A program made the position numbers and the translations under genes. Source: an uncultured Chloroflexia bacterium (GTDB lineage Bacteria; Chloroflexota; Limnocylindria; Limnocylindrales; CSP1-4). Taken from it: DNA of 64,000 nt. Below are positions 1 through 64,000 of the stretch, piece by piece. The DNA lies in contig CAVQYA010000001.1 in the NCBI GenBank assembly GCA_963718085.1, positions 708,811-772,810 of the forward strand. The letters are read 5' to 3'. Below the pieces are notes generated by a model. The model searched no databases and was not told where the DNA came from. It was given only the letters and a program-made list of their open reading frames with translations. How positions within the stretch are numbered: position 1 is the stretch's first letter; each line of letters opens with the position of its first letter.

Positions 1-660
1 GTCCATCGACCACGTGGCGTCCGTGAGGCCGATCGAGCTTCCCAGCGACGCCGCGATCACGTCGCCGGGTGCCGTGTAATGGATCGTGGCGACCCCGTTC
101 TTCGTTTCCTCCCCGACTGCGGCAAATCCGCTCACGCCCGCGAACGAGCCGAGCATCTTGTCCGGCGCGAAGCTGTCGATCGTCGACTGGGCATCCTCGA
201 CCGTCGACGCCATCCAGCTGTCGCCGAGGCTGATCCACGCCTCGTCCCCGATGAGGCGATAGCTCATGAGCGTCTTCTGCGCCTCGGTGCCCATCGAGAG
301 GGAGATGTCCGCGGCCCGGGTCGGCCGGAAGATGATCGTCCCCTCCATCTCCAGCCCGTCACCGAAGAACGAGAAGATGCTGTCCGTGAGCCCCTGCATC
401 TTCATGACCGTCCGCAGGTGATATGAGTCGAGCCCCGAGAGTGCGGCCGCGGCTCCGCCGAGGTCCGGGCCCTCACTCCCGGTGGTCGGGGCGACGGTCG
501 GGGCGACCTCGCTCGGGGCCGGCGCTCCAGTGGACGGGGCGGAGATGGACGGGGCGGAGGTGCCTCCCGTCGCGGGTGCCGGCGACGCGGAGCCACCGCA
601 GGCGGCAAGGACGAGTGAGAGCGCCGCAAGACCGGCGAGCGGGCGAGTCCAGCTGGTCAT
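1..660 (-). CDS. putative secreted lipoprotein (gene continues beyond window start; N-terminus MTSWTRPLAGLAALSLVLAACGG with lipobox)
   Basis: Open minus-strand frame from ATG at 658-660 to position 1 with no stop seen by eye. GGAGG-like RBS upstream. Signal peptide plus LAAC lipobox. Not in ORF table because it is partial. Confidence 0.5.
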   Translation of the reverse strand, partial: MTSWTRPLAGLAALSLVLAACGGSASPAPATGGTSAPSISAPSTGAPAPSEVAPTVAPTTGSEGPDLGGAAAALSGLDSYHLRTVMKMQGLTDSIFSFFGDGLEMEGTIIFRPTRAADISLSMGTEAQKTLMSYRLIGDEAWISLGDSWMASTVEDAQSTIDSFAPDKMLGSFAGVSGFAAVGEETKNGVATIHYTAPGDVIAASLGSSIGLTDATWSMD

Positions 661-816
661 ACCACCTCCACGGTCGTCCCGTTCGCGCCGGGCCTCACGG
701 GCTCCGGAGGAGAGACGATCCCGGAATGTTGAGCGCGGCCGGCGGCGCACGATCAAGGCCATTCGGCCCGTCATCACGTGCCGAGCCGCCCATTGCCGCT
801 CCCGCGCCGCCACGGC

Positions 817-1905
817 TCAGCGTCCTGTGCGGAGCCTCGCGAGAAGCCGGTCCGCCGCCGCGTACGGGTCCAGCTCGTGGCGGACGACCGCGTCGAGCGT
901 CTCGGCGGTGGATGCTGCCAGCCCGGGGAGCTCCAGGCGTCGACGGACACGGTCGCCCAGGAGGGCCCAAACGAGGGCGGCCGCGCGGGCGCGCCGGACG
1001 GGGATCGCCCCCTCCGCCGACCCCAGCGCCTCTCGATGGCGCGTGATCGCCGCGAGCAGCTCGGGAACGCCATCGCCGCTCAGCGCCGTCGTGACCAGGA
1101 TCTCGGGCCGCTTCGGGTGCGGGCGCGGGGCGCCGGGATCGGGGGCGCCCGCCGCCCCGCCCGCGACGCCGCCCGCCGATGCGCCGCCCGCGACGCCACT
1201 CGCGTCACGGCCGACCGGCACCCCGCCCGGCAGCCGGGGGCTCGCGACGGCCGTCAGCATCGCCCGAAGGTCGGCGGCGGTTCGCTGGGCGCCCGGCCGG
1301 TCGCCCTTGTTGACCACGACGATGTCGGCCACCTCGAGGAGCCCTGCCTTGATCGCCTGGACCTCGTCGCCCATCTCGGGCGCCTGCAGCACGACCGTCG
1401 TGTCGGCAGCCGCCGCGACCTCCACCTCGCTCTGCCCGGTTCCGACCGTCTCGAGCAGGATGAGCTCGAAGCCGGCCGCATCGAGCACCGTCGCGGCCGC
1501 GACCGACGAAGCCGCCAGGCCCCCCGCGTGTCCCCGCGAGGCCATGCTCCGGATGAAGACGCCGTCGTCGGCGGCATAGGACTGCATCCGCACCCGATCG
1601 CCGAGGATGGCGCCGCCAGTGATCGGCGAGGACGGGTCCACCGCGATGACGGCCACGGTCCTCCCGGATTGGCGGATCTCACCGATCAGCGCGGCGACCA
1701 GGGTGCTCTTGCCGGCGCCCGGCGCGCCGGTGATCCCGACCAGGTGGGCGCGGCCAGCGGCGGGATGCAGGCGGCGCAGCGCGGATTCGGCGACCGGAGT
1801 CCGATTCTCGACCGCGGTCAGCAGCCGCGCCAGCGCCCGACGGTCACCCCCGAGGGCCGCCTCGGCAAGCGCCTCGCCGTGTGCGGCGGCATCTCCCGTG
1901 AGCAC
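817..1905 (-). CDS. meaB: methylmalonyl-CoA mutase-associated GTPase MeaB/ArgK (G3E family)
   Basis: 362-aa ORF with P-loop GITGAPGAGKST and NKGD motif, typical MeaB length. Lies 6 nt downstream of the B12-binding mutase subunit gene. Confidence 0.85.
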   Translation of the reverse strand: MLTGDAAAHGEALAEAALGGDRRALARLLTAVENRTPVAESALRRLHPAAGRAHLVGITGAPGAGKSTLVAALIGEIRQSGRTVAVIAVDPSSPITGGAILGDRVRMQSYAADDGVFIRSMASRGHAGGLAASSVAAATVLDAAGFELILLETVGTGQSEVEVAAAADTTVVLQAPEMGDEVQAIKAGLLEVADIVVVNKGDRPGAQRTAADLRAMLTAVASPRLPGGVPVGRDASGVAGGASAGGVAGGAAGAPDPGAPRPHPKRPEILVTTALSGDGVPELLAAITRHREALGSAEGAIPVRRARAAALVWALLGDRVRRRLELPGLAASTAETLDAVVRHELDPYAAADRLLARLRTGR

Positions 1906-1911
1906 GGGCGC

Positions 1912-2320
1912 TCAGCCGAGCGGCCGGACGTTGGCCCGGATGAAGTCGGCAACCTCGCCGATCGTCGTGCCGGGTCCGAAGACCGCCGTGACGCCGGCCT
2001 CGCGGAGGGCGGGCAGGTCGTCATCGGGGATGATCCCGCCGGCGGTCACCAGGACGTCGCCGAGCCCCTTCTCGCGGAGGAGCGCGCAGATGCGCGGCAC
2101 GAGCGTCATGTGCGCCCCCGACAGGATCGAGAGGCCGACCACGTCGACGTCCTCCTGGAGGGCCGCCGTGACCACCATCTCCGGCGTCTGGCGCAGGCCG
2201 GTGTAGACGACCTCGAAGCCCTCGTCGCGCAGGCCGCGCGCGAGCACCTTGGCACCGCGATCGTGGCCGTCGAGCCCGGGCTTCGCGATCAGGACCTTGA
2301 TCGGGTCGTTCGCTCATCAT
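1912..2320 (-). CDS. methylmalonyl-CoA mutase small subunit / B12-binding domain protein, reading frame apparently interrupted (+1) near 2303-2305
   Basis: ORF 1912-2247 encodes the C-terminal B12-binding domain. The conserved N-terminal [19 protein letters not shown] (DxHxxG cobalt-ligand motif) lies upstream in the same frame after TGA TGA, with no start codon. ATGATG at 2315-2320 is in the -1 frame (MMSERP). A one-base skip in a CCC run restores MMSERPIKVL. Confidence 0.7.
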
Positions 2321-2442
2321 CGGATCATAGCCCCGGGTCGGTGGCGCCGGCTCGGCCGTGCAATCGTCGGGGCCGGACCAACGAGCCCGCCGCGGTCCAC
2401 AATCGTCGGGGCGGGACCGGCGCGCCGGCGACGGCCGTCCGA

Positions 2443-3156
2443 TCAGGCGCCGGGCGCGGGCCGCTGGAGGTGCGCGAAGAACTCGGACCGCGTCTTGTCG
2501 TTGGCCCGGAAGATGCCCAGGACGTGGCTGGTCGTCATGACCGTGCCGGGCTTGCGGACGCCGCGCATCACCGCGCAGAGGTGGGTCGCCTCCATCACGA
2601 TCCCGACGCCCTGGGGGCGCAGGTGCTCCATCAGGAAGTCCGCGATCTGCGAGGTGAGCCGCTCCTGGACCTGCAGCCGGCGGGCGTACATCTCGACGAT
2701 CCGGGGGATCTTCGAGAGGCCGACCACGCGCCCGCTTGGGATGTAGGCGACGGCGGCCGTCCCGAAGAACGGCAGCAGGTGGTGCTCGCAGAGGCTGTAG
2801 AAGGGGATCTCCTTGACGACCACCATCTCCGAGTAGTCGACGTCGAAGATGGCCCCGTTGATCAGCCGCGCCGGGTCGACGTGGTAGCCCGCCGTCAGCT
2901 CCGCGTACATGCGGTGGACGCGCCCGGGCGTGCCCAGGAGCCCCTGGCGATCCGGGTCCTCGCCGATCTCGAGCAGGATCTCCCGGACGGCGGCTTCCAC
3001 CCGCCCATTCGCCTCGCCCGCGGTGCCCCGGGCGCCTCCCTCGATGGCAGCCGCCGAGACCAGGGCATGAGGATCGGGGCGGGGCACCTCGCCGATCTCC
3101 GTCTCGATCTCGTCGACGATGGAGCGGACGTGCTCGGGCAGCGGCTGGCCGGTCAT
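2443..3156 (-). CDS. folE: GTP cyclohydrolase I
   Basis: C-terminal 237 aa of the 435-aa ORF (from MTGQPLPEH) match FolE motifs ([19 protein letters not shown]). The upstream extension is GC-driven. Confidence 0.85.
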
Positions 3157-3366
3157 TGCCGCATCGTAGCCCCGGCGGCGACCGCGAGCACGGGCGCCGC
3201 GACGGCGCCCGTGCGAGACTCCGGGCGGGTCGACGGCACGAAGCCTCGCCGCCCGGCGGCACGCAACGTCCCTGGCTCGGCGGCACGCGACCTCGCGCCT
3301 CTCCTCCACCGCGCGGCGTCCGGTCGCCCGGCGGCAAGCGACCTCGCGCCCTACGATACCGGCGCC

Positions 3367-3795
3367 ATGCCGAAACGTCGCCGGGGGGTGCCCGCCGCCG
3401 ATCTCGCCGCCCTCCGGCGCCGCCGGGAGGCGCGCCACGTCCGCTTCGAGGAGCTCGTCGACCGCGCGCTGGCCGGCATCCCGATGCCCTTCGCCGCGGC
3501 GCTCCGCGAAGTGGCAGTCGTCATCGCCGACGAGCCGTCGCCCGAGCAGCGCCGGGAGAACGACCTGGCGCCGGACGACACCCTCTACGGCCTCTACGAC
3601 GGGACACCCCGGACGGCCTGGGGCGCCGACGACGTGCCGTTCCCGAACACGATCACGGTCTTCCGGCTCCCCCTCGAGGAGGACTTCCCGGACCCGCTCG
3701 ACCTCGAGGACGAGGTCCGGATCACGGTGATCCACGAGCTGGCCCACCACCTCGGCATCGACGACGATCGCCTAGAGGAGCTGGGGGTCGACTAG
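3367..3795 (+). CDS. small zincin-like metallopeptidase family protein (HExxH, DUF1025-like)
   Basis: 143-aa product MPKRRRG...[14 protein letters not shown] with HELAH zinc motif. It is the 3-prime part of the spurious 1005-aa ORF. ATG at 3367. Confidence 0.6.
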
Positions 3796-3872
3796 CTGCG
3801 GGCGATCGCGACCAGGGGCGCGGACGGCGCACCGGCCGCGGCTCAGGCACTCGGCAGCGGGCCGATCGCCAC

Positions 3873-4916
3873 TCAGGTCGCCGGCAGCGGGCCGGCCGCG
3901 GCGATGAGCTCGCCGAACCGCGCCACGTCCACGTTGCCCCCGGAGAGGACGACGCAGACCCTCTCGCCGTCGCGGATCGGCACCTTCCCATGCAGCACCG
4001 CGGCCAGCGCGGCGGCACCGGCCGGCTCGAGGACCTGCTTCATCCGCTCGGCGGCGAAGCGCAGCCCCGCCAGGATCTCGGCATCGTCGAGGAGCACGAT
4101 GTCGTCGAGGAGGATGCGGCCGAGGGCGATCGTGTTGTCGCCCGCGAAAGGGGCGTTCAGCCCGTCGGCGATGCTCGAGGGGCGGATGGAGACCGGCGTT
4201 CCGGCCGCGATCCCGAGGCTGAGGGCATTCGACGTCCGGGGCTCCACTCCGTAGACCCGGGCGCCCGGCCGGAGGCCCTTGACCGCCGCGGCCACGCCGC
4301 AGGCCATGCCGCCGCCCCCGACGCCGGCCACCACGACGTCCACGTCCGGCAGGTCCTCCACGATCTCGAGGCCGATCGTGCCATGCCCGACGATCGTGTC
4401 GGGGTGGTCGAAGGGGTGCACGAACGTCAGGCCGCGTTCGTCGCGTATCCGCTCCATCGCCGCCCACGCCTCGGCCGTGTCGCTCCCCTCGAGGATCACC
4501 TCGGCGCCGTAGCCGCGGCAGGCCTCGACCTTCGAGCGCACCGCGGTTGCCGGCATGACGACCACGGCGTGGACGCCCAGGAGGCCGGCGGCCACGGCGA
4601 CCGCCGCCGCGTGGTTCCCCGCGGAGATAGCGATCACCCCGGCCTCGTGCTCGGCGGCGGAGAGGCGCGCGATCCGGAATGTCGCCCCGCGAACCTTGTA
4701 GGAGCCGGTCCGCTGGAGGTGCTCCGCCTTGGCGTGGAGCCGTCCCCCACCCAGCGTGACGCCGCCCGTGGCCAGGACCACGCGGGCTGCCGTGGTGGAG
4801 GAGAGCATCGGCGTCCGCTCGATGCGCCCGACCAGGAACCGGCCGGCCTCCCTGACGCGCTCGAGGGACACGTCCGCCGTCGGCGGGCGCTCGCGCGGCG
4901 CCGGATCGAAGTTCAT
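3873..4916 (-). CDS. threonine dehydratase / threonine ammonia-lyase (PLP fold type II, short catabolic-type, no ACT domain)
   Basis: GSYKVRGA lysine-PLP motif, GGGG loop, ~347 aa from internal Met MNFDP. Confidence 0.8.
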   Translation of the reverse strand: MNFDPAPRERPPTADVSLERVREAGRFLVGRIERTPMLSSTTAARVVLATGGVTLGGGRLHAKAEHLQRTGSYKVRGATFRIARLSAAEHEAGVIAISAGNHAAAVAVAAGLLGVHAVVVMPATAVRSKVEACRGYGAEVILEGSDTAEAWAAMERIRDERGLTFVHPFDHPDTIVGHGTIGLEIVEDLPDVDVVVAGVGGGGMACGVAAAVKGLRPGARVYGVEPRTSNALSLGIAAGTPVSIRPSSIADGLNAPFAGDNTIALGRILLDDIVLLDDAEILAGLRFAAERMKQVLEPAGAAALAAVLHGKVPIRDGERVCVVLSGGNVDVARFGELIAAAGPLPAT

Positions 4917-5065
4917 CACGGGAGTATGGAGCCTGCCCGAGCCGCGAGGTGACGGGGTCCGGGAATCGCCCGTGCCCGGCACCTCAGGGCACGCTATCCT
5001 GCGCGGAGCCTTCCCCTCAGTCGCTTGCCCCAGACTTCGTTGACCGCCCCAGACGGAGGCCCTCG

Positions 5066-5689
5066 ATGCCCGGCTTCACCCCGTTCACCCGCAACTACAC
5101 CGATCTCTCCGACGAGAACGGGTACCAGTTCGAGTTCCGCTGCGACAAGTGCGGATCCGGCTACCGGAGCGAGTTCATCCGGTCGACCATCGGCACCGCC
5201 GGGAGCATGCTCTCGGGCGCCAGCAACCTCCTCGGCGGCCTCTGGGGTGCCTCGAATGCCGCCCGCAGCGCCAAGGACTTCGTGGACCGCGACGCCCGGG
5301 ACAAGGCCCTCGAGAAGGCCGCCAACGAGATCATGCCCCTGTTCACCCGATGCGCCGGGTGCAGCAACTGGGTCGACGAGACCTGCTTCAACCGCGACCG
5401 CAACCTGTGCACCGGGTGCGCCCCGAACCTGGCGTCCGAGATGGAGCGCGAGCGCGCCACCGTCGAGGTCGACCAGATGCGGAACGCCATCCGCTCGCAG
5501 ACCGTCTTCTCCGGCGACACCTCGGCGCGCAAGACGGTCTGTCCTTCGTGCGACAAGCCGGTCGGCTCGGAGAAGTTCTGCGCCAACTGCGGCACGCCAC
5601 TGGGCATTGCCCACTGCACCCAGTGCGGCGCGGACCTCCCGAGCGGCGCGAAGTTCTGCGGCAACTGCGGGACGAAGACCGCCGGCTGA
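5066..5689 (+). CDS. hypothetical protein with multiple zinc-ribbon (CxxC) motifs, double zinc ribbon C-terminus
   Basis: ATG at 5066 with GGAGG 7 nt upstream. Six CxxC pairs including CPSCDKPVGSEKFCANCGTPL and CTQCGADLPSGAKFCGNCGT. Confidence 0.6.
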   Translation: MPGFTPFTRNYTDLSDENGYQFEFRCDKCGSGYRSEFIRSTIGTAGSMLSGASNLLGGLWGASNAARSAKDFVDRDARDKALEKAANEIMPLFTRCAGCSNWVDETCFNRDRNLCTGCAPNLASEMERERATVEVDQMRNAIRSQTVFSGDTSARKTVCPSCDKPVGSEKFCANCGTPLGIAHCTQCGADLPSGAKFCGNCGTKTAG

Positions 5690-5704
5690 GCGGGAGACGC
5701 TCCG

Positions 5705-7030
5705 ATGCCGCCCGGCGACGCCGACCTCCCCGCCTACGCAGGCACGCTGCGCCCGCCGGGCGTCGAGGCGGCGCCCGGCACCGTCGCACTCGACGAGACG
5801 ACGGTGATCATCTCGCCGGACGGTTCTCCGCCGAGGACGGTCGCCTATCGCGACCTCGCGGTGCTCGCCATCACCGGCGGGGTCGGGCTCGTCGCCACCG
5901 GCACCGGTCCTGACGGCGAACGCTGGCTCCTCGAGCAGTTCGGTGCGGCGACCGGTCCCCTCATTGCGAAGCTGCGCGAGCGGCGGCTCCGGCAGCGGCT
6001 GGCGGACGCCTTCGTCGTCCTGCCCGACGGGATCCCCGTCGACCTGGTCGAATACCGGGCTCACGAGGATGTCGCCGAGACCGGGATCGCCCAGCTGGCC
6101 GTGGACGGCTGGGGCGTGACGCTCGCCCCGCTCGACGAGCGCCTGCCGGTGCGCAGGATCCGCCGGGCGATCGTCGATTCCGTCACGCTCCTGCCCGAGG
6201 TGGGCGGCGTTCGCGTCGGCGCCGGCGGGGCCGGGTTCGATCTCCTCCGCCTCGGGCCGAGCGCCGCGCGACACCGCGAGTGCCTGGCGGAGCTTCCCGC
6301 GGCCGCCCATCGCGACGCCGGCGCGATCCTTGCCCGGATCGTGCCCGACCTGCCGTCGGCGGCTGCGGGCCGCTCCGCGGCCGCCCTCGTTGACGGGCGC
6401 CCGGCGTCTCCCGGCGACCTCGGCGAGGCCTGGGGGCCGGTCGAGCGAAGCGTGCTGAGCGAGCCGGTCTTCGCCGCCTCGTACCTCGCCCTGCTCGAGC
6501 GCGCCGGCGGTGCCGACGCCCTGCGCTGGCTCGCGCTCGCGCCGGAGCGGCCGGGCGCGCCGGAGAACCATCGGGCGTGGTTCCTGGTCGCCCTGCCGGG
6601 CAACCTCGTCGCCCTCGAGCTGGTGAGCGAGGGAGCGCATGCGACCTACTGTTTCCGGGCCGGGTCACGCGCCGCCTACCGTGCCGGTGTCGACGCCGAC
6701 GCTGCGCTGGCCACCGTCGCGATGATCTCGGCTGCGCTCATCGACGCCCGCTTCCTCCGCGAGCCGATCGCCCTGCCCGACGAACAGCTGGCCGCGCCCG
6801 AGGGGATCCGCTACCGGCTGGCGCTGCGGGCGCTCCCGTCCCTCGCGGCCGCGCGCAGGGCGTTCGTCGCTCGCCTCGTCCACCGCGACGAAGAGAGCTG
6901 GGGCGCGGCACTCGACGGCCTGATCGCCTGGCATGCCGCCTGTCGCGACGAGGACGCGCCCTGGCCCGGCCGTGCCGCCCAGGAGGCCGCGGTCGGCGAG
7001 GCCTCGGGCGGCGGAGGCACGGTCGGGTGA
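5705..7030 (+). CDS. hypothetical protein (441 aa), no recognisable domain
   Basis: Starts 16 nt after the preceding stop with a GGGAG RBS. Coding-like composition. Confidence 0.5.
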   Translation: MPPGDADLPAYAGTLRPPGVEAAPGTVALDETTVIISPDGSPPRTVAYRDLAVLAITGGVGLVATGTGPDGERWLLEQFGAATGPLIAKLRERRLRQRLADAFVVLPDGIPVDLVEYRAHEDVAETGIAQLAVDGWGVTLAPLDERLPVRRIRRAIVDSVTLLPEVGGVRVGAGGAGFDLLRLGPSAARHRECLAELPAAAHRDAGAILARIVPDLPSAAAGRSAAALVDGRPASPGDLGEAWGPVERSVLSEPVFAASYLALLERAGGADALRWLALAPERPGAPENHRAWFLVALPGNLVALELVSEGAHATYCFRAGSRAAYRAGVDADAALATVAMISAALIDARFLREPIALPDEQLAAPEGIRYRLALRALPSLAAARRAFVARLVHRDEESWGAALDGLIAWHAACRDEDAPWPGRAAQEAAVGEASGGGGTVG

Positions 7031-7074
7031 CCTGCCAGGCGGCCGACCCGGCCACGTCGAGCTGAGGAGTCCCG

Positions 7075-7608
7075 ATGCCAACGTTCAAGCACCCGTGCCC
7101 GGCGTGCGGCAAGTTCATCGCCCGCGACGTCGCCCGCTGCCCGTTCTGCGGCGCCGTGGACCCCTTCGTGCCCGGACGCTGTCCGAAATGCAGCGCGCCC
7201 ATCGAGGATCCGGCCTGGGTCGCCTGCGCGAGGTGCGGCACGCCGCTCAGGGACGGCGTGGCCCCCATGCCGGGCGCAGTCCCGGCGGTCGCAGCTCCGG
7301 GAACCGTGCCGGCGGCGCCCCAATCCACGCCGCCCGCGCCGGCGTCTGCACCCGCCGCACCTGTACCGGCTGCGCCAGCCCCGGCGGCGCCAGCTTCGGC
7401 GGCGCCTGCTTCGGTGACGCCCGCTTCGGCTGCACCTGCGGCGCCGCCCGTGCCGGTTCCAGCGCCCGCCGCCACAGCCGCGCCAGCGACGACAGCCGCA
7501 ACAGCCCCGGCGCCTGCTCCAGCCGACGCCGCCTCCTGCTCAGGCTGCGGCGCCGCGCTCACTCCAGGCGCGCGCTTCTGCACCGTCTGCGGCACCCTCG
7601 CCGGATAG
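7075..7608 (+). CDS. zinc-ribbon protein with Pro/Ala-rich low-complexity linker
   Basis: N-terminal CPACGKF...CPFCG...CPKCSAP...CARCGTPL and C-terminal CSGCGAALTPGARFCTVCGT, separated by a (PA)n-rich linker. Confidence 0.6.
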   Translation: MPTFKHPCPACGKFIARDVARCPFCGAVDPFVPGRCPKCSAPIEDPAWVACARCGTPLRDGVAPMPGAVPAVAAPGTVPAAPQSTPPAPASAPAAPVPAAPAPAAPASAAPASVTPASAAPAAPPVPVPAPAATAAPATTAATAPAPAPADAASCSGCGAALTPGARFCTVCGTLAG

Positions 7609-7737
7609 AGGCCGAATTCGCGCCCAGGCCCACCGCGCGCTCCCGCACCGCCTGCGGCACCCTCGCCGGACAGGGCCCGCCGACGGCCCCGCCCGGACCC
7701 TCGCCGGACAGGGACCGCCCCGACGGCCCCGCCCGGA

Positions 7738-7766
7738 TCACCACTTGCGTTCTTGCGCAAGTGGTG
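7738..7766. promoter_or_regulatory. imperfect palindrome (8-bp perfect arms CACTTGCG / CGCAAGTG, 6-bp spacer) 14-40 bp upstream of arsR start; candidate ArsR/SmtB operator
   Basis: Inverted repeat read directly from the sequence. ArsR-family repressors bind 12-2-12-type dyads overlapping their own promoters. Confidence 0.5.
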
Positions 7767-7779
7767 ACATACTCCCGCC

Positions 7780-8076
7780 GTGGACACCACAGCACCCGTC
7801 GCAGCAGTTGACCAGCAGCGGGCCGCCCTGATCGGGCGGGCACTCGCCGACCCGAAGCGGCTCTGCGTCCTCGAGACGCTCGCCGCCGGCGAGGCGTCGG
7901 TCTCGGAGCTCTCGAACTGCGTTGGGTGCCAGGTCCCGAACATGTCCCAGCACCTCGCGGTGCTGCGCTCCGCCGGCCTCGTGACGACCCGTCGCGAGGG
8001 CAGCACCGTCTACTACCGGCTCGCCAACCCGAAGGTCCTCGAGGCCTATCGTCTCATCCAGGTCCTCGCCCGCTAG
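7780..8076 (+). CDS. ArsR/SmtB-family transcriptional regulator
   Basis: 98 aa, winged-HTH signature (SVSELSNCVGCQVPNMSQHLAVLRSAGLV). Confidence 0.85.
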   Translation: MDTTAPVAAVDQQRAALIGRALADPKRLCVLETLAAGEASVSELSNCVGCQVPNMSQHLAVLRSAGLVTTRREGSTVYYRLANPKVLEAYRLIQVLAR

Positions 8077-8126
8077 GGGCGACGACCGAACACCCGCCAC
8101 ACCGGGAGAAAGGAACCCCGCCACCG

Positions 8127-8471
8127 ATGGCAGAGATCAAGCACGCGACCGATGCGACGTTCGAGGCGCTCGTGCTCCACGCCGAGCGACCCGTCATCGT
8201 GGACTTCTGGGCCGCCTGGTGCGGGCCCTGTCGCCTCGTCGCGCCCGAGCTCGAGAAGCTCGCCGAGAAGTACGACGGGTCGGTGGACGTGGTCAAGGTC
8301 GACGTCGACGCCAACCCCGGCCTCTCCAGGGCCTTCAACATCATGAGCATCCCCACGATCGCCTTCTTCCCCGGCGAGGGCAAGCAGCCGATGGGCGTGA
8401 TGGGCTTCCAGCCCGCCGATCAGCTCGAGTCCCGCTTCGCCCTGGCGCAGTACGCCAAACCCGTCAACTAG
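8127..8471 (+). CDS. trxA: thioredoxin
   Basis: WCGPC active site, 114 aa from internal ATG at 8127 with GGGAGAAAGGA RBS. Confidence 0.9.
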   Translation: MAEIKHATDATFEALVLHAERPVIVDFWAAWCGPCRLVAPELEKLAEKYDGSVDVVKVDVDANPGLSRAFNIMSIPTIAFFPGEGKQPMGVMGFQPADQLESRFALAQYAKPVN

Positions 8472-8522
8472 GGGGGCGCCTGGGGCGGGGCCTCCTCCAC
8501 CGCCCCGACACGCACCTGCAAC

Positions 8523-8565
8523 CGCCCCGTCCGGGTCCGCCCGGACGGGGCGGTTCTCCTTCCCG
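8523..8565. terminator. intrinsic-terminator-like hairpin (14-bp perfect stem CCGCCCCGTCCGGG, 4-nt loop) followed by TTCTCCTTCC
   Basis: Perfect inverted repeat read from the sequence, between convergent trxA and the DinB-like gene. Confidence 0.55.
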
Positions 8566-8656
8566 GGCGCGACCCGCAGCCGGCCGGGTCAGGAGAGGAG
8601 CAGCACCGCGCAGGCGGCCAGCGGTCGCAGCGTGCCGGCTCCGCCCGGCGGCGACG

Positions 8657-9157
8657 TCACGTCGCCTGCCGGGCCGACGATCCCCCGACGGCCTCCAGGA
8701 TCGCCCGCAGATCGTCCTCGTGGTCGGCGTAGTGGTCGAGCAGGTCCTCCTCGAAGAACGGTCCGAAGACGGGGTGCTTCACCCAGCGGGCCTCGGGCAC
8801 GACCGTCAGGTAGCCGCGCAGCTCGCCCGGGAGCGTCGCCGCGCGCCGCCGGACCTCCTCCGGGGAGAGCGCTCGCCAGGCGGCCGCGAGCTCGTCGTTG
8901 ACCGCGTCGCCGCGGGCCTCCCAGGCAGAGTCCATGGCCGCGTGGGCCGGGCTCCGCTCGCCGACCGCGAGCTCACGGGCAACGTCGAGGGCGTGGGACT
9001 GGTAGGCGGCGAGGTGGCTGAGGAGCTCCCTGGCCGACCAGCCGTGAGCCGCGTCGACCGGGGAGTCGAAGCAGTCGTCGGGGACGGCAAGGAGGGCCTC
9101 GAACGGGAGCCATGCGTCGTGCTCGTCCTGGAGGAACGAGAGGGCGTCGAAGTACAT
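8657..9157 (-). CDS. DinB/YfiT-like (DinB_2) family protein
   Basis: C-terminal 166 aa of the 630-aa ORF from MYFDAL. Conserved His pattern (HLAAYQSH, HYADHEDD) typical of the DinB_2 four-helix bundle. Confidence 0.5.
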   Translation of the reverse strand: MYFDALSFLQDEHDAWLPFEALLAVPDDCFDSPVDAAHGWSARELLSHLAAYQSHALDVARELAVGERSPAHAAMDSAWEARGDAVNDELAAAWRALSPEEVRRRAATLPGELRGYLTVVPEARWVKHPVFGPFFEEDLLDHYADHEDDLRAILEAVGGSSARQAT

Positions 9158-9266
9158 GACATGCTCCTGTGCCGGGGGTCGTCGCAGGCGGGGCTCGCAC
9201 GGTCGCCCGGATGGTATCCCCATCCAAAGGCGAGGCACCGACGAACGGGTGATAGAGTCCGATGAG

Positions 9267-10007
9267 ATGAGTGAACGGCTGCCGATCCTTCCCCCCGTCG
9301 CCCCCGCCCACGCGGCCGCGGCGGCCCCGGCGACCACGGTGACGCCGGAGCTGCTCGCCGGCCTCCTCGCGGACGGCGACGACGAGCTCGCGGCCTGGGC
9401 GCTGCACAGCGCCCTGGTCGAGCATCGCCGCGCCGACGTGTTCGACGGGCTGCTCCGGGAGGCCATGTCCCTGGTCGGCCGGCGCTGGCAGGAGGGCCGC
9501 TGGACGGTCGCCGAGGAACACCTCGCGAGCCACACTCTCGCCCGCGGCCTGGAGCGAATCCGCGAGCCTGACCGGCCGGCCGGTCGCGTCGGTCCGCTCG
9601 CCGTGCTTGCGAGCGTCGCCGGTGAGCACCACGCCCTCGGCCTCGCCTGCCTGGACCAGGTCCTTCGCGAGGAGGGCTGGACAGTGGCGAACCTCGGCGC
9701 GGACGTCCCCCCGGCCGACCTCGCCCGCTTCCTCGCCCGCAACCGGGCCGAGCTCGTGGCCCTGTCGGCATCCCTCCCTGAGCGCGCCGACGCGATGCGC
9801 GAATCGGTGGCCGCCGCCCGGGCGGTTCGATCCGACGATCCGCTCCCGATCATGGTCGGCGGAGCCCTGGCCGAAGACGCAGAGCTCATGCGATCCCTCG
9901 ACGCGGCCTGGTCCGGGACCTCCCTCACTTCCGCGGCGGAATACGCAGCCGGCCTTCGCGACCGCATATCCGACCGCCGGCCGTCAGAGGTGTCCGAGCT
10001 GCCCTGA
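9267..10007 (+). CDS. stand-alone cobalamin (B12)-binding domain protein (CarH/MerR C-terminal-domain-like, no HTH)
   Basis: LAVLASVAGEHHALGLACLDQVLREEGWTVANLGADVP matches the B12-binding Rossmann fold with ExHxxG. Internal ATG at 9267. Confidence 0.55.
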   Translation: MSERLPILPPVAPAHAAAAAPATTVTPELLAGLLADGDDELAAWALHSALVEHRRADVFDGLLREAMSLVGRRWQEGRWTVAEEHLASHTLARGLERIREPDRPAGRVGPLAVLASVAGEHHALGLACLDQVLREEGWTVANLGADVPPADLARFLARNRAELVALSASLPERADAMRESVAAARAVRSDDPLPIMVGGALAEDAELMRSLDAAWSGTSLTSAAEYAAGLRDRISDRRPSEVSELP

Positions 10008-10499
10008 CGGTCGCGGCGGGCCACGGCCGACAGAGCGCGCATCGCGATCGGGCCCGTCCCGGACCGCCCGCGGGCATCGCGGGACGCCCCCGAAGGTGCC
10101 GCTGCGCACCGGGCGAGAGTCCGGGGTCGGTGCTGGCAAGCCATCGACCTTCGACTGCCGGCAACCCGGACGAGCCACCCATGGCCGGCACTGCCATCGG
10201 AGGCGTACGGTGCCCTGGTCAGCCGCCGACGCGACACCGGGACCAACCTGGGGCGTCGGTCACGGGTCGACATCGGGAGACGCGCAATCGTCGAGGACGC
10301 CGGGCTCGGCGTCGAGAGGTGCGCCCCTCCGATATCGACCACGAGCCGAGTAACTACGGGCATCCGGCCAGCAGGCCCGGACGCGACGGCGGCGGCGGAC
10401 TCATCGGCCGGCGGTGCTCCTGCCGCCGGACCGGCCGGCGCGGGATCCGGGCGGGGCGCCCACGGCAGGGCGCCCCGCTGCGTCGTCACGGACGGGGGC

Positions 10500-11210
10500 T
10501 CAGCCCGCGGCCTCCTGGGACCGCGCCGCGGCAACCACCCGCGCGGCATCGAGGATGTCGGGGTCCCGCGTGATCGCCCGGGCGAGCCAGCTCACGTAGG
10601 ACGGCTCGACGGCCTCGATCTCCCCGAGCGCCCGGCCGTGGAACTTCCCGAAGGCGATCGTCGTTGCCCGCGCGGCCTCCAGCGTCGGCAACGCCCGGTG
10701 GCGCGCACGGCGAGCGCGCAGCCGCTCCAGCGGGCCGGTGGGATCGGAGGCGCGGGGCGGCTCCGCTTCCGCCGGACGCGCCTGCGGGGGCCGCCGCCCA
10801 CGCGGGTGATGCCGGTACCCGCCACCACGCGGCGTCGTCGTGGCGTTGTGGGCGTGGAGCAGGTCGCTCGTGTCGAAGCGTGCCGTCACGGGCCGCGTCC
10901 GGGCGGGCGGAGGGGGGCCCGATGGGCGCGCGTCGCTGGCACTGCCGGAGTCCTCTCGGGCGCCGTCGGTCGGACTCCCCGCCTCGTTGGACCCGGCGTG
11001 CCGGCGACCTGCCGGACTGGTCCCGCCCCGCAGGTCCGCGTAGGCCGCGTTGATCTCGGCCATCCGTCGCGTCGCAGCCCGTCGCTCGGCCGTGGTCCCG
11101 GCCAGGTCGGGATGGTGCTCGTGGGCGAGCCGGCGCCACGCGGCCTTGATCGCCGCGGCGCTCGCGCCGGGAGCGACGCCGAGCACGGAGTGGGGATCGC
11201 GCCGGACCAT
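10500..11210 (-). CDS. DnaJ (J-domain) protein with C-terminal DUF3820-like domain
   Basis: J-domain with HPD motif (LAHEHHPDL). C-terminal FGKFHGRALGEI motif. Confidence 0.7.
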   Translation of the reverse strand: MVRRDPHSVLGVAPGASAAAIKAAWRRLAHEHHPDLAGTTAERRAATRRMAEINAAYADLRGGTSPAGRRHAGSNEAGSPTDGAREDSGSASDARPSGPPPPARTRPVTARFDTSDLLHAHNATTTPRGGGYRHHPRGRRPPQARPAEAEPPRASDPTGPLERLRARRARHRALPTLEAARATTIAFGKFHGRALGEIEAVEPSYVSWLARAITRDPDILDAARVVAAARSQEAAG

Positions 11211-11337
11211 CCGTCCATCCTAGGCGCTACGCTTCAGGCATGCCGGAGCGTGCCTCCCGCCGCGCGAGGCGTGCCGTCGCCGCTGCTCCGGCCGCGGCCA
11301 GCGCGGCCTCGTGAATGGCCACACGGAGGAGAGGATC

Positions 11338-11886
11338 ATGCCGGACGACGATCTGCAGCCCGCCCTCGGAACCTGGGAGGCCATCAATTCGCTGCGCGTC
11401 GTCCGTGATTTCGCGCCGCGCCCGCTGGAGCCATGGGTAGTGGAGCGGCTCCTCGACGCCGGCCGGCGCACCGGGAGCTCGAAGAACCAGCAGCGCTGGG
11501 CGTTCATCGTCTGCCGCGACCGCGCCCATCTAGCCGAGCTGTCGACGCTCGGTCCGTGGGCCGGCCACCTGGCCGGCGCCGCCGTGGCGATCGCCCTCGT
11601 CACGCCGGAACCGGCGGCGAGCGATGCTCCCCTCTCGGTCATGTGGGACCTGGGCCGGGCGGCACAGAGCATGGTCCTCGCCGCCTGGGAGCTCGGGATC
11701 GGCAGCGTCCCGGCCACCGTCTACGAGCACGACCGGGCGCGCGAACTCCTCGGTTACCCGGCCGACTGGCACTGCGAGTTCATTCTCTCGTTCGGCCACC
11801 CGGCCGAGCGGGCCGTCCTCACGGCGCCCAAGCGGGCCGGCGGCCGCAAGGCGCTCGCCGACATCGTCCACGAGGAGCGCTGGTAG
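11338..11886 (+). CDS. nitroreductase-family protein
   Basis: Nitroreductase fold motifs (SSKNQQRWAFIV, AAWELGIGS). ATG at 11338 with GGAGGAG RBS. Confidence 0.7.
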   Translation: MPDDDLQPALGTWEAINSLRVVRDFAPRPLEPWVVERLLDAGRRTGSSKNQQRWAFIVCRDRAHLAELSTLGPWAGHLAGAAVAIALVTPEPAASDAPLSVMWDLGRAAQSMVLAAWELGIGSVPATVYEHDRARELLGYPADWHCEFILSFGHPAERAVLTAPKRAGGRKALADIVHEERW

Positions 11887-11951
11887 GGCACTCGCGGGCG
11901 CTGACGACGCGACCGAGACCCGCAGGCGCAGCCGACGGTAGGCGGTCGCGC

Positions 11952-12395
11952 TCAGCGATGCTTCCGCAGGTAGGTGGTGAGCGAGGCGTCGAACCCGGCC
12001 GCCTCGAAGAGCCGGCGGGCATCCGCGCGGTGATGGCCCGCGGTCGCCTCCACGAAGGCACAACCGGCGTCCGCCGCTACCCGGTCGACCTCGGCGAGGA
12101 GGGCGCGGCCGATCCCGCGCGATCGGATCGCAGGATCGACGACCATCGCGATCACCCGGGCCAGGTGATCGTCGTGCTCGAAGCGGGGGACCAGGTGGAC
12201 GGCGACGAACCCGAGGCGCTCGCCGTCGTGCTCGGCGACCCTGACCAGCGACCCCATCTCCGCGAAGCGCTCCAGGCGGCGGACGATGTCGCTGGCTCCG
12301 GCCGGATAGCCCTCATCGGAGAGCAGTCCTGCGATCCAGTCGGCGTCGGCGGGCTCCGCGTCGCGGAAGGTGGGTGCGGCCTCGGTCTCGGTCAT
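11952..12395 (-). CDS. GNAT family N-acetyltransferase
   Basis: 147 aa with acetyl-CoA-binding motif (VDPAIRSRGIGRALL). Confidence 0.8.
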   Translation of the reverse strand: MTETEAAPTFRDAEPADADWIAGLLSDEGYPAGASDIVRRLERFAEMGSLVRVAEHDGERLGFVAVHLVPRFEHDDHLARVIAMVVDPAIRSRGIGRALLAEVDRVAADAGCAFVEATAGHHRADARRLFEAAGFDASLTTYLRKHR

Positions 12396-12440
12396 TGCTC
12401 GATGGTAGCCCAGGCGCCGGTGGCGGGCCCGAGCCCTGGC

Positions 12441-13454
12441 TCAGGCGGGCTTCTGCGCGACCAGCAGGGTAGCGTCCGACGGCAGGGAGATCGCCAGCGG
12501 CGCCGGAAGGCCGGCCGCCTCGAACAGGAGGGCGTGCTCCTCCACGGTCCGCAGCCGGCCGCCGTGGAGGGCCTCGTCCAGGGCGACGCCGGTTATCAGC
12601 TGCCCGTGCAGGGTCGCCAGGTCGTCGCGGCTCGAGGGGAGGCACCAGCCCAGGACGAGGATCCGGCCGGCCGGCCGGAGGGCGCGCCAGGCCGCGGCCA
12701 GCGCGGCGACCGGGTCCGCGATCACGTGGAGGGCGTGCTGGAAGTACGCCAGGTCGAAGGCGGCCTGGTGGGTGATCGCGGCCACCTCGCCATGCTCGAT
12801 GCGAATCCGGGACCCCAGCCCGGCTTCCGCTATGAGGCGCATCGCGCGGGCGGTCGAGTCGGGCTCCGACTCGACGCCCACGAGCCGAGCGGCGGGAAAC
12901 CGTCGTGCGACCGCCACGAGCCAGCGGCCGCCGCCGCAGTGGAGGTCGATCACGTCTGAACCACCCGCGAGCTCGGTGACGAGGTCCGGGATCGCGGCGA
13001 GCGCCTCCTCGAAGAAGACCGCGATGTCCTGGCGCGTCAGCTGCTCGATGGAGCGGTGGTAGCGGGGCGGCCGCAGGGCCACGGGCCGGCCGGTGCGGAG
13101 GAGCTCGGCCATCTCCCCGTAGTCCAGGCTCGCGATCACGGTGTAGGCGAACTGCCCGCCGAGGTATTCGGGTCGATCCACGTCGAGGAGGATCGAGGCG
13201 GTCGCGTCGTCGAGGCGCAGGCGCTCCCCGTCGTCGTCGACCAGGTCGCAGGCGTAGGCCGCGCGACACCAGGCGGCGATCGGGTTGGGAGCGGTCGCGG
13301 TCGCCGCCGCGAGCTCGACCGGGGAGAGGCCCGCAGGCCCGGACCTGCGGAGGGCGGCGAAGAGGCCGAGCTCGAGGCCGAGCTGGACAGCCCACGAGCG
13401 GTAGAAGCCGCCCAGGCTCGTGACGAGGTCGTCGAAGCGATCGTCGAGCGTCAT
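12441..13454 (-). CDS. class I SAM-dependent O-methyltransferase (family-2 OMT with N-terminal dimerisation domain)
   Basis: LHCGGGRW SAM motif. Start taken at internal Met (MTLDDRF), coordinate approximate to within a few nt. Confidence 0.7.
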   Translation of the reverse strand: MTLDDRFDDLVTSLGGFYRSWAVQLGLELGLFAALRRSGPAGLSPVELAAATATAPNPIAAWCRAAYACDLVDDDGERLRLDDATASILLDVDRPEYLGGQFAYTVIASLDYGEMAELLRTGRPVALRPPRYHRSIEQLTRQDIAVFFEEALAAIPDLVTELAGGSDVIDLHCGGGRWLVAVARRFPAARLVGVESEPDSTARAMRLIAEAGLGSRIRIEHGEVAAITHQAAFDLAYFQHALHVIADPVAALAAAWRALRPAGRILVLGWCLPSSRDDLATLHGQLITGVALDEALHGGRLRTVEEHALLFEAAGLPAPLAISLPSDATLLVAQKPA

Positions 13455-13540
13455 CGCGCGCCGATTGTCGCACGACGCGCCCGCGCGGGACAGCCGGATC
13501 GAGCGCACGCGAAGCGGCCGGGAATGCGATCCTGCGCGGC

Positions 13541-14497
13541 ATGCCGAATGGAAGCTCGCCTGTGCCCGCGTCCCCGCTCCGCGTGGCCGTCGCCCTCGGC
13601 GCGCTCTACGTCGTGTGGGGCTCCACCTACCTCGCCATCCGCGTCGCCGTCGAGACGATCCCTCCCCTGACCCAATCCGCGGTGCGCTTCCTCATCGCCG
13701 GGTCGATCCTCTACCTGCTCACGATCCGGAGCCGCAGCGCTTCCGGCAGGCGGCCCGGCCGCCTCGAATGGCGGGACGCGGCGATCATCGGCGGCCTCCT
13801 CCTGGCCGGCGGCAACGGCCTCCTCGCGATCGGCGAGCAGACGGTCCCGTCGGGGATCGCGGCCCTGATCGTCGCCACGCTCCCGCTCTGGGTCGCCATG
13901 CTCGGCCGTCTCTTCTTCGGCGTGGTCCTCACCCGGACGATCGTGGCCGGGACCGTCATAGGGCTCGCCGGCGTCGCCGTGCTCGTGTGGCCCTCGGGGG
14001 CACCCGGCGGCCTCGACCCGTTCGGCGTCGCGGTCGTGCTCCTTTCGCCTGTCCTGTGGGCCACCGGTTCGCTCTTCAGCCGGACCGCCCACGCGCCGGA
14101 GCACCCGCTCGTCGGCACGGCCATGCAGATGCTGGCCGGCAGCGCCATCCTCTTCGTGCTGGCGGCGGCCAGCGGCGAGATCTTCCGGGTGCGCGTGGCC
14201 GAGATCACCCCGGCGTCGTTCGCCGCCGTCGGGTATCTCATCCTCGTCGGCTCCCTCGTCGGCTACACGGCCTACGTCTGGCTCCTGCGCGTGGCACCGA
14301 TCTCGCTCGTCGCGACCTACGCCTTCGTGAACCCCGTGATCGCGGTCATCCTGGGCTCGCTCCTCCTTGCCGAGCCGCTGGAGCCCCGGACGCTGGCGGC
14401 CGGGGGGATCATCGTCTTGGCCGTCGCCGTCATCGTGCGGGCGCGCGCCGGCGAGTCGCGACGCGCGGCGAAGGAAGAGGTGGCCGAGCCCGGCTGA
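13541..14497 (+). CDS. EamA/DMT-superfamily transporter (10 TM)
   Basis: 318 aa, two EamA repeats, hydrophobic throughout. Confidence 0.8.
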   Translation: MPNGSSPVPASPLRVAVALGALYVVWGSTYLAIRVAVETIPPLTQSAVRFLIAGSILYLLTIRSRSASGRRPGRLEWRDAAIIGGLLLAGGNGLLAIGEQTVPSGIAALIVATLPLWVAMLGRLFFGVVLTRTIVAGTVIGLAGVAVLVWPSGAPGGLDPFGVAVVLLSPVLWATGSLFSRTAHAPEHPLVGTAMQMLAGSAILFVLAAASGEIFRVRVAEITPASFAAVGYLILVGSLVGYTAYVWLLRVAPISLVATYAFVNPVIAVILGSLLLAEPLEPRTLAAGGIIVLAVAVIVRARAGESRRAAKEEVAEPG

Positions 14498-14520
14498 GCG
14501 TGACGCTCGAGGGACGTTGA

Positions 14521-16104
<1,584 letters not shown>

Positions 16105-16166
16105 CCGCTCCACTCCTGCGCCGCCCCGTCCCGCGCGGCGGAGTACATCGTGCTACACTGTAGTAT

Positions 16167-16607
16167 GTGAGCGAACGACCAGCACCGAAACGCGCCGTGC
16201 GCGAGGTTCGAAGCTTCCGGCTCGCCCAGGACGTGGTCGATCGGCTCGACCTCTACGCGGCGTCGGTCGGGTCGAACCGCAACACCGTGGCGGAGCGATT
16301 CCTCGAGGAGGCGCTCCGCCTCGTCGAGCACCCCGGGATCGTCTTCCGGGACGGTCCGGCGGGGCGCCGGCCGGGGCTGGCCGCCTCGGGCCTCGACGTG
16401 TGGGAGGTCGTCGAGACGGTCTCGGACAACGCCGGCAGCGTCCCGGATGCGGCCGAGTACCTCGAGATCGCCCAGCACCTGGTCGCATCGGCGATGCGGT
16501 ACTACGCCGCATACCCCGGAGAGATCGACGCGTGGATCGCCGCCGACCGCGAGTTGGCCGACCGCGAGCTCGAACTGTTCGAACGCCAGCGGCAACGCCT
16601 CGCGTGA
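16167..16607 (+). CDS. RHH (CopG-like) + DUF433 domain protein, antitoxin-like
   Basis: N-terminal ribbon-helix-helix (SFRLAQDVVDRLDLYA), central DUF433-like segment. Stop overlaps the next start (GTGA). Confidence 0.6.
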   Translation: MSERPAPKRAVREVRSFRLAQDVVDRLDLYAASVGSNRNTVAERFLEEALRLVEHPGIVFRDGPAGRRPGLAASGLDVWEVVETVSDNAGSVPDAAEYLEIAQHLVASAMRYYAAYPGEIDAWIAADRELADRELELFERQRQRLA

Positions 16608-16978
16608 GGCTTCTCCTCGACGAGCATCTCCCTCCGCGTATCGCGGTCCAGCTGCGTCGCCGGGGTCACGATGTCGTCGCGGTGGTCGAGCGCCCCGACC
16701 TTCATCGTGCGGCGGACACGACACTGTGGGCTTCCGCGCGCGCGGAGCGGCGCATGATCGTGACGCAGGACGTGAGCGACTTCATGCGGCTGGCGCTGCA
16801 GGACGCCGCGATCGGGAGGCCCCATCCGGGCCTCGTGTTGATCCACCATCGGCGCTTCCCCCGGGGCAGCCGACAAGTCGGGCGTCTCGTGGCATCCCTC
16901 GGCGCGCTGCTCGCCGCAAGCCCGGCCGATGATGCCCTCGCTGCACGGGTCGTCTGGCTCGAGGCGGACCCCGGCTAG
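16604..16978 (+). CDS. DUF5615 (PIN-like/Mut7-C-type) protein, toxin-like partner of DUF433
   Basis: 124 aa from GTG at 16604, LLLDEHLP N-terminus typical of DUF5615. Translationally coupled to the upstream gene. Confidence 0.55.
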   Translation: MRLLLDEHLPPRIAVQLRRRGHDVVAVVERPDLHRAADTTLWASARAERRMIVTQDVSDFMRLALQDAAIGRPHPGLVLIHHRRFPRGSRQVGRLVASLGALLAASPADDALAARVVWLEADPG

Positions 16979-17026
16979 GCGGCGAGGCGGCTCGGGCCCT
17001 CGCCGGTCAACCGTCCCGTCTCGTCG

Positions 17027-18307
17027 TCAGGCGTGCCGCCCGAGGGCCGGCCAGCGTTCGAAGCCCTGCGCCGGGAGCGGCTCGCAGCGGATCGGCCGGT
17101 CCGCGCGGTAGCCGAGGGCGTAGTCCGCCTGGATGAGCGTGTGGAGCTGGCTCGTCCCCTCGTAGATCACGGCCGCCTTGCTGTTGCGCAGGTAGCGCTC
17201 CACGGGGAACTCGTTCGAGTAGCCGTTCGCGCCGTGGACCTGGACCGCGTCGAGCGCCGCCTGGACGCTGTGCTCCGTGGCATGCCACTTGGCCAGTGAC
17301 GTCTCGCGAGTCGTGCGCACGCCGTGGTTCTTCAGCCAGCCGGCTCGCCAGACGAGAAGCCGCCCTATCTCGGTCCCCTTCGCCATGTTGGCGATCATCT
17401 GCTTGACGAGCTGGTGCTCTCCGATCTCCCTGCCGAACGTCTCCCGCTCGTGGGCGTACTTCACGGAGGCATCCAGGCAGGCCTGGGCAAGGCCAACTGC
17501 GCCGGCAGCCACGGTGTAGCGACCCTGGTCGATGGCGCTCATCGCGACCAGGAAGCCCTCGCCCTCCTCGCCGATCCGGTTCCCGGCCGGGACCTCGAGG
17601 TTGTCCATGGTGATGAGCCCGGTGTTGCCGGCCCGGATCCCCAGCTTGCCGTGGAGCGTCCCGGTGGTCAGCCCCTTCATCCCCCGCTCCAGCATGAACG
17701 CTGTCACGCCCTTGTGCCTCTTCGACCGGTCGACCGAGGCGAAGACGAGGAAGTGGTCGGCCAGGTCGGCCAGGCTGATCCAGATCTTCGAGCCGTTGAG
17801 CACGTAGGCGTCACCCTCGCGGCGGGCCGTCGCCTGCAGCGCGCCGGCGTCGGTGCCCACCCCCGGCTCGGTGAGCGCGAAGGTCGCCAGCTTCTGCCCC
17901 TGGGCCTGCGGGACGAGCCAGCGTCGCTTCTGCTCGTCGGTCGCCCACTGGAGGAGGGCCAGCGAGTTGAGCCCGACGTGGACGCTCATCACGACCCGGA
18001 AGGCCGTGTCGGCGCGCTCCAGCTCCTCGCACAGGATGGCGAACGAGACGTAGTCGAGGCCGGAGCCGCCCCACTCCTCGGGGATCGCGGCGCCCAGGTA
18101 GCCCAGCTCCCCCATCCTGGAGAAGACCTCGGGGTGCGCCTCGCCCCGCTCGTCCCACTCGCGGATGCCGGGGAGGATCTCGGCCTCCACGAACTCGCGG
18201 ATGGATTCGCGCACGAGGCGGTTCTCGTCGGACAGGCTGAGGTCGATCACCGGAGGGCTGGCTCCTGCTGGCGCCGCGCGAAGGGGAGACTCGGTCGCGT
18301 CGGCCAC
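17027..18307 (-). CDS. acyl-CoA dehydrogenase
   Basis: 426 aa with ACAD motifs (TEPGVGTDAG, catalytic YEGTSQLH) and ~25-aa extensions at both ends. Confidence 0.85.
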   Translation of the reverse strand: MADATESPLRAAPAGASPPVIDLSLSDENRLVRESIREFVEAEILPGIREWDERGEAHPEVFSRMGELGYLGAAIPEEWGGSGLDYVSFAILCEELERADTAFRVVMSVHVGLNSLALLQWATDEQKRRWLVPQAQGQKLATFALTEPGVGTDAGALQATARREGDAYVLNGSKIWISLADLADHFLVFASVDRSKRHKGVTAFMLERGMKGLTTGTLHGKLGIRAGNTGLITMDNLEVPAGNRIGEEGEGFLVAMSAIDQGRYTVAAGAVGLAQACLDASVKYAHERETFGREIGEHQLVKQMIANMAKGTEIGRLLVWRAGWLKNHGVRTTRETSLAKWHATEHSVQAALDAVQVHGANGYSNEFPVERYLRNSKAAVIYEGTSQLHTLIQADYALGYRADRPIRCEPLPAQGFERWPALGRHA

Positions 18308-18400
18308 CCGATTGTAGTTGCCGGCCCCCTATACTCGGGCCAGGTCCGCCGCAGCCCGCCGCAATCCGGCCCGGCCGGCGACGTACCCGAGGGTCGTCCC

Positions 18401-19729
18401 ATGGACACGCTGACCACCCCCGCCGCCGCCCTGCCGGCCGCCAGGGGGCTGAACCTGGCCGCGCTCGCGGCCGACAACCTGACCCCCGTGCTCGGCCGCT
18501 ACTTCGAGCGCTCGTGGTCCCACGGTGAGGGCCACCGTCTCTACGACACCGACGGCAGGGCCTACCTCGATTTCGCCAATGGGATCGCCGTAAGCGTCCT
18601 GGGTCACCGCAACCCGCGCGTGACGGCGGCCATCCACGCCCAGGTCGACCGCCTGGTCGCACCCATGTCGGCGATGGGCTACGCGGAGTCGACCGTCCGC
18701 CTCGCCCGTGAGCTGGCGGCCGTCCTCCCCGAGCCGATCGACTCGATCTTCTTCATGAACTCCGGCAGCGAGGCAATCGAGGCCGCGATCAAGCTGGCCC
18801 GCCGGGTCACCGGGCGCCCGGGGCTCATCGCCTTCCGCGGTGGGTTCCATGGTCGCACGCTGGGCGCCGCGAGCATCACGAGCTCCAACATCAACTACCG
18901 GAGGGGCTACGAGCCGCTGCTGCCGGGCGTCTACCTGTCCCAGTACCCGTCGGTCTACCGCGACTTCGGCGGGGACGAGGAGCGGGCCGTCGAGGTCGCC
19001 TTCCGCCACCTCCGCGAGCTCCTCCACACGACCATCCCGCCGGAGTCGGTCGCGGCGATCATCCTCGAGCCGGTCCAGGGTGAGGGCGGCTACATCCCGG
19101 CGCCGGCGGCCTTCCTGCAGATCCTTCGCCGCGTCTGCGACAAGCACGGGATCCTGCTCGTCGCCGACGAGGTCCAGGCGGGCTTCGGGCGGACCGGGAA
19201 GATGTGGTCCTTCGAGCACGCCGGGATCGTCCCCGACGTGGTCTGCATGGCCAAGGCGATCGCGAACGGGCTGCCCCTCTCCGCGCTGGCCAGCTCGAAG
19301 GCGCTCCAGGAGAGCTGGGGCAAGGGTGCCCACGGGACCACCTACGGCGGGAATCCCGTCAGTTGCGCGGCCGGCCTGGCCGTCCTCGAGGAGATCCGCG
19401 AACGGGACCTCGTGGCGAACGCGGCCCTGCGGGGAGCGGAGCTCTCGGCGGGCATCCGCGCGATCGCGGCCCGCGACGCCCGCATCGGGGACGTCAGGGG
19501 GCCCGGCCTCATGATCGGCGTGGAGTTCGTGACGGATCGCGCCACCCGGGAGCCCGACGGGCCGACCTGCGAGGCCGTCATCCAGGGCTGCGCCGACGAA
19601 GGGCTGCTGGTCCTGTCCTGCGGCGTCCAGCACAACGTGATCCGCTGGATCGCGCCCCTCGACGTGACGAGCGAGGAGATCGGCGAGGCGCTGGGGATCT
19701 TCGACCGGGTCCTGGCCCGCACGCGCTGA
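18401..19729 (+). CDS. class III (omega/GABA-type) aminotransferase
   Basis: 442 aa from ATG 18401. PLP-lysine motif (CMAKAIANG), LVADEVQAGFGRTG. Confidence 0.85.
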   Translation: MDTLTTPAAALPAARGLNLAALAADNLTPVLGRYFERSWSHGEGHRLYDTDGRAYLDFANGIAVSVLGHRNPRVTAAIHAQVDRLVAPMSAMGYAESTVRLARELAAVLPEPIDSIFFMNSGSEAIEAAIKLARRVTGRPGLIAFRGGFHGRTLGAASITSSNINYRRGYEPLLPGVYLSQYPSVYRDFGGDEERAVEVAFRHLRELLHTTIPPESVAAIILEPVQGEGGYIPAPAAFLQILRRVCDKHGILLVADEVQAGFGRTGKMWSFEHAGIVPDVVCMAKAIANGLPLSALASSKALQESWGKGAHGTTYGGNPVSCAAGLAVLEEIRERDLVANAALRGAELSAGIRAIAARDARIGDVRGPGLMIGVEFVTDRATREPDGPTCEAVIQGCADEGLLVLSCGVQHNVIRWIAPLDVTSEEIGEALGIFDRVLARTR

Positions 19730-19771
19730 GCGCCGGGACGCGCTGAGCGCCGGGACGCGCTGAGCGCCGGG
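19721..19771. repeat. 17-bp tandem repeat x3 (ACGCGCTGAGCGCCGGG), first copy includes the aminotransferase stop codon
   Basis: Read directly from the sequence, between convergent genes. Confidence 0.8.
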
Positions 19772-19776
19772 ACGCC

Positions 19777-19974
19777 TCAGACGGCCCGGCGGGAGTTCCG
19801 GGAGAGGAATGTCATGACGTCCGCGAGCCGGAAGCGGCGGTCCCCGCGCGAGCAGACGCGGAAGAACGGCAGCTCGCCGCGATCGCCCAGGCGCTTCACG
19901 GTGTTCACGTGGAGATGGAGCATCTCGGCCACCTCGCTCGCGGTGAGCAGCGGTCCGAGTTCACTGACGGCCAT
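19777..19974 (-). CDS. excisionase/Xis-family helix-turn-helix DNA-binding protein (65 aa)
   Basis: ASEVAEMLHLHVNTVKRLGDRGELPFFRV matches the MerR-like Xis HTH. Internal Met of a 211-aa GC-extended ORF. Confidence 0.6.
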   Translation of the reverse strand: MAVSELGPLLTASEVAEMLHLHVNTVKRLGDRGELPFFRVCSRGDRRFRLADVMTFLSRNSRRAV

Positions 19975-20193
19975 GCAGAGGGTCCTCGCCTGGTTGAGTC
20001 CCGGGGCACCCGGGACGTCGGGATGGTTCTTGTGCGGTTGGCGCGATTGATGACGGGAGACTAGGAGTCCGGGGGTGGACGAGCCAAGCCGTACATTCGT
20101 GGTAGGCGCCGAGTACCGGAGGTCCGGTGCGGTCGTGCACCGCACGGCTGGACGAACCGGGTAGGATCGCGTGACCACCGCAGGAGGGGATAG

Positions 20194-20667
20194 ATGGCTT
20201 CGCCACAGGCCCGGAGATCGATCCTGGCGAGAACGCTGCCGGCGATCGCGCTCGTCGCGGTCGCGGCGGCCTGTGTCTTCTTCGCTCTCTCGACGGCGCC
20301 CGCGCCCGATTCGACGGGCATCGCGACAGGTGACGCGGCCTTCATCGCACTGCCGGCGTGGTTCACCGCCGGTCTGGCCTTGCTGGCCGCCGCGGCCCTC
20401 TTCCTCGGGCACGAGAACATGACCGTGTACCGGGGCGGCGGGCTCCTGGGGATGTGCGCCGCGGTCGGGGCCGCCGCCGGCGGCTTCCTGAACCTGATCG
20501 GCTACTCGAACAGCAACGTCTGGTGGGCGGCCGACCCGGGGGCGCTCCGCACGGCCGCCGGGATCCTGCTCGTCGTCGCGTTGCTCGGCCTGGCCGTCGT
20601 CGCTGCCGAGCAGCTCCGCCCCGGCTGGCGCCCCCGGCAGGATTCGAACCTGCGACCTAAGGATTAG
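20194..20667 (+). CDS. small hydrophobic membrane protein (4 predicted TM); last ~14 codons overlap and are antisense to tRNA-Arg
   Basis: Hydrophobic 157-aa ORF. The C-terminal ...QDSNLRPKD is the antisense translation of the tRNA T-arm. Confidence 0.45.
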   Translation: MASPQARRSILARTLPAIALVAVAAACVFFALSTAPAPDSTGIATGDAAFIALPAWFTAGLALLAAAALFLGHENMTVYRGGGLLGMCAAVGAAAGGFLNLIGYSNSNVWWAADPGALRTAAGILLVVALLGLAVVAAEQLRPGWRPRQDSNLRPKD

Positions 20668-20701
20668 AAGTCCCTCGCTCTATCCCCTGAGCTACGGGGG
20701 C
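20626..20701 (-). tRNA. tRNA-Arg (anticodon TCT), CCA encoded
   Basis: Manual fold: acceptor GCCCCCG/CGGGGGC, D-arm GCTCAGGGGATAGAGC, anticodon loop CTTCTAA, T-arm GCAGGTTCGAATCCTGC. Confidence 0.85.
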
Positions 20702-21064
20702 GCACGCGGAGTCTAACGGGCGGGCGGGCGGGCGCGGTTGCTGCGCCCGGTCGACGGCTGCGGAGGCGCCCGATCGACGGCTGCGAACGTGCCGAACCGG
20801 CCCGCCGCCGGTGCTATGCTCCGCGCCCGCGCGGACCGGAGAGCCGCGCCGCAGAGCGATGGAGGCGCGTCCGTGGTCGAGACGACCGAGACGCTCGTGC
20901 GCGGCGCGGCGCCAACACCCGATGCCGTCCCCGACCGCATCGGCGCGCGGCTCCGCCCGGCGATCCACGCCGTCGGCGAGGCACGCACCCCGGCCCCGGG
21001 ACGCAGCCCCCGTCCCATTTCCGGGCAACTGCCCCTGCCCCTCGCCCTGCTTCCCGCGCTGGCG

Positions 21065-22369
21065 ATGGAGGCCGACTGGAAGGACCGGCCGCGCCTCTGG
21101 GGCCACGCCTACCACCCGATGTGCTCCTACCTCGCGAGCTTCCCGGCGGCCCTCGCCCATTCCTTCGTTGCCCGCTACACGCGCCCGGGCGACGTCGTCC
21201 TCGACCCGTTCTCCGGGCGCGGCACCACGCCCCTCCAGGCCTGCGCCGAGGGACGGATCGGCGTCGGCAACGACCTCAACCCGCTGGCCCACGTCCTGAC
21301 GGCCGCCAAGGTCGAGCCACCGACCGGGGGCGACCTGGAAGCGCGGCTCGCCTCGCTGCGTATCGCCTGGTCGTTCGAGGCGCCGGGCTGGATCGAGCTG
21401 GCGGATCGCGTGGCGGCCGGGGCGCCGGCGCCCGTGCCGGCGGCGGGCTCGGGCGGCGACCAGGGTCAGGCCTCGGAGATCGTCCCCGTCGAGGTCACCC
21501 TGGCCTTCCATCCCGGGACGCTCGCGCAGGTCCTCTTCGCCCGGGCCCGGCTCCGCCTCGCCGAGCCGACTGACCAATTCCTTGCCGCGGCGCTCGTCGG
21601 GATCCTCCACGGCAAGCGGCCGGGCTATCTCTCCGAGCTGATGCCGAACACCTTCAGCATGGCCCCGCGGTACGTCCGCGACTTCGCCGCGCGGACGGCC
21701 TTCGCCGCACCCGAGCGCGACCTCTTCGTCCTCCTCGCCGCGAAGCTCCGACGCCTCGCCCGCGACGGGCGTCCGCGGGCGCAGGGGATCGCCCTGCTCG
21801 GGGATGCGCGCGACGCGGGTTCCCGCGCGCGAGCTGCCCTGCGCGATCGGGCGCTGCCCGAACGGGCCCGACTCGTGCTCACCTCCCCGCCCTATCTTCG
21901 GGTACTCAAGTACGGCTACTACAACTGGCTGCGGACCTGGTTCCTGGGCTTCTCCGCCGCCGGGATCGACGCGACCCTCGACGATGCCCATCGCCGCGAG
22001 CCGTATCTCGTCTTCCTGCGGGAGGTGCTGGCCGGCCTGCGGCCGGCGCTCGCCGACGACGCGGTCGTCGCCCTGGTCCTCGGCGACGTCGAGTCGGAGC
22101 GGGGCCGGCCGGCGAGCGACGGGCTCACGATCGGGCTCGCCGACGAGGCGTGGGAGGGCGCCGCGCGGCCCGAGGGCTATCTGCTTGCCGGCGTCGTCGC
22201 CGACGAGGTCGCCGACTCCCGCAAGATGACCAGGCTCTGGGGCGACGAAGCGGGGCGCGCCACGAGACGCGACCGGATCCTGGTGGTCGCGCCGTCGGAG
22301 GCGGGCCGACGACGCGCGGTCGCAGGAGCGGTCGTCCCGGTCGACTGGAGCTGGCCGCAGCGCCGCTGA
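21065..22369 (+). CDS. DNA methyltransferase (N6-adenine/N4-cytosine family, PF01555-like; motif I DPFSGRGTT followed by motif IV SPPY)
   Basis: HPMCSYLASF...VLDPFSGRGTT and LTSPPYL motifs, ~230 aa apart. Start at internal Met MEADW. No adjacent restriction endonuclease. Confidence 0.7.
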   Translation: MEADWKDRPRLWGHAYHPMCSYLASFPAALAHSFVARYTRPGDVVLDPFSGRGTTPLQACAEGRIGVGNDLNPLAHVLTAAKVEPPTGGDLEARLASLRIAWSFEAPGWIELADRVAAGAPAPVPAAGSGGDQGQASEIVPVEVTLAFHPGTLAQVLFARARLRLAEPTDQFLAAALVGILHGKRPGYLSELMPNTFSMAPRYVRDFAARTAFAAPERDLFVLLAAKLRRLARDGRPRAQGIALLGDARDAGSRARAALRDRALPERARLVLTSPPYLRVLKYGYYNWLRTWFLGFSAAGIDATLDDAHRREPYLVFLREVLAGLRPALADDAVVALVLGDVESERGRPASDGLTIGLADEAWEGAARPEGYLLAGVVADEVADSRKMTRLWGDEAGRATRRDRILVVAPSEAGRRRAVAGAVVPVDWSWPQRR

Positions 22370-22595
22370 GCTCCGTCGCGGTGGTCCCCGCCCGGCGGAT
22401 GGTCTCCGTCGCGCCGCTGAGCTCCCGCCGCGGCTCCCATTCCTCTGCCCGCCGCCCCGGCGGCCATTCCCCGCCCGCCCCTGGTTGCCGCCGCGTCGGC
22501 GCCGGACTCCACGGTCCGCCGGACTCCACGGTCCGCCGGTCTCCACGGTGCCGTCGACCCTGCCCGCGACCCGCGGCCTCCGGTACACTCAGCCC

Positions 22596-22823
22596 ATGAT
22601 GTCGATGTACCACCCGGACGATCTCGCGGCGATGGATCCCCTCGTCCTGATGAAGAATCTCGACCACGTGAGGATGACGAGCCGCCGGCTCAGCTACATC
22701 CTCCAGCAGCAGGTGCACCTGTACACGCCCCAGGCGAACCAGATCCGCGAGAAGATCGACACCTACGTGGAGGCCGAGCGCCAGATCGAGGGCGAGATGG
22801 CGCGCCGCCGGGTCCGCGCCTAG
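22596..22823 (+). CDS. hypothetical small protein (75 aa)
   Basis: Good codon usage and moderate charge, unlike the surrounding Arg-rich spurious ORFs. Confidence 0.4.
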   Translation: MMSMYHPDDLAAMDPLVLMKNLDHVRMTSRRLSYILQQQVHLYTPQANQIREKIDTYVEAERQIEGEMARRRVRA

Positions 22824-22838
22824 CCCTCGCGCCCTCGT

Positions 22839-22880
22839 CGGCCGGGCGCAAGTCGCCGGCCGGGCGCAAGTCGCCGGCCG
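22839..22880. repeat. 18-bp tandem repeat x2 (GGCCGGGCGCAAGTCGCC) just after the stop of the small ORF
   Basis: Read directly from the sequence. Confidence 0.7.
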
Positions 22881-22980
22881 CCAGGTCCGCCCCGATGGCA
22901 TCGGCGGTCGGCCTTCGGGCCGCTTCTGCGCCGCCGGGTCCGCGATCAGTCGTTGCTCACGCGGCCCGGCTGGACGCGGC

Positions 22981-23289
22981 TCAGTGCGACGCCGCGATCG
23001 CCGACCGACGTCTCTCGCGAAGCCCCGGACCGGGCACGCCGGCCGCGCGTTCCTCCTCGATCACGGCCGCGGCCATCGCCGCGAGGCGCGGCGTGCCGAA
23101 CAGGCTGAACCAGATCCCACGTTCCTCGAGATCGGCGCACCCATAGCCGCGGAAGAGGCTCCGGCTCGCGACCGCCCACATCTCGTCGTAGAGCTCCGGC
23201 CAGCCGACGCGGCGTCGGGCCCGGCAGAACCTGACGAACTCCACGGCCTCTGGGTCGGCCGCGTCGAGCGCGTCCGCGCACGGATCCAT
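22981..23289 (-). CDS. hypothetical protein (102 aa from internal Met MDPCADAL)
   Basis: Coding-like C-terminal portion of the 163-aa ORF. Confidence 0.35.
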   Translation of the reverse strand: MDPCADALDAADPEAVEFVRFCRARRRVGWPELYDEMWAVASRSLFRGYGCADLEERGIWFSLFGTPRLAAMAAAVIEEERAAGVPGPGLRERRRSAIAASH

Positions 23290-23653
23290 CGATACCCTCT
23301 CCCTCCCGCGCACGGCGCGGCACGAACCTCGGACGGACCTGGGGGCCTGCGGTCTCCGCGGATTCGGGCGGTCCGACCACAGTGCCGGGGCGCGATCTCG
23401 GTGCCCTGGACTTCCGCCTTCCGCTCTCTCCAGCCTGGGCGACCCCGGAATCCTACGCGGTCCGGGCGGCACCCCGGAAGTGCCTTGTCCACCAACCTTC
23501 CCACCGACTTGTCCACAGGTGCAGGTGCTTGGTGGACGGCACCGGGCAGGTCCGGGAGATCCGTGGAAAGCCGGCGGCCTCTCCCTCTTGACACGCCGCA
23601 GCGGACCCGCGAAATCGGGCCACGGGGCCGCGGCAGACCCGCGGGAAGCGGCC

Positions 23654-24724
23654 TCAGGGTCGGGCCGCGACCCCCAGGCCGGGCGCGTCGGTCAGGCGCC
23701 ACCGGCAGTCGTCGCCGAGCTCGAGCCCGCTGAAGGGGTCGTCAGCGAGGAGCAGGCACCCGTCGAGATCGACCCACTCGGCCAGCGACGCGACCGCCGC
23801 GGAGGCGGCGATCCCGACCCGGGTCTCTTCCATGCAGCCGAGGAACGTCCGGAAGCCGAGCTCGCGGGCGCGGGCCAGCATGCGCGCGGCCGGACCCACG
23901 CCACCGCACTTGGCGAGCTTGACGTTGACGCCGTCAACCACTCCGACGAGGGCGTCGAGATCCTCGATCGTCACGGCGCTCTCGTCGGCGACGATCGGCA
24001 GCGGCGAGGTCGCCTGCAGGTCGCGCAGCCAATCGTACCGGCGAGGTGGGAACGGCTGCTCGATCAGCTCGACGCCGAGTCGCACGAGCTCGGGGATGAG
24101 CGGCGCCGCGGTCTCCGGCGTCCAGCCCGTGTTCGCGTCGACCCGGATCGGCCCGCCATAGACCGACCGCACTGCCTCGAGGGTGGCGAGGTCGGCCGGT
24201 CCGCCCAGCTTGATCTTGAGGGCCGGGAAGCGGGCCGCGCGACGGGCGCGTTCCGCGACCACCCCAGGCTCGTCGAGCCCCAGCGTGAAGTCGGTCGGCG
24301 GAATGTCGGCGGAGAGCCCCAGGAGCCGGTGGGCTGGCGTCCCCGTCGCCTTCCCGGCGAGGTCGTGGAGGGCGATGTCGAGGGCGCACTTGGCGGCTCC
24401 GTGGCCGCGGATCGCGGCCTCGAAGGCGGCCCCGATCGCCTCGAGCGACGCTGCAGCCACCGCCGGGCCCGACGTGTCGAGGTCGGCCGGGCCGACCGCG
24501 TCGAGGAGCAGGTCCATCACCACCGGGATCGTCGCCGTCGTCTCCCCGTAGTAGGCGTCGGGATAGCCCTCGCCGAGCCCGACGAGCCCCGGCAGGCGCT
24601 CGGAACGCAGCTCCACGATCACGGTCGTCATCACGGCGCCCCCGTGCTGGGAGCGGGCAATCCGGAAGGGATCGCGATACGGGATCCGGAGGACCCGGGT
24701 CCGAAGATCCCAGCCGTGGCTCAT
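23654..24724 (-). CDS. enolase-superfamily dipeptide epimerase / N-acyl amino acid racemase-like (L-Ala-D/L-Glu epimerase family; DgcA-like)
   Basis: 356 aa. Metal-ligand and catalytic-lysine pattern of MR/MLE enzymes (KIKLGG, VDANTGW, ADESA, KLAKCGG). Start ATGA overlaps the upstream gene. Confidence 0.75.
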   Translation of the reverse strand: MSHGWDLRTRVLRIPYRDPFRIARSQHGGAVMTTVIVELRSERLPGLVGLGEGYPDAYYGETTATIPVVMDLLLDAVGPADLDTSGPAVAAASLEAIGAAFEAAIRGHGAAKCALDIALHDLAGKATGTPAHRLLGLSADIPPTDFTLGLDEPGVVAERARRAARFPALKIKLGGPADLATLEAVRSVYGGPIRVDANTGWTPETAAPLIPELVRLGVELIEQPFPPRRYDWLRDLQATSPLPIVADESAVTIEDLDALVGVVDGVNVKLAKCGGVGPAARMLARARELGFRTFLGCMEETRVGIAASAAVASLAEWVDLDGCLLLADDPFSGLELGDDCRWRLTDAPGLGVAARP

Positions 24725-25821
24725 CGATCGCCTCCTACCCACGGCAGCGCGTCGACCGCCGCCTTGATGTCGACCCACAGCGACCCCGCCCCGAACCGCA
24801 CTGGGTCTGCGGCCGGCAGGCCGGTCTCGGCGGCGACCGACTCGACGACACGACGCGCCTCGGCCTCGTCCGGGTAGAGGGACGTGTTGACGGCTACGGC
24901 CACGACCCGCGCGGGCGCCACCAGCCCCGCGATCCGCTCGTGCAGGTCGATGAAGGGGCGCAATGGCGCGATCGGGAACGAGCGCTCCGGGAGATGGTCG
25001 AAGTCGTGGGCCGCCAGGCCGGCCCGGTGGACGAGGACCATCGCGTGCGGCGTCGCGCCGTGGATCAGCCCCAGGGTCACCGCGCTGTAGGCGGGATGGT
25101 CGAGGCTCCCCTGCCCTTCCACGATCACCCAGTCGCCGAGGCGCTCGCCTTCCTCGACCAGCCATTCGACGGTCCCGTTGAGGAAGTCGCTGATCACGCG
25201 GTCGACGGCGACTCCCCAGCCGTCGATCATCATCCCGGTCTGGCCGGTCGGGACGAAGGCGACGGGGTCGCCGGCGGCGCGCGCCGCGTTGCGCAGCTCC
25301 AGGGCGACCGACATCTTGCCGATGGCGCAATCCGTGCCGACCGTGAGGATCACTCGCTTGCCCGGCTCGTGGCGACGCCCGGTCGCGGTCTCGAAGCGCT
25401 CGGGCGGCCGCCGGTAGTCGACGATGTGGACCCCCGCGATCGCCGCTGCCGACGATAGCTCGGGGTCGTCGCCGAGGAACGTGTGGAGCCCGGAATGCAG
25501 CTCCAGGCCGGCGTCGATCGCCCCGTGGAGGATCGCCCGCCAGGCGTCGGGGAGGCGGCCGCCCGTTGGCGCGATTCCGACCAGCAGCGTGTCGGGCCGA
25601 GGCCGCCCGGGCACCGCCACTGCCTCGGCCAGGGTGCCGACGATCGGGACGTCGGACCCGGGGATCCATTCCGCCGTGCTGCGCCCCGCGAGCGTCGAGT
25701 CCAGTACCGCGATCACGTCGTCGCGGCCGTAGCGGATCACGCCGAAGGCTGTCTTGCCCGAATGGGGGCCGAACTGGCCCTCGGTGAGGATCACGAGCCG
25801 GCGCGGCGCCTGCGGATGCAT
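24721..25821 (-). CDS. DUF1611 family protein (DgcN-like putative N-acetyltransferase)
   Basis: 366 aa with conserved DUF1611 blocks (ILTEGQFGPHSGKTA, VGTDCAIGKMS). 4-nt overlap with the downstream epimerase. Confidence 0.65.
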   Translation of the reverse strand: MHPQAPRRLVILTEGQFGPHSGKTAFGVIRYGRDDVIAVLDSTLAGRSTAEWIPGSDVPIVGTLAEAVAVPGRPRPDTLLVGIAPTGGRLPDAWRAILHGAIDAGLELHSGLHTFLGDDPELSSAAAIAGVHIVDYRRPPERFETATGRRHEPGKRVILTVGTDCAIGKMSVALELRNAARAAGDPVAFVPTGQTGMMIDGWGVAVDRVISDFLNGTVEWLVEEGERLGDWVIVEGQGSLDHPAYSAVTLGLIHGATPHAMVLVHRAGLAAHDFDHLPERSFPIAPLRPFIDLHERIAGLVAPARVVAVAVNTSLYPDEAEARRVVESVAAETGLPAADPVRFGAGSLWVDIKAAVDALPWVGGDR

Positions 25822-25915
25822 CGGGCCTCCCGTCGCGCGCCGTCCGCCGCGGCCGACCGGGCCGGGAAAGGTAACGCCCCCGGGGCGCGGACCGGGGGCG
25901 TTGGATCGTTCTTCT

Positions 25916-25991
25916 GGTACCGCATACCGGATTCGAACCGGTGGTCTCCGCCTTGAGAGGGCGGTGTCCTGGGCCTCTAGACGAATGCGGC
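25916..25991 (-). tRNA. tRNA-Glu (anticodon CTC), CCA encoded; G1-U72 wobble
   Basis: Near-identical arms to canonical tRNA-Glu (TCGTCTAGAGGCCCAGGACACCGCC...GGCGG, TTCGAAT T-loop). Anticodon loop CTCTCAA. Confidence 0.75.
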
Positions 25992-26150
25992 ACGTGGTCG
26001 GTGGCCGGAACCCTCGAACCGTGACGAGAATAGCAGAGGCCCGCGAAGGGCGGCAAGGGCACGGGCGGCAGGGGCACGAGCGGCAGGGGCGCCCCGGCCC
26101 GCGCCCGGGACGCGCGCCGGCTCACGGTGCGCCGGCAGCCGGCCGCGCCG

Positions 26151-27044
26151 TTACAGGCGGTGCGCCTCCAGGAAGGCCCGCACCCGGTCGGCCACCTGGC
26201 GGTGGCCCTCCTCCGAGAGCACGAGGCCGTAGTGTGACGCGGCGCCGAACTGCTCGTGCTCGGCGCCCAGCCAACCGGCGAGGCGCTCCGCCGTGAGCGC
26301 GGCCGGGGCGCCGTCGACCCCGGAGCCGACGACGAGCGTGGGCACGCCCTCCAGCAGGATCGGCCGCACCGGGACGCCGGCCAGCATGGACGCGCGCGCC
26401 CGACCCGACTCTCTCGGCTTCTGGCCGAGCAGGTGCTGGATCCGCAGGACCTCGTCGAGGGAGAGGTCGCGGTTCTCCCTCTGCAGCTTCTCGGGTAGCG
26501 TCTCCCATCCCAGCGTGGCCCGCCCGTAGACCGGCGGAACGTCCCGCCCGACGTGGGGCTTCGCGGGCGGCCGGATCGCGGCGGGCGCCTCGGCGTCGAG
26601 CAGCACCAGGCCACCCACGCGGACCCGCTCCGCGGCCGCCTTGAGGACCAGGAGGCCGCCCAGCCCATGGCCCACCGCGACGGCGTTCGGGCCAACCCGT
26701 TCGAGCCCCGCCGCAACGTCGTCGAGATAGGTCTCGAACGAGAGGCCCTGGGGATCTGCCGTGCGGCTCCAGTAGTGGTTGCCGAGGTTGAGTGCGTGGC
26801 CCTCCCAGCCGCGCCCCGCGAAGTAGCGAAGCCAGCGCTCCCAGAGCCACGATCCGGCCAGCTCGCCGTGGACGTAGAAGAGCGGGCGGCGGCGCGAACG
26901 TCGTTCGGGCAGCCAGCTCTCGATGTAGATGCCGCGCTCCTCGATCTCGATCTCGTCCTTGCGGACGGGCCGGCCCCCGGGCACGGCACCGCCCGACGCC
27001 GAGATCGGGCGCGGCCAGTCGCGATCGAGCGGGTCGTCGCTCAT
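26151..27044 (-). CDS. alpha/beta-hydrolase fold protein
   Basis: 297 aa, nucleophile elbow GHGLGG. Confidence 0.7.
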   Translation of the reverse strand: MSDDPLDRDWPRPISASGGAVPGGRPVRKDEIEIEERGIYIESWLPERRSRRRPLFYVHGELAGSWLWERWLRYFAGRGWEGHALNLGNHYWSRTADPQGLSFETYLDDVAAGLERVGPNAVAVGHGLGGLLVLKAAAERVRVGGLVLLDAEAPAAIRPPAKPHVGRDVPPVYGRATLGWETLPEKLQRENRDLSLDEVLRIQHLLGQKPRESGRARASMLAGVPVRPILLEGVPTLVVGSGVDGAPAALTAERLAGWLGAEHEQFGAASHYGLVLSEEGHRQVADRVRAFLEAHRL

Positions 27045-27045
27045 C

Positions 27046-28368
27046 TCACCACTCGAGCGGGTTGAGGACGAAGCCGGAGACCGGCTTCGGATAGAAGTAG
27101 GTGCTCTTCTGGGGCATCACGTCGCCGTCGCGGGCCACCGCGGTGATCTCGGCGACCGGCGTGGCCTCGAGCAGGAAGGCAGCATCGGCCCCTTCGACCC
27201 GCTCGTCCACCCATCCGATCGCCTCGCCGGCGTCCTTCGTGTAGCCGATCCGGCCCCCGGTCGTCGTCGCGGCCCGGTCGACCGCGCAGAGCCGCTCGAG
27301 CGCAACCGCGAGGAGGGTGACGTCCAGGCGACGCACGGCCTCGCCCCCGGCCGGCAGGAGCGGACCGAAGGCCTCGCGGCGCGCAGTCAGGATCGCGCCC
27401 TGCGCGCGGGTCCAGAGCCCGATCCGCCCGCGCCCGCCGGGCGCCTGCGCCTCCGCGCCGAACGCCCCGAGGAGCCCCGCCCGGTCGGCCGGCTCCACCT
27501 CGAACAGGCCGGACGACGACGCGGCCTCCACGAGACCCTCCGCGCCGTTCACGGCTCGGACCACGCGGTGCGTCGGCAGCGCCAGCAGCCGCTCGGCCGC
27601 CGCGTCCACGAAGAGCGCCAGCACGAAGTCGAAGGGCGGGTCTTCCTCGCCCGCGCGCGTCATGCGCCGCTCGTCCCGGTACCGCAGCGCCGTCTCGTAG
27701 CGGTGGTGGCCATCGGCGATCGTCACGGGTTCCCGCCCGGCCGCTTCGCGCAGCCCGGCCACGAGCGTGGCCGTCGGCCCATCGTCCGGGACCATCCAGA
27801 GGCGGTGCCGGACGCCGTCGTCGTCGGTCGCGTCGGCGACGGCCGGCGCCTCGCTCGCCTCGGCGAGATGACCGCGCGCCACCCCCGTGGCGTCGCCGTA
27901 GAGGACCATCACGGCGGAGAAGTTCGCGCCGGTCGCGCGCATGAGCTTGTAGCGGTCCTCCCGGGGTCCGGCCAGCGTCCGCTCGTGGGGGAGGACCCCG
28001 CCTTCCGGGCCGTACGCCTCCAGGCGGAGCCGTCCGAAGAAGCCACGCTGGACGTGACGCAGCGACGTGCCGGGAACCGTGTACTCCTGCTCGTAGACGT
28101 AGAGCGACGGCAGGCGGTCCTTCCGCAGCGTCCCGTCCGAGCGCCAGGCGGCGAACGTGCGGGCCGCCTGCCTGTACTTCTCGTCCGGGTCCGCGGCCCC
28201 GGCATCGACGGGCAGGTCGATCGCGACGACGTTGCGCGGGTCACGGGCCGCGAGCTGCATCCGCCGCGCGGGTGAGACGACGTCGTAGGGTGGCGCGACC
28301 ACCCGCGAGAGATCGGGCACCGCCTCGGGGTCGTAGCGCAGCGCACGGAACGCGCGGATCTCGGGCAC
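27046..28368 (-). CDS. conserved hypothetical protein, DUF1015-like
   Basis: ~440 aa from GTG (VPEIRAFRALRY) with GGAGG 6 nt upstream. C-terminal KSTYFYPKPVSGFVLNPLEW signature. The upstream 197 aa of the ORF are GC artefact. Confidence 0.55.
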   Translation of the reverse strand: MPEIRAFRALRYDPEAVPDLSRVVAPPYDVVSPARRMQLAARDPRNVVAIDLPVDAGAADPDEKYRQAARTFAAWRSDGTLRKDRLPSLYVYEQEYTVPGTSLRHVQRGFFGRLRLEAYGPEGGVLPHERTLAGPREDRYKLMRATGANFSAVMVLYGDATGVARGHLAEASEAPAVADATDDDGVRHRLWMVPDDGPTATLVAGLREAAGREPVTIADGHHRYETALRYRDERRMTRAGEEDPPFDFVLALFVDAAAERLLALPTHRVVRAVNGAEGLVEAASSSGLFEVEPADRAGLLGAFGAEAQAPGGRGRIGLWTRAQGAILTARREAFGPLLPAGGEAVRRLDVTLLAVALERLCAVDRAATTTGGRIGYTKDAGEAIGWVDERVEGADAAFLLEATPVAEITAVARDGDVMPQKSTYFYPKPVSGFVLNPLEW

Positions 28369-28545
28369 GCAGCCTCCATGGGCACCGGGGCCGTAGTCCG
28401 GCCGGCCTGCGCCGCGCGATGCGCGGCGGGATGGCGCAGAGTGTACCGCGCCGAGGCCGACGATCCGCCCGCCGGCGAAACTTTCCGGGTGGGTCCGCCG
28501 TCTGGATCGCAGGCCGCCCGCGGGGTGGGTCAAGAGAGGGGTGCC

Positions 28546-31101
28546 GTGCAGCACGCCCGGAAGTCGCGCATCCGGCGTCTCGCCATGCTCGTCGCCGGCG
28601 TCCTCGTCGTGCTGGCCGCCGTCCCGTGGGTCGCCCGGGCGGCGAGCCCGACCCCGGCGACGCCTCCCGGCATGACGATGGAAGCCCGGGCCCTGGTGCA
28701 GGGCCACGCCCGTGCCGGCTCGTGGATGGCGATCCGGGTCGACCTGGCCAACGAGGGCCCGGCGTTCGCGGGCGAGCTGCGCCTCGTCGGCGGCACCCAG
28801 GGTCGAACGCGCTTCGCCGTGCCGGTGGACCTTCCCACGACGTCGCGCAAGGCCTACACGCTCTACGCCCAGGCGCCGGCGTTCGGCAGCTCGCTGGAGA
28901 TCGCCCTCGTGGCCGACGAGACGGTGGTCACCCGCCGGGCCATCGTCTTCGCGCTCCACGATCCCGGCCAGCTCGTGGTCGGCGTGGTCGCGGAGCGGCC
29001 GGGACCTCTCGTGGCCGCGCTGGGGAGGCTGCGCGACCCGGCCGGGCCGCAGCCCGCGGTCGTGCAGCTGACCGTCGCGGACCTGCCGGAGCGCCCCGAA
29101 GCGTGGTCCGCCCTCGATCGCCTCGTCTGGCAGGACGTCGACGCGGGCCGGCTCTCGGTCGAGCAGCTGGCGGCGCTCCGCACGTGGCTCGCCGGCGGCG
29201 GCCGCCTCACGATCGTCGGCGGGAGCGGCGGGCTGGGACTGCTGGCGGGCTTCCCGGACGAGCTGCTTCCCTTCCGGCCCACGGCGACGATCGACGCGGA
29301 TCCCGGGACGATCCGTGGCCTCGTCGGGGGCGTCCTGCCCCGTGGCGCGGAGACGCTGCCCGCCCTCGCCGGATCCCCGGCCACCGGCGCCCGGGCCCTC
29401 GCCGTCAGCGGCGACCGCACGATCGCGGCGGATCGACCATTCGGCAGTGGGGCCGTGACGCTCGCCGGCTTCGACCCGTCGACGCCGTGGCTGGCCGAGA
29501 GCACCTCGGTCGACGTCCTGTGGGCGTCGCTCGTCCCGCCGCGGGGCACGGCGCGCACGCCCCTCATCGTCGGTGACGACTCGCTCCTCGTCTCGCTCCT
29601 CGGCTCGCTGCCGGCGCTGGCGCTCCCGTCGATCGGGGGCCTTCTTCTCCTCCTGTTCGGGTACATCCTCCTCGTCGGCCCCGTGAACTACCTCGTCCTG
29701 CGTCGCCTCGATCGCCGGGAATGGGCGTGGGTCACGATGCCGCTCCTCGTCGTCGGCTTCACGGTGGCCGCTTTCGGCATCGGCTTCGTCCTCCGGGGGA
29801 CCGACGTGATCGTCAACCAGGTGGCGCTCGTGAGAGCCGCCCCGGGAACGGACGCGGCCCAGGCGCAGGTCTACCTCGGGGTCTTCTCGCCGAACCGGGG
29901 CAGCTACGAGGTGGGCGTCCCGGGCGGCGCGCTCCTCTCGGCGCCGTACAGCGGCGAGGGGTTCGACCAGGGCGGCAGCCAGGGCCTGGACGTCGTCCAG
30001 GGCGACCCGGCCCGGCTCCGCCAGCTCGCCGTCGGATACGGGACCCTGCGAGCGGTCCGCGCCGAGGCGCCGGTCCTCGCCCCCCGGATCGAGGCCGACC
30101 TCCGCCTGGAAGGCGATCGAGTCCTCGGGACCATCCGGAACGCGTCCGACCTGCCCCTGGCGAGGCCGGCGGTCGCGCTGGGAACGGCACTCGCCGTGCT
30201 GCCGGACCTCGCACCCGGCGCCACCGCGACGGTCGACCTGCAGGCCCAGCCGGACGCCCTCGGGCGCGCTCTCTCGGAGCGGATCTTCGGCCAGCAGCAG
30301 TTTTCCCCCGACGGGCGCCCTACAGGCGACTTTCTCCGCGACCAGGTCCGGCGCCAGCTGGTCGATGCCCTCACGTACGACCCGTTCTTCGGCTCCAACG
30401 GCACGCTCCCGTCCGACGGGCCGGTCCTCCTCGCCTGGGGCCGGCCGGGGCTCTTCGCGGTGACCGTCGCCGGCCAGGAACCGCGCACGGCAGGCGAGAC
30501 GCTCTACTACCTGCCGCTCGGCCTCACGGCATCGGGGCCCGTGACGTTCGGCCCCGACCTCATGCGGTCGTCCCTGGTCGAGGTCAAGGCGCAGTTCTTC
30601 AACAAGGACCCCTTCAGCCTCACGATCGGCGGCGGGTCCGTGACGCTGGCCTACCGGCCCATCCCGGTCGCGGGCCGTCTCGTCCCGACACGCCTGGCGC
30701 TCGGCGTCAACATGGGGTTCCCGGGGAAGATGATCGATGGCATGCCGAACCCGGGAGGCGGCATGGAGCCGGCGGCCACTCCGCCCAGTGAGCCGGCGGC
30801 CACTCCGGCCCCCTCCGCGGCCTCCGGAGCCTCCGGGACCAGCGCTCCGGCCGGGCCCGTCAATCCCGTGCCCGCGCCGGTCGCCATCGACCCGAACCTG
30901 CCCGGCGTGGAGATCTTCGATCGCGAGGCCGGAGCGTGGCGCGAGGTCCAGGGCCTGGTGTCCGGGAAGGTCCTCGAGATCCGCGAGCCCTGGCGTTTCG
31001 TCGATCCGGCGTCGGGGACGATCCTGGTTCGGCTCACCAACGCTCGCCAGGACGCCGTCAGCCTGCAGCTGGCGGTCCAGCTCGAAGGGACGATGGAGTG
31101 A
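28546..31101 (+). CDS. large secreted/membrane protein, possible GldG-like ABC-transporter auxiliary component; signal peptide, internal TM pair, Pro-rich C-terminus
   Basis: GTG at 28546 preceded by GAGAGGGG. KSRIRRLAMLVAGVLVVLAAVPWVARAAS signal, TM segments near aa 480-540. Stop overlaps the ABC ATPase start. Confidence 0.55.
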   Translation: MQHARKSRIRRLAMLVAGVLVVLAAVPWVARAASPTPATPPGMTMEARALVQGHARAGSWMAIRVDLANEGPAFAGELRLVGGTQGRTRFAVPVDLPTTSRKAYTLYAQAPAFGSSLEIALVADETVVTRRAIVFALHDPGQLVVGVVAERPGPLVAALGRLRDPAGPQPAVVQLTVADLPERPEAWSALDRLVWQDVDAGRLSVEQLAALRTWLAGGGRLTIVGGSGGLGLLAGFPDELLPFRPTATIDADPGTIRGLVGGVLPRGAETLPALAGSPATGARALAVSGDRTIAADRPFGSGAVTLAGFDPSTPWLAESTSVDVLWASLVPPRGTARTPLIVGDDSLLVSLLGSLPALALPSIGGLLLLLFGYILLVGPVNYLVLRRLDRREWAWVTMPLLVVGFTVAAFGIGFVLRGTDVIVNQVALVRAAPGTDAAQAQVYLGVFSPNRGSYEVGVPGGALLSAPYSGEGFDQGGSQGLDVVQGDPARLRQLAVGYGTLRAVRAEAPVLAPRIEADLRLEGDRVLGTIRNASDLPLARPAVALGTALAVLPDLAPGATATVDLQAQPDALGRALSERIFGQQQFSPDGRPTGDFLRDQVRRQLVDALTYDPFFGSNGTLPSDGPVLLAWGRPGLFAVTVAGQEPRTAGETLYYLPLGLTASGPVTFGPDLMRSSLVEVKAQFFNKDPFSLTIGGGSVTLAYRPIPVAGRLVPTRLALGVNMGFPGKMIDGMPNPGGGMEPAATPPSEPAATPAPSAASGASGTSAPAGPVNPVPAPVAIDPNLPGVEIFDREAGAWREVQGLVSGKVLEIREPWRFVDPASGTILVRLTNARQDAVSLQLAVQLEGTME

Positions 31102-32054
31102 CCGCCATCGTGACCGCCCGCGGGCTCGTCAAGCGCTACAACGGCACGGTTGCCCTCGGCGGTCTCGACCTCGAGATCGCGGCCGGGGAGATCTTCGGCC
31201 TCGTCGGGCCGAACGGGGCAGGCAAGACGACGACGCTGCGGATCCTCGCCACGCTCCTCGTCCCGACCGCCGGCGACGCGGAGATCGCGGGGGCCTCCAT
31301 CCGCAGGAACCCGGATGGAGTGCGGCGCGTCGTCGGGTACATGCCGGACAGCTTCGGCGTCTACGACGACATGAAGGTCTGGGAATACCTGGACTTCTTC
31401 GGGCGTTGCCACGGTCTGCCGGCAGACCGCCGGCGGCGGATGATCGGCGACCTCCTGGAGCTCGTGGACCTCGGCCCCAAGCGGGACTCCTACGTGGCAA
31501 CGCTCTCGCGGGGCATGCAGCAACGCCTCTGCCTGGCGCACGCCCTGGTCCACGACCCGGCCGTCCTGGTCCTGGACGAGCCCGCCTCGGGCCTTGACCC
31601 GCGGGCCCGCGTGGAGCTCCGCGAGCTCCTCCGCGAGCTGCGGTCGCTCGGCAAGACGATCCTCATCAGCAGCCACATCCTGCCCGAGCTCGAGGAGCTC
31701 TGCACCAGCCTCGCCATCATCGACCGCGGCCTGCTGCTGGCCCAGGGCAGCCTGGCCGAGATCGAGGCGAGGTTGCGGATCGGCGCCGTCCTGCGGGTGC
31801 GGATCCTGGGTGACGCGGCCGCGGTGACCTTCGCGCGCGATCACCTGGCCGCCGACGCGTCCGTCGCCGTCGCGACCGTGGTGGCCGACGACGTCGTCGA
31901 GATCGGGTACACGGGCGACGACGATTCCGCCGCCCGCCTCCTCGCCGGGGCCGTGGGGGCGGGGATCCGGATCACCTCGTTCGCGAGGGCCGCGAGCGAC
32001 CTCGAGGAGCTCTTCCTGCAGGTGACCGGGAATGCCCGGGCGGAGGTGGCGTGA
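31098..32054 (+). CDS. ABC transporter ATP-binding protein
   Basis: Walker A GPNGAGKTT, signature LSRGMQQRL, Walker B LVLDEPASGLD. GTG start overlapping the upstream stop. Confidence 0.9.
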   Translation: MTAIVTARGLVKRYNGTVALGGLDLEIAAGEIFGLVGPNGAGKTTTLRILATLLVPTAGDAEIAGASIRRNPDGVRRVVGYMPDSFGVYDDMKVWEYLDFFGRCHGLPADRRRRMIGDLLELVDLGPKRDSYVATLSRGMQQRLCLAHALVHDPAVLVLDEPASGLDPRARVELRELLRELRSLGKTILISSHILPELEELCTSLAIIDRGLLLAQGSLAEIEARLRIGAVLRVRILGDAAAVTFARDHLAADASVAVATVVADDVVEIGYTGDDDSAARLLAGAVGAGIRITSFARAASDLEELFLQVTGNARAEVA

Positions 32055-32080
32055 TGCGAGCGCGACTCGCGGTCATCGGG

Positions 32081-32124
32081 ACGGGTATCGCCGCCGTCGG
32101 GCACGGGCATCGCCGCCGTCGGGA
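32081..32124. repeat. 22-bp imperfect tandem duplication (ACGGGTATCGCCGCCGTCGGGC / ACGGGCATCGCCGCCGTCGGGA) in the 5-prime end of the ABC-2 permease gene
   Basis: The peptide GTGIAAVG is encoded twice, 22 nt apart, in two different frames, in the ORF-table translations of 32051.. and 32145... Confidence 0.85.
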
Positions 32125-32144
32125 CCAAGGAGCTCCGGGGTCGG

Positions 32145-33236
32145 ATGCGCGGCCCCCGGTCGTTCGTCGCCCTCACCTTCTACCTCACCCTCCTCGCCGG
32201 GTTCACGGTGATGATCTACCTGCTCCAGGAACAGTCGGCGGCGTCGCAGATGGCGTTCGGCGGCGGCAACCCCTACGTGGCCGGCCAGGTCGGCCAGGCG
32301 GTCTTCACCACCCTCCTCCTCCTCCAGGTCCTGCTCGTGGTCTTCCTCGCTCCCGCGGCGACGACCGGCGCGATAAGCCTGGAGCGCGAGAAGCAGACCC
32401 TCGATCTCCTGACGGCGACCCCGGTCAGCACTCTCGGGATCGTCCTCGGGAAGCTCGCCTCGTCGCTGGCGTTCGTCGTCGTCCTCATCCTCGCCTCGAT
32501 CCCCCTCACCGCCGTCGTCTTCGTGTTCGGCGGCGTGGCCCCGGAGGACATAGTCCGCGGCTACGTGGTGCTCCTCGTGACGGCGGTCGGCTTCGGTTCG
32601 CTCGGGATCTTCTTCTCCAGCATCACCCGGCGAACGCAGTCGGCGACGTTCCTGACCTACCTTGCCGTCCTGGCCCTTACGGTCGGCACCGCCTTCACCT
32701 GGTTCTTCTGGAACCAGATGACCCCCCAGCAGGTCGTGCAGGTCAGTCCGCCCATGGCCCCGGACATGGGCGTCGGCAGCGACGGGGGCGCAGCGCCCAT
32801 CGCCACCGAGCAGCCGCCGGTCGCCAGGCCGCCGGAGGCCCTCCTCTGGCTCAACCCGGTCGTCGCGGCCATCGACGTGGTCTGCGGCATCGACGTGAAC
32901 CCCTATTCCGGGACCTGCCAGATCATCGCGGGCGTCACGGGCAGGCTCCCCGGAAACGTCACGACCCAGCCGGGCTTCGGGCCGGTCCCGGCCAAGCCGG
33001 GCGGCGGCTTCGTCGGGAGCGTGGCCCCGCCCGCCCTCGGAGTGGTCGGCGCCGCCCCGCTCGCCGCCGACGGGGTGTTCGAGGCTGCCTCCACCCGCGA
33101 CTCCTTCTGGCCGCGAACCGCGGCGGCGTGGCTCCTGGCCTCCGTCATCCTCGTCGTGCTGTCGGTCCAGCTGGTCAGCCCGACGCGCCGCTGGCGGCTC
33201 TTCCGCCGACGATCCCGCGGAGAAGTGGTGGCGTGA
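32145..33236 (+). CDS. ABC-2 family transporter permease; native start (GTGATG at 32051, overlapping the ATPase stop) is put out of frame by the 22-bp duplication
   Basis: 6-TM ABC-2 permease. Removing one 22-bp copy gives an in-frame MMRARLAVIGTGIAAVGTKELRGRMRGPRSFVAL N-terminus matching the ABC-2 consensus (KELRxxxRSPRxFV). Confidence 0.8.
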   Translation: MRGPRSFVALTFYLTLLAGFTVMIYLLQEQSAASQMAFGGGNPYVAGQVGQAVFTTLLLLQVLLVVFLAPAATTGAISLEREKQTLDLLTATPVSTLGIVLGKLASSLAFVVVLILASIPLTAVVFVFGGVAPEDIVRGYVVLLVTAVGFGSLGIFFSSITRRTQSATFLTYLAVLALTVGTAFTWFFWNQMTPQQVVQVSPPMAPDMGVGSDGGAAPIATEQPPVARPPEALLWLNPVVAAIDVVCGIDVNPYSGTCQIIAGVTGRLPGNVTTQPGFGPVPAKPGGGFVGSVAPPALGVVGAAPLAADGVFEAASTRDSFWPRTAAAWLLASVILVVLSVQLVSPTRRWRLFRRRSRGEVVA

Positions 33237-33973
33237 AGAGCCAGCTGGCACGAGCTTCGAAGGAGCGCCCTCCCGAGAGGCCGCCGGGTCCGCCGGACCA
33301 TGCTGCCGCCGAAGGCGAGATCCGCGCGATCCGCTCGGGCCTGCGCCGCCAGCGCCGCCGGCTCTGGTTCCGGCGCGCCGTGCGCCGGGCCTGGTGGGCC
33401 CTGGCCGCCGTTCTCGTGGCGGAGGTCGTCCTGCTCGCCGTTGCGCGGCTGGTCCCCCTCGAGGCCGCTCCGGGAATCGCCGTCGCCGTCCCGGCTCTCG
33501 CGCTCCTCGCCCTGCTGGTCGTCGCCGCGCGGGCGCGCCCGTCGCTGGGAGAGACGGCGCTCGCCGTGGACGCGGAGGCCGGCCTGGCGGATCGCCTCGC
33601 AAGCGCGCTCGCCTTCGCCGCCGAGGCGGGTGACGCGGGCGGCATCGACGCGGATGAGGGTGGGCCCGACGCCGCGGCCCGCGCGGGCTTCGTCACCCGG
33701 CAGCGACGCGATGCGCTCGGCGTGCTCGCAATCGTGCCCGCCGACACCTTCCGACCGCGCGTTGCCCGGCGCCCCGCGATGATCGCCGTCCTCGCCGCCG
33801 CGCTCCTCGTCCCTCTCGTCCTGGTCGCCAATCCGATGGACCAGCGGATCGCCCGGGACCGCGCGGTCCGCGAGGAGGCGACCCAGACCGCCGAGCGGAT
33901 CGACCGTCTCGCCGAGCAGCTCGAGCAGCGGGGCCGCAATGCCCAGGATCCGCGAACCCGGCTCGCCGCGTGA
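33233..33973 (+). CDS. hypothetical membrane protein (basic N-terminus, 2-3 TM, C-terminal coiled coil)
   Basis: GTG overlapping the permease stop (GTGA). Same-frame continuation in the ORF table (32051..33973). Confidence 0.5.
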   Translation: MKSQLARASKERPPERPPGPPDHAAAEGEIRAIRSGLRRQRRRLWFRRAVRRAWWALAAVLVAEVVLLAVARLVPLEAAPGIAVAVPALALLALLVVAARARPSLGETALAVDAEAGLADRLASALAFAAEAGDAGGIDADEGGPDAAARAGFVTRQRRDALGVLAIVPADTFRPRVARRPAMIAVLAAALLVPLVLVANPMDQRIARDRAVREEATQTAERIDRLAEQLEQRGRNAQDPRTRLAA

Positions 33974-34409
33974 CCTGCGCGACCTGGCGAAGAGCCTGCG
34001 CGACGACCCGGGGGCGCTTGACAAGAACCTCGCCCGCCTCGGCGGCGTCGAGGCTTCGGTGCGCGAGCAGCTCGACCCTTCGAACGAGGAGCGCGCAGCC
34101 GCGCTCGCGTCGCTCAGCCGCGGGCTCTCGCGCGCAGCCACGGGCGACGCGACGGCCAACCCGGGCGGCAACGCGGAGGAGGCGCAGGCCGACCTGGAAC
34201 GGCTGGCGGACCAGCTCGGCGACAAGACGAGCGACGAGCTGGCCCGACTCGGCCAGTCGCTCGCGGCGCTGCAGGGTGCCGCGTCGCAGGCCGGGTCCGG
34301 CGCCGACGGGGCGCTCCGAGACGCGACGAACGCGCTTGCCCGCGGTGACCGGGCCGCGGCCGCGGACGCGCTGCGCAGGCTCGGAGACTCGTTGAAGGGT
34401 GCCGAGTGA
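33939..34409 (+). CDS. hypothetical acidic coiled-coil protein (156 aa)
   Basis: ATG at 33939, overlaps the previous gene by 35 nt. Stop overlaps the next start (GTGA). Confidence 0.45.
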   Translation: MPRIREPGSPRDLRDLAKSLRDDPGALDKNLARLGGVEASVREQLDPSNEERAAALASLSRGLSRAATGDATANPGGNAEEAQADLERLADQLGDKTSDELARLGQSLAALQGAASQAGSGADGALRDATNALARGDRAAAADALRRLGDSLKGAE

Positions 34410-35128
34410 CCAGGTCGCCACCAACCGCGACCTCGGAGCGGCCGCGTCGCAGGCTCCAGGATGCGCGGCGGCGGCTCGCCGACGCCGGACGCCCCGGAGG
34501 CCAGACGGCCGGCAACCCGGGCCAGCAGGGTCAGCCGGGCAGCTCCGGCAGTCCGGGGCAAGGTCAGGGCCAGCCCGGCAGCTCGGGGAACCCGGGGCAG
34601 GGCCAGGGCCAGCCGGGCGCCTCCGGCAGTCCGGGCCAGGGGCAAGGTCAGGGCCAGGGGCAAGGTCAGGGCCAGGGGCAAGGTCAGGGCCAGGGGCAAG
34701 GTCAGGGCCAGGGGCAAGGTCAGGGCCAGGGGCAAGGGCAGGGCTCCATCGGCGGCGGCGGCTCGAACGCCCGTTACCTGGGGAGCGGCACCGGGTCGGG
34801 GACGGCCCGCGGTCCCGCGAACCCCAACCGGCCGGCCGGCGAGCCCGGCGACCAGAGCTCCGTCTACGCCCCCTTCGATCGCGTCGGCCGCCCGGGCGAC
34901 CCGTCGTACGTGGCCGGGACCGGCGGGGACGGCGGCCAGGTCAAGCCAGGTTCCGGCTCCGGGTCAGGCACGACAAACCCGGCGATCGTCCCCTATTCGG
35001 ACGTCTTCGGCGACTTCTACCGTTACGCCCAGGCAACCCTCGACCGCAGCTACGTGCCGATCGCGGTCAAGGACCTCGTCCGCGACTACTTCAGCGCCCT
35101 CGACCCCACCGGCCAGGAGACGAAGTGA
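34406..35128 (+). CDS. hypothetical protein with long Gly/Gln-rich region including (GQ)16 and conserved-looking C-terminal domain
   Basis: 240 aa. C-terminal IVPYSDVFGDFYRYAQATLDRSYVPIAVKDLVRDYFSALDP is not low-complexity. Stop overlaps the MoxR start. Confidence 0.5.
   Translation: MTRSPPTATSERPRRRLQDARRRLADAGRPGGQTAGNPGQQGQPGSSGSPGQGQGQPGSSGNPGQGQGQPGASGSPGQGQGQGQGQGQGQGQGQGQGQGQGQGQGQGQGQGQGSIGGGGSNARYLGSGTGSGTARGPANPNRPAGEPGDQSSVYAPFDRVGRPGDPSYVAGTGGDGGQVKPGSGSGSGTTNPAIVPYSDVFGDFYRYAQATLDRSYVPIAVKDLVRDYFSALDPTGQETK
34634..34732. repeat. tandem 18-bp nucleotide repeat (GGCCAGGGGCAAGGTCAG)n encoding (GQ)16
   Basis: Read directly from the sequence. Confidence 0.85.
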
Positions 35129-36159
35129 CCGACCAGTCCCCCACCCTTCCCGTCTCGACGGCCGAGGCCGGGCCCGCTCCGATGGATGCCGACCAGTTCG
35201 TCGACCGTGCCCGGGGGATCGAGGCGGAGGTCGGCCGCGTCATCGTCGGCCAGGCCGACCTCGTCCGCCAGACGCTCACCTGCCTCCTCGCCGGCGGCCA
35301 CGCCCTGCTCGAGGGAGTCCCCGGTCTGGGCAAGACCCTGCTCGTCCGCACGATCGCCGACGTCGTCGCCTGCTCGTTCAATCGCATCCAGTTCACGCCG
35401 GACCTCATGCCGGCCGACATCACCGGCACGAACATCCTCGTCGAGGAGGGCGGCAGCCGCGTCTTCCGCTTCCAGCAGGGGCCGATCTTCGCCAACCTCG
35501 TCCTGGCCGACGAGATCAACCGGGCGACGCCGAAGACTCAGTCGGCGCTCCTCGAGGCGATGCAGGAGCACCAGGTGACCGTGGCCCGGACACGCTATCG
35601 CCTCGACGAGCCGTTCTTCGTGCTCGCGACCCAGAACCCCCTCGAGATGGAGGGGACCTACCCGCTCCCCGAGGCCCAGCTCGACCGGTTCCTGTTCAAG
35701 GTCCACGTGCCGTTCCCGACCGAGGACGACATGGCCGTCATCCTGCAGCGCACGACGGGATCGGAGCGGCCCGTCGCCTCGGTGGCGGCCGACGCCGCTG
35801 ACGTGCTGGCGATGCAGCACCTGGCGCGCGCCGTGCCTATCGCGCCGCACGTGACGGCCTATGCCGTGGCCCTCCTCGCCGCGACGCATCCCGACCAGCC
35901 GAGAGCGCCGGAGCTGGTCCGGGAGTACGTCCGCTACGGCGGGTCACCGCGGGGCGCCCAGGCCCTCGTCGCGGGGGCCAAGGTCCGGGCCCTGCTGGAC
36001 GGTCGCTACAACGTCTCGGTGGAGGACCTCCGGGCGGTGGCGATGCCCGCCCTCCGCCACCGGGTGATCCTGAACTTCGAGGGCGAGGCCGAGGGCATCA
36101 CCGCCGACGCCATCGTCCGCACGATCCTCGACAGCGTCGCCCCGCCGGCCGTCGAGTAG
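35125..36159 (+). CDS. MoxR-family AAA+ ATPase
   Basis: Walker A GVPGLGKT, Walker B LADEINRA, sensor/arginine-finger region, YGGSPRGAQAL. GTG at 35125 with GGAGA RBS. Confidence 0.9.
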   Translation: MTDQSPTLPVSTAEAGPAPMDADQFVDRARGIEAEVGRVIVGQADLVRQTLTCLLAGGHALLEGVPGLGKTLLVRTIADVVACSFNRIQFTPDLMPADITGTNILVEEGGSRVFRFQQGPIFANLVLADEINRATPKTQSALLEAMQEHQVTVARTRYRLDEPFFVLATQNPLEMEGTYPLPEAQLDRFLFKVHVPFPTEDDMAVILQRTTGSERPVASVAADAADVLAMQHLARAVPIAPHVTAYAVALLAATHPDQPRAPELVREYVRYGGSPRGAQALVAGAKVRALLDGRYNVSVEDLRAVAMPALRHRVILNFEGEAEGITADAIVRTILDSVAPPAVE

Positions 36160-36181
36160 GCCGGCCGGCCGACCACGCGAC

Positions 36182-37147
36182 ATGGAGCGCCCCACCTCCG
36201 AGGCCGGCAGCGCTGCCGGGACGGCCCGCCGGCCGGACGGCCATCCAGCGTTCCTGCCGTCCGACGTCGATTCGACCGTCTTCGACGAGGACTTCCTGCG
36301 CCGCCTCGAGCGCCTTGCGGTCCTGGTCAGGCGGCCGGTCCGGGGCGGGCTGAAGGGCGGCCGGCGCAGCGTCAAGCGCGGCCAATCGGTGGAGTTCGCC
36401 GACTACCGCGACTACACGCTCGGCGACGACCTGCGCCAGCTCGACTGGAACGTCTACGCCCGCCTCGAGAAGCTCCTCGTCAAGCTCTTCATCGAGGAGG
36501 AGGACCTGACGGTCACCCTGCTCGTCGACGGCTCCGCGTCGATGGCCCACGGGTCGCCGGACAAGCTCGTCTTCGCCAAGCGCGCGGCCGCAGCCCTCGG
36601 GTACATCGCGCTCGCAGCCGAGGACCGGGTGGTCCTGGCGTCGCTGGCCGGCCGGGCGGGGCGCCGCCGGGCAGCGCTGCGGGGCTCCGGGCGGGCCTTC
36701 CGACTCCTCGCCGAGCTCTCCGCGATCCATCCCGCCGACGGCGTGACCGACCTCGTGGCGGCCTGCCGGCACGCCCTGGCCCAGGTGACGGGCCGGGGCG
36801 TCATCGTCCTCGTCTCCGACCTCCTCGACCCGGGGGCGGAGCGCGCCCTCCGCGATCTCGCGGCGACGGGATCCGAGGTGATCGTCCTCCACGTCCTCGC
36901 CCCGGACGAGCTGGGCCCTGCCCTCGACGGCGACCTCCGGCTCGTGGACGCCGAGACCGGGTCCACCGTGGACGTGACGCTGGACCTGGCGGCCCGGGAG
37001 CGCTACTCCGCCCGGATGGAGGCCTGGCGGACGGAGCTCGCGACGCTCGCCGCGAAGCGCCGGATCGCCTACGTGCCCCTGGCCTCCGACGTGCCGCTCG
37101 CCGACCTCGTCTTCGCCGAGCTCCGGCGCCGCCGGGTCGTCGGGTAG
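36182..37147 (+). CDS. DUF58 domain protein (VWA-like partner of MoxR)
   Basis: RRSVKRGQSVEFADYRDYTLGDDLRQLDWNVYAR is the DUF58 signature (xxYxxGDDxRxIDW). Confidence 0.85.
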   Translation: MERPTSEAGSAAGTARRPDGHPAFLPSDVDSTVFDEDFLRRLERLAVLVRRPVRGGLKGGRRSVKRGQSVEFADYRDYTLGDDLRQLDWNVYARLEKLLVKLFIEEEDLTVTLLVDGSASMAHGSPDKLVFAKRAAAALGYIALAAEDRVVLASLAGRAGRRRAALRGSGRAFRLLAELSAIHPADGVTDLVAACRHALAQVTGRGVIVLVSDLLDPGAERALRDLAATGSEVIVLHVLAPDELGPALDGDLRLVDAETGSTVDVTLDLAARERYSARMEAWRTELATLAAKRRIAYVPLASDVPLADLVFAELRRRRVVG

Positions 37148-37160
37148 CGGGGCCGCGTCG

Positions 37161-39260
37161 ATGCCTTTCGCCGCGCCGCTCGCCCTCCTCGGCCTCGCCT
37201 TCGTACCGCTCGTGGTCGCCTTCTGGATGCTCAAGCTCCGGCGGACCGAGCGGACCGTCAGCTCGACGCTCCTGTGGCAGCGCTTCGGCGAGGACCTCCA
37301 GGCGAACGCGCCCTGGCAGCGCCTCCGCCGCTCGCTCCTCCTGCTCCTCCAGCTTCTCCTCGTCATCATGCTGGCGCTGCTCGCGGCGCAGCCGTTCGTC
37401 GAGCGGCCGGCAACGCTCGCCCGCGACCTGGTCGTCGTCATCGACGCGTCCGCCAGCATGGCGGCCATCGACGTGGCGCCCTCGCGCCTGGAGGCGGCGA
37501 AGCAGCTCGCGCTCGGCGCGCTCCGCGACCTCCCGTCCGGGGGGCGGGTGAGCGTGGTCGTCGCGGGCGCCGCGCCGCGGGTCGTGGTCAACGCCACGAC
37601 CGACCTGGGGCGGGTCAGGACGGCCCTTGCAGCGATCATCGCGACCCCTGCGACGGCCGACATGGGCGAGGCCCTGGCGCTCGCCTCGGCCCTCGCGGCG
37701 CGGGCGGGCGACGCCCAGGTGCTCGTCGCCACCGACGCCGCCTTCACGCCTCCCGCGGACCTCCGGGTCGCGGCGCCCGTCACCGTCCTCCGGGTTGGCC
37801 GCGAGCGGAGGAACCAGGCGATCGTCGCCTTCGCCGTGCGGAGCGCCCCGACGGCGGTCACTCGCTCGGTCTTCATCTCCGTGGCGAACCTGGACCTCGA
37901 GCCGACGACCGAGCGGGTGGAGCTGTGGGGGGACGGCCGGCTCCTGGAGGCGCGCGACCTCTTCCTCGACCCACTCAGCCGCGCCGACGTCGGGATCGAC
38001 GACGTGCCCCTCGACGTCCGCGTCCTGGAGGCCCGTCTCGCCGGCGACGACCAGCTGACCCTCGACGACAGGGCCTGGGCGATCGTCCCGCCGGACCGGC
38101 TCCTGCGCATCCTCCTCGTCAGCGAGGGCGACCCGTACCTCGAGACGGCGCTCAGCTTCCTGCCCAACGCCGAGCTCTACGGGGTCAAGCCGGCCGACTA
38201 CGGCGCGGGCACGAAGCCCGAGCTCTTCGACCTGGTCATCTTCGATGCCGCGCTCCCGGCCGCGCTCCCCCGGGTGGCGACGCTGGCGATCGCCCCGCCG
38301 CGGACGAGCCCGCTGGGCACCGTCACCGGCTCCCTGGCTGACCCGGCGCTCGGCCGGCCGGCCCCCGACGAGCCGCTCCTGCGCTACGTCGACCTGACGA
38401 CGCTCCACGTCGCCGAGGCAACCCGGCTCTCCCTCCCCGACTGGGCGCGGACCGTCGTCCCCACGGCAGCCGGCGATCCCCTCCTCTACACCGGCACCCG
38501 GGACGGCGTCGCGACGGGCGTCCTCGCCTTCGAGCCGCGACACTCCGACCTGCCGCTCCAGGTGGCGTTCCCGATCCTCGTGAGCAACCTCGTCGGCGAG
38601 CTGGTGGGCGCCTCCCGGGCCCCGACCGCGGCCGTGGCGCCGGGCAGCCTCGTGAGCCTCCCGATCCCGTCGAGGGCGACCGGGCTGCGGGTCACGCGCC
38701 CCGACGGGACGACGCTCGACCTCGCCCCGGCAGTGACCGGCGGGGCGACGGCAACCTTCGCCTCGACCGAGCAGCTCGGGGTCTACACGGTGGCTCCCCT
38801 CGGCCTCGCGGCCGCCGGCCCGGCGCCGACGGTCTCCCCGGGCGGCTCGCCCGGCGCGAGCCCCACGGCGACGCCTGCGGGTTCCGCATCAGCGTCGCCG
38901 CTGCTGGTCGATCCCACCGCCCCCGTCCAGTTCGCGGTCGACCTCTTCGACGTCGCCGAGTCGACGATCGCTCCCGGGTCCGCCGCCGCCCTCGAGCAGC
39001 TGGGCTCCGCGGCGGGCGGCGGAGCCGGGGGAGCCGGGAGCGATCGGCCGCCGGCCCGCGACGACCTGTGGGTCCCCCTGGCGGCCATCGCCCTCGCCTT
39101 CCTCGTCCTCGAGGCGCTCGTCTTCCAGCGTGACGCCTTCGTTCGGATGCGCCGTTGGCTCGCTGCCAGGCTGCGTCGCGGAGGTGCCCCGCCCCGGCCG
39201 GCCGGCTCGCCCCCGCGGCCGGCCGGCTCGACGACTCCCCGCCCCGCGAGACCCGGCTGA
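37161..39260 (+). CDS. BatA-like membrane protein: N-terminal double-TM aerotolerance-regulator domain + VWA domain, C-terminal TM
   Basis: N-terminus MPFAAPLALLGLAFVPLVVAFWMLKLRRTERT matches BatA_N. VWA MIDAS (VVIDASASM). Confidence 0.8.
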   Translation: MPFAAPLALLGLAFVPLVVAFWMLKLRRTERTVSSTLLWQRFGEDLQANAPWQRLRRSLLLLLQLLLVIMLALLAAQPFVERPATLARDLVVVIDASASMAAIDVAPSRLEAAKQLALGALRDLPSGGRVSVVVAGAAPRVVVNATTDLGRVRTALAAIIATPATADMGEALALASALAARAGDAQVLVATDAAFTPPADLRVAAPVTVLRVGRERRNQAIVAFAVRSAPTAVTRSVFISVANLDLEPTTERVELWGDGRLLEARDLFLDPLSRADVGIDDVPLDVRVLEARLAGDDQLTLDDRAWAIVPPDRLLRILLVSEGDPYLETALSFLPNAELYGVKPADYGAGTKPELFDLVIFDAALPAALPRVATLAIAPPRTSPLGTVTGSLADPALGRPAPDEPLLRYVDLTTLHVAEATRLSLPDWARTVVPTAAGDPLLYTGTRDGVATGVLAFEPRHSDLPLQVAFPILVSNLVGELVGASRAPTAAVAPGSLVSLPIPSRATGLRVTRPDGTTLDLAPAVTGGATATFASTEQLGVYTVAPLGLAAAGPAPTVSPGGSPGASPTATPAGSASASPLLVDPTAPVQFAVDLFDVAESTIAPGSAAALEQLGSAAGGGAGGAGSDRPPARDDLWVPLAAIALAFLVLEALVFQRDAFVRMRRWLAARLRRGGAPPRPAGSPPRPAGSTTPRPARPG

Positions 39261-42160
39261 TGGGCATCACGGCGACCGCGCCCCTCCTGCTCCTGCTCAT
39301 CCCGCTCGTCGTCGGGCTCGTCGTCGGGCTCCAGCTCCTGGCGAAACGCGGCCTGGGCGACGCCCGCGCCCGCCTGGCGCTCCTGGTCCGGGCCCTGCTG
39401 GTCTCCGCCCTTGCGATGGCCCTCGCCGGGGTCGCCGTCATCCTTCCCGCGAACCGCCTGGCGACCGTCTTCGTCGTCGACCTCTCCGATTCGGTGGGCA
39501 ACACAGGGCGGGCCGACGCCCTGGCCTTCGTCCGCGACGCGCTCGAGGAGCGGCCGGCCGGGGACGTGGCCGGTGTCGTCGCCTTCGGCAAGGACGCGCT
39601 CGTGGAGCGCCTGCCCGACGAGCTGACGGACCTCGGGCGGATCGCCTCGACGCCGGTCCGGGGCGCCACCGACATCGGGGCGGCCTTGCGCCTGGCCGCC
39701 GCCCTCTTCCCCGACGCGACCCGACAGCGGATCGTCCTCCTCTCGGACGGCAACGACACGACGGGGACCGGCCAGGTCGAGGCCGCCCGGGCGGGCGCCC
39801 GCGGGATCCAGGTGACGACGCGGACGATCGGTCTGGGCGCAGCGGACGAGGTCCTCGTCGACCGGATCAGCGTCCCCACGACCTCGCGCCTCGGCGAGGA
39901 GCTCGAGGTGGCGGTCGAGATCCACTCGACGGTCGCCCAGCCGGCCGCCGTTCGTCTCTACGCCGACGGCGCGCTCGTGGCCACCGAGCGAACCACGCTC
40001 GCCGCCGGCATCACGCCGGTCGTCTTCCGGGTGACCCCGAAGGAGGCCGGCTTCCACGTCTTCCGGGCGGTCGTCGAGGCTGCGAAGGACACCTTCCCCC
40101 AGAACGACCGGGCCGACGCCTCGACCCTGGTCTCGGGGCCGCCGCGCGTCCTCGTCGTCCCCGGTGACGAGGCGGTCGCGGCGGACCTGGTCGCGGCCCT
40201 CAAGACCCGCGAGGGCGACGTCGTCACCATGCTCCCCGAGCTCGTCCCGGACGACCCGGCCACTCTCTCCGGCTTCGACAGCGTCGTCCTCGTCGACGTG
40301 CCGCGAATCCGCTTCACGACGAAGCAGATGGAGGCCCTGCGCTCGGTCACCCGAGACTTCGGTAAGGGGCTGGTGATGATCGGCGGGCCGCGCAGCTACG
40401 GCGCCGGCGGCTACCGCGACACGCCGCTCGAAGCCGCCCTGCCCGTGGAGATGAGGGTCCGCGACCGGGAGAAGCAGCCGGACGTCGCCCTCGTCGTCGT
40501 GATCGACGAGTCGGGCTCGATGGCCGCCTGCCACTGCAACACCTTCGACCGCAACCAGGCCGTCCAGCTCAACGGGGTGCGCAAGGTCGACATCGGCAAG
40601 GAGGCGATCCTGCGCGCGGCGGCCGCTCTCCAGGCCACCGACGAGCTGGGCGTCGTCGCCTTCAACGAGCGGGCCAACTGGGTCGTCAAGCGGACGCCGC
40701 TGGGCGCGATCACCGACCTCCAGGGCAGCCTCGGGGCGATCAACGCCGACGGCCAGACCAACATCTACGCGGGCCTCGACGAGGGCGTCAAGGCGCTCGA
40801 GAGTGCGAAGGCGACCCGCCGTCACCTCATCCTGCTGACGGACGGCTGGTCCAGCTCCGGCCAGTACGACGCGATCCTGGCCCGCATGAAGGCGGCCGGG
40901 ATCACCCTCTCGACAGTAGGCGCCGGCGGCGGGGCCAACCCCTTCCTCGAGGAGCTCGCGGTGAAGGGCGGCGGCCGCTTCTACCCGGCCATCAACCCGG
41001 CCTCGATCCCCGACATCTTCCTCAAGGAGACCCAGCAGATCTCCGGCCAGCAGATCGTCGAGGAGCGCTTCTTCCCGAAGCTCACCGCGTCGTCGCCGAT
41101 CATCCGCGGCCTCGACGCCGGGTTTCCTTCGCTCCTCGGCTACAACGGCACGACGATCAAGGCGGCCGCCACCGTCGTGCTCGTCTCCGGCCGCTCCGAC
41201 CCCGTGCTGGCGCAGTGGCAGTACGGTCTCGGACGGGCCGTGGCCTGGACGTCCGACGCGACTGGGCGCTGGGCGACGAGCTGGGTCGGCTGGGACGGCT
41301 TTGCCCGGTTCTTCGGCCAGCTGGTCGCCTGGACCTTTCCCGGCGAGGAGTCCGGCGGCATAGAGGCGCGCTTCGTGGCGGGGCCCGGCGGCACGACCCT
41401 CCGCGTTGAGAGCGCCGGCCCCGACGGCTCGCCGCGGGACTTCTACGCGACGAGCGTCGTGATGGTGGACCCTGCCCTCGAGCAGCGCCGGGTCGACCTG
41501 GCCCAGGTCGCCCCGGGTGTCTACGAGGCCCCGATCGGGGAGCTGACACCGGGCGCCTACGCGCTGCGCGTCACCCAGACGCTGGCCGGGGCGGCGGCTG
41601 TGGGCCGGACGCTCGGCCTCGTCGCGCCCACCCCGGCGGAGTATCGGCTGCTCGGGACCAACGAGCCGCTGCTGGCCGCCATCCGCGACGCCACCGGCGG
41701 GCGCCCCGTAACGACGGCCGGGGACGTCTGGCTGCACGATCTCGGAGCATCCGCAGGCGAGACGCCCCTCTGGCCGCTGCTGCTGGTCCTGGCACTCCTC
41801 CTCTGGCCGCTCGACGTCTTCCTCCGACGTGTCCAGCTGACGCGGCGCGACTTCGCGGCGGCCGGCGCCTGGGTGCGCGCCATTCCGGCCCGCCGCGGGC
41901 GCGTCGCCGCCCGGCCGGCGCCGGTGGAAGGGATGCTGGCGGCGCGGGACCGGGCCGGCGGCCAGGCTGCACGGGCGGCGATCCGACGCGAGGGGACCGC
42001 CCCGGCGAGCGGCTGGGAGCAGGGCGGCGAGGCGGCGCCGACCGTCGCGGCAGGGGCCCCGGTGCCCGCGCGTGCGCCGGCTCAACCGGCCGCATCGGCA
42101 AACGAGCCGGCCGACACCCTCGCCAGGCTCCGGGACGCCAAGCGCCGCGCCCGCCGCTGA
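39261..42160 (+). CDS. large membrane protein with two VWA domains flanking a class I glutamine amidotransferase-like segment, C-terminal TM
   Basis: ATG overlapping the upstream stop (TGATG). MIDAS motifs VVDLSDSVGN and VVIDESGSMAA. 966 aa. Confidence 0.75.
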
Positions 42161-42315
42161 CCGGCGCCCTCGCGGGGGCCCCGAACCGGCCTGTCGGCGG
42201 CGGTTGTTCGCGACCGGTGCTAGCCTTCCGCCCGTGAGGGACAGCACCGCCGTCTCCCGGCCGACGCCGGCTGACGGCAATGACCACGCGACAGGCCAGC
42301 GCCCACGATTATCGC

Positions 42316-42351
42316 GAACGGCCACGCGAACGGCCACCGGAACGGCCACGC
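42316..42351. repeat. 12-nt tandem repeat x3 (GAACGGCCACGC) encoding ANGH/ERPR depending on frame
   Basis: Read directly from the sequence, in the 5-prime region of the regulator gene. Confidence 0.8.
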
Positions 42352-42439
42352 GCCGGACGACGCCCTCGGCCGGGCGATTCTTCTCGAGCTGCGCGAGGGC
42401 GGCGCGATCGGTCCCGACGCGCTGGCGACTCGCCTCGAG

Positions 42440-42997
42440 ATGAGCCGGACGAGCACCCTGCAGCGCCTGCGCGAGCTCGAGACGGCCGGCTTCGTCGCCC
42501 GCCAGGCGATCCGCCACGGCGTCGGGCGCCCGCGCCACCTCTACGACATCACGGCGGCGGCCCAGCGAAGCCTCCCGGCCAACTACGACGGCCTGGCCAC
42601 CACCCTCCTCGAGTCGATCGTCGAGGTCGGCGGGGACGCCCTCGTCGAGGAAGTCTTCCAGGCCCGCCGGCGGCTCCTTCGAGACCGCATCCAGGCCCGT
42701 TTCGCGGCACGCCTCGGGCCGGCGCCGACGCTGGCCGAGAAGGTCCGCGAGCTGGCCGTCGTCCAGGACGAGTCGGGGTACGTCTGTCGCGCCAACGCGA
42801 TACCGGCCGACGGCGACCCGCTCGAGATCCGCGAGCACAACTGCGCAATCCTCGGCGCCGCCTCCGGGCACCCGGCGGCCTGCCGGGCCGAGCTCCAGCT
42901 CTTCGAGGAGGTCCTCGACGCGAGTGTCGTGCGCACGTCGCACATCGCCTCGGGTGACCGCTGCTGCACGTACGTGATCGAGCCCCGCGAGAGCTGA
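42440..42997 (+). CDS. ArsR/DeoR-type HTH regulator with C-terminal Cys cluster (SufR/COG2345-like); annotated ATG lies inside the HTH, true N-terminus unresolved
   Basis: The in-frame upstream region encodes ILLELREGGAIGPDALATRLE (helix 1-2 of the wHTH) but has no start codon back to TGA at 42281. ATG at 42280 is in another frame. C-terminal C-x11-C-x25-CC. Confidence 0.6.
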   Translation: MSRTSTLQRLRELETAGFVARQAIRHGVGRPRHLYDITAAAQRSLPANYDGLATTLLESIVEVGGDALVEEVFQARRRLLRDRIQARFAARLGPAPTLAEKVRELAVVQDESGYVCRANAIPADGDPLEIREHNCAILGAASGHPAACRAELQLFEEVLDASVVRTSHIASGDRCCTYVIEPRES

Positions 42998-43077
42998 TCG
43001 GCGCGGACCGATGCGGCGTGCGCGGGCGTCGTCGCCCCCGCTCCGTCTTCGCGGACGCGCGCCGGGTGTCCGCCCGG

Positions 43078-44133
43078 TCAGGCCTCCTCGCGCTCGACCT
43101 CCTCGCGGCGGGCCGGCTCCACGCGCGGCAGGGTGACGTCGCTGACGTTCCGCACGAAGGACGCCTGCAACGCCGTGCGGGCAACCTCGAGCTGCTCGTC
43201 GAGTGTCAGGATGCCGAGCCGGCCGAGCGTCGCCAGCTCGTCGCGGATGTACGTCTTGAGCATCTCCGGGCCGTCGGTGTTGATCGTGAAGCGGATCTCG
43301 TTGCGCCGGAAGGTGTCGAGGATCCAGCGGAACTCGTCCCACCCCGAGACGACCCGCGTGTTCAGGTTCGAGGTCGGGCAGAGCTCCAGGACGATCCCCC
43401 GCTCCCGGATCAGGCCGAGGGTCCGCGGATCGTAGGCGGCCTTCACCCCGTGGCCGATGCGGTCGGGCTCCAGCTGCTCGATGACCTCGGCAATCTCCTC
43501 GACCGGGCCGGATTCGCCGGTGTGGACGGTCGTCCCGAGGTGGTGCCGGCGGACCTGCTGGTAGAGGCGCCGGTAGTCCTTCACCCTGAAGCCGTTCGAC
43601 TCCGGGCCGGCGATGTCGACGCCCACCACGCCGCGGTCGCGCCAGGCGATCGCCTTGTCCGCGATTATCTCGTTCAGGTTGTAGGGGAAGGCCCGGTCCA
43701 GGCAGAGGATCAGGCCGGGCTTCACCGGGTACTCCAGGGTCGCGCGGTCCATGCCCCGCACCGCCGCCGCGATGATGTGGTCCAGGTCCTGCTCGCCGCC
43801 GCGGTTCCTCTTCATCGGGTTGAAGCGGAGCTCCATCGTGGTGACGTTGTTCTTGCGGTAGGCGCCCCCGATGACCTCGTAGACGGCGCGCTCGACGGCC
43901 AGCGGGCTTGACTGGATCAGCTCGGTCCAGTGGAAGAGGTCGAGATAGCCCTCGAACGACCGGCCTCGCGTCGGCGAGACCGTGATGATGTCCCGGAACT
44001 CCCAGTAGTCCTTAGACGGCAGGCGGATCCCCTGCTGGTGGGCGATCCCCCACATGATCGCGGGCGTCACCGCGCCGCCGAGGTGGCAGTGCAGCTCGGC
44101 GAGGGGGACGGTGCGCGAGAGCTGGCGGACCAT
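43078..44133 (-). CDS. add: adenosine deaminase family protein
   Basis: LHCHLGG metal-binding motif and TIM-barrel ADA layout. 351 aa from internal Met MVRQL. Confidence 0.75.
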   Translation of the reverse strand: MVRQLSRTVPLAELHCHLGGAVTPAIMWGIAHQQGIRLPSKDYWEFRDIITVSPTRGRSFEGYLDLFHWTELIQSSPLAVERAVYEVIGGAYRKNNVTTMELRFNPMKRNRGGEQDLDHIIAAAVRGMDRATLEYPVKPGLILCLDRAFPYNLNEIIADKAIAWRDRGVVGVDIAGPESNGFRVKDYRRLYQQVRRHHLGTTVHTGESGPVEEIAEVIEQLEPDRIGHGVKAAYDPRTLGLIRERGIVLELCPTSNLNTRVVSGWDEFRWILDTFRRNEIRFTINTDGPEMLKTYIRDELATLGRLGILTLDEQLEVARTALQASFVRNVSDVTLPRVEPARREEVEREEA

Positions 44134-44143
44134 TGCAGAGCCC

Positions 44144-45121
44144 CTAAGCGGCCGGGCCGGGCACGATGCGCCCGTCCGACTCGACGACGGCGCGCCGGCC
44201 GACAGTCCGGGGCCCGGCCCCCGGCACCTGGTCGCGGGCGTGGTAGCTCGAGCGCACGAGCGGCCCCGACTCGACGTGGCGGAAGCCCATGGCCAGCGCC
44301 TCTCCCCGGAGGTCCGCGAACTCGTCGGGGTGGTAGTAGCGGACCAGCGGCAGGTGCTCCATGGTCGGGCGCAGGTACTGGCCAACCGTGAGGATGTCGC
44401 AGTCGACCGCGCGCAGGTCGCGGAACGCCTCGAGCAGCTCGTGGCGCTCCTCGCCCAGGCCGACCATGATCGAGCTCTTCGTGTGGACCTTGCGCCCCAG
44501 GTCGCGCGCGTGCGCCCCGGCCCGCTCCAGGACGCCCAGGCTGCGGTCGTAGCGCGAGCGCCTGCGCACGGCCTTCTGGAGGCGCTCGACCGTCTCCACG
44601 TTGTGGTTCAGGATGTCCGGCCCCGCCTCCATCACGGCCCGCAGCGGCGGATCCTCTCCGTTGAAGTCCGGGATCAGCACCTCCACGCCCATCCCGGGGC
44701 TGCGGTCGCGCACCCGGCGGATCGTCTCGGCGAAGACCGAGGCGCCGCCGTCGGGCAGGTCGTCGCGGGCGACCGACGTGACGACGACGTGCTCGAGACC
44801 CATGGCCGCGACCGCCTCGGCCACGCGCCGCGGCTCGTCCGGGTCGAACCAGGTGGGCCGCCCGGTCCTGATCGCGCAGAAGCCGCAGGACCGGGTGCAG
44901 ACGTCGCCGAGGATCATCACGGTGGCCGTCCGCTCGTCCCAGCACTCCCCGAGGTTCGGGCAGCGGGCCTCCTCGCAGACGGTGTTCAGGTCCAGGCCCC
45001 GCAGGAGCTGGCGCAGGTCGCGCACGGCCTCGCCGGCGGGCATGGTCGCCTTCAGCCAGTCCGGGTGGCGGCGCGCACGCAGAGCGCCGGCCGGGTCGGT
45101 CGCGGGGAGGTCCAGGCCCAT
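44144..45121 (-). CDS. lipA: lipoyl synthase
   Basis: Radical-SAM CxxxCxxC (CTRSCGFC) plus N-terminal auxiliary cluster cysteines (CEEARCPNLGEC). Confidence 0.9.
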   Translation of the reverse strand: MGLDLPATDPAGALRARRHPDWLKATMPAGEAVRDLRQLLRGLDLNTVCEEARCPNLGECWDERTATVMILGDVCTRSCGFCAIRTGRPTWFDPDEPRRVAEAVAAMGLEHVVVTSVARDDLPDGGASVFAETIRRVRDRSPGMGVEVLIPDFNGEDPPLRAVMEAGPDILNHNVETVERLQKAVRRRSRYDRSLGVLERAGAHARDLGRKVHTKSSIMVGLGEERHELLEAFRDLRAVDCDILTVGQYLRPTMEHLPLVRYYHPDEFADLRGEALAMGFRHVESGPLVRSSYHARDQVPGAGPRTVGRRAVVESDGRIVPGPAA

Positions 45122-45234
45122 GCCGCCAGTCTATCGGCAGTCGGCGTGGCAGCGCCGGACCGGCCGGGGGAGCACGCGGCGGGCCGCGCCCGAGCCCCGG
45201 GGGCTGCGCCCGCGCCGACGGTCCGCGCCCCCGA

Positions 45235-46644
45235 TCAGTGGACGGCCGTGTCGGGCCCGACGCCCTCCAGCCACGACTTCACGTCGCGCAGGAAGGCCCC
45301 AGCCCGGGCGCCGTCGTTGGCGCGATGGTCGATGCCGATGACCATGTTCATGATCGAGCGGATGGCGATGACATCGCCCTGCGGCGTCTCCACGACCACC
45401 GGGCGCTTGGTGATCGCCTCCATGGTCAGGATCGCGACCTCGGGCACGTTGATGATCGGCATCGTCAGGATGCTGCCGAACCAGCCCGTGTTGTCGACCG
45501 TGAAGGTGCCGCCTCCGAAATCGTCGACGCGGAGCCTCTTGGCCCGGGCGCGGGCGGCCACCTCCGCGATGGCCCGGTTGATGCCGCCGATCGACACCTG
45601 GTCGACGTCGCGGATCACGGGCACGATGAGCCCGTCGTCGACCGCCACGGCGACACCGACGTTGACGCGTCGCTTCGCCACGAGGCCCTGCTCGGTCCAC
45701 GTGGCGTTGAAGGTCGGGTTGCGCCGGAGCGCTTCGACGGACGCCTTGACGACGAAGGGCACGAAGCTGAGCGGGATCCCCTCGCGGGCCTGGTATTCGC
45801 GCTTGAGCGAGTCGCGAAGGCGGACGAGGTTCGTCACGTCCACCTCCACGTGGACATAGGCGTGGGGAACCTGGAGGGCCCGGGTCATCTGGGCCGCCAT
45901 CCCCTTGCGCATCTGGGTCACCGGCACGACGAATTCGTCCGCGCCCGGCGGGAAGACGACCTCGGCTCCGGCCGAGGCAGCCGGCACGGCCGGGCCCGGC
46001 GCCGGGAGGGCGGTGGAGGCGGTGGCGGGAGGCGCGGCGGGTGCCTGGGTGTCCGCCGCCGCGGGTGCCGCGCCGGTGCGGGTCGCCGCGACGGTCGAGA
46101 TGACGTCGTCGCGGGTGATCCGGCCGCCGCCGCCGGTGCCACGGACCTGCTCGGGGGCAAGGCCATGCTCGCGGAGGAGGCGCCGAACGGCGGGGGTCAT
46201 GCGCGAGTCCGCCTCGGCGACGAGCGGGAGCGGGACGGGCGCGGGGGCGGCGGGGGCCGGAGCCGCGGGGGCGGGGGCCGGTGCGGCGGCGGTGGGCACG
46301 GCGGTCACGGGCACGTCGGCCGCGGGTGCCGGCGCCGCGGGGACGGGCGCGGGCGAAGCGGCTGCGGCAACGGGCGCGGCCGCGGGGGCGGCGTCGACCC
46401 CGGTTCCCTCGGCGGTCTCGATCTCGGCGATCGGGGTGCCGTTGAGGACCGTCGTTCCCTCCTCGACGAGGATCGCGGTCAGCGTGCCGGCGAAGGGAGA
46501 AGGCACCTCGGCGTTCACCTTGTCGGTGACGACCTCGACGAGCGGCTCGTACTTCTCGACGCGGTCGCCGAGCTTCTTCAGCCAGCTCCCGATTGTCCCC
46601 TCGGCAACGCTCTCGCCGAGCTGCGGCATCGTGACCTTCGCCAC
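45235..46644 (-). CDS. dihydrolipoamide acyltransferase E2 (lipoyl domain, PSBD, catalytic domain)
   Basis: Lipoyl-lysine motif VTDKVNAEV, catalytic DHRxxDG (IDHRANDG). GTG start with GGAGGA 7 nt upstream. Confidence 0.85.
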   Translation of the reverse strand: MAKVTMPQLGESVAEGTIGSWLKKLGDRVEKYEPLVEVVTDKVNAEVPSPFAGTLTAILVEEGTTVLNGTPIAEIETAEGTGVDAAPAAAPVAAAASPAPVPAAPAPAADVPVTAVPTAAAPAPAPAAPAPAAPAPVPLPLVAEADSRMTPAVRRLLREHGLAPEQVRGTGGGGRITRDDVISTVAATRTGAAPAAADTQAPAAPPATASTALPAPGPAVPAASAGAEVVFPPGADEFVVPVTQMRKGMAAQMTRALQVPHAYVHVEVDVTNLVRLRDSLKREYQAREGIPLSFVPFVVKASVEALRRNPTFNATWTEQGLVAKRRVNVGVAVAVDDGLIVPVIRDVDQVSIGGINRAIAEVAARARAKRLRVDDFGGGTFTVDNTGWFGSILTMPIINVPEVAILTMEAITKRPVVVETPQGDVIAIRSIMNMVIGIDHRANDGARAGAFLRDVKSWLEGVGPDTAVH

Positions 46645-46860
46645 CGGGTTCCTCCTCGGCGGGACCGCGTCCCGCGTCGCATGGTCGCGCGCATCGGGCA
46701 CCTCGCCATTGGGCGGGGCTTCCGGGCTCCCCTAGTGTCGCCGATCCCGGGCAGGCCGGCACGCGCCCGGTCCATGGCCTGAGACGCGGCGCGCGGATGC
46801 AGCGCCCGGGTGCCCATGGGTAGCGATGTGGCGCGGCCGGCGGGACCGTCGGGCCGGACC

Positions 46861-47844
46861 TCAGTAGGCCGCCAGTTTCGTTATCGCTGCCGCGATCTTC
46901 GCCGGGGAGAGCATGAACGCCTCCTCGAGGGGCAGGGCGTTCGGCGAGGCCGGCGATTCGGGGCCCGCGAGGCGCGTGACCGGGCCGTCGAGGTAGTCGA
47001 ACGCCTCCTCGGCGACGAGCGCGGCGACCTCCGCCCCGAAGCCGCCGAAACGGTTGTCCTCGTGGACGACGAGGCACTTCCCCGTCCGGCGGACCGAGGC
47101 CAGGATCGTCTCCGCGTCGAGCGGGCGGATCGTGCGGAGGTCGATGACCTCGGCCTCGATTCCCTCCTCGGCGGCGCGGGCGGCGGCCTCGAGAGCGTAG
47201 TGGAGCATCAGGCCATAGGCCACGACCGTGAGGTGATTGCCGGTCCGCGGGATGGCGGCTCGTCCGAACGGGACCGTGTAATCGCCGTCGGGGACCTCGC
47301 CGCGGACGCTGCGATACATCTTCTTGTGCTCCAGGAAGATGACCGGGTCGGGGTCGCGGATCGCGGTTCTCAGCAGCCCCTTGGCGTCGTAGGGGTTGGA
47401 GGGGATCACCACCTTGAGGCCCGGGACGTGGGCGAAGAACGCCTCCACGGACTGGCTGTGGTAAAGGGCGCCGTGCACCCCGCCGCCGTACGGCGCGCGG
47501 ATCGTGATCGGGCAGCCGAAGGTTCCGTTGCTCCGGTAGCGGATGCGCGCGGCTTCCTGGATGACCTGGTTCATTGCCGGGAAGATGAAGTCGGCGAACT
47601 GGATCTCGGCGACCGGCACGAGGCCGTTCGCCGCCGCCCCGATGGAGACGCCGACGATCATCGACTCGGTGAGCGGCGTGTCGAGAACCCGCCCGTCGCC
47701 GAACTCGGCCCAGAGCCCATCGGTGGCGAGGAAGACGCCTCCCTTCCGTCCCACGTCCTCGCCCAGGACGATCACCCGCTGGTCGCGGCGCATCTCGTCG
47801 CGGAGGCCCTCGCGGATCGCCTCGATGAACGTCCGAACCGCCAT
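46861..47844 (-). CDS. 2-oxo acid dehydrogenase E1 component beta subunit
   Basis: 327 aa, transketolase-like pyrimidine-binding and C-terminal domains. Confidence 0.85.
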   Translation of the reverse strand: MAVRTFIEAIREGLRDEMRRDQRVIVLGEDVGRKGGVFLATDGLWAEFGDGRVLDTPLTESMIVGVSIGAAANGLVPVAEIQFADFIFPAMNQVIQEAARIRYRSNGTFGCPITIRAPYGGGVHGALYHSQSVEAFFAHVPGLKVVIPSNPYDAKGLLRTAIRDPDPVIFLEHKKMYRSVRGEVPDGDYTVPFGRAAIPRTGNHLTVVAYGLMLHYALEAAARAAEEGIEAEVIDLRTIRPLDAETILASVRRTGKCLVVHEDNRFGGFGAEVAALVAEEAFDYLDGPVTRLAGPESPASPNALPLEEAFMLSPAKIAAAITKLAAY

Positions 47845-48956
47845 CAGGCCGTCCCCTCCGCGTGCGGCTCTGCGTACACGTGGCGCAGGAGCGTCGCCGG
47901 GTCGGGATCGGACGCCGCCTCGGCGAACGCCGTGGCGTCGTCGACCGCGGCGGCGACCTCGGCGGCGACGGCGGCCTCGCTCGCCTCGTCGAGCAGACCG
48001 GCCGCCCGCAGCTCGTCGCGGAAGCGAGGCAGCGGGTCCTGCACCCGCTCGGCGGCGAGCTCCTCCGCGGAGCGGTACCTGGTCTGCTGATCGTCGGAGC
48101 TGTGCCCGGTGAGACGCATCACCTTGGCCTCGATGAAGGTGGGGCCGTCGCCGGCGAGCGCCCGGGCGACCGCGTCGCGCGCCGCCAGGTAGCAGCCGAT
48201 GACGTCGCTCCCGTCCACCACGACACCGGGCATCGAGTAGCCGGCGGCGCGGACGGCCAGGTCGCGCACGGCGGTCTCGAGCTCCGCCGGCACCGAGATC
48301 GCGTAGCCGTTGTTCTCCACGAGGAGGATCATCGGCAGGCGGTGAATGCCAGCGAAGTTGAGGGCCTCGTGGACGTCGCCCTGGTTCGCGGAGCCCTCGC
48401 CCATCGCCACGAGGGCGACTTCCTGGAGGCGGCGCAGCTTCGCCGCCAGGGCGATCCCCGCCGCGTGGAGGACCTGGGTGGCCACCGGCGACGACGAGGT
48501 GAAGATCCGGTGGCCGGCGTGCCCGTAGTGGCTGGGCATCTGGCGCCCGCCCGAACCCGGGTCGTCCGCCTTACCGAACTGGTGGAGGAAGACCTCGCGA
48601 GGCGTCATCCCCATCGCCATGACGCCGGTCATCGAGCGGTAGTACGGGAGGAGCCAGTCGCGCCCCGGGGTGAGCGCCGCGGTGACCCCCGCCTCCGCCC
48701 CCTCGTGGCCCTGGCCCGAGATCACGAAGTGGACGCGGCCGGAGCGGTTGAGGATCCAGGCCCGCTCGTCGAGCGCCCGCGCCAGGGCCATGAGGCGGTA
48801 GAGCCCGACGAGGCGGTCGCACGGCAGCCCGGACCGGGCGACGGGATCCTGGGCGCCCGGGGGTCCGGTGGTGGTCACCGCGGGATCGTACAGGCCGGCC
48901 GCGGCCGCCGGGAAACGCCCTCTGGGGGCGACCCCGGACCCGCTTCGCGTCGCCAA
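47844..48956 (-). CDS. 2-oxo acid dehydrogenase E1 component alpha subunit (TPP-binding)
   Basis: TPP motif GEGSANQGDVHEALNFAG...LVENNGYAIS. Stop overlaps the E1beta start. Confidence 0.85.
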   Translation of the reverse strand: MATRSGSGVAPRGRFPAAAAGLYDPAVTTTGPPGAQDPVARSGLPCDRLVGLYRLMALARALDERAWILNRSGRVHFVISGQGHEGAEAGVTAALTPGRDWLLPYYRSMTGVMAMGMTPREVFLHQFGKADDPGSGGRQMPSHYGHAGHRIFTSSSPVATQVLHAAGIALAAKLRRLQEVALVAMGEGSANQGDVHEALNFAGIHRLPMILLVENNGYAISVPAELETAVRDLAVRAAGYSMPGVVVDGSDVIGCYLAARDAVARALAGDGPTFIEAKVMRLTGHSSDDQQTRYRSAEELAAERVQDPLPRFRDELRAAGLLDEASEAAVAAEVAAAVDDATAFAEAASDPDPATLLRHVYAEPHAEGTA

Positions 48957-49056
48957 CCGCCGGGCCTGAGCGGACCGCCGCAGCCCGGCCGCCCCGCGCT
49001 TCGTCCGCCGCTCCCCCGCCGGCCGCGCCCCGCCGCGCCCCGCTGGGCGCCCGTCC

Positions 49057-50502
49057 TCAGAAGTTGATCGCCCGCCCGTCGACGGCCATGGCCGCCTCGC
49101 CCAGGATCTCCGAGAGCGTCGGGTGCGGGTGCGTCGCCGCCCCGATCTCCCAGGCCGCCGCCTCGAGCGAGAACCCGAGCGACGCCTCGGCGATCAGGTC
49201 CGTGGCGTGCGGGCCGACGAGGTGCACGCCGAGCGTCGCGCCGCTCTCGGCGTGGGCGATCACCTTGGCGAAGCCCTCGTGCTCGCCCCCGATGAGCGCC
49301 TTCGCGATCGCCTGGAACGGGACCTTGCCGACCTTCACCGGCAGGCCCCGCTTCTCGCACTCCTGCTCCGTCAGGCCGATCGAGGCGATCTCGGGCCGGC
49401 AGTAGGTCGCCCGCGGCTGGGCGTCGTAGTCCATCGCGTGGACGTCCGGATCGCCGACGATCGTGTGGACCGCCGTCAGCCCCTCGTGGGCCGCCGTGTG
49501 GGCGAGCCAGAGCCCGCCGACGATGTCGCCGATCGCCCAGACGTGCGGCTCGGCCGTCCGCATGTGGCCGTCGACCGGGATGATCCCGCGCTCGACGGCG
49601 ATCCGCGTAGTCTCGAGGCCGATCCCCTCCACGTTCGCCGCGCGGCCGGTCGCGACGAGGATGGAATCGGCGAGGATATCGTTCGCCTCCCCGCCTTCCG
49701 GGCCGACCGTGAGCCGGATGCCGTCCTCGCCGACCTTGAGCGAGGCGGGGTCGAAGCGGGCGTTCGTCATGACCTCGATGCCGCGGCGCCGGAAGCTCTT
49801 CTCGACCTCCTTGCTCACGTCGCGGTCCTCCAGCGGCACGATCGCCGGGAGATACTCGAGCAGCGTCACCTTCACCCCGAAGTCCTGGAACATGGACGCG
49901 AACTCGGAGCCGACGGCACCCGCGCCCACGATGACGATGCTCGCGGGGAGGTCCGCCATCTTCAGCACGTCGTCGGAGGTGAGCACGCGGACCCCGTCGG
50001 GCGTGATCCCCGGCAGGCTCTTGACACGGCTCCCCGTGGCCACGACCACGTCCGTTGCCTCCAGCACCCGCTCGCCGCCGGTGCCGGGTGTCCCGTCCTC
50101 GCCGTGGAGGGCAACCCGCACCCTGCCCGCACCGTCGAGGCGGCCGCGCCCGGCGATCCACTCGACGCCGTTCTTGCCGACCAGGCTCTTGAGGCCGGTC
50201 CACATCCGGCGGACCACCTGGTCGCGACGGGCTGCCACTGCCGCGTAGTCGAGCGCCACCTCGCCCGCCACCAGCACGCCCATCTCGCGGCTCTTCGCCG
50301 TGACGCGGTGATAGAAGTCGGCCGACTCGAGGAGCGCCTTGGTCGGGATGCAGCCACGGTGGAGGCAGGTCCCGCCGATCTTGTCCTCGTCGACGAGGGC
50401 CACCTTCAGGCCGAGCTGCGCACCGCGGAAGGCGGCCGCGTAGCCGCCGGTCCCGGCGCCGAGGACGACGAGGTCGAACGAGTTGGACGAGCCGACGGCC
50501 AT
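49057..50502 (-). CDS. lpdA: dihydrolipoyl dehydrogenase (E3)
   Basis: GAGTGG FAD motif, redox-active CLHRGCIPTK, C-terminal HPHPTLSE. 481 aa from internal Met MAVGSS. Confidence 0.9.
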   Translation of the reverse strand: MAVGSSNSFDLVVLGAGTGGYAAAFRGAQLGLKVALVDEDKIGGTCLHRGCIPTKALLESADFYHRVTAKSREMGVLVAGEVALDYAAVAARRDQVVRRMWTGLKSLVGKNGVEWIAGRGRLDGAGRVRVALHGEDGTPGTGGERVLEATDVVVATGSRVKSLPGITPDGVRVLTSDDVLKMADLPASIVIVGAGAVGSEFASMFQDFGVKVTLLEYLPAIVPLEDRDVSKEVEKSFRRRGIEVMTNARFDPASLKVGEDGIRLTVGPEGGEANDILADSILVATGRAANVEGIGLETTRIAVERGIIPVDGHMRTAEPHVWAIGDIVGGLWLAHTAAHEGLTAVHTIVGDPDVHAMDYDAQPRATYCRPEIASIGLTEQECEKRGLPVKVGKVPFQAIAKALIGGEHEGFAKVIAHAESGATLGVHLVGPHATDLIAEASLGFSLEAAAWEIGAATHPHPTLSEILGEAAMAVDGRAINF

Positions 50503-50720
50503 GGGATGCTCTCTCCACCGGGTGCGGGGCTGGGCGCGGGCGGCGCTGCAGGTCGGGCCCATGGTACCGCTCGCGCGCCGCGAGGCCCGTTCGCGGCACC
50601 GCGACGCCCGTTGACCGCGCCGCGAAGCCGCCCGCTGCGACGCCGCGCGGCCCGCGGCCGATCGCGCCAGAATGCGCGCAGTGTCCAGTTGAGCCGCCGC
50701 CACCGGCAAGGGGGAGCCGC

Positions 50721-52887
50721 ATGATCGCCGCCCGGAGCCACGGAGCCCGTCGCCTGCGCGTGGTCGCCGCGACGCTCGCCGTCCTCGCCCTGGCCCTCCT
50801 GCCGGCACGTCTCGCCGCGCCGGACCGCGTGGCAGCCGCCGGGCCAGTCAACCTCCGGGGCCAGCTGACCGACGACGTCGGCGCCCTCTCCGCTTCGGGC
50901 AAGAGCACGGTGACCGCCGCCCTCGCGACGCTTCTCGACCGATCCGGGGTCCAGCTCTGGGTCTGGTTCACCGACACCACCGGGGGGATGACCGCGCCGG
51001 ACTTCGCGGCCGCGACGGCGGAGAAGAGCTCGTTTGGCGGCACCGACCTCCTGCTCGTGCTGGCGATGACCGACCGCTCCTACGGCTACTCGCGCCCCGA
51101 CGGCTTCGCCCTCTCCGATGCGGAACTGGAGCAGCTCCTGTCCAACGAGATGGAGCCGGGCCTCCGGGCCGGCGACAACGCGGGCGCGATCGTGACGCTG
51201 GCGCAGTCCCTCGGCGACGCCCTCTCCGGCCCGGCACCCACCGGGGCGCCGGCACCCACCGCGGCCCCCGTCGCAACCGCGGTTCCCCTGCCCGGCGAGC
51301 CGCCAAGCCAGGGCAGCGGCGGGTCCGGCCTCGGCACCGGGCTCATGGTCGTCGTCGTCGTGGTGGTCGCCGCGCTCGTCGAGCTGGTTCTTCCTGGTCC
51401 GGCGCCGCTACGGCGGGGCCGTCGGCATCCCCGACGGCAGGCAGGGATCGACGGGCGCGCCCGTCGATCCGCTGGCCGCGATGAGCGACAAGGACCTGAA
51501 CGCCGAGGCAAACCGCCAGCTCCTCGCCACCGACGACGCCGTCCGGGACAGCGAGCAGGAGCTCGGGTTCGCCGAGGCCCAGTTCGGCGAGACCGAGGCG
51601 GCGACCTTCCGCGAGGCGATCGCCGCAGCGAAGGAGGACCTGCGGGCCGCCTTCGCGGTCCGCCAGCAGCTCGACGACGCGACGCCCGAGGACCGGCCCA
51701 CCCGGCGGCGGATGCTCACCGACCTGGTGGGCCGCTGCCGGAAGGCCCAGGCGCGCCTCGACGCCGAGACGGAGCGCTTCGAGGCGCTGCGGGCCTTCGA
51801 GCGCGAGGCGCCCGGTGTCCTCGCCGCGCTTCCCGCGACGATCGACGCCGTCGAGGCCCGCATCTCGACGGTCGAGACCACGATGACCCACCTGGAGGAG
51901 TACGCCGACGCCTCCTGGCAGGCCGTCGCCGACCAATCTCGACGAGGCGCGCGCCCGGATCGCGGCGGCCCGCGCCGCGGTGACCCAGGGGGAGGCGGCC
52001 ACCGCAGCTTCGGACGGGCCGAAGACCGCCGCGGCTACCCGCGTCGGACAGGAGGCCGTCGCCCAGGCCGGGGCGTTCCTCGACGCCATCGAGCACCTTT
52101 CCGCCGAGCTCGACCAGGCCCACGACCGGGTGACCACGGAGATCGCCGACGCCGAGGCGGACGTCGCCCGGGCCCGGGGAGCGTCCGGGACGGCTCCCGC
52201 CGACCCGGAGATACCGGCCCGGCTCACGGAGGCGGAGGCGCTCCTGGCCGACGCCCGGCGCGACATCGGCCACCCCAAGCCGGACGTCGCGGCAGCCTAC
52301 GAGAAGGCCCGCCGGGCGAACGAGATCGCCGACGGCGTGCTGGCCGGGATCCGGACCGCCGCCGAGCAGCGCGCCGCGCTGGCGTCACGGCTGGAGACCT
52401 CGATCCGGGGAGCGCAGGCGACCGTGACCCGCGCCACCGACTACGTGACCAACCACCGCGGCGGTGTCGGGGGCGAGGCCCGCACTCGCGTCGCCGAGGC
52501 GGCGCGCCACCTGGACGCGGCGGTCGCGTCGGGCGCGGCCGACCCGGCGGCCGGGATAGCCGAGGCGGAGACGGCGGCCCGCCTCGCCAACGAGGCGCTC
52601 GCCCTGGCCCAGCGCGACTACGGCGGCTGGGACGACCCGTGGCGCGGCGGTCGGGCGTGGCCCGGGCGGCGGAGGCAGCCCCGGTGGCGGAGGCGGCGAG
52701 GTCGCCGCCCGTCATCGGCGGCCTGATCGGGGCGATGCTGAGCGGCGGAGGTCGCGGCGGGGGCGGCGGCGGGCACGGCTCCGGCGGTCGCGGTGGCTGG
52801 GGTGGTGGCGGCGGGCGCAGCTCCGGGGGCGGCGGCTTCGGCGGGGGCGGAGGCGGCGGGCGCAGCTCCGGGGGCGGCCGCTGGTGA
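50721..52887 (+). CDS. TPM-domain (TLP18.3/Psb32/MOLO-1) membrane protein with long coiled-coil region and Gly-rich C-terminal tail; reading frame interrupted about three times
   Basis: Signal peptide + TPM domain + TM in frame 0. The post-TM segment FFLVRRRY... and coiled coil are in frame +1 (ORF 51481..). The coiled coil continues in frame +2 (ORF 51980..). The Gly-rich terminus GGGGFGGGGGGGRSSGGGRW ends at 52887. Each frame degenerates to Arg-rich junk after its junction. Confidence 0.55.
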
Positions 52888-53004
52888 GCCCCGGAGTACG
52901 ATGAGCACCGACGGCGCGGCCTCCGGGCCCGCCGACCGGCGCGAACGATCCACCCGATGCGGCGTCGAGATCCGGCGTCGCGAGAGAACGGAGGGGAACC
53001 TCGA

Positions 53005-53718
53005 ATGGCGCAGACCTCGATCCTCGGTCGCATGGGCCAGCTGGTCCGGGCGAACATCAACGCGATCCTCGACTCTGCCGAGGATCCCGAGAAGATGCTC
53101 AACCAGATGGTCCTCGACTACACGAACAACATCCGCGAGGCGGAGGAGGCCGTCGCCCAGACGATCGGCAACCTGCGCCTCCTCGAGGACGACTCCAGGG
53201 AGGGCAAGGAGGCCGCCGGCGAGTGGGGCGGCAAGGCCCTCGCCGCGTCGCGCCGGGCCGACGAGTTCCGGGCCGCCGGCAACGCGGCCGACGCCGACAG
53301 GTTCGACAGCCTGGCCAAGATCGCCCTCAAGCGCCAGATGACGTTCGAGGAGCAGACGAGGACCTTCGACGAGCAGATCGCGACCCAGGCCGTCCTCGTC
53401 GACAAGCTCAAGGACGGCCTCAACGGGATGCGCGCCAAGCGCGAGGAGCTGGTCCAGAAGAAGGACGAGCTGATCGCGCGCTCGAAGATGGCCCGCGCCC
53501 AGTCCAAGGTCACCGAGACGCTGAAGAGCGTCAACGTGATGGACCCGACGTCGGAGTTCTCACGTTTCGAGGAGAAGGTCCGCCAGGAGGAGGCGCAGGC
53601 GAAGGGGATGGCCGAGGTCGCCTCGAGCTCTCTCGACGCCCAGTTCGCGGGCCTCGACGACGCTTCCGAAGACCTCGAGGTCGACGCGCGCCTGGCCGCG
53701 CTCAAGGGCGGCGCGTAA
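53005..53718 (+). CDS. pspA: PspA/IM30 (Vipp1) family protein
   Basis: N-terminal ILGRMGQLVRANINAILDSAEDPEKMLNQMV matches the PspA consensus. Coiled-coil throughout. Confidence 0.85.
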   Translation: MAQTSILGRMGQLVRANINAILDSAEDPEKMLNQMVLDYTNNIREAEEAVAQTIGNLRLLEDDSREGKEAAGEWGGKALAASRRADEFRAAGNAADADRFDSLAKIALKRQMTFEEQTRTFDEQIATQAVLVDKLKDGLNGMRAKREELVQKKDELIARSKMARAQSKVTETLKSVNVMDPTSEFSRFEEKVRQEEAQAKGMAEVASSSLDAQFAGLDDASEDLEVDARLAALKGGA

Positions 53719-53758
53719 CCCCCGGCGCCGCGACGGCGCCACCGCAGCCAAGCAGGAC

Positions 53759-53793
53759 GGCCCGGGCGGCAACGCCCGGGCCCTTCCGATTCC
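53759..53793. terminator. hairpin GGCCCGGGCG-GCAA-CGCCCGGGCC followed by CTTCCGATTCC, between convergent pspA and the YjeF-N gene
   Basis: 10-bp perfect inverted repeat read directly from the sequence. Confidence 0.5.
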
Positions 53794-53912
53794 GGGATAC
53801 CGCCTCGACCTGCCAGGTGGGCGCGGGGCGCGGGGCGCGGGGCCGGAGGTGCGCCCGGACCGCGGTGATCAGCAGCTTCCGCCGGCCGGGCGAGCGCCCG
53901 TCCGGGTGAACG

Positions 53913-54593
53913 TCAGCCGCGGTCGGCCCCGGGCGGGATGCCGATCGGGGCGACGAGTACGCGCCCGGCGACCGCCGCGCCCCGCCTAGTCAGGAGGCCG
54001 GCCTTCGGCCGGTGGAACGTCACCGTGACGTCGGCCCGGACGACCGGGTCGGAGGGCTCGCCCGAGGTGAGGTCGACGGCGGTCGGGCAATCGACCGCGA
54101 GGACCGGCACGCCGGCGGCACGGGCACGGTTGACGAGGTCCACGGCGGATCGCACCGGCTCGCGGAGGAGGCCTCGGACGCCCGTCCCGAGCAGGGCGTC
54201 TATGACGATGGCGGCGCGCTCGACGCCGTGGCCGAGGACGGCCACGTCGCGGGCCACGGGGACGTGCACCCGCTCGACGAGCGGCAGGCGCCCCAGGCGG
54301 TCCCAGTTGCGGGCCGCGTCGGACGTGCTCGGGCGGGTGCCGGTGGCGACGAGGGCCACGGCCACCCGGGCGCCCTGGGCGGCCAGGCGTCGGGCGGCGA
54401 CGAAACCATCGCCCCCATTGTTGCCGGCGCCGCACAGGACGAGGATCGGCCCGCTCTCCCAGCGTTCGCTGCCGACCGCAAGGGCTCGGGCGACGGCCGC
54501 CACGGCGCAGCCCGCATGCTCCATGAGCCTGATCCCCGGCATCCCGAAGCGTTGGGCCCGCGCGTCGGCACCGGTCATCTCCGCCGCCGTCAT
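53913..54593 (-). CDS. NAD(P)H-hydrate epimerase (YjeF N-terminal domain)
   Basis: LVLCGAGNNGGDGFVAARRL motif. Start at internal Met MTAAEM. Confidence 0.75.
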   Translation of the reverse strand: MTAAEMTGADARAQRFGMPGIRLMEHAGCAVAAVARALAVGSERWESGPILVLCGAGNNGGDGFVAARRLAAQGARVAVALVATGTRPSTSDAARNWDRLGRLPLVERVHVPVARDVAVLGHGVERAAIVIDALLGTGVRGLLREPVRSAVDLVNRARAAGVPVLAVDCPTAVDLTSGEPSDPVVRADVTVTFHRPKAGLLTRRGAAVAGRVLVAPIGIPPGADRG

Positions 54594-54703
54594 CGGGGCC
54601 CCCGCGATCGCGTCGGCCCAGCGCTCCACCAGCCCGTCGAGGTCGAGCTCGAAGAGCGTCGGGTCGTCGGCCGGGAGCGGGGGGCGCCCCGCCGACTGCG
54701 GCA

Positions 54704-55045
54704 CTACTGGCCGGGGATGATCAGGACGGTCCCCACCGGCATCGACTTCGGGTCGACGTCGGGATTGGCAGCCTTCAGGTCGGCCAGGCTGATCCCGAAG
54801 TCCTGGGCGATCTGCCACATCGTGTCGCCCTTCTTGACCGTGTAGCGCTTGCCCGACACCGGCGTGGCGGTGGGCTCGTCCGTGGGGGCGGTCGTCGCGC
54901 TCGTCGTCGGCGCCTCCGTGGGCACGTAGAGGTCAGTCGGGGCCGGGGTCGCAGCCTCGGTGGGGGCAGGAGTGGGCGTCGCCCCGCCGCCACAGGCGGC
55001 GACGAGACCGAGGACGACCAGCAGGGTCGCGAGCCGTCGGCGCAT
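54704..55045 (-). CDS. LysM-domain lipoprotein
   Basis: Signal peptide MRRRLATLLVVLGLVAACGG (lipobox), Thr/Pro/Ala linker, C-terminal LysM (YTVKKGDTMWQIAQDFGISLADLKAANP). Confidence 0.75.
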   Translation of the reverse strand: MRRRLATLLVVLGLVAACGGGATPTPAPTEAATPAPTDLYVPTEAPTTSATTAPTDEPTATPVSGKRYTVKKGDTMWQIAQDFGISLADLKAANPDVDPKSMPVGTVLIIPGQ

Positions 55046-55064
55046 CTGCACTCCTCCTCTGCGG

Positions 55065-55970
55065 TCACCTATGCCGGCGGGGCGGTCCCCGCCCGCCGGC
55101 AATCCCGGCGCCTGTGTGCAGCCTACGACGAACGGATCGTCGCTGCCGTGACCTTTCGACTTGCCGACCTCCCGCCGCGCAGGCGGCTCCGTGACGATCA
55201 CTCAGCCGTCCACGCCGAGAAGGCGTGGCAGCGTCGTTCCCGCCGGCCCCGCGACGACAGTGGTCGAACGCGCCCGCGTTGTCGGCGCGATCGAGGTTCG
55301 CCAGCCATGTGCTCGCCCCGCGGAGCCGGGCAATCTGCACGTACCCGGCGGCGGGGTAGACGTTTCCCGACGTCCCGACGGCGAGGAAGACCAGTGGGGC
55401 GCCGGCGGCCGCGCGCATGAAGCGGTCGACCTCGTGCGTGGTGGCCGGGTCCAGCATCTCGCCGAACCAGACGATGTCAGGGCGCAGGAGCGAGCCGCAC
55501 GCGCAGCGCGGGAGGGGCGGCCCCACGGGGAAGGCCGCGTCGGCGACCGGCGGGCGCAGGCAGCGGCTGCATTTGGTACGCCACAGGGTCCCGTGCAGCT
55601 CCACCACCCGCCGGCTGCCGGCCCGGGCGTGCAGCCCGTCGACGTTCTGGGTCGCCAGGAGGAAGCGGTCGCCGAGCCGCGCCTCGAGGGTCGCCAGCGC
55701 CCGGTGGGCGTCGTTCGGCTCGGCCGCGGCCGCGTCCCGGCGCCGCATCGAGTAGAAGCGCCAGACCAGCTCCGGGTTGGCATCGAACCCTTCCGGCGAG
55801 GCCACCTGCTCGACGGGGTGGCCGTCCCACAGGCCGCCGGCGCCGCGGAACGTGGCCAGGCCGCTCTCCGCGGAGATCCCCGCGCCGGTGAGGACCAGGA
55901 CGCGGGTGCGCTCGTCGATGGGGATCCGGGCGTCCGGCACGGGGATCCGGGCGTCCGGCACCTCGCTCAC
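55065..55970 (-). CDS. cobB: NAD-dependent protein deacylase (Sir2/CobB family); Arg-rich C-terminal ~55 aa look non-native
   Basis: GAGISAESG, Zn ribbon CSRC...CACG, catalytic His region. N-terminal in-frame 21-bp tandem duplication (PDARIPV/PDARIPI). Confidence 0.75.
   Translation of the reverse strand: MSEVPDARIPVPDARIPIDERTRVLVLTGAGISAESGLATFRGAGGLWDGHPVEQVASPEGFDANPELVWRFYSMRRRDAAAAEPNDAHRALATLEARLGDRFLLATQNVDGLHARAGSRRVVELHGTLWRTKCSRCLRPPVADAAFPVGPPLPRCACGSLLRPDIVWFGEMLDPATTHEVDRFMRAAAGAPLVFLAVGTSGNVYPAAGYVQIARLRGASTWLANLDRADNAGAFDHCRRGAGGNDAATPSRRGRLSDRHGAACAAGGRQVERSRQRRSVRRRLHTGAGIAGGRGPPRRHR
55921..55962. repeat. 21-bp tandem duplication x2 (GGGATCCGGGCGTCCGGCAC) within the 5-prime end of cobB, in frame
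   Basis: Read directly from the sequence. Confidence 0.8.
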
Positions 55971-56026
55971 GCCTGCGGATCCCCTCTCCCGGACTGCCCG
56001 CCGGCCGCCCCGCCAACCCCGCGGCG

Positions 56027-57481
56027 TCAGACGGCCGTGTTGATCATCACGTTCTTGACGACCGTGTAGTCCTCGAGGGCGTACATCGAGCCGTCCTTGC
56101 CCCAGCCGGACTCCTTGACGCCGCCGTGGGGCGTCTCGGACGTCAGCGTGAAGTGCTCGTTGATCCAGACCGTCCCGAAGTCGAGCGCCTTGGCGACTCG
56201 CATGGCGCGCCCGATGCTCCCGGTGAAGAGCGACGACGACAGGCCGAACTTGACGTCGTTCGCCCAGCGCACGGCCTCCTCGTCGTCCGTGAAGCGCTGG
56301 ACGGTCACGACGGGCCCGAAGACCTCGTCCTGGATGATCTCGGAGCGCTGGTCGGGGCCCGCGATGAGGGTCGGCTCGAAGTAGGCGCCGGCCCGGGCCG
56401 GCCGCTGCCCGCCGACGACGAGCTGGACGCCCGGTGCCTCGAGGGCCCGGCCGACCATCCCCTCCACCTTGTCGGCGTGGACCCCGGCGATGAGCGAGCC
56501 CATGTCGATCTCGCCGCCATCGCCCGGGTCGCCCCAGGCGATGGAGCGGACCTGGTCGGCCAGCTTGCCGACGAGGGCGTCGTAGACCTTCGGACCGGCG
56601 ATGACGCGACAGGCCGCGGTGCAGTCCTGGCCCGCGTTCCAGTAGCCGGCCGACTTGATCGTCTCGGCCGCGAGATCAAGGTCGGCGTCGTCGAAGACGA
56701 TGACCGGCGCCTTGCCGCCGAGCTCCAGGTGGAGCCGCTTCACGCCGTCCGCGGCGAGTCGGGCGATCCGCTTGCCGGTCACCGTGTCGCCGGTGATCGA
56801 GATCATCCGCACCTTCGGGTGCGTGACCAGGAAGTCGCCCATGTCGGCGCCGCTGCCGGCGAGGACGTTGAGGACGCCCGGCGGCAGGAACTCGGCGGCG
56901 ATCCTGGCGAAGGTGAGGGCGGTGAGCGGCGTCCGGATGGACGGCTTCAGGATCACCGTGTTGCCGGTGGCGAGGGCCGGCCCGAGCTTCCAGGCGGCCA
57001 TGTACATCGGGTAGTTCCAGGGCGCTATCGAGGCGACCACGCCCACCGGGTCGCGGCGGAAGAGGGACGTGTGGCCGGCCAGGTACTCGGCGACGGCCTT
57101 TCCCTCCATCTGCCGACAGGCACCGGCGAAGAAGCGGAAGAGGTCGACCGAGACGGTCATCTCGTCGATGGCGGCGCCAACCGGCTTGCCGGCATTGAGG
57201 CTCTCGAGGCGGCCGAGCTCGTCGGCGCGCGCCTCGAGGGCGTCTGCGATCCTGAGCAGGAGGAGGCTGCGCTCCTGCGGGGTCGTGTTGCGCCAGCTCT
57301 CGAAGGCGGTGGCGGCAGCCTCGGCGGCGCGGTCGACGTCCTCCCTGTCGCTGGCGGGGACGCGGGCGATCAGCTCGTCGCGGGCAGGGTTCAGGACGTC
57401 GAGCGTCCTGCCGCTGGCGCTGTCGACGAACTCGCCGCCGATGAACTGCTGGTAGGTCTCGACCTGGCCGGTGACGGTCAT
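56027..57481 (-). CDS. NAD(P)-dependent aldehyde dehydrogenase
   Basis: ELGGKAP, catalytic Cys (GQDCTA), 484 aa from internal Met MTVTGQ. Confidence 0.85.
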   Translation of the reverse strand: MTVTGQVETYQQFIGGEFVDSASGRTLDVLNPARDELIARVPASDREDVDRAAEAAATAFESWRNTTPQERSLLLLRIADALEARADELGRLESLNAGKPVGAAIDEMTVSVDLFRFFAGACRQMEGKAVAEYLAGHTSLFRRDPVGVVASIAPWNYPMYMAAWKLGPALATGNTVILKPSIRTPLTALTFARIAAEFLPPGVLNVLAGSGADMGDFLVTHPKVRMISITGDTVTGKRIARLAADGVKRLHLELGGKAPVIVFDDADLDLAAETIKSAGYWNAGQDCTAACRVIAGPKVYDALVGKLADQVRSIAWGDPGDGGEIDMGSLIAGVHADKVEGMVGRALEAPGVQLVVGGQRPARAGAYFEPTLIAGPDQRSEIIQDEVFGPVVTVQRFTDDEEAVRWANDVKFGLSSSLFTGSIGRAMRVAKALDFGTVWINEHFTLTSETPHGGVKESGWGKDGSMYALEDYTVVKNVMINTAV

Positions 57482-57686
57482 TGGGGGCTCCTCGGGAGGG
57501 GACGGTTGCCGCTGGATCGACGTCGGGTCTGGCGGGCATTGTGCGCCGCGACGTCGGCGCCGGGAACCCTTGGCGCGCCGGGCGCGACCGGCTGCGAGGC
57601 GGCACTCGCGGCCCTTGCCCGGTGCGTACAATCGGGACGTCCCGGCCGCGGGGGCGCCGGCGCCGTGCAGTGGAGGGAGGCCGCCC

Positions 57687-58091
57687 GTGGCAAACCAGTT
57701 CGTCGTCCAGTTCCCGAACGTGCCGGGCTCGCTCGCCGAGCTGTCCGAGCGCCTGGCCGAGGCCGGCGTCGACCTGCGGGCGATCGGCGGCGGCGGCATC
57801 GGCGACCGCGGTCACGTGATCTTCAAGACCGCCGACGACGACGCGACGCGCCTCATCCTCGAGCGCGGCGGCTACGAGTTCTTCGAAGGCGAATCGCTCC
57901 TCGTAGAGGTCGACGACCGGCCGGGCGGGATGGCCCGCGTCACCCGCCGCCTGGCCGACGCCGGCGTCAACATCTACGGCCACCTGTTCATCGGGCGCTG
58001 GGGGGATCAGGCCCAGTTCAGCTTCGTCGTGAGCGACATCGACGCGGCCCGGAAGGCGCTCGAGGGTCTCAGCTCGATCCACGCCGGCTGA
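57687..58091 (+). CDS. ACT-domain protein (two tandem ACT-like segments)
   Basis: GTG start with GGAGGGAGG RBS. Two beta-alpha-beta-beta-alpha-beta-like segments (VQFPNVPGSLAELSERLAEAGVDL / VEVDDRPGGMARVTRRLADAGVNI). Confidence 0.55.
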   Translation: MANQFVVQFPNVPGSLAELSERLAEAGVDLRAIGGGGIGDRGHVIFKTADDDATRLILERGGYEFFEGESLLVEVDDRPGGMARVTRRLADAGVNIYGHLFIGRWGDQAQFSFVVSDIDAARKALEGLSSIHAG

Positions 58092-58129
58092 CCGGATCCA
58101 CTGGGGCTGATTGGGGGTCGGGGGGTCAG

Positions 58130-58969
58130 ATGCACCCCTGGCACGAGGTGGGAGCCGGCGTCTTCGTCCGCCGCTACCCCTTCCTGGACCAGACGATCGG
58201 GGCGATCCTGGGGCGCGAGCGGGCGCTCGTGATCGACACGCGCGCCACCACCGTCCAGGCTCGCGAGCTGATCGAGGACCTGCGGCAGCTGACGCGCCTG
58301 CCCTGGGTCGTCGTCAACACCCACATGCACTTCGACCACGCCTTCGGCAACGCGGCCTTCCGGCCCTGCGAGATCTGGGCCCACGCGGGCTGCGCGCAGG
58401 CGCTGCGCCGGCAAGGGCCCGCCCAGCGCGAGAACGTCGTCCGGTGGGTGCCGGACCTTGCCGCGGAGATGAAGGCGACGCCGCTCGACCCGCCCGACCG
58501 AACCTTCGAGGAAGCCGTGGACCTCGACCTCGGCGGCGGCATCGTGGAGCTCCGCCACCTGGGGCGCGGCCACACCGACCACGACACCATCGTCCGCTCG
58601 CCCGACACGGGCATCGTCTTCGCCGGGGACCTCGTCGAGCAAGGGGCGCCGCCAGGCTTCGAGGATTCCTTCCCCCTCGACTGGCCGGCGACGCTGGGGA
58701 TGCTGCTGGACCTTGCCGACGGGGTGGTGGTGCCGGGCCACGGCGAGCCCGTCTCGCGCGACTTCGTCGAGAACCAGCTGACCGAGATCGCCTTCCTGGC
58801 GGAGACCGCCCGCCGCGCGTGGCCCGAGCTGCGCGCCGCCGGGCACAATCCGCGCGGCTGCGCCCCGCACACCCTCGTTAACGAGGCAGCACGCCACCTC
58901 GGCTGGCCGTCGGAGCCCGTCCACGCCGCCCTCGGCCGCGGCCTCGCCCAGGCGGCTGGGAACCTGTAG
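58130..58969 (+). CDS. metallo-beta-lactamase-fold hydrolase
   Basis: HxHxDH motif (NTHMHFDHAFG) plus downstream His/Asp ligands. 279 aa from ATG 58130. Confidence 0.75.
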   Translation: MHPWHEVGAGVFVRRYPFLDQTIGAILGRERALVIDTRATTVQARELIEDLRQLTRLPWVVVNTHMHFDHAFGNAAFRPCEIWAHAGCAQALRRQGPAQRENVVRWVPDLAAEMKATPLDPPDRTFEEAVDLDLGGGIVELRHLGRGHTDHDTIVRSPDTGIVFAGDLVEQGAPPGFEDSFPLDWPATLGMLLDLADGVVVPGHGEPVSRDFVENQLTEIAFLAETARRAWPELRAAGHNPRGCAPHTLVNEAARHLGWPSEPVHAALGRGLAQAAGNL

Positions 58970-59222
58970 GCGGGGGCACGGCACGGCGGCTCGCGCGCCG
59001 CACGGCGGCACGCGGCACGGCGAGTCTGTTCGGACTCACGACCGGGGGAACGCCGCACGAAACCCCCGCCGGACGCCGGGGAATCGGCCGTTGGACGCCC
59101 CGTTTCGTGCCCGGATGGCGGGTTCCCGAGTCTGCAGGGGATCGCGCCGCGGGCGCCGAGTGCGCGCCCGGACCTCTCGGCCGCGGCCTCGCCCATCCGG
59201 CCCGGACAGCTCGGCCGGGCGC

Positions 59223-60561
59223 TCAGGCTCCCGGGCGGGACGCCAGCGCGCCGAGCGTCGCCAGGAGGCGGTCGACCTCGTCGAAGGTCGTGTAGTGCAC
59301 CATGCCGAGCCGCACGACGCCCCCCGACGTCGCCAGGCCCAGGTCCTCCACGAGGGTCGTGGCGTAGAAGTCACCTTCCCACGCGTAGATCCCGGCCGCG
59401 GCCAGCGCCTCCGCCAGGCCGCGCGGCGTCCAGCCGGCCAGCGTCACCGCGAAGGTCGGGGTCCGCTCGGCGACCCGGGCCGGGTCGGCCAGGCCGTGGA
59501 CCTTCAGTCCGGGGATGCCGACAACCCCCGTCAGCAGCCGGGCCGACAGCTCGCGCTCGTAGGCTTCGATCGCCCGCATCGCGGACACCAGCCGGGCGCG
59601 CCGCGACGAGCCCGTCCCGGCGGGGGCCCCAGCGCCCGCCTCGCCCGAAGACCCGCCTACCCGGGCGCCCGACCCCGCCGCGCCCCCGGCGCCCGCCTCG
59701 CCTGCACCGAACCTCTCCCCTACCTCGGCGAGATACTCGACCGCGGCGAGCGTCCCGGCGATCCCCTCGTGGTTCTGCGTGCCAGTCTCCCAGCGATCCG
59801 ACGCCGGCCGGACCTTGTAGGCCGGTAGGGCCTCGAGAAGCTCGGTCCGTCCCCACAGGATCCCGAGGTGCGGCCCGAAGAACTTGTAGGCGGAGCAGGC
59901 CAGGAAGTCCGTCCCCAGCGTCGCCACGTCGATCAGGCCGTGCGGCGCGTAGTGGACCGCGTCGACGAACGTCCAGGCGCCGACCGCGTGCGCCCGTCGC
60001 ACGATCTCGGCCACCGGGTTGACCGTGCCCACGGCGTTGGAGGCATAGCCGACGGCCACGAGGCGCGTGCGCTCCGAGAGGACGTCGTCCAGGAAGCCCA
60101 GGTCGAGGGTGCAGGCAGCCGGGTCGAACGGGATCTCGCGGACCGTCGCCCCCGCGTCGGCCGCGGCCGCGATCCACGGCGCCCGATTCGCCTCGTGGTC
60201 CAGGCGCGAGATCACGACCTCGTCGCCGGGGCGCAGGACGCGCGCGATGGAGCGCGAGAGGGCGAAGGTCAGCGAGGTCATGTTCTGCCCGAACTTGACC
60301 TCCGCCGGCGAGGCGGCGCCCAGCAGGTCGGCCACCGCCTCGTGCGCCTCCTCGAGGATCGCGTCGCTGCGGACGCTGGTCGCGAAGGCGCCGCCGTGGT
60401 TCGCGTTGGCATCGCGGTAGTAGGCGACGACGGCGTCGATGACGCGCTGGGACACCTGCGTCCCGCCGGGTCCGTCGAGGAAGACGACCGGGCGCCCTTC
60501 CTGCGCGGGCGGCGAGCGAGGGGAACTGCGGTCGAAGGATGGCGGGATCGAAGGCGGACAT
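59223..60561 (-). CDS. cysteine desulfurase-like class V aminotransferase (NifS/SufS-like); apparent +1 frame change near 60495-60512
   Basis: Body has PLP motifs (SAYKFFGPH lysine). The conserved N-terminus MSAFDPAILRPQFPSLAA is in ORF frame 59371.., the remainder (EGRPVVFLDGPGGTQ...) in frame 59223... Confidence 0.65.
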
Positions 60562-60945
60562 CGGGCTCCTCGGGGACGGGGTGGGGCGGGACCATTGTCG
60601 CCGGGCACGCCGCTGGGCGCGGGCCGAGGCCGACCGACCCATTGTCGCCGAGTGGAACGGGAGGCGCGGGCCACCGCCAACCGGACCATAGTCCCCCCGG
60701 ACCCACGGGCCATTGCGGCGGGGCAACGGTCACCGTGACGATGCGAGCGTGACAGACCGACCCCACCGCCAGCCCCCGACTCTCCAGCCGCGCCTCGGCA
60801 TGAGCGCCTCGTCGTTCGGCGTCCGCGTGCTGCTCCAGCACGCGGCACGGGCAGAGCACGCCATGCCACCACCGCCCGCCCGAGCCCGCGGACTCGTCGC
60901 ACGTCCCTTCCGCCCGGCCTTCGGCCACCCCACCTTCTGACGCCG

Positions 60946-61464
60946 ATGGCCGTCGCCCAGCTCCCCGTCTGCCTCCAGTGCGGCACCCTTGCCCGCCGGC
61001 CCGGCGTCACGATCTGCGGCCGTTGCGGGCTCACGTTCGGCGAACGGCCCCGCGACGACGCCACGTTGCCGGTCTGCCCGGTCTGCTACCGCGAAGCCGA
61101 CCCCGACGGCCTCCTGCCCTCGCCCGTGACGCCGTCGCGCCGCGTCGCCCTGCCGCAGCACGTCGACGATCACGACCGGGCTCCCGTCGGTGACGACGAC
61201 TGGCTCGAGACGCTCCGGGAGGGCGACCGCGTCCGGATCGGGCGCTGGAAGGCCCCCTTCGATCTCGTCCGCCGCTACCTCGTGACCGGTGTCGTCGACG
61301 CGGGCAGGTCGCGCGCGGCTCGCCACGACGCCATCGTGACCGCCATGACCCAGGTCGCCCGGTGGGGTGCGGACGCGTCCGTCTTCGGCGATCAGCCCGA
61401 GTGGGCGGAGGCCAGGGCGGCCGTCGGCGACCTCATCGAACGCTACCACCGGGGGCACCGGTAG
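60946..61464 (+). CDS. hypothetical zinc-ribbon protein
   Basis: CLQCG...CGRCG and CPVCYRE motifs. 172 aa. Confidence 0.45.
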   Translation: MAVAQLPVCLQCGTLARRPGVTICGRCGLTFGERPRDDATLPVCPVCYREADPDGLLPSPVTPSRRVALPQHVDDHDRAPVGDDDWLETLREGDRVRIGRWKAPFDLVRRYLVTGVVDAGRSRAARHDAIVTAMTQVARWGADASVFGDQPEWAEARAAVGDLIERYHRGHR

Positions 61465-61532
61465 GAGGCTTTCCCTCCATCGGGCATCGGTACCGCGTCA
61501 GTGGCGAGTGGTCAAACGGGCCCGCACCCTTG

Positions 61533-62032
61533 TCAGCTCTCCAGGATTGGCAGCACCGCGTCGCGGAGCCACGCGAGGGCGTTCGCCGGGTCCCAGGCCA
61601 CTCCCGGTCGGAGGAGCGGGCGGACCTCATCGAAGGCGCGAGACGAGGCCTTGGCCGCGAGATTCCGTTCGAGGCTCGCTTGGCTCGGCACCGCGAGCCC
61701 GGAGCGCGCCATATAGACGCCGCGTGCTCGCCGATCTCCGACCGGCCCCGGCCGAGCCAGCCCAGGACAGCGCGCAGCCGATCGAGCGTCGGCCCGATCG
61801 GCTCCGGCTCCCGTTGTACGAAATCGAGGTCGTCCGAATACCGCGCTGCGGGAGGGAGATGCAGCTTGTGGAGCGCTGTACCGCCCCGAAAGGCGAGGTG
61901 CTCGCGGAGGAACCCGTCGGCGAAGACGTCGCACAGGGCGCGCGTGAGGACGAGGTCCTGCTCGACGTCGTCCTCGTCGGCCCACGGCGCGTGGTCCGCC
62001 CGCCAGGCCAGGATCTCCGCGCGCGGCAGCAT
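61533..62032 (-). pseudogene. AbiEii-like (DUF1814 nucleotidyltransferase) toxin remnant, frame-disrupted
   Basis: N-terminal ~100 aa (MLPRAEIL...FRGGTALHKLHLPPAARYSDDLDF) carry the NTase motif, then become Arg/Ser-rich junk. A plausible C-terminus (WDPANALAWLRDAVLPILES) is in another frame (ORF 61533..). Start ATGA overlaps the abiEi stop. Confidence 0.5.
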
Positions 62033-62862
62033 CAATCGGGCTCGATCGATTCGTTGATGACGATCCGCCAGCGCGGATTGCGGATGCCGGCCCGGCCGGC
62101 CCTCGGCACGAGCGGCACCCATCGCTCCGGGCGCGCCTCGATCCAACGGTGCAGTGGTGCCGCGCTGTCGGGTACCTCGAGCCACTCGAGCAGGTAGCCG
62201 AGCCGCGCGACATCGGCCACCGCAGGTTCTGTCGCGAGGACAGGCCGGAAGCGACTCGGGCGGAGCGCCGGTGCGAGGTCGCGCAGGACGGTGACGACGT
62301 TCCCCCACCCGCCCGCGCGGGCGCTGTAGCGGACAAGGTCGAGGGCGGTGAGTTCCGCCGTCGCGATGCGGTACCGGCCCGACGGCGCGTTGACGAGCTC
62401 AACAGGCGCCCTCGCCATGTCGCGGTTGACGACAAACTCGATCCGACTTCGGCCGACCTCGATCTGCCTGCGCTGGTGCAGCACGACAACCTGCACGACC
62501 TGGGCCGCCTGCGGGGACGCGCCGTGGTGGGCGGCCGCGGCCAGCAGGCCGACGTAGTACGCGAGCCCGAGGTACTCCATCATCGGGTCGAGGAAGAGGC
62601 GCCAGGACGGCGCGCCGACTCCGCGGTCCTCGAGCGGGACGACGACGTGGAAGCCGCGCGCCGGCGTGACAATGAGTCCCGCGGCCTCTGCCCGCGCGAG
62701 GGCGGCCGTCGTGCTCGCGGCGCTGACGGCAGGCTGCCGTCCGCGCGCCTCCTCGGTCGTGAACGCGTACTGCCCACGACCGGGCAGTCCGAGCAGCCAG
62801 GCGCGCAAGTCGCTCATATGCTGGATCATACGCTCTTCGTTCGCTGTTGCATATGATCGCAC
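62032..62862 (-). CDS. AbiEi-family type IV toxin-antitoxin antitoxin / transcriptional regulator
   Basis: 276 aa. N-terminal winged HTH and C-terminal AbiEi_4-like domain. Operonic with the AbiEii remnant. Confidence 0.6.
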   Translation of the reverse strand: MRSYATANEERMIQHMSDLRAWLLGLPGRGQYAFTTEEARGRQPAVSAASTTAALARAEAAGLIVTPARGFHVVVPLEDRGVGAPSWRLFLDPMMEYLGLAYYVGLLAAAAHHGASPQAAQVVQVVVLHQRRQIEVGRSRIEFVVNRDMARAPVELVNAPSGRYRIATAELTALDLVRYSARAGGWGNVVTVLRDLAPALRPSRFRPVLATEPAVADVARLGYLLEWLEVPDSAAPLHRWIEARPERWVPLVPRAGRAGIRNPRWRIVINESIEPD

Positions 62863-63075
62863 AGGCCATCCGGGGCGACGAAGTCACTGATCAACTCGAG
62901 GGTGCCAGTCGCGCCTCCGTCGGCCCGTCTGCGATACTCTTCGGGCGCCATCGACGGTTTCGCGCTGACCCTGGGAGCCGCGGTCGAGCTCCACCTCGCG
63001 CGAGCGGCGTCTCGATGAGCGACGAGCCGGGAGTCGCCGCCACGTGAGCGCCCAGATGCCAGCCTCGCCCGAGCG

Positions 63076-64000
<925 letters not shown>

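Follow-up and report, generated by a model that had tools for sequence, protein, structure and literature searches.

ABC-2 type exporter permeases (PF12679; annotated 'multi-copper enzyme maturation permease'; distantly GldF-like) are encoded directly downstream of an ABC ATPase, with overlapping stop and start codons, and have a KELRG motif before the first transmembrane helix, TM1. Three phenomena could bear on the reading frame of such a gene. Slipped-strand events change the copy number of tandem repeats, among them repeats in poorly constrained tails. In prfB-type programmed frameshifting, a +1 change at a slippery site with an in-frame stop is required for the full protein. Long-read (metagenome) assemblies contain indel errors that fragment genes (PMC12007338, PMC9262707), and polishing against such errors has been described (PMC12313526). 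Here, we analysed a 64,000-nucleotide stretch of DNA from an uncultured Chloroflexia bacterium, hereafter referred to as the window, in which the gene of an ABC-2 permease has two tandem copies of a short sequence near its 5' end and is out of frame as assembled. Comparison with relatives shows the apparent 22-bp frameshifting duplication in this gene to be a genuine, harmless in-frame 21-nt repeat with one extra base, which is most likely an error of the consensus sequence.

The permease gene has the layout of the described systems. It adjoins an ABC_tran ATPase gene, with which it overlaps at 32054, and the same partner ATPase is found at this place in relatives L001-L004. The start of the ATPase gene agrees with the orthologue in L003, which is called at 318 aa, and with a frame switch at 31099. 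Both GTG 32051 and ATG 32054 overlap the ATPase stop, and the GTGATG junction is conserved in all relatives compared. The KELRG motif is present before TM1. The permease matches Pfam PF12679 (ABC2_membrane_2) with 49.2 bits against a cut-off of 27.2, over residues 18-205 of the single-copy repaired protein, and this match starts 7 residues upstream of ATG 32145. PF01061 passes too (29.7 against 26.9). The GldF equivalog TIGR03518 was rejected, with 40.5 bits against a cut-off of 288.5; in scoring so far below the equivalog level the permease differs from GldF-like permeases. No solved structure related to the permease was detectable by sequence search. The gene sits in a MoxR-DUF58-BatA/VWA gene cluster.

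Table 1 Features of the permease locus and of the other genes with one-base lesions in the window.
Feature	Coordinates	Strand	Evidence
ABC transporter ATP-binding subunit, 318 codons from GTG 31098, stop TGA 32052-32054	31098..32054	+	Pfam ABC_tran 2.1e-27; NCBIfam DrrA and GldA-like subfamily matches
Native ATG of the permease, its A shared with the ATPase stop (GTGATG); translational-coupling junction	32054..32056	+	Same junction and start (MRAR...) in L001-L004, L013, L014 and L017
Repeat copy 1, 21 nt, ACGGGTATCGCCGCCGTCGGG, encodes TGIAAVG	32081..32101	+	Aligns with copy 1 of the in-frame double repeat in L001, L002, L003, L013 and L014
Extra nucleotide C; period 21 becomes 22, frame shifts by +1	32102..32102	+	Sole non-3n indel in the permease gene against L001, L002, L003, L013 and L014
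Repeat copy 2, 21 nt, ACGGGCATCGCCGCCGTCGGG, encodes TGIAAVG in the frame of the remaining permease	32103..32123	+	Sequence and relatives
AAGGAG, Shine-Dalgarno-like hexamer 12 nt upstream of ATG 32145	32127..32132	+	Read from sequence
Permease as callable from the assembly, 363 aa (P0001, 100% identical)	32145..33236	+	ORF list
Gene after the permease, TM + coiled-coil + Q/G-repeat protein; insertions at 33968, 34407 and 34452	33233..35128	+	Comparison with L003, L004 and L013
TPM-domain (YgcG-like) membrane protein gene; four +1-equivalent shifts at 51382, ~51931, ~52654 and ~52709	50721..52887	+	Alignment to L015
SIR2-family gene; one-base insertion at 55259, last ~17 codons moved to another frame	55205..55970	-	L016 alignment and three-frame translation against the C-terminus of the L016 protein

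A preliminary description of this DNA reported two near-identical tandem copies at 32081-32124 that encode GTGIAAVG in two frames, and the sequence bears this out. Segments 32081-32102 and 32103-32124 read ACGGGTATCGCCGCCGTCGGGC and ACGGGCATCGCCGCCGTCGGGA, respectively, and are identical at 20 of 22 positions. Tandem Repeats Finder delimits 32076-32125, with a period of 22, 2.3 copies, 90% matches and a score of 84. For periods of 15-30 and no more than two mismatches, the window has 16 tandem pairs, whereas first-order Markov simulations yield 0.55 on average and never more than 3, and the permease pair is the only one of the 16 with a period above 21. When the relatives guide the parsing, the segment consists of two 21-nt units, identical at 20 of 21 positions, with a single base between them. 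The placement of this base is ambiguous within 32098-32102 (GTCGGG[C]ACGGGC). Across the junction, the window form with the extra base reads GTCGGGCACGGGC, and the form with 21-nt spacing and no extra base reads GTCGGGACGGGC.

As assembled, the frame of ATG 32054 reads MRARLAVIGTGIAAVGHGHRRRR... and stays open for 1.9 kb, to 33973. The frame of ATG 32145 reads ...SGTGIAAVGTKELRGRMRGPRSF upstream, and contains no ATG, GTG or TTG between the ATPase TGA and 32145. That the permease frame is broken in the assembly had been stated before and is confirmed by the source record, whose call, P0001, starts at ATG 32145. Missing from this product are residues 1-31 of the double-copy N-terminus, with the conserved AVGTKELRGR among them. 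The AAGGAG upstream of ATG 32145 encodes the conserved K-E in KELRG, and its likeness to a Shine-Dalgarno sequence is fortuitous; any part that it might play in re-initiation would be conjectural.

In the relatives with two copies, the repeat is in frame as a 21-nt, 7-codon unit: MRARLAVIGTGIAAVGTGIAAVGTKELRG. Among the 24 closest homologues, the N-terminus is double in 12 and single in the other 12, and all more distant homologues are single-copy. Comparison of DNA confirms the double copy in L001, L002, L003, L013 and L014 and the single copy in L004 and L017. The two closest proteins, P0002 (95% identity) and P0003 (91%), are both double-copy, and their loci are 96.6% and 92.4% identical to the window in DNA, the former value being that of L001. 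Against every one of the five double-copy loci, the permease gene of the window shows one difference that is not a multiple of three, a 1-nt insertion, while against the single-copy L004 the difference is a 22-nt insertion. The claim that a 22-bp duplication shifts the frame therefore fails, because the orthologues (P0002, P0003, L003, L013, L014) have the duplication in frame as 21 nt (7 aa) and the lesion is 1 nt long. An in-frame duplication in orthologous permease genes is what the preliminary description had named as contradicting it, and the alignment revealed just that. Its proposal that deleting one copy gives the native N-terminus holds in part: removal of 22 nt from the window does restore a single ORF with a start that overlaps the ATPase stop, but the native form is double-copy. 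The native N-terminus of this lineage, as judged from its relatives, is MRARLAVIGTGIAAVGTGIAAVGTKELRG..., not the single-copy form. The earlier view that the duplication is no assembler artefact was upheld, since independent assemblies from JGI, ENA, Logan and NCBI have it too, and the copies in them have diverged.

In 119 of 120 homologues, the gene either reads through in frame or owes its shortness only to a contig end or to the start that was chosen. Those called from 'MRGPRA...' were considered as independent frameshifts and ruled out, being the result of start choice (L017) or of contig edges. Other short gene calls (P0050, P0069, P0072) likewise come from start choice or contig ends and not from frameshifts. 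A scan of metagenome contigs for perfect matches to the junction, in the form that has the extra base and in the form that lacks it, gave none, but it missed the known L001 variant too, so that this result carries no weight; a looser junction pattern retrieved L013 and L014. Among the matches listed, genomes of related species are MFD metagenome-assembled genomes, which are distant (44-82% identity).

The extra base in the permease gene is one of many. The gene after the permease, for whose product no Pfam match was found, is a single ORF in relatives, and tblastn of the L003 and L004 products hits frames 2, 3, 1 and 2 in turn; without its three inserted bases, it reads as one uninterrupted ORF of 630 codons. 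The TPM gene encodes one protein of ~700 aa in relatives, and homologues cover 96% of the conceptually joined protein. With P0121 as query, tblastn hits frames 3, 1 and 2, and the C-terminal tail lies in two more frames. The first two of its shifts are one-base insertions, the other two are further +1-equivalent indels in the gene tail, and the source record call, P0219, is truncated at 420 aa. These two genes and the SIR2-family gene are intact in all relatives examined. In total, there are seven single-base coding insertions in four genes, in addition to the two +1-equivalent indels in the TPM tail. Over all alignments to relatives, the window has 19 unique 1-nt insertions and 4 1-nt deletions, and the single-base frameshifts in coding sequence are insertions without exception. 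An HMM on codon-position GC flagged the TPM gene, while a first list made from ORFs and GC3 was too noisy, and GC3 sliding windows were too coarse to resolve the 48-nt out-of-frame stretch. Two further candidates were rejected: a -1 shift near 28470, at the 5' end of a 907-aa gene, is probably upstream of the true start, and the junction 39151 is a normal gene boundary, where ATG 39260 overlaps the stop.

These data are best explained by a permease gene that carries a genuine in-frame 21-nt tandem duplication encoding TGIAAVG, located in a short cytoplasmic tail that precedes TM1 and the conserved KELRGRMRG motif. In the assembly, a single extra base between the copies causes the period to seem to be 22 and disrupts the frame. 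This base, which could be of the kind left behind in long-read metagenome assemblies, is quite probably an insertion-type consensus-sequence error and not a mutation in the organism, a technical origin that we infer from the comparisons above. The real gene would then start at ATG 32054, coupled translationally to the ATPase stop, and encode an intact permease of 393 aa that spans the junction as the peptide GTGIAAVGTGIAAVGTKELR. Most probably, this is a normal ABC-2 permease gene with coupling to the ATPase gene. An error is favoured over biology because the base is one of many one-base insertions that break other genes in the window: no relative has the frameshift, and errors of this type recur in unrelated genes of the contig. 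As in described long-read assemblies, conserved genes are split by one-base indels at several sites of the contig, the fragments remain highly similar to intact orthologues, and gene callers give truncated products, namely P0001 (363 aa) and P0219 (420 aa). The source contig, available from ENA and NCBI, has 2.05 Mb (2,046,574 bp), and the sequence is tentatively attributed to a long-read metagenome-assembled genome on the basis of this size and of the relatives. However, the lesions differ from classic long-read errors, which affect homopolymer length and are often deletions, in that nearly all are insertions, mostly outside homopolymers, which is not the classic Nanopore signature. They also differ in their concentration in a small set of fast-evolving genes. 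Errors that arise uniformly would not gather in 4 genes and leave ~25 others intact among the ~30 checked, so that an error would have to be due to local conditions, for example low coverage or a mixture of strains where genes evolve fast.

The same clustering could be read in favour of biology. The insertion may be a real and very recent mutation in the population, with the transporter operon and a few envelope genes at an early stage of decay, but this reading, the main rival, is unlikely. Ribosomes coupled to the ATPase stop would initiate at ATG 32054 and translate the wrong frame, and any 363-aa permease would have to come from independent initiation at ATG 32145, aided by AAGGAG. The assembled sequence does read this way. 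Moreover, three of the four affected genes encode fast-evolving membrane or envelope proteins, a gene-specific pattern that could mean gene-specific loss of constraint, and the inserted bases mostly extend no homopolymer. On the other hand, bacterial mutation spectra favour deletions, and the insertions are in large excess here. There are 3-4 lesions per gene without a stop-codon substitution, a deletion or a raised dN/dS (0.10-0.14), and a conserved SIR2 deacetylase is also affected. In a free-living population whose genome is small, a consensus with 4 of ~30 checked genes broken is implausible. With the extra base removed, the dN/dS of the permease between the window and L001 is 0.14, which is not above the 0.21-0.26 of relative-to-relative pairs; relaxed selection on a pseudogene would raise it. 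For the segment 33969-34406, which is otherwise out of frame, removal of the extra bases gives a dN/dS of 0.10-0.11, against 0.08 between intact relatives. The corrected frames have a GC3 near 0.95. The corrected genes show no sign of decay and have retained purifying selection. It is more doubtful still that the one-base insertions are real and that the lineage has undergone a recent burst of +1 frameshifts, concentrated in genes linked to the envelope (those of the ABC-2 permease, the adjacent protein and the TPM protein). These genes would either be on their way out of a genome under streamlining or continue to be expressed, by means of efficient +1 recoding or re-initiation.

A de novo 22-bp tandem duplication that broke the frame of a single-copy ancestor, with the two mismatches arising later, is very improbable. 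It would account for the 22-nt difference from L004 and for the single-copy N-terminus left when 22 nt are deleted, but the closest orthologues and the clade of the window already have two copies, 21 nt apart and in frame. From a double-copy relative one 1-nt event suffices, while from a single-copy ancestor a 22-nt duplication is needed together with substitutions that mimic copy 1 of the relatives. A programmed +1 ribosomal frameshift, or a phase-variable switch that tunes the amount of permease, has the least to recommend it and hardly deserves credence. As in prfB, the window as assembled requires a +1 change for the full protein, the shift at 32102 lies within a repeat, and two insertion sites place a weak-context TGA-C stop at the shift point (GCG-TGA-C at 33971 and GAG-TGA-C at 34407), which is superficially prfB-like; these stops were judged coincidental. 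However, the shift is found in no orthologue, 32102 lacks a slippery codon with a stop after it, the zero frame being open for 1.9 kb, and a by-eye search of the insertion sites found no shared slippery site, methylation-like motif or homopolymer. A change in copy number cannot switch the frame, because the repeat unit is 21 nt long.

The preferred reading, an in-frame repeat with an adjacent consensus error, carries a caution: an apparent frameshifting duplication may be a harmless in-frame repeat next to a single-base error. Since one-base insertions fragment several genes of the source assembly, its apparent pseudogenes and truncated starts should not be taken as biology without read support.

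The copy number of the repeat stands on firmer ground than a real frameshift. The unit is a multiple of three, and its number varies among close relatives from independent sources, as in an in-frame length polymorphism. The repeat is old, and about half of the close relatives have it too. Within the clade there are one or two copies, a variation that slipped-strand events adding or removing a 3n unit would be expected to produce. In a rough NJ tree, the permease of the window clusters with the double-copy proteins P0002 and P0003, and single- and double-copy forms are intermixed; within this single clade, gains or losses of the 7-residue repeat seem to have occurred on several occasions. The genuine biology is minor: the cytoplasmic tail before KELRG tolerates one or two copies of the 7-residue unit, whose number changed repeatedly among close relatives. 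The 21-nt unit, the slightly diverged copies and the position in a poorly constrained tail resemble described slipped-strand polymorphisms, from which the clade of the window differs in having just one or two copies and no long array.

The gene upstream of the permease encodes an ABC ATPase, whose stop codon is overlapped by two start codons. Two 22-nt units, 32081-32102 and 32103-32124, adjoin near the start of the permease gene and are identical at 20 of 22 positions; Tandem Repeats Finder gives them a score of 84, a period of 22 and 2.3 copies. The frame that opens at the stop-start overlap reads MRARLAVIGTGIAAVG, then HGHRRRR..., and the frame of ATG 32145, the permease start as assembled, reads ...SGTGIAAVGTKELRGRMRGPRSF. 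Hence two different frames each encode GTGIAAVG, as the preliminary description had noted. From the TGA to 32145, the second frame contains no canonical start. The window has 16 tandem pairs of such quality, far more than expected by chance (Markov simulations average 0.55), and this repeat is the only one of the 16 with a period above 21. The wrong-frame ORF 32051-33973 has 640 codons without a stop and runs into the frame of the first segment of the next gene; it is a by-product of 73% G+C (73.5% over the window) and no evidence of a gene.

A protein search with the permease retrieved 2,386 homologues, of which the best 120 were compared at their N-termini. Nearly all of these 120 share the pattern MRxR...G(I/V)xAVGxKELRGRMRG. 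The seven residues of the TGIAAVG type are doubled in frame in 12 of the 24 closest homologues (77-95% identity), as in GTGIAAVGTGIAAVGTKELRG or in diverged variants such as GTGVAAVGAGVAAVA, and are single in the other 12 and in every more distant homologue among the best 120. The two closest proteins, P0002 (95% identity) and P0003 (91%), both have two copies, and the window clusters with them in a rough neighbor-joining tree. One-copy and two-copy forms are intermixed in this tree, which has no support values, across P0002-P0025 (77-95% identity); sequence comparison suggests that the 21-nt (3n) unit was gained or lost repeatedly in the clade.

The DNA loci of relatives come from independent assemblies (L001, L002, L013 and L014 from JGI, L003 from ENA and L004 from Logan). 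All of them have the GTGATG stop-start overlap, and in the double-copy loci the repeat is 21 nt long and in frame. In pairwise alignments, the sole indel of the permease gene that is not a multiple of three is one extra base of the window at 32098-32102, seen against L001 (96.6% identity), L002 (92.4%), L003, L013 and L014, while a 22-nt difference is found only against the single-copy L004. Since the relatives carry a 21-nt repeat in frame and the window differs by one base, the correct parse, judged from these alignments, is two 21-nt units, 32081-32101 and 32103-32123 (20 of 21 identical), and one inserted base. The doubling reported in the preliminary description is thus upheld and its interpretation holds in part, but a 22-bp duplication that shifts the frame is not a real feature, as the orthologues have the duplication in frame.

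The best-supported explanation is an in-frame, genuine seven-codon repeat of variable copy number, which would lie in the cytoplasmic tail of a permease of the ordinary ABC-2 type, together with a base between the copies that would be an insertion error of the consensus sequence. The repaired permease matches Pfam ABC2_membrane_2 with 49.2 bits (cut-off 27.2), and the match begins at TKELRG, 7 residues upstream of ATG 32145. GldF is only distantly related, and no solved structure was detectable by sequence. The transporter lies within a conserved gene cluster.

Features of the window around the permease, in genes with shifted frames and at non-coding indels
Feature	Position	Strand	Details
ABC ATPase stop	32052-32054		TGA; overlapped by GTG 32051 and ATG 32054
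Gene after permease	33233-35128		One-base insertions 33968, 34407, 34452 (alignments with L003, L004, L013)
TPM-domain (YgcG-like) gene	50721-52887		Four +1-equivalent shifts
SIR2-family gene	55205-55970	-	One-base insertion at 55259
One-base indels at non-coding sites	23305, 23341, 23429, 25872, 26000, 26017, 26113, 50691, 55974, 60505, 60693
Conserved cluster	28378-42160		Gene order: 907-aa membrane protein (weak DUF7408 match), ATPase, permease, 630-codon TM/coiled-coil/Q/G-repeat gene, MoxR AAA+, DUF58, BatA/VWA protein, VWA/GATase1-like protein (last)

Three other genes are broken. In L003 and L004 the permease is followed by one ORF of at least 464 codons; in the window the product of these relatives maps to frames 2, 3, 1 and 2, owing to the three insertions in this gene, and deletion of these bases gives a clean 630-codon ORF. 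Two of the insertions produce a TGA-C stop right at the shift point. A Gln/Gly-rich repeat array of this gene (34526-34744; 6.4 copies of the 18-nt unit GTCAGGGCCAGGGGCAAG, nested in a 39-nt higher-order repeat) varies in length among relatives by 3n indels. In the TPM gene, 51389 and 51936 stood out in an HMM of codon-position GC, tblastn with the homologue P0121 found frames 3, 1 and 2, and the Gly-rich tail requires two further +1 shifts. In alignment to the relative's locus L015, the lesions lie at 51382 (+1), 51929-51934 (+1), 52654 (+10) and 52709 (-2). The joined conceptual protein is 96% covered by homologues of about 700 aa, which are single proteins in relatives; the source record's call, P0219, ends early at 420 aa. 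In the SIR2 gene, the insertion shifts the last ~17 codons (VVAGPAGTTLPRLLGVDG*) to another frame.

Alignments of 21000-61000 to L013-L016 gave 19 insertions and 4 deletions of one nucleotide unique to the window, and the single-base frameshifts in coding sequence are all insertions. Some 25 further genes for which relatives offered a comparison are each in a single frame. Other short homologue calls were rejected as frameshifts, being start-choice or contig-edge effects. The genomes of related species that were found are 'MFD' metagenome-assembled genomes, which were built exclusively from Nanopore reads with a single Medaka round (PMC12313526), and indels that fragment genes are a known trait of such long-read assemblies (PMC12007338, PMC9262707). 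The window lies on a 2.05 Mb contig present in ENA and NCBI and, by analogy, may share an MFD-like assembly background. One-base insertions are abundant in this assembly, so read-level support is needed before any of its genes is taken for a pseudogene.

The main rival, a real and very recent frameshift, is unlikely. Ribosomes coupled to the ATPase would follow the wrong frame, which stays open as far as 33973. If a permease were made, it would start at ATG 32145, which has a fortuitous AAGGAG 12 nt upstream, and would lack the conserved AVGTKELRGR. The concentration of lesions in four genes and the position of most inserted bases outside homopolymers count as weak points of a consensus error. 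After removal of the extra bases, dN/dS of the permease is 0.14 between the window and L001 and 0.21-0.26 between relatives; for segment 33969-34406, which a real shift would put out of frame, it is 0.10-0.11, and 0.08 among intact relatives. Neither shows a sign of relaxed constraint on the window's lineage. A de novo 22-bp duplication, programmed frameshifting and phase variation are all very unlikely, because the orthologues are in frame, 32102 has no slippery-stop site and a 21-nt unit is unable to switch frame.

The weakly coding-like ORF 23005-23613 (-), 67% identical to L014, has its three one-base insertions (23305, 23341 and 23429) within 125 nt, and could either be non-coding or count as a fifth affected gene. 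Two tandem arrays with a 17-nt unit and about 3 copies each, 19721-19775 (100% matches) and 22500-22549 (96%), fall in stretches called non-coding by the frame model, the latter within a 170-nt segment missing in L014. The HhH-GPD glycosylase gene of L015 and L016 is absent from the window, as a 743-nt alignment gap (window 54693 against L015 14178-14693). The SIR2 gene has a further in-frame seven-codon duplication close to its 5' end, a perfect tandem pair of the 21-nt unit GGGGATCCGGGCGTCCGGCAC (55920-55961) that L016 lacks.
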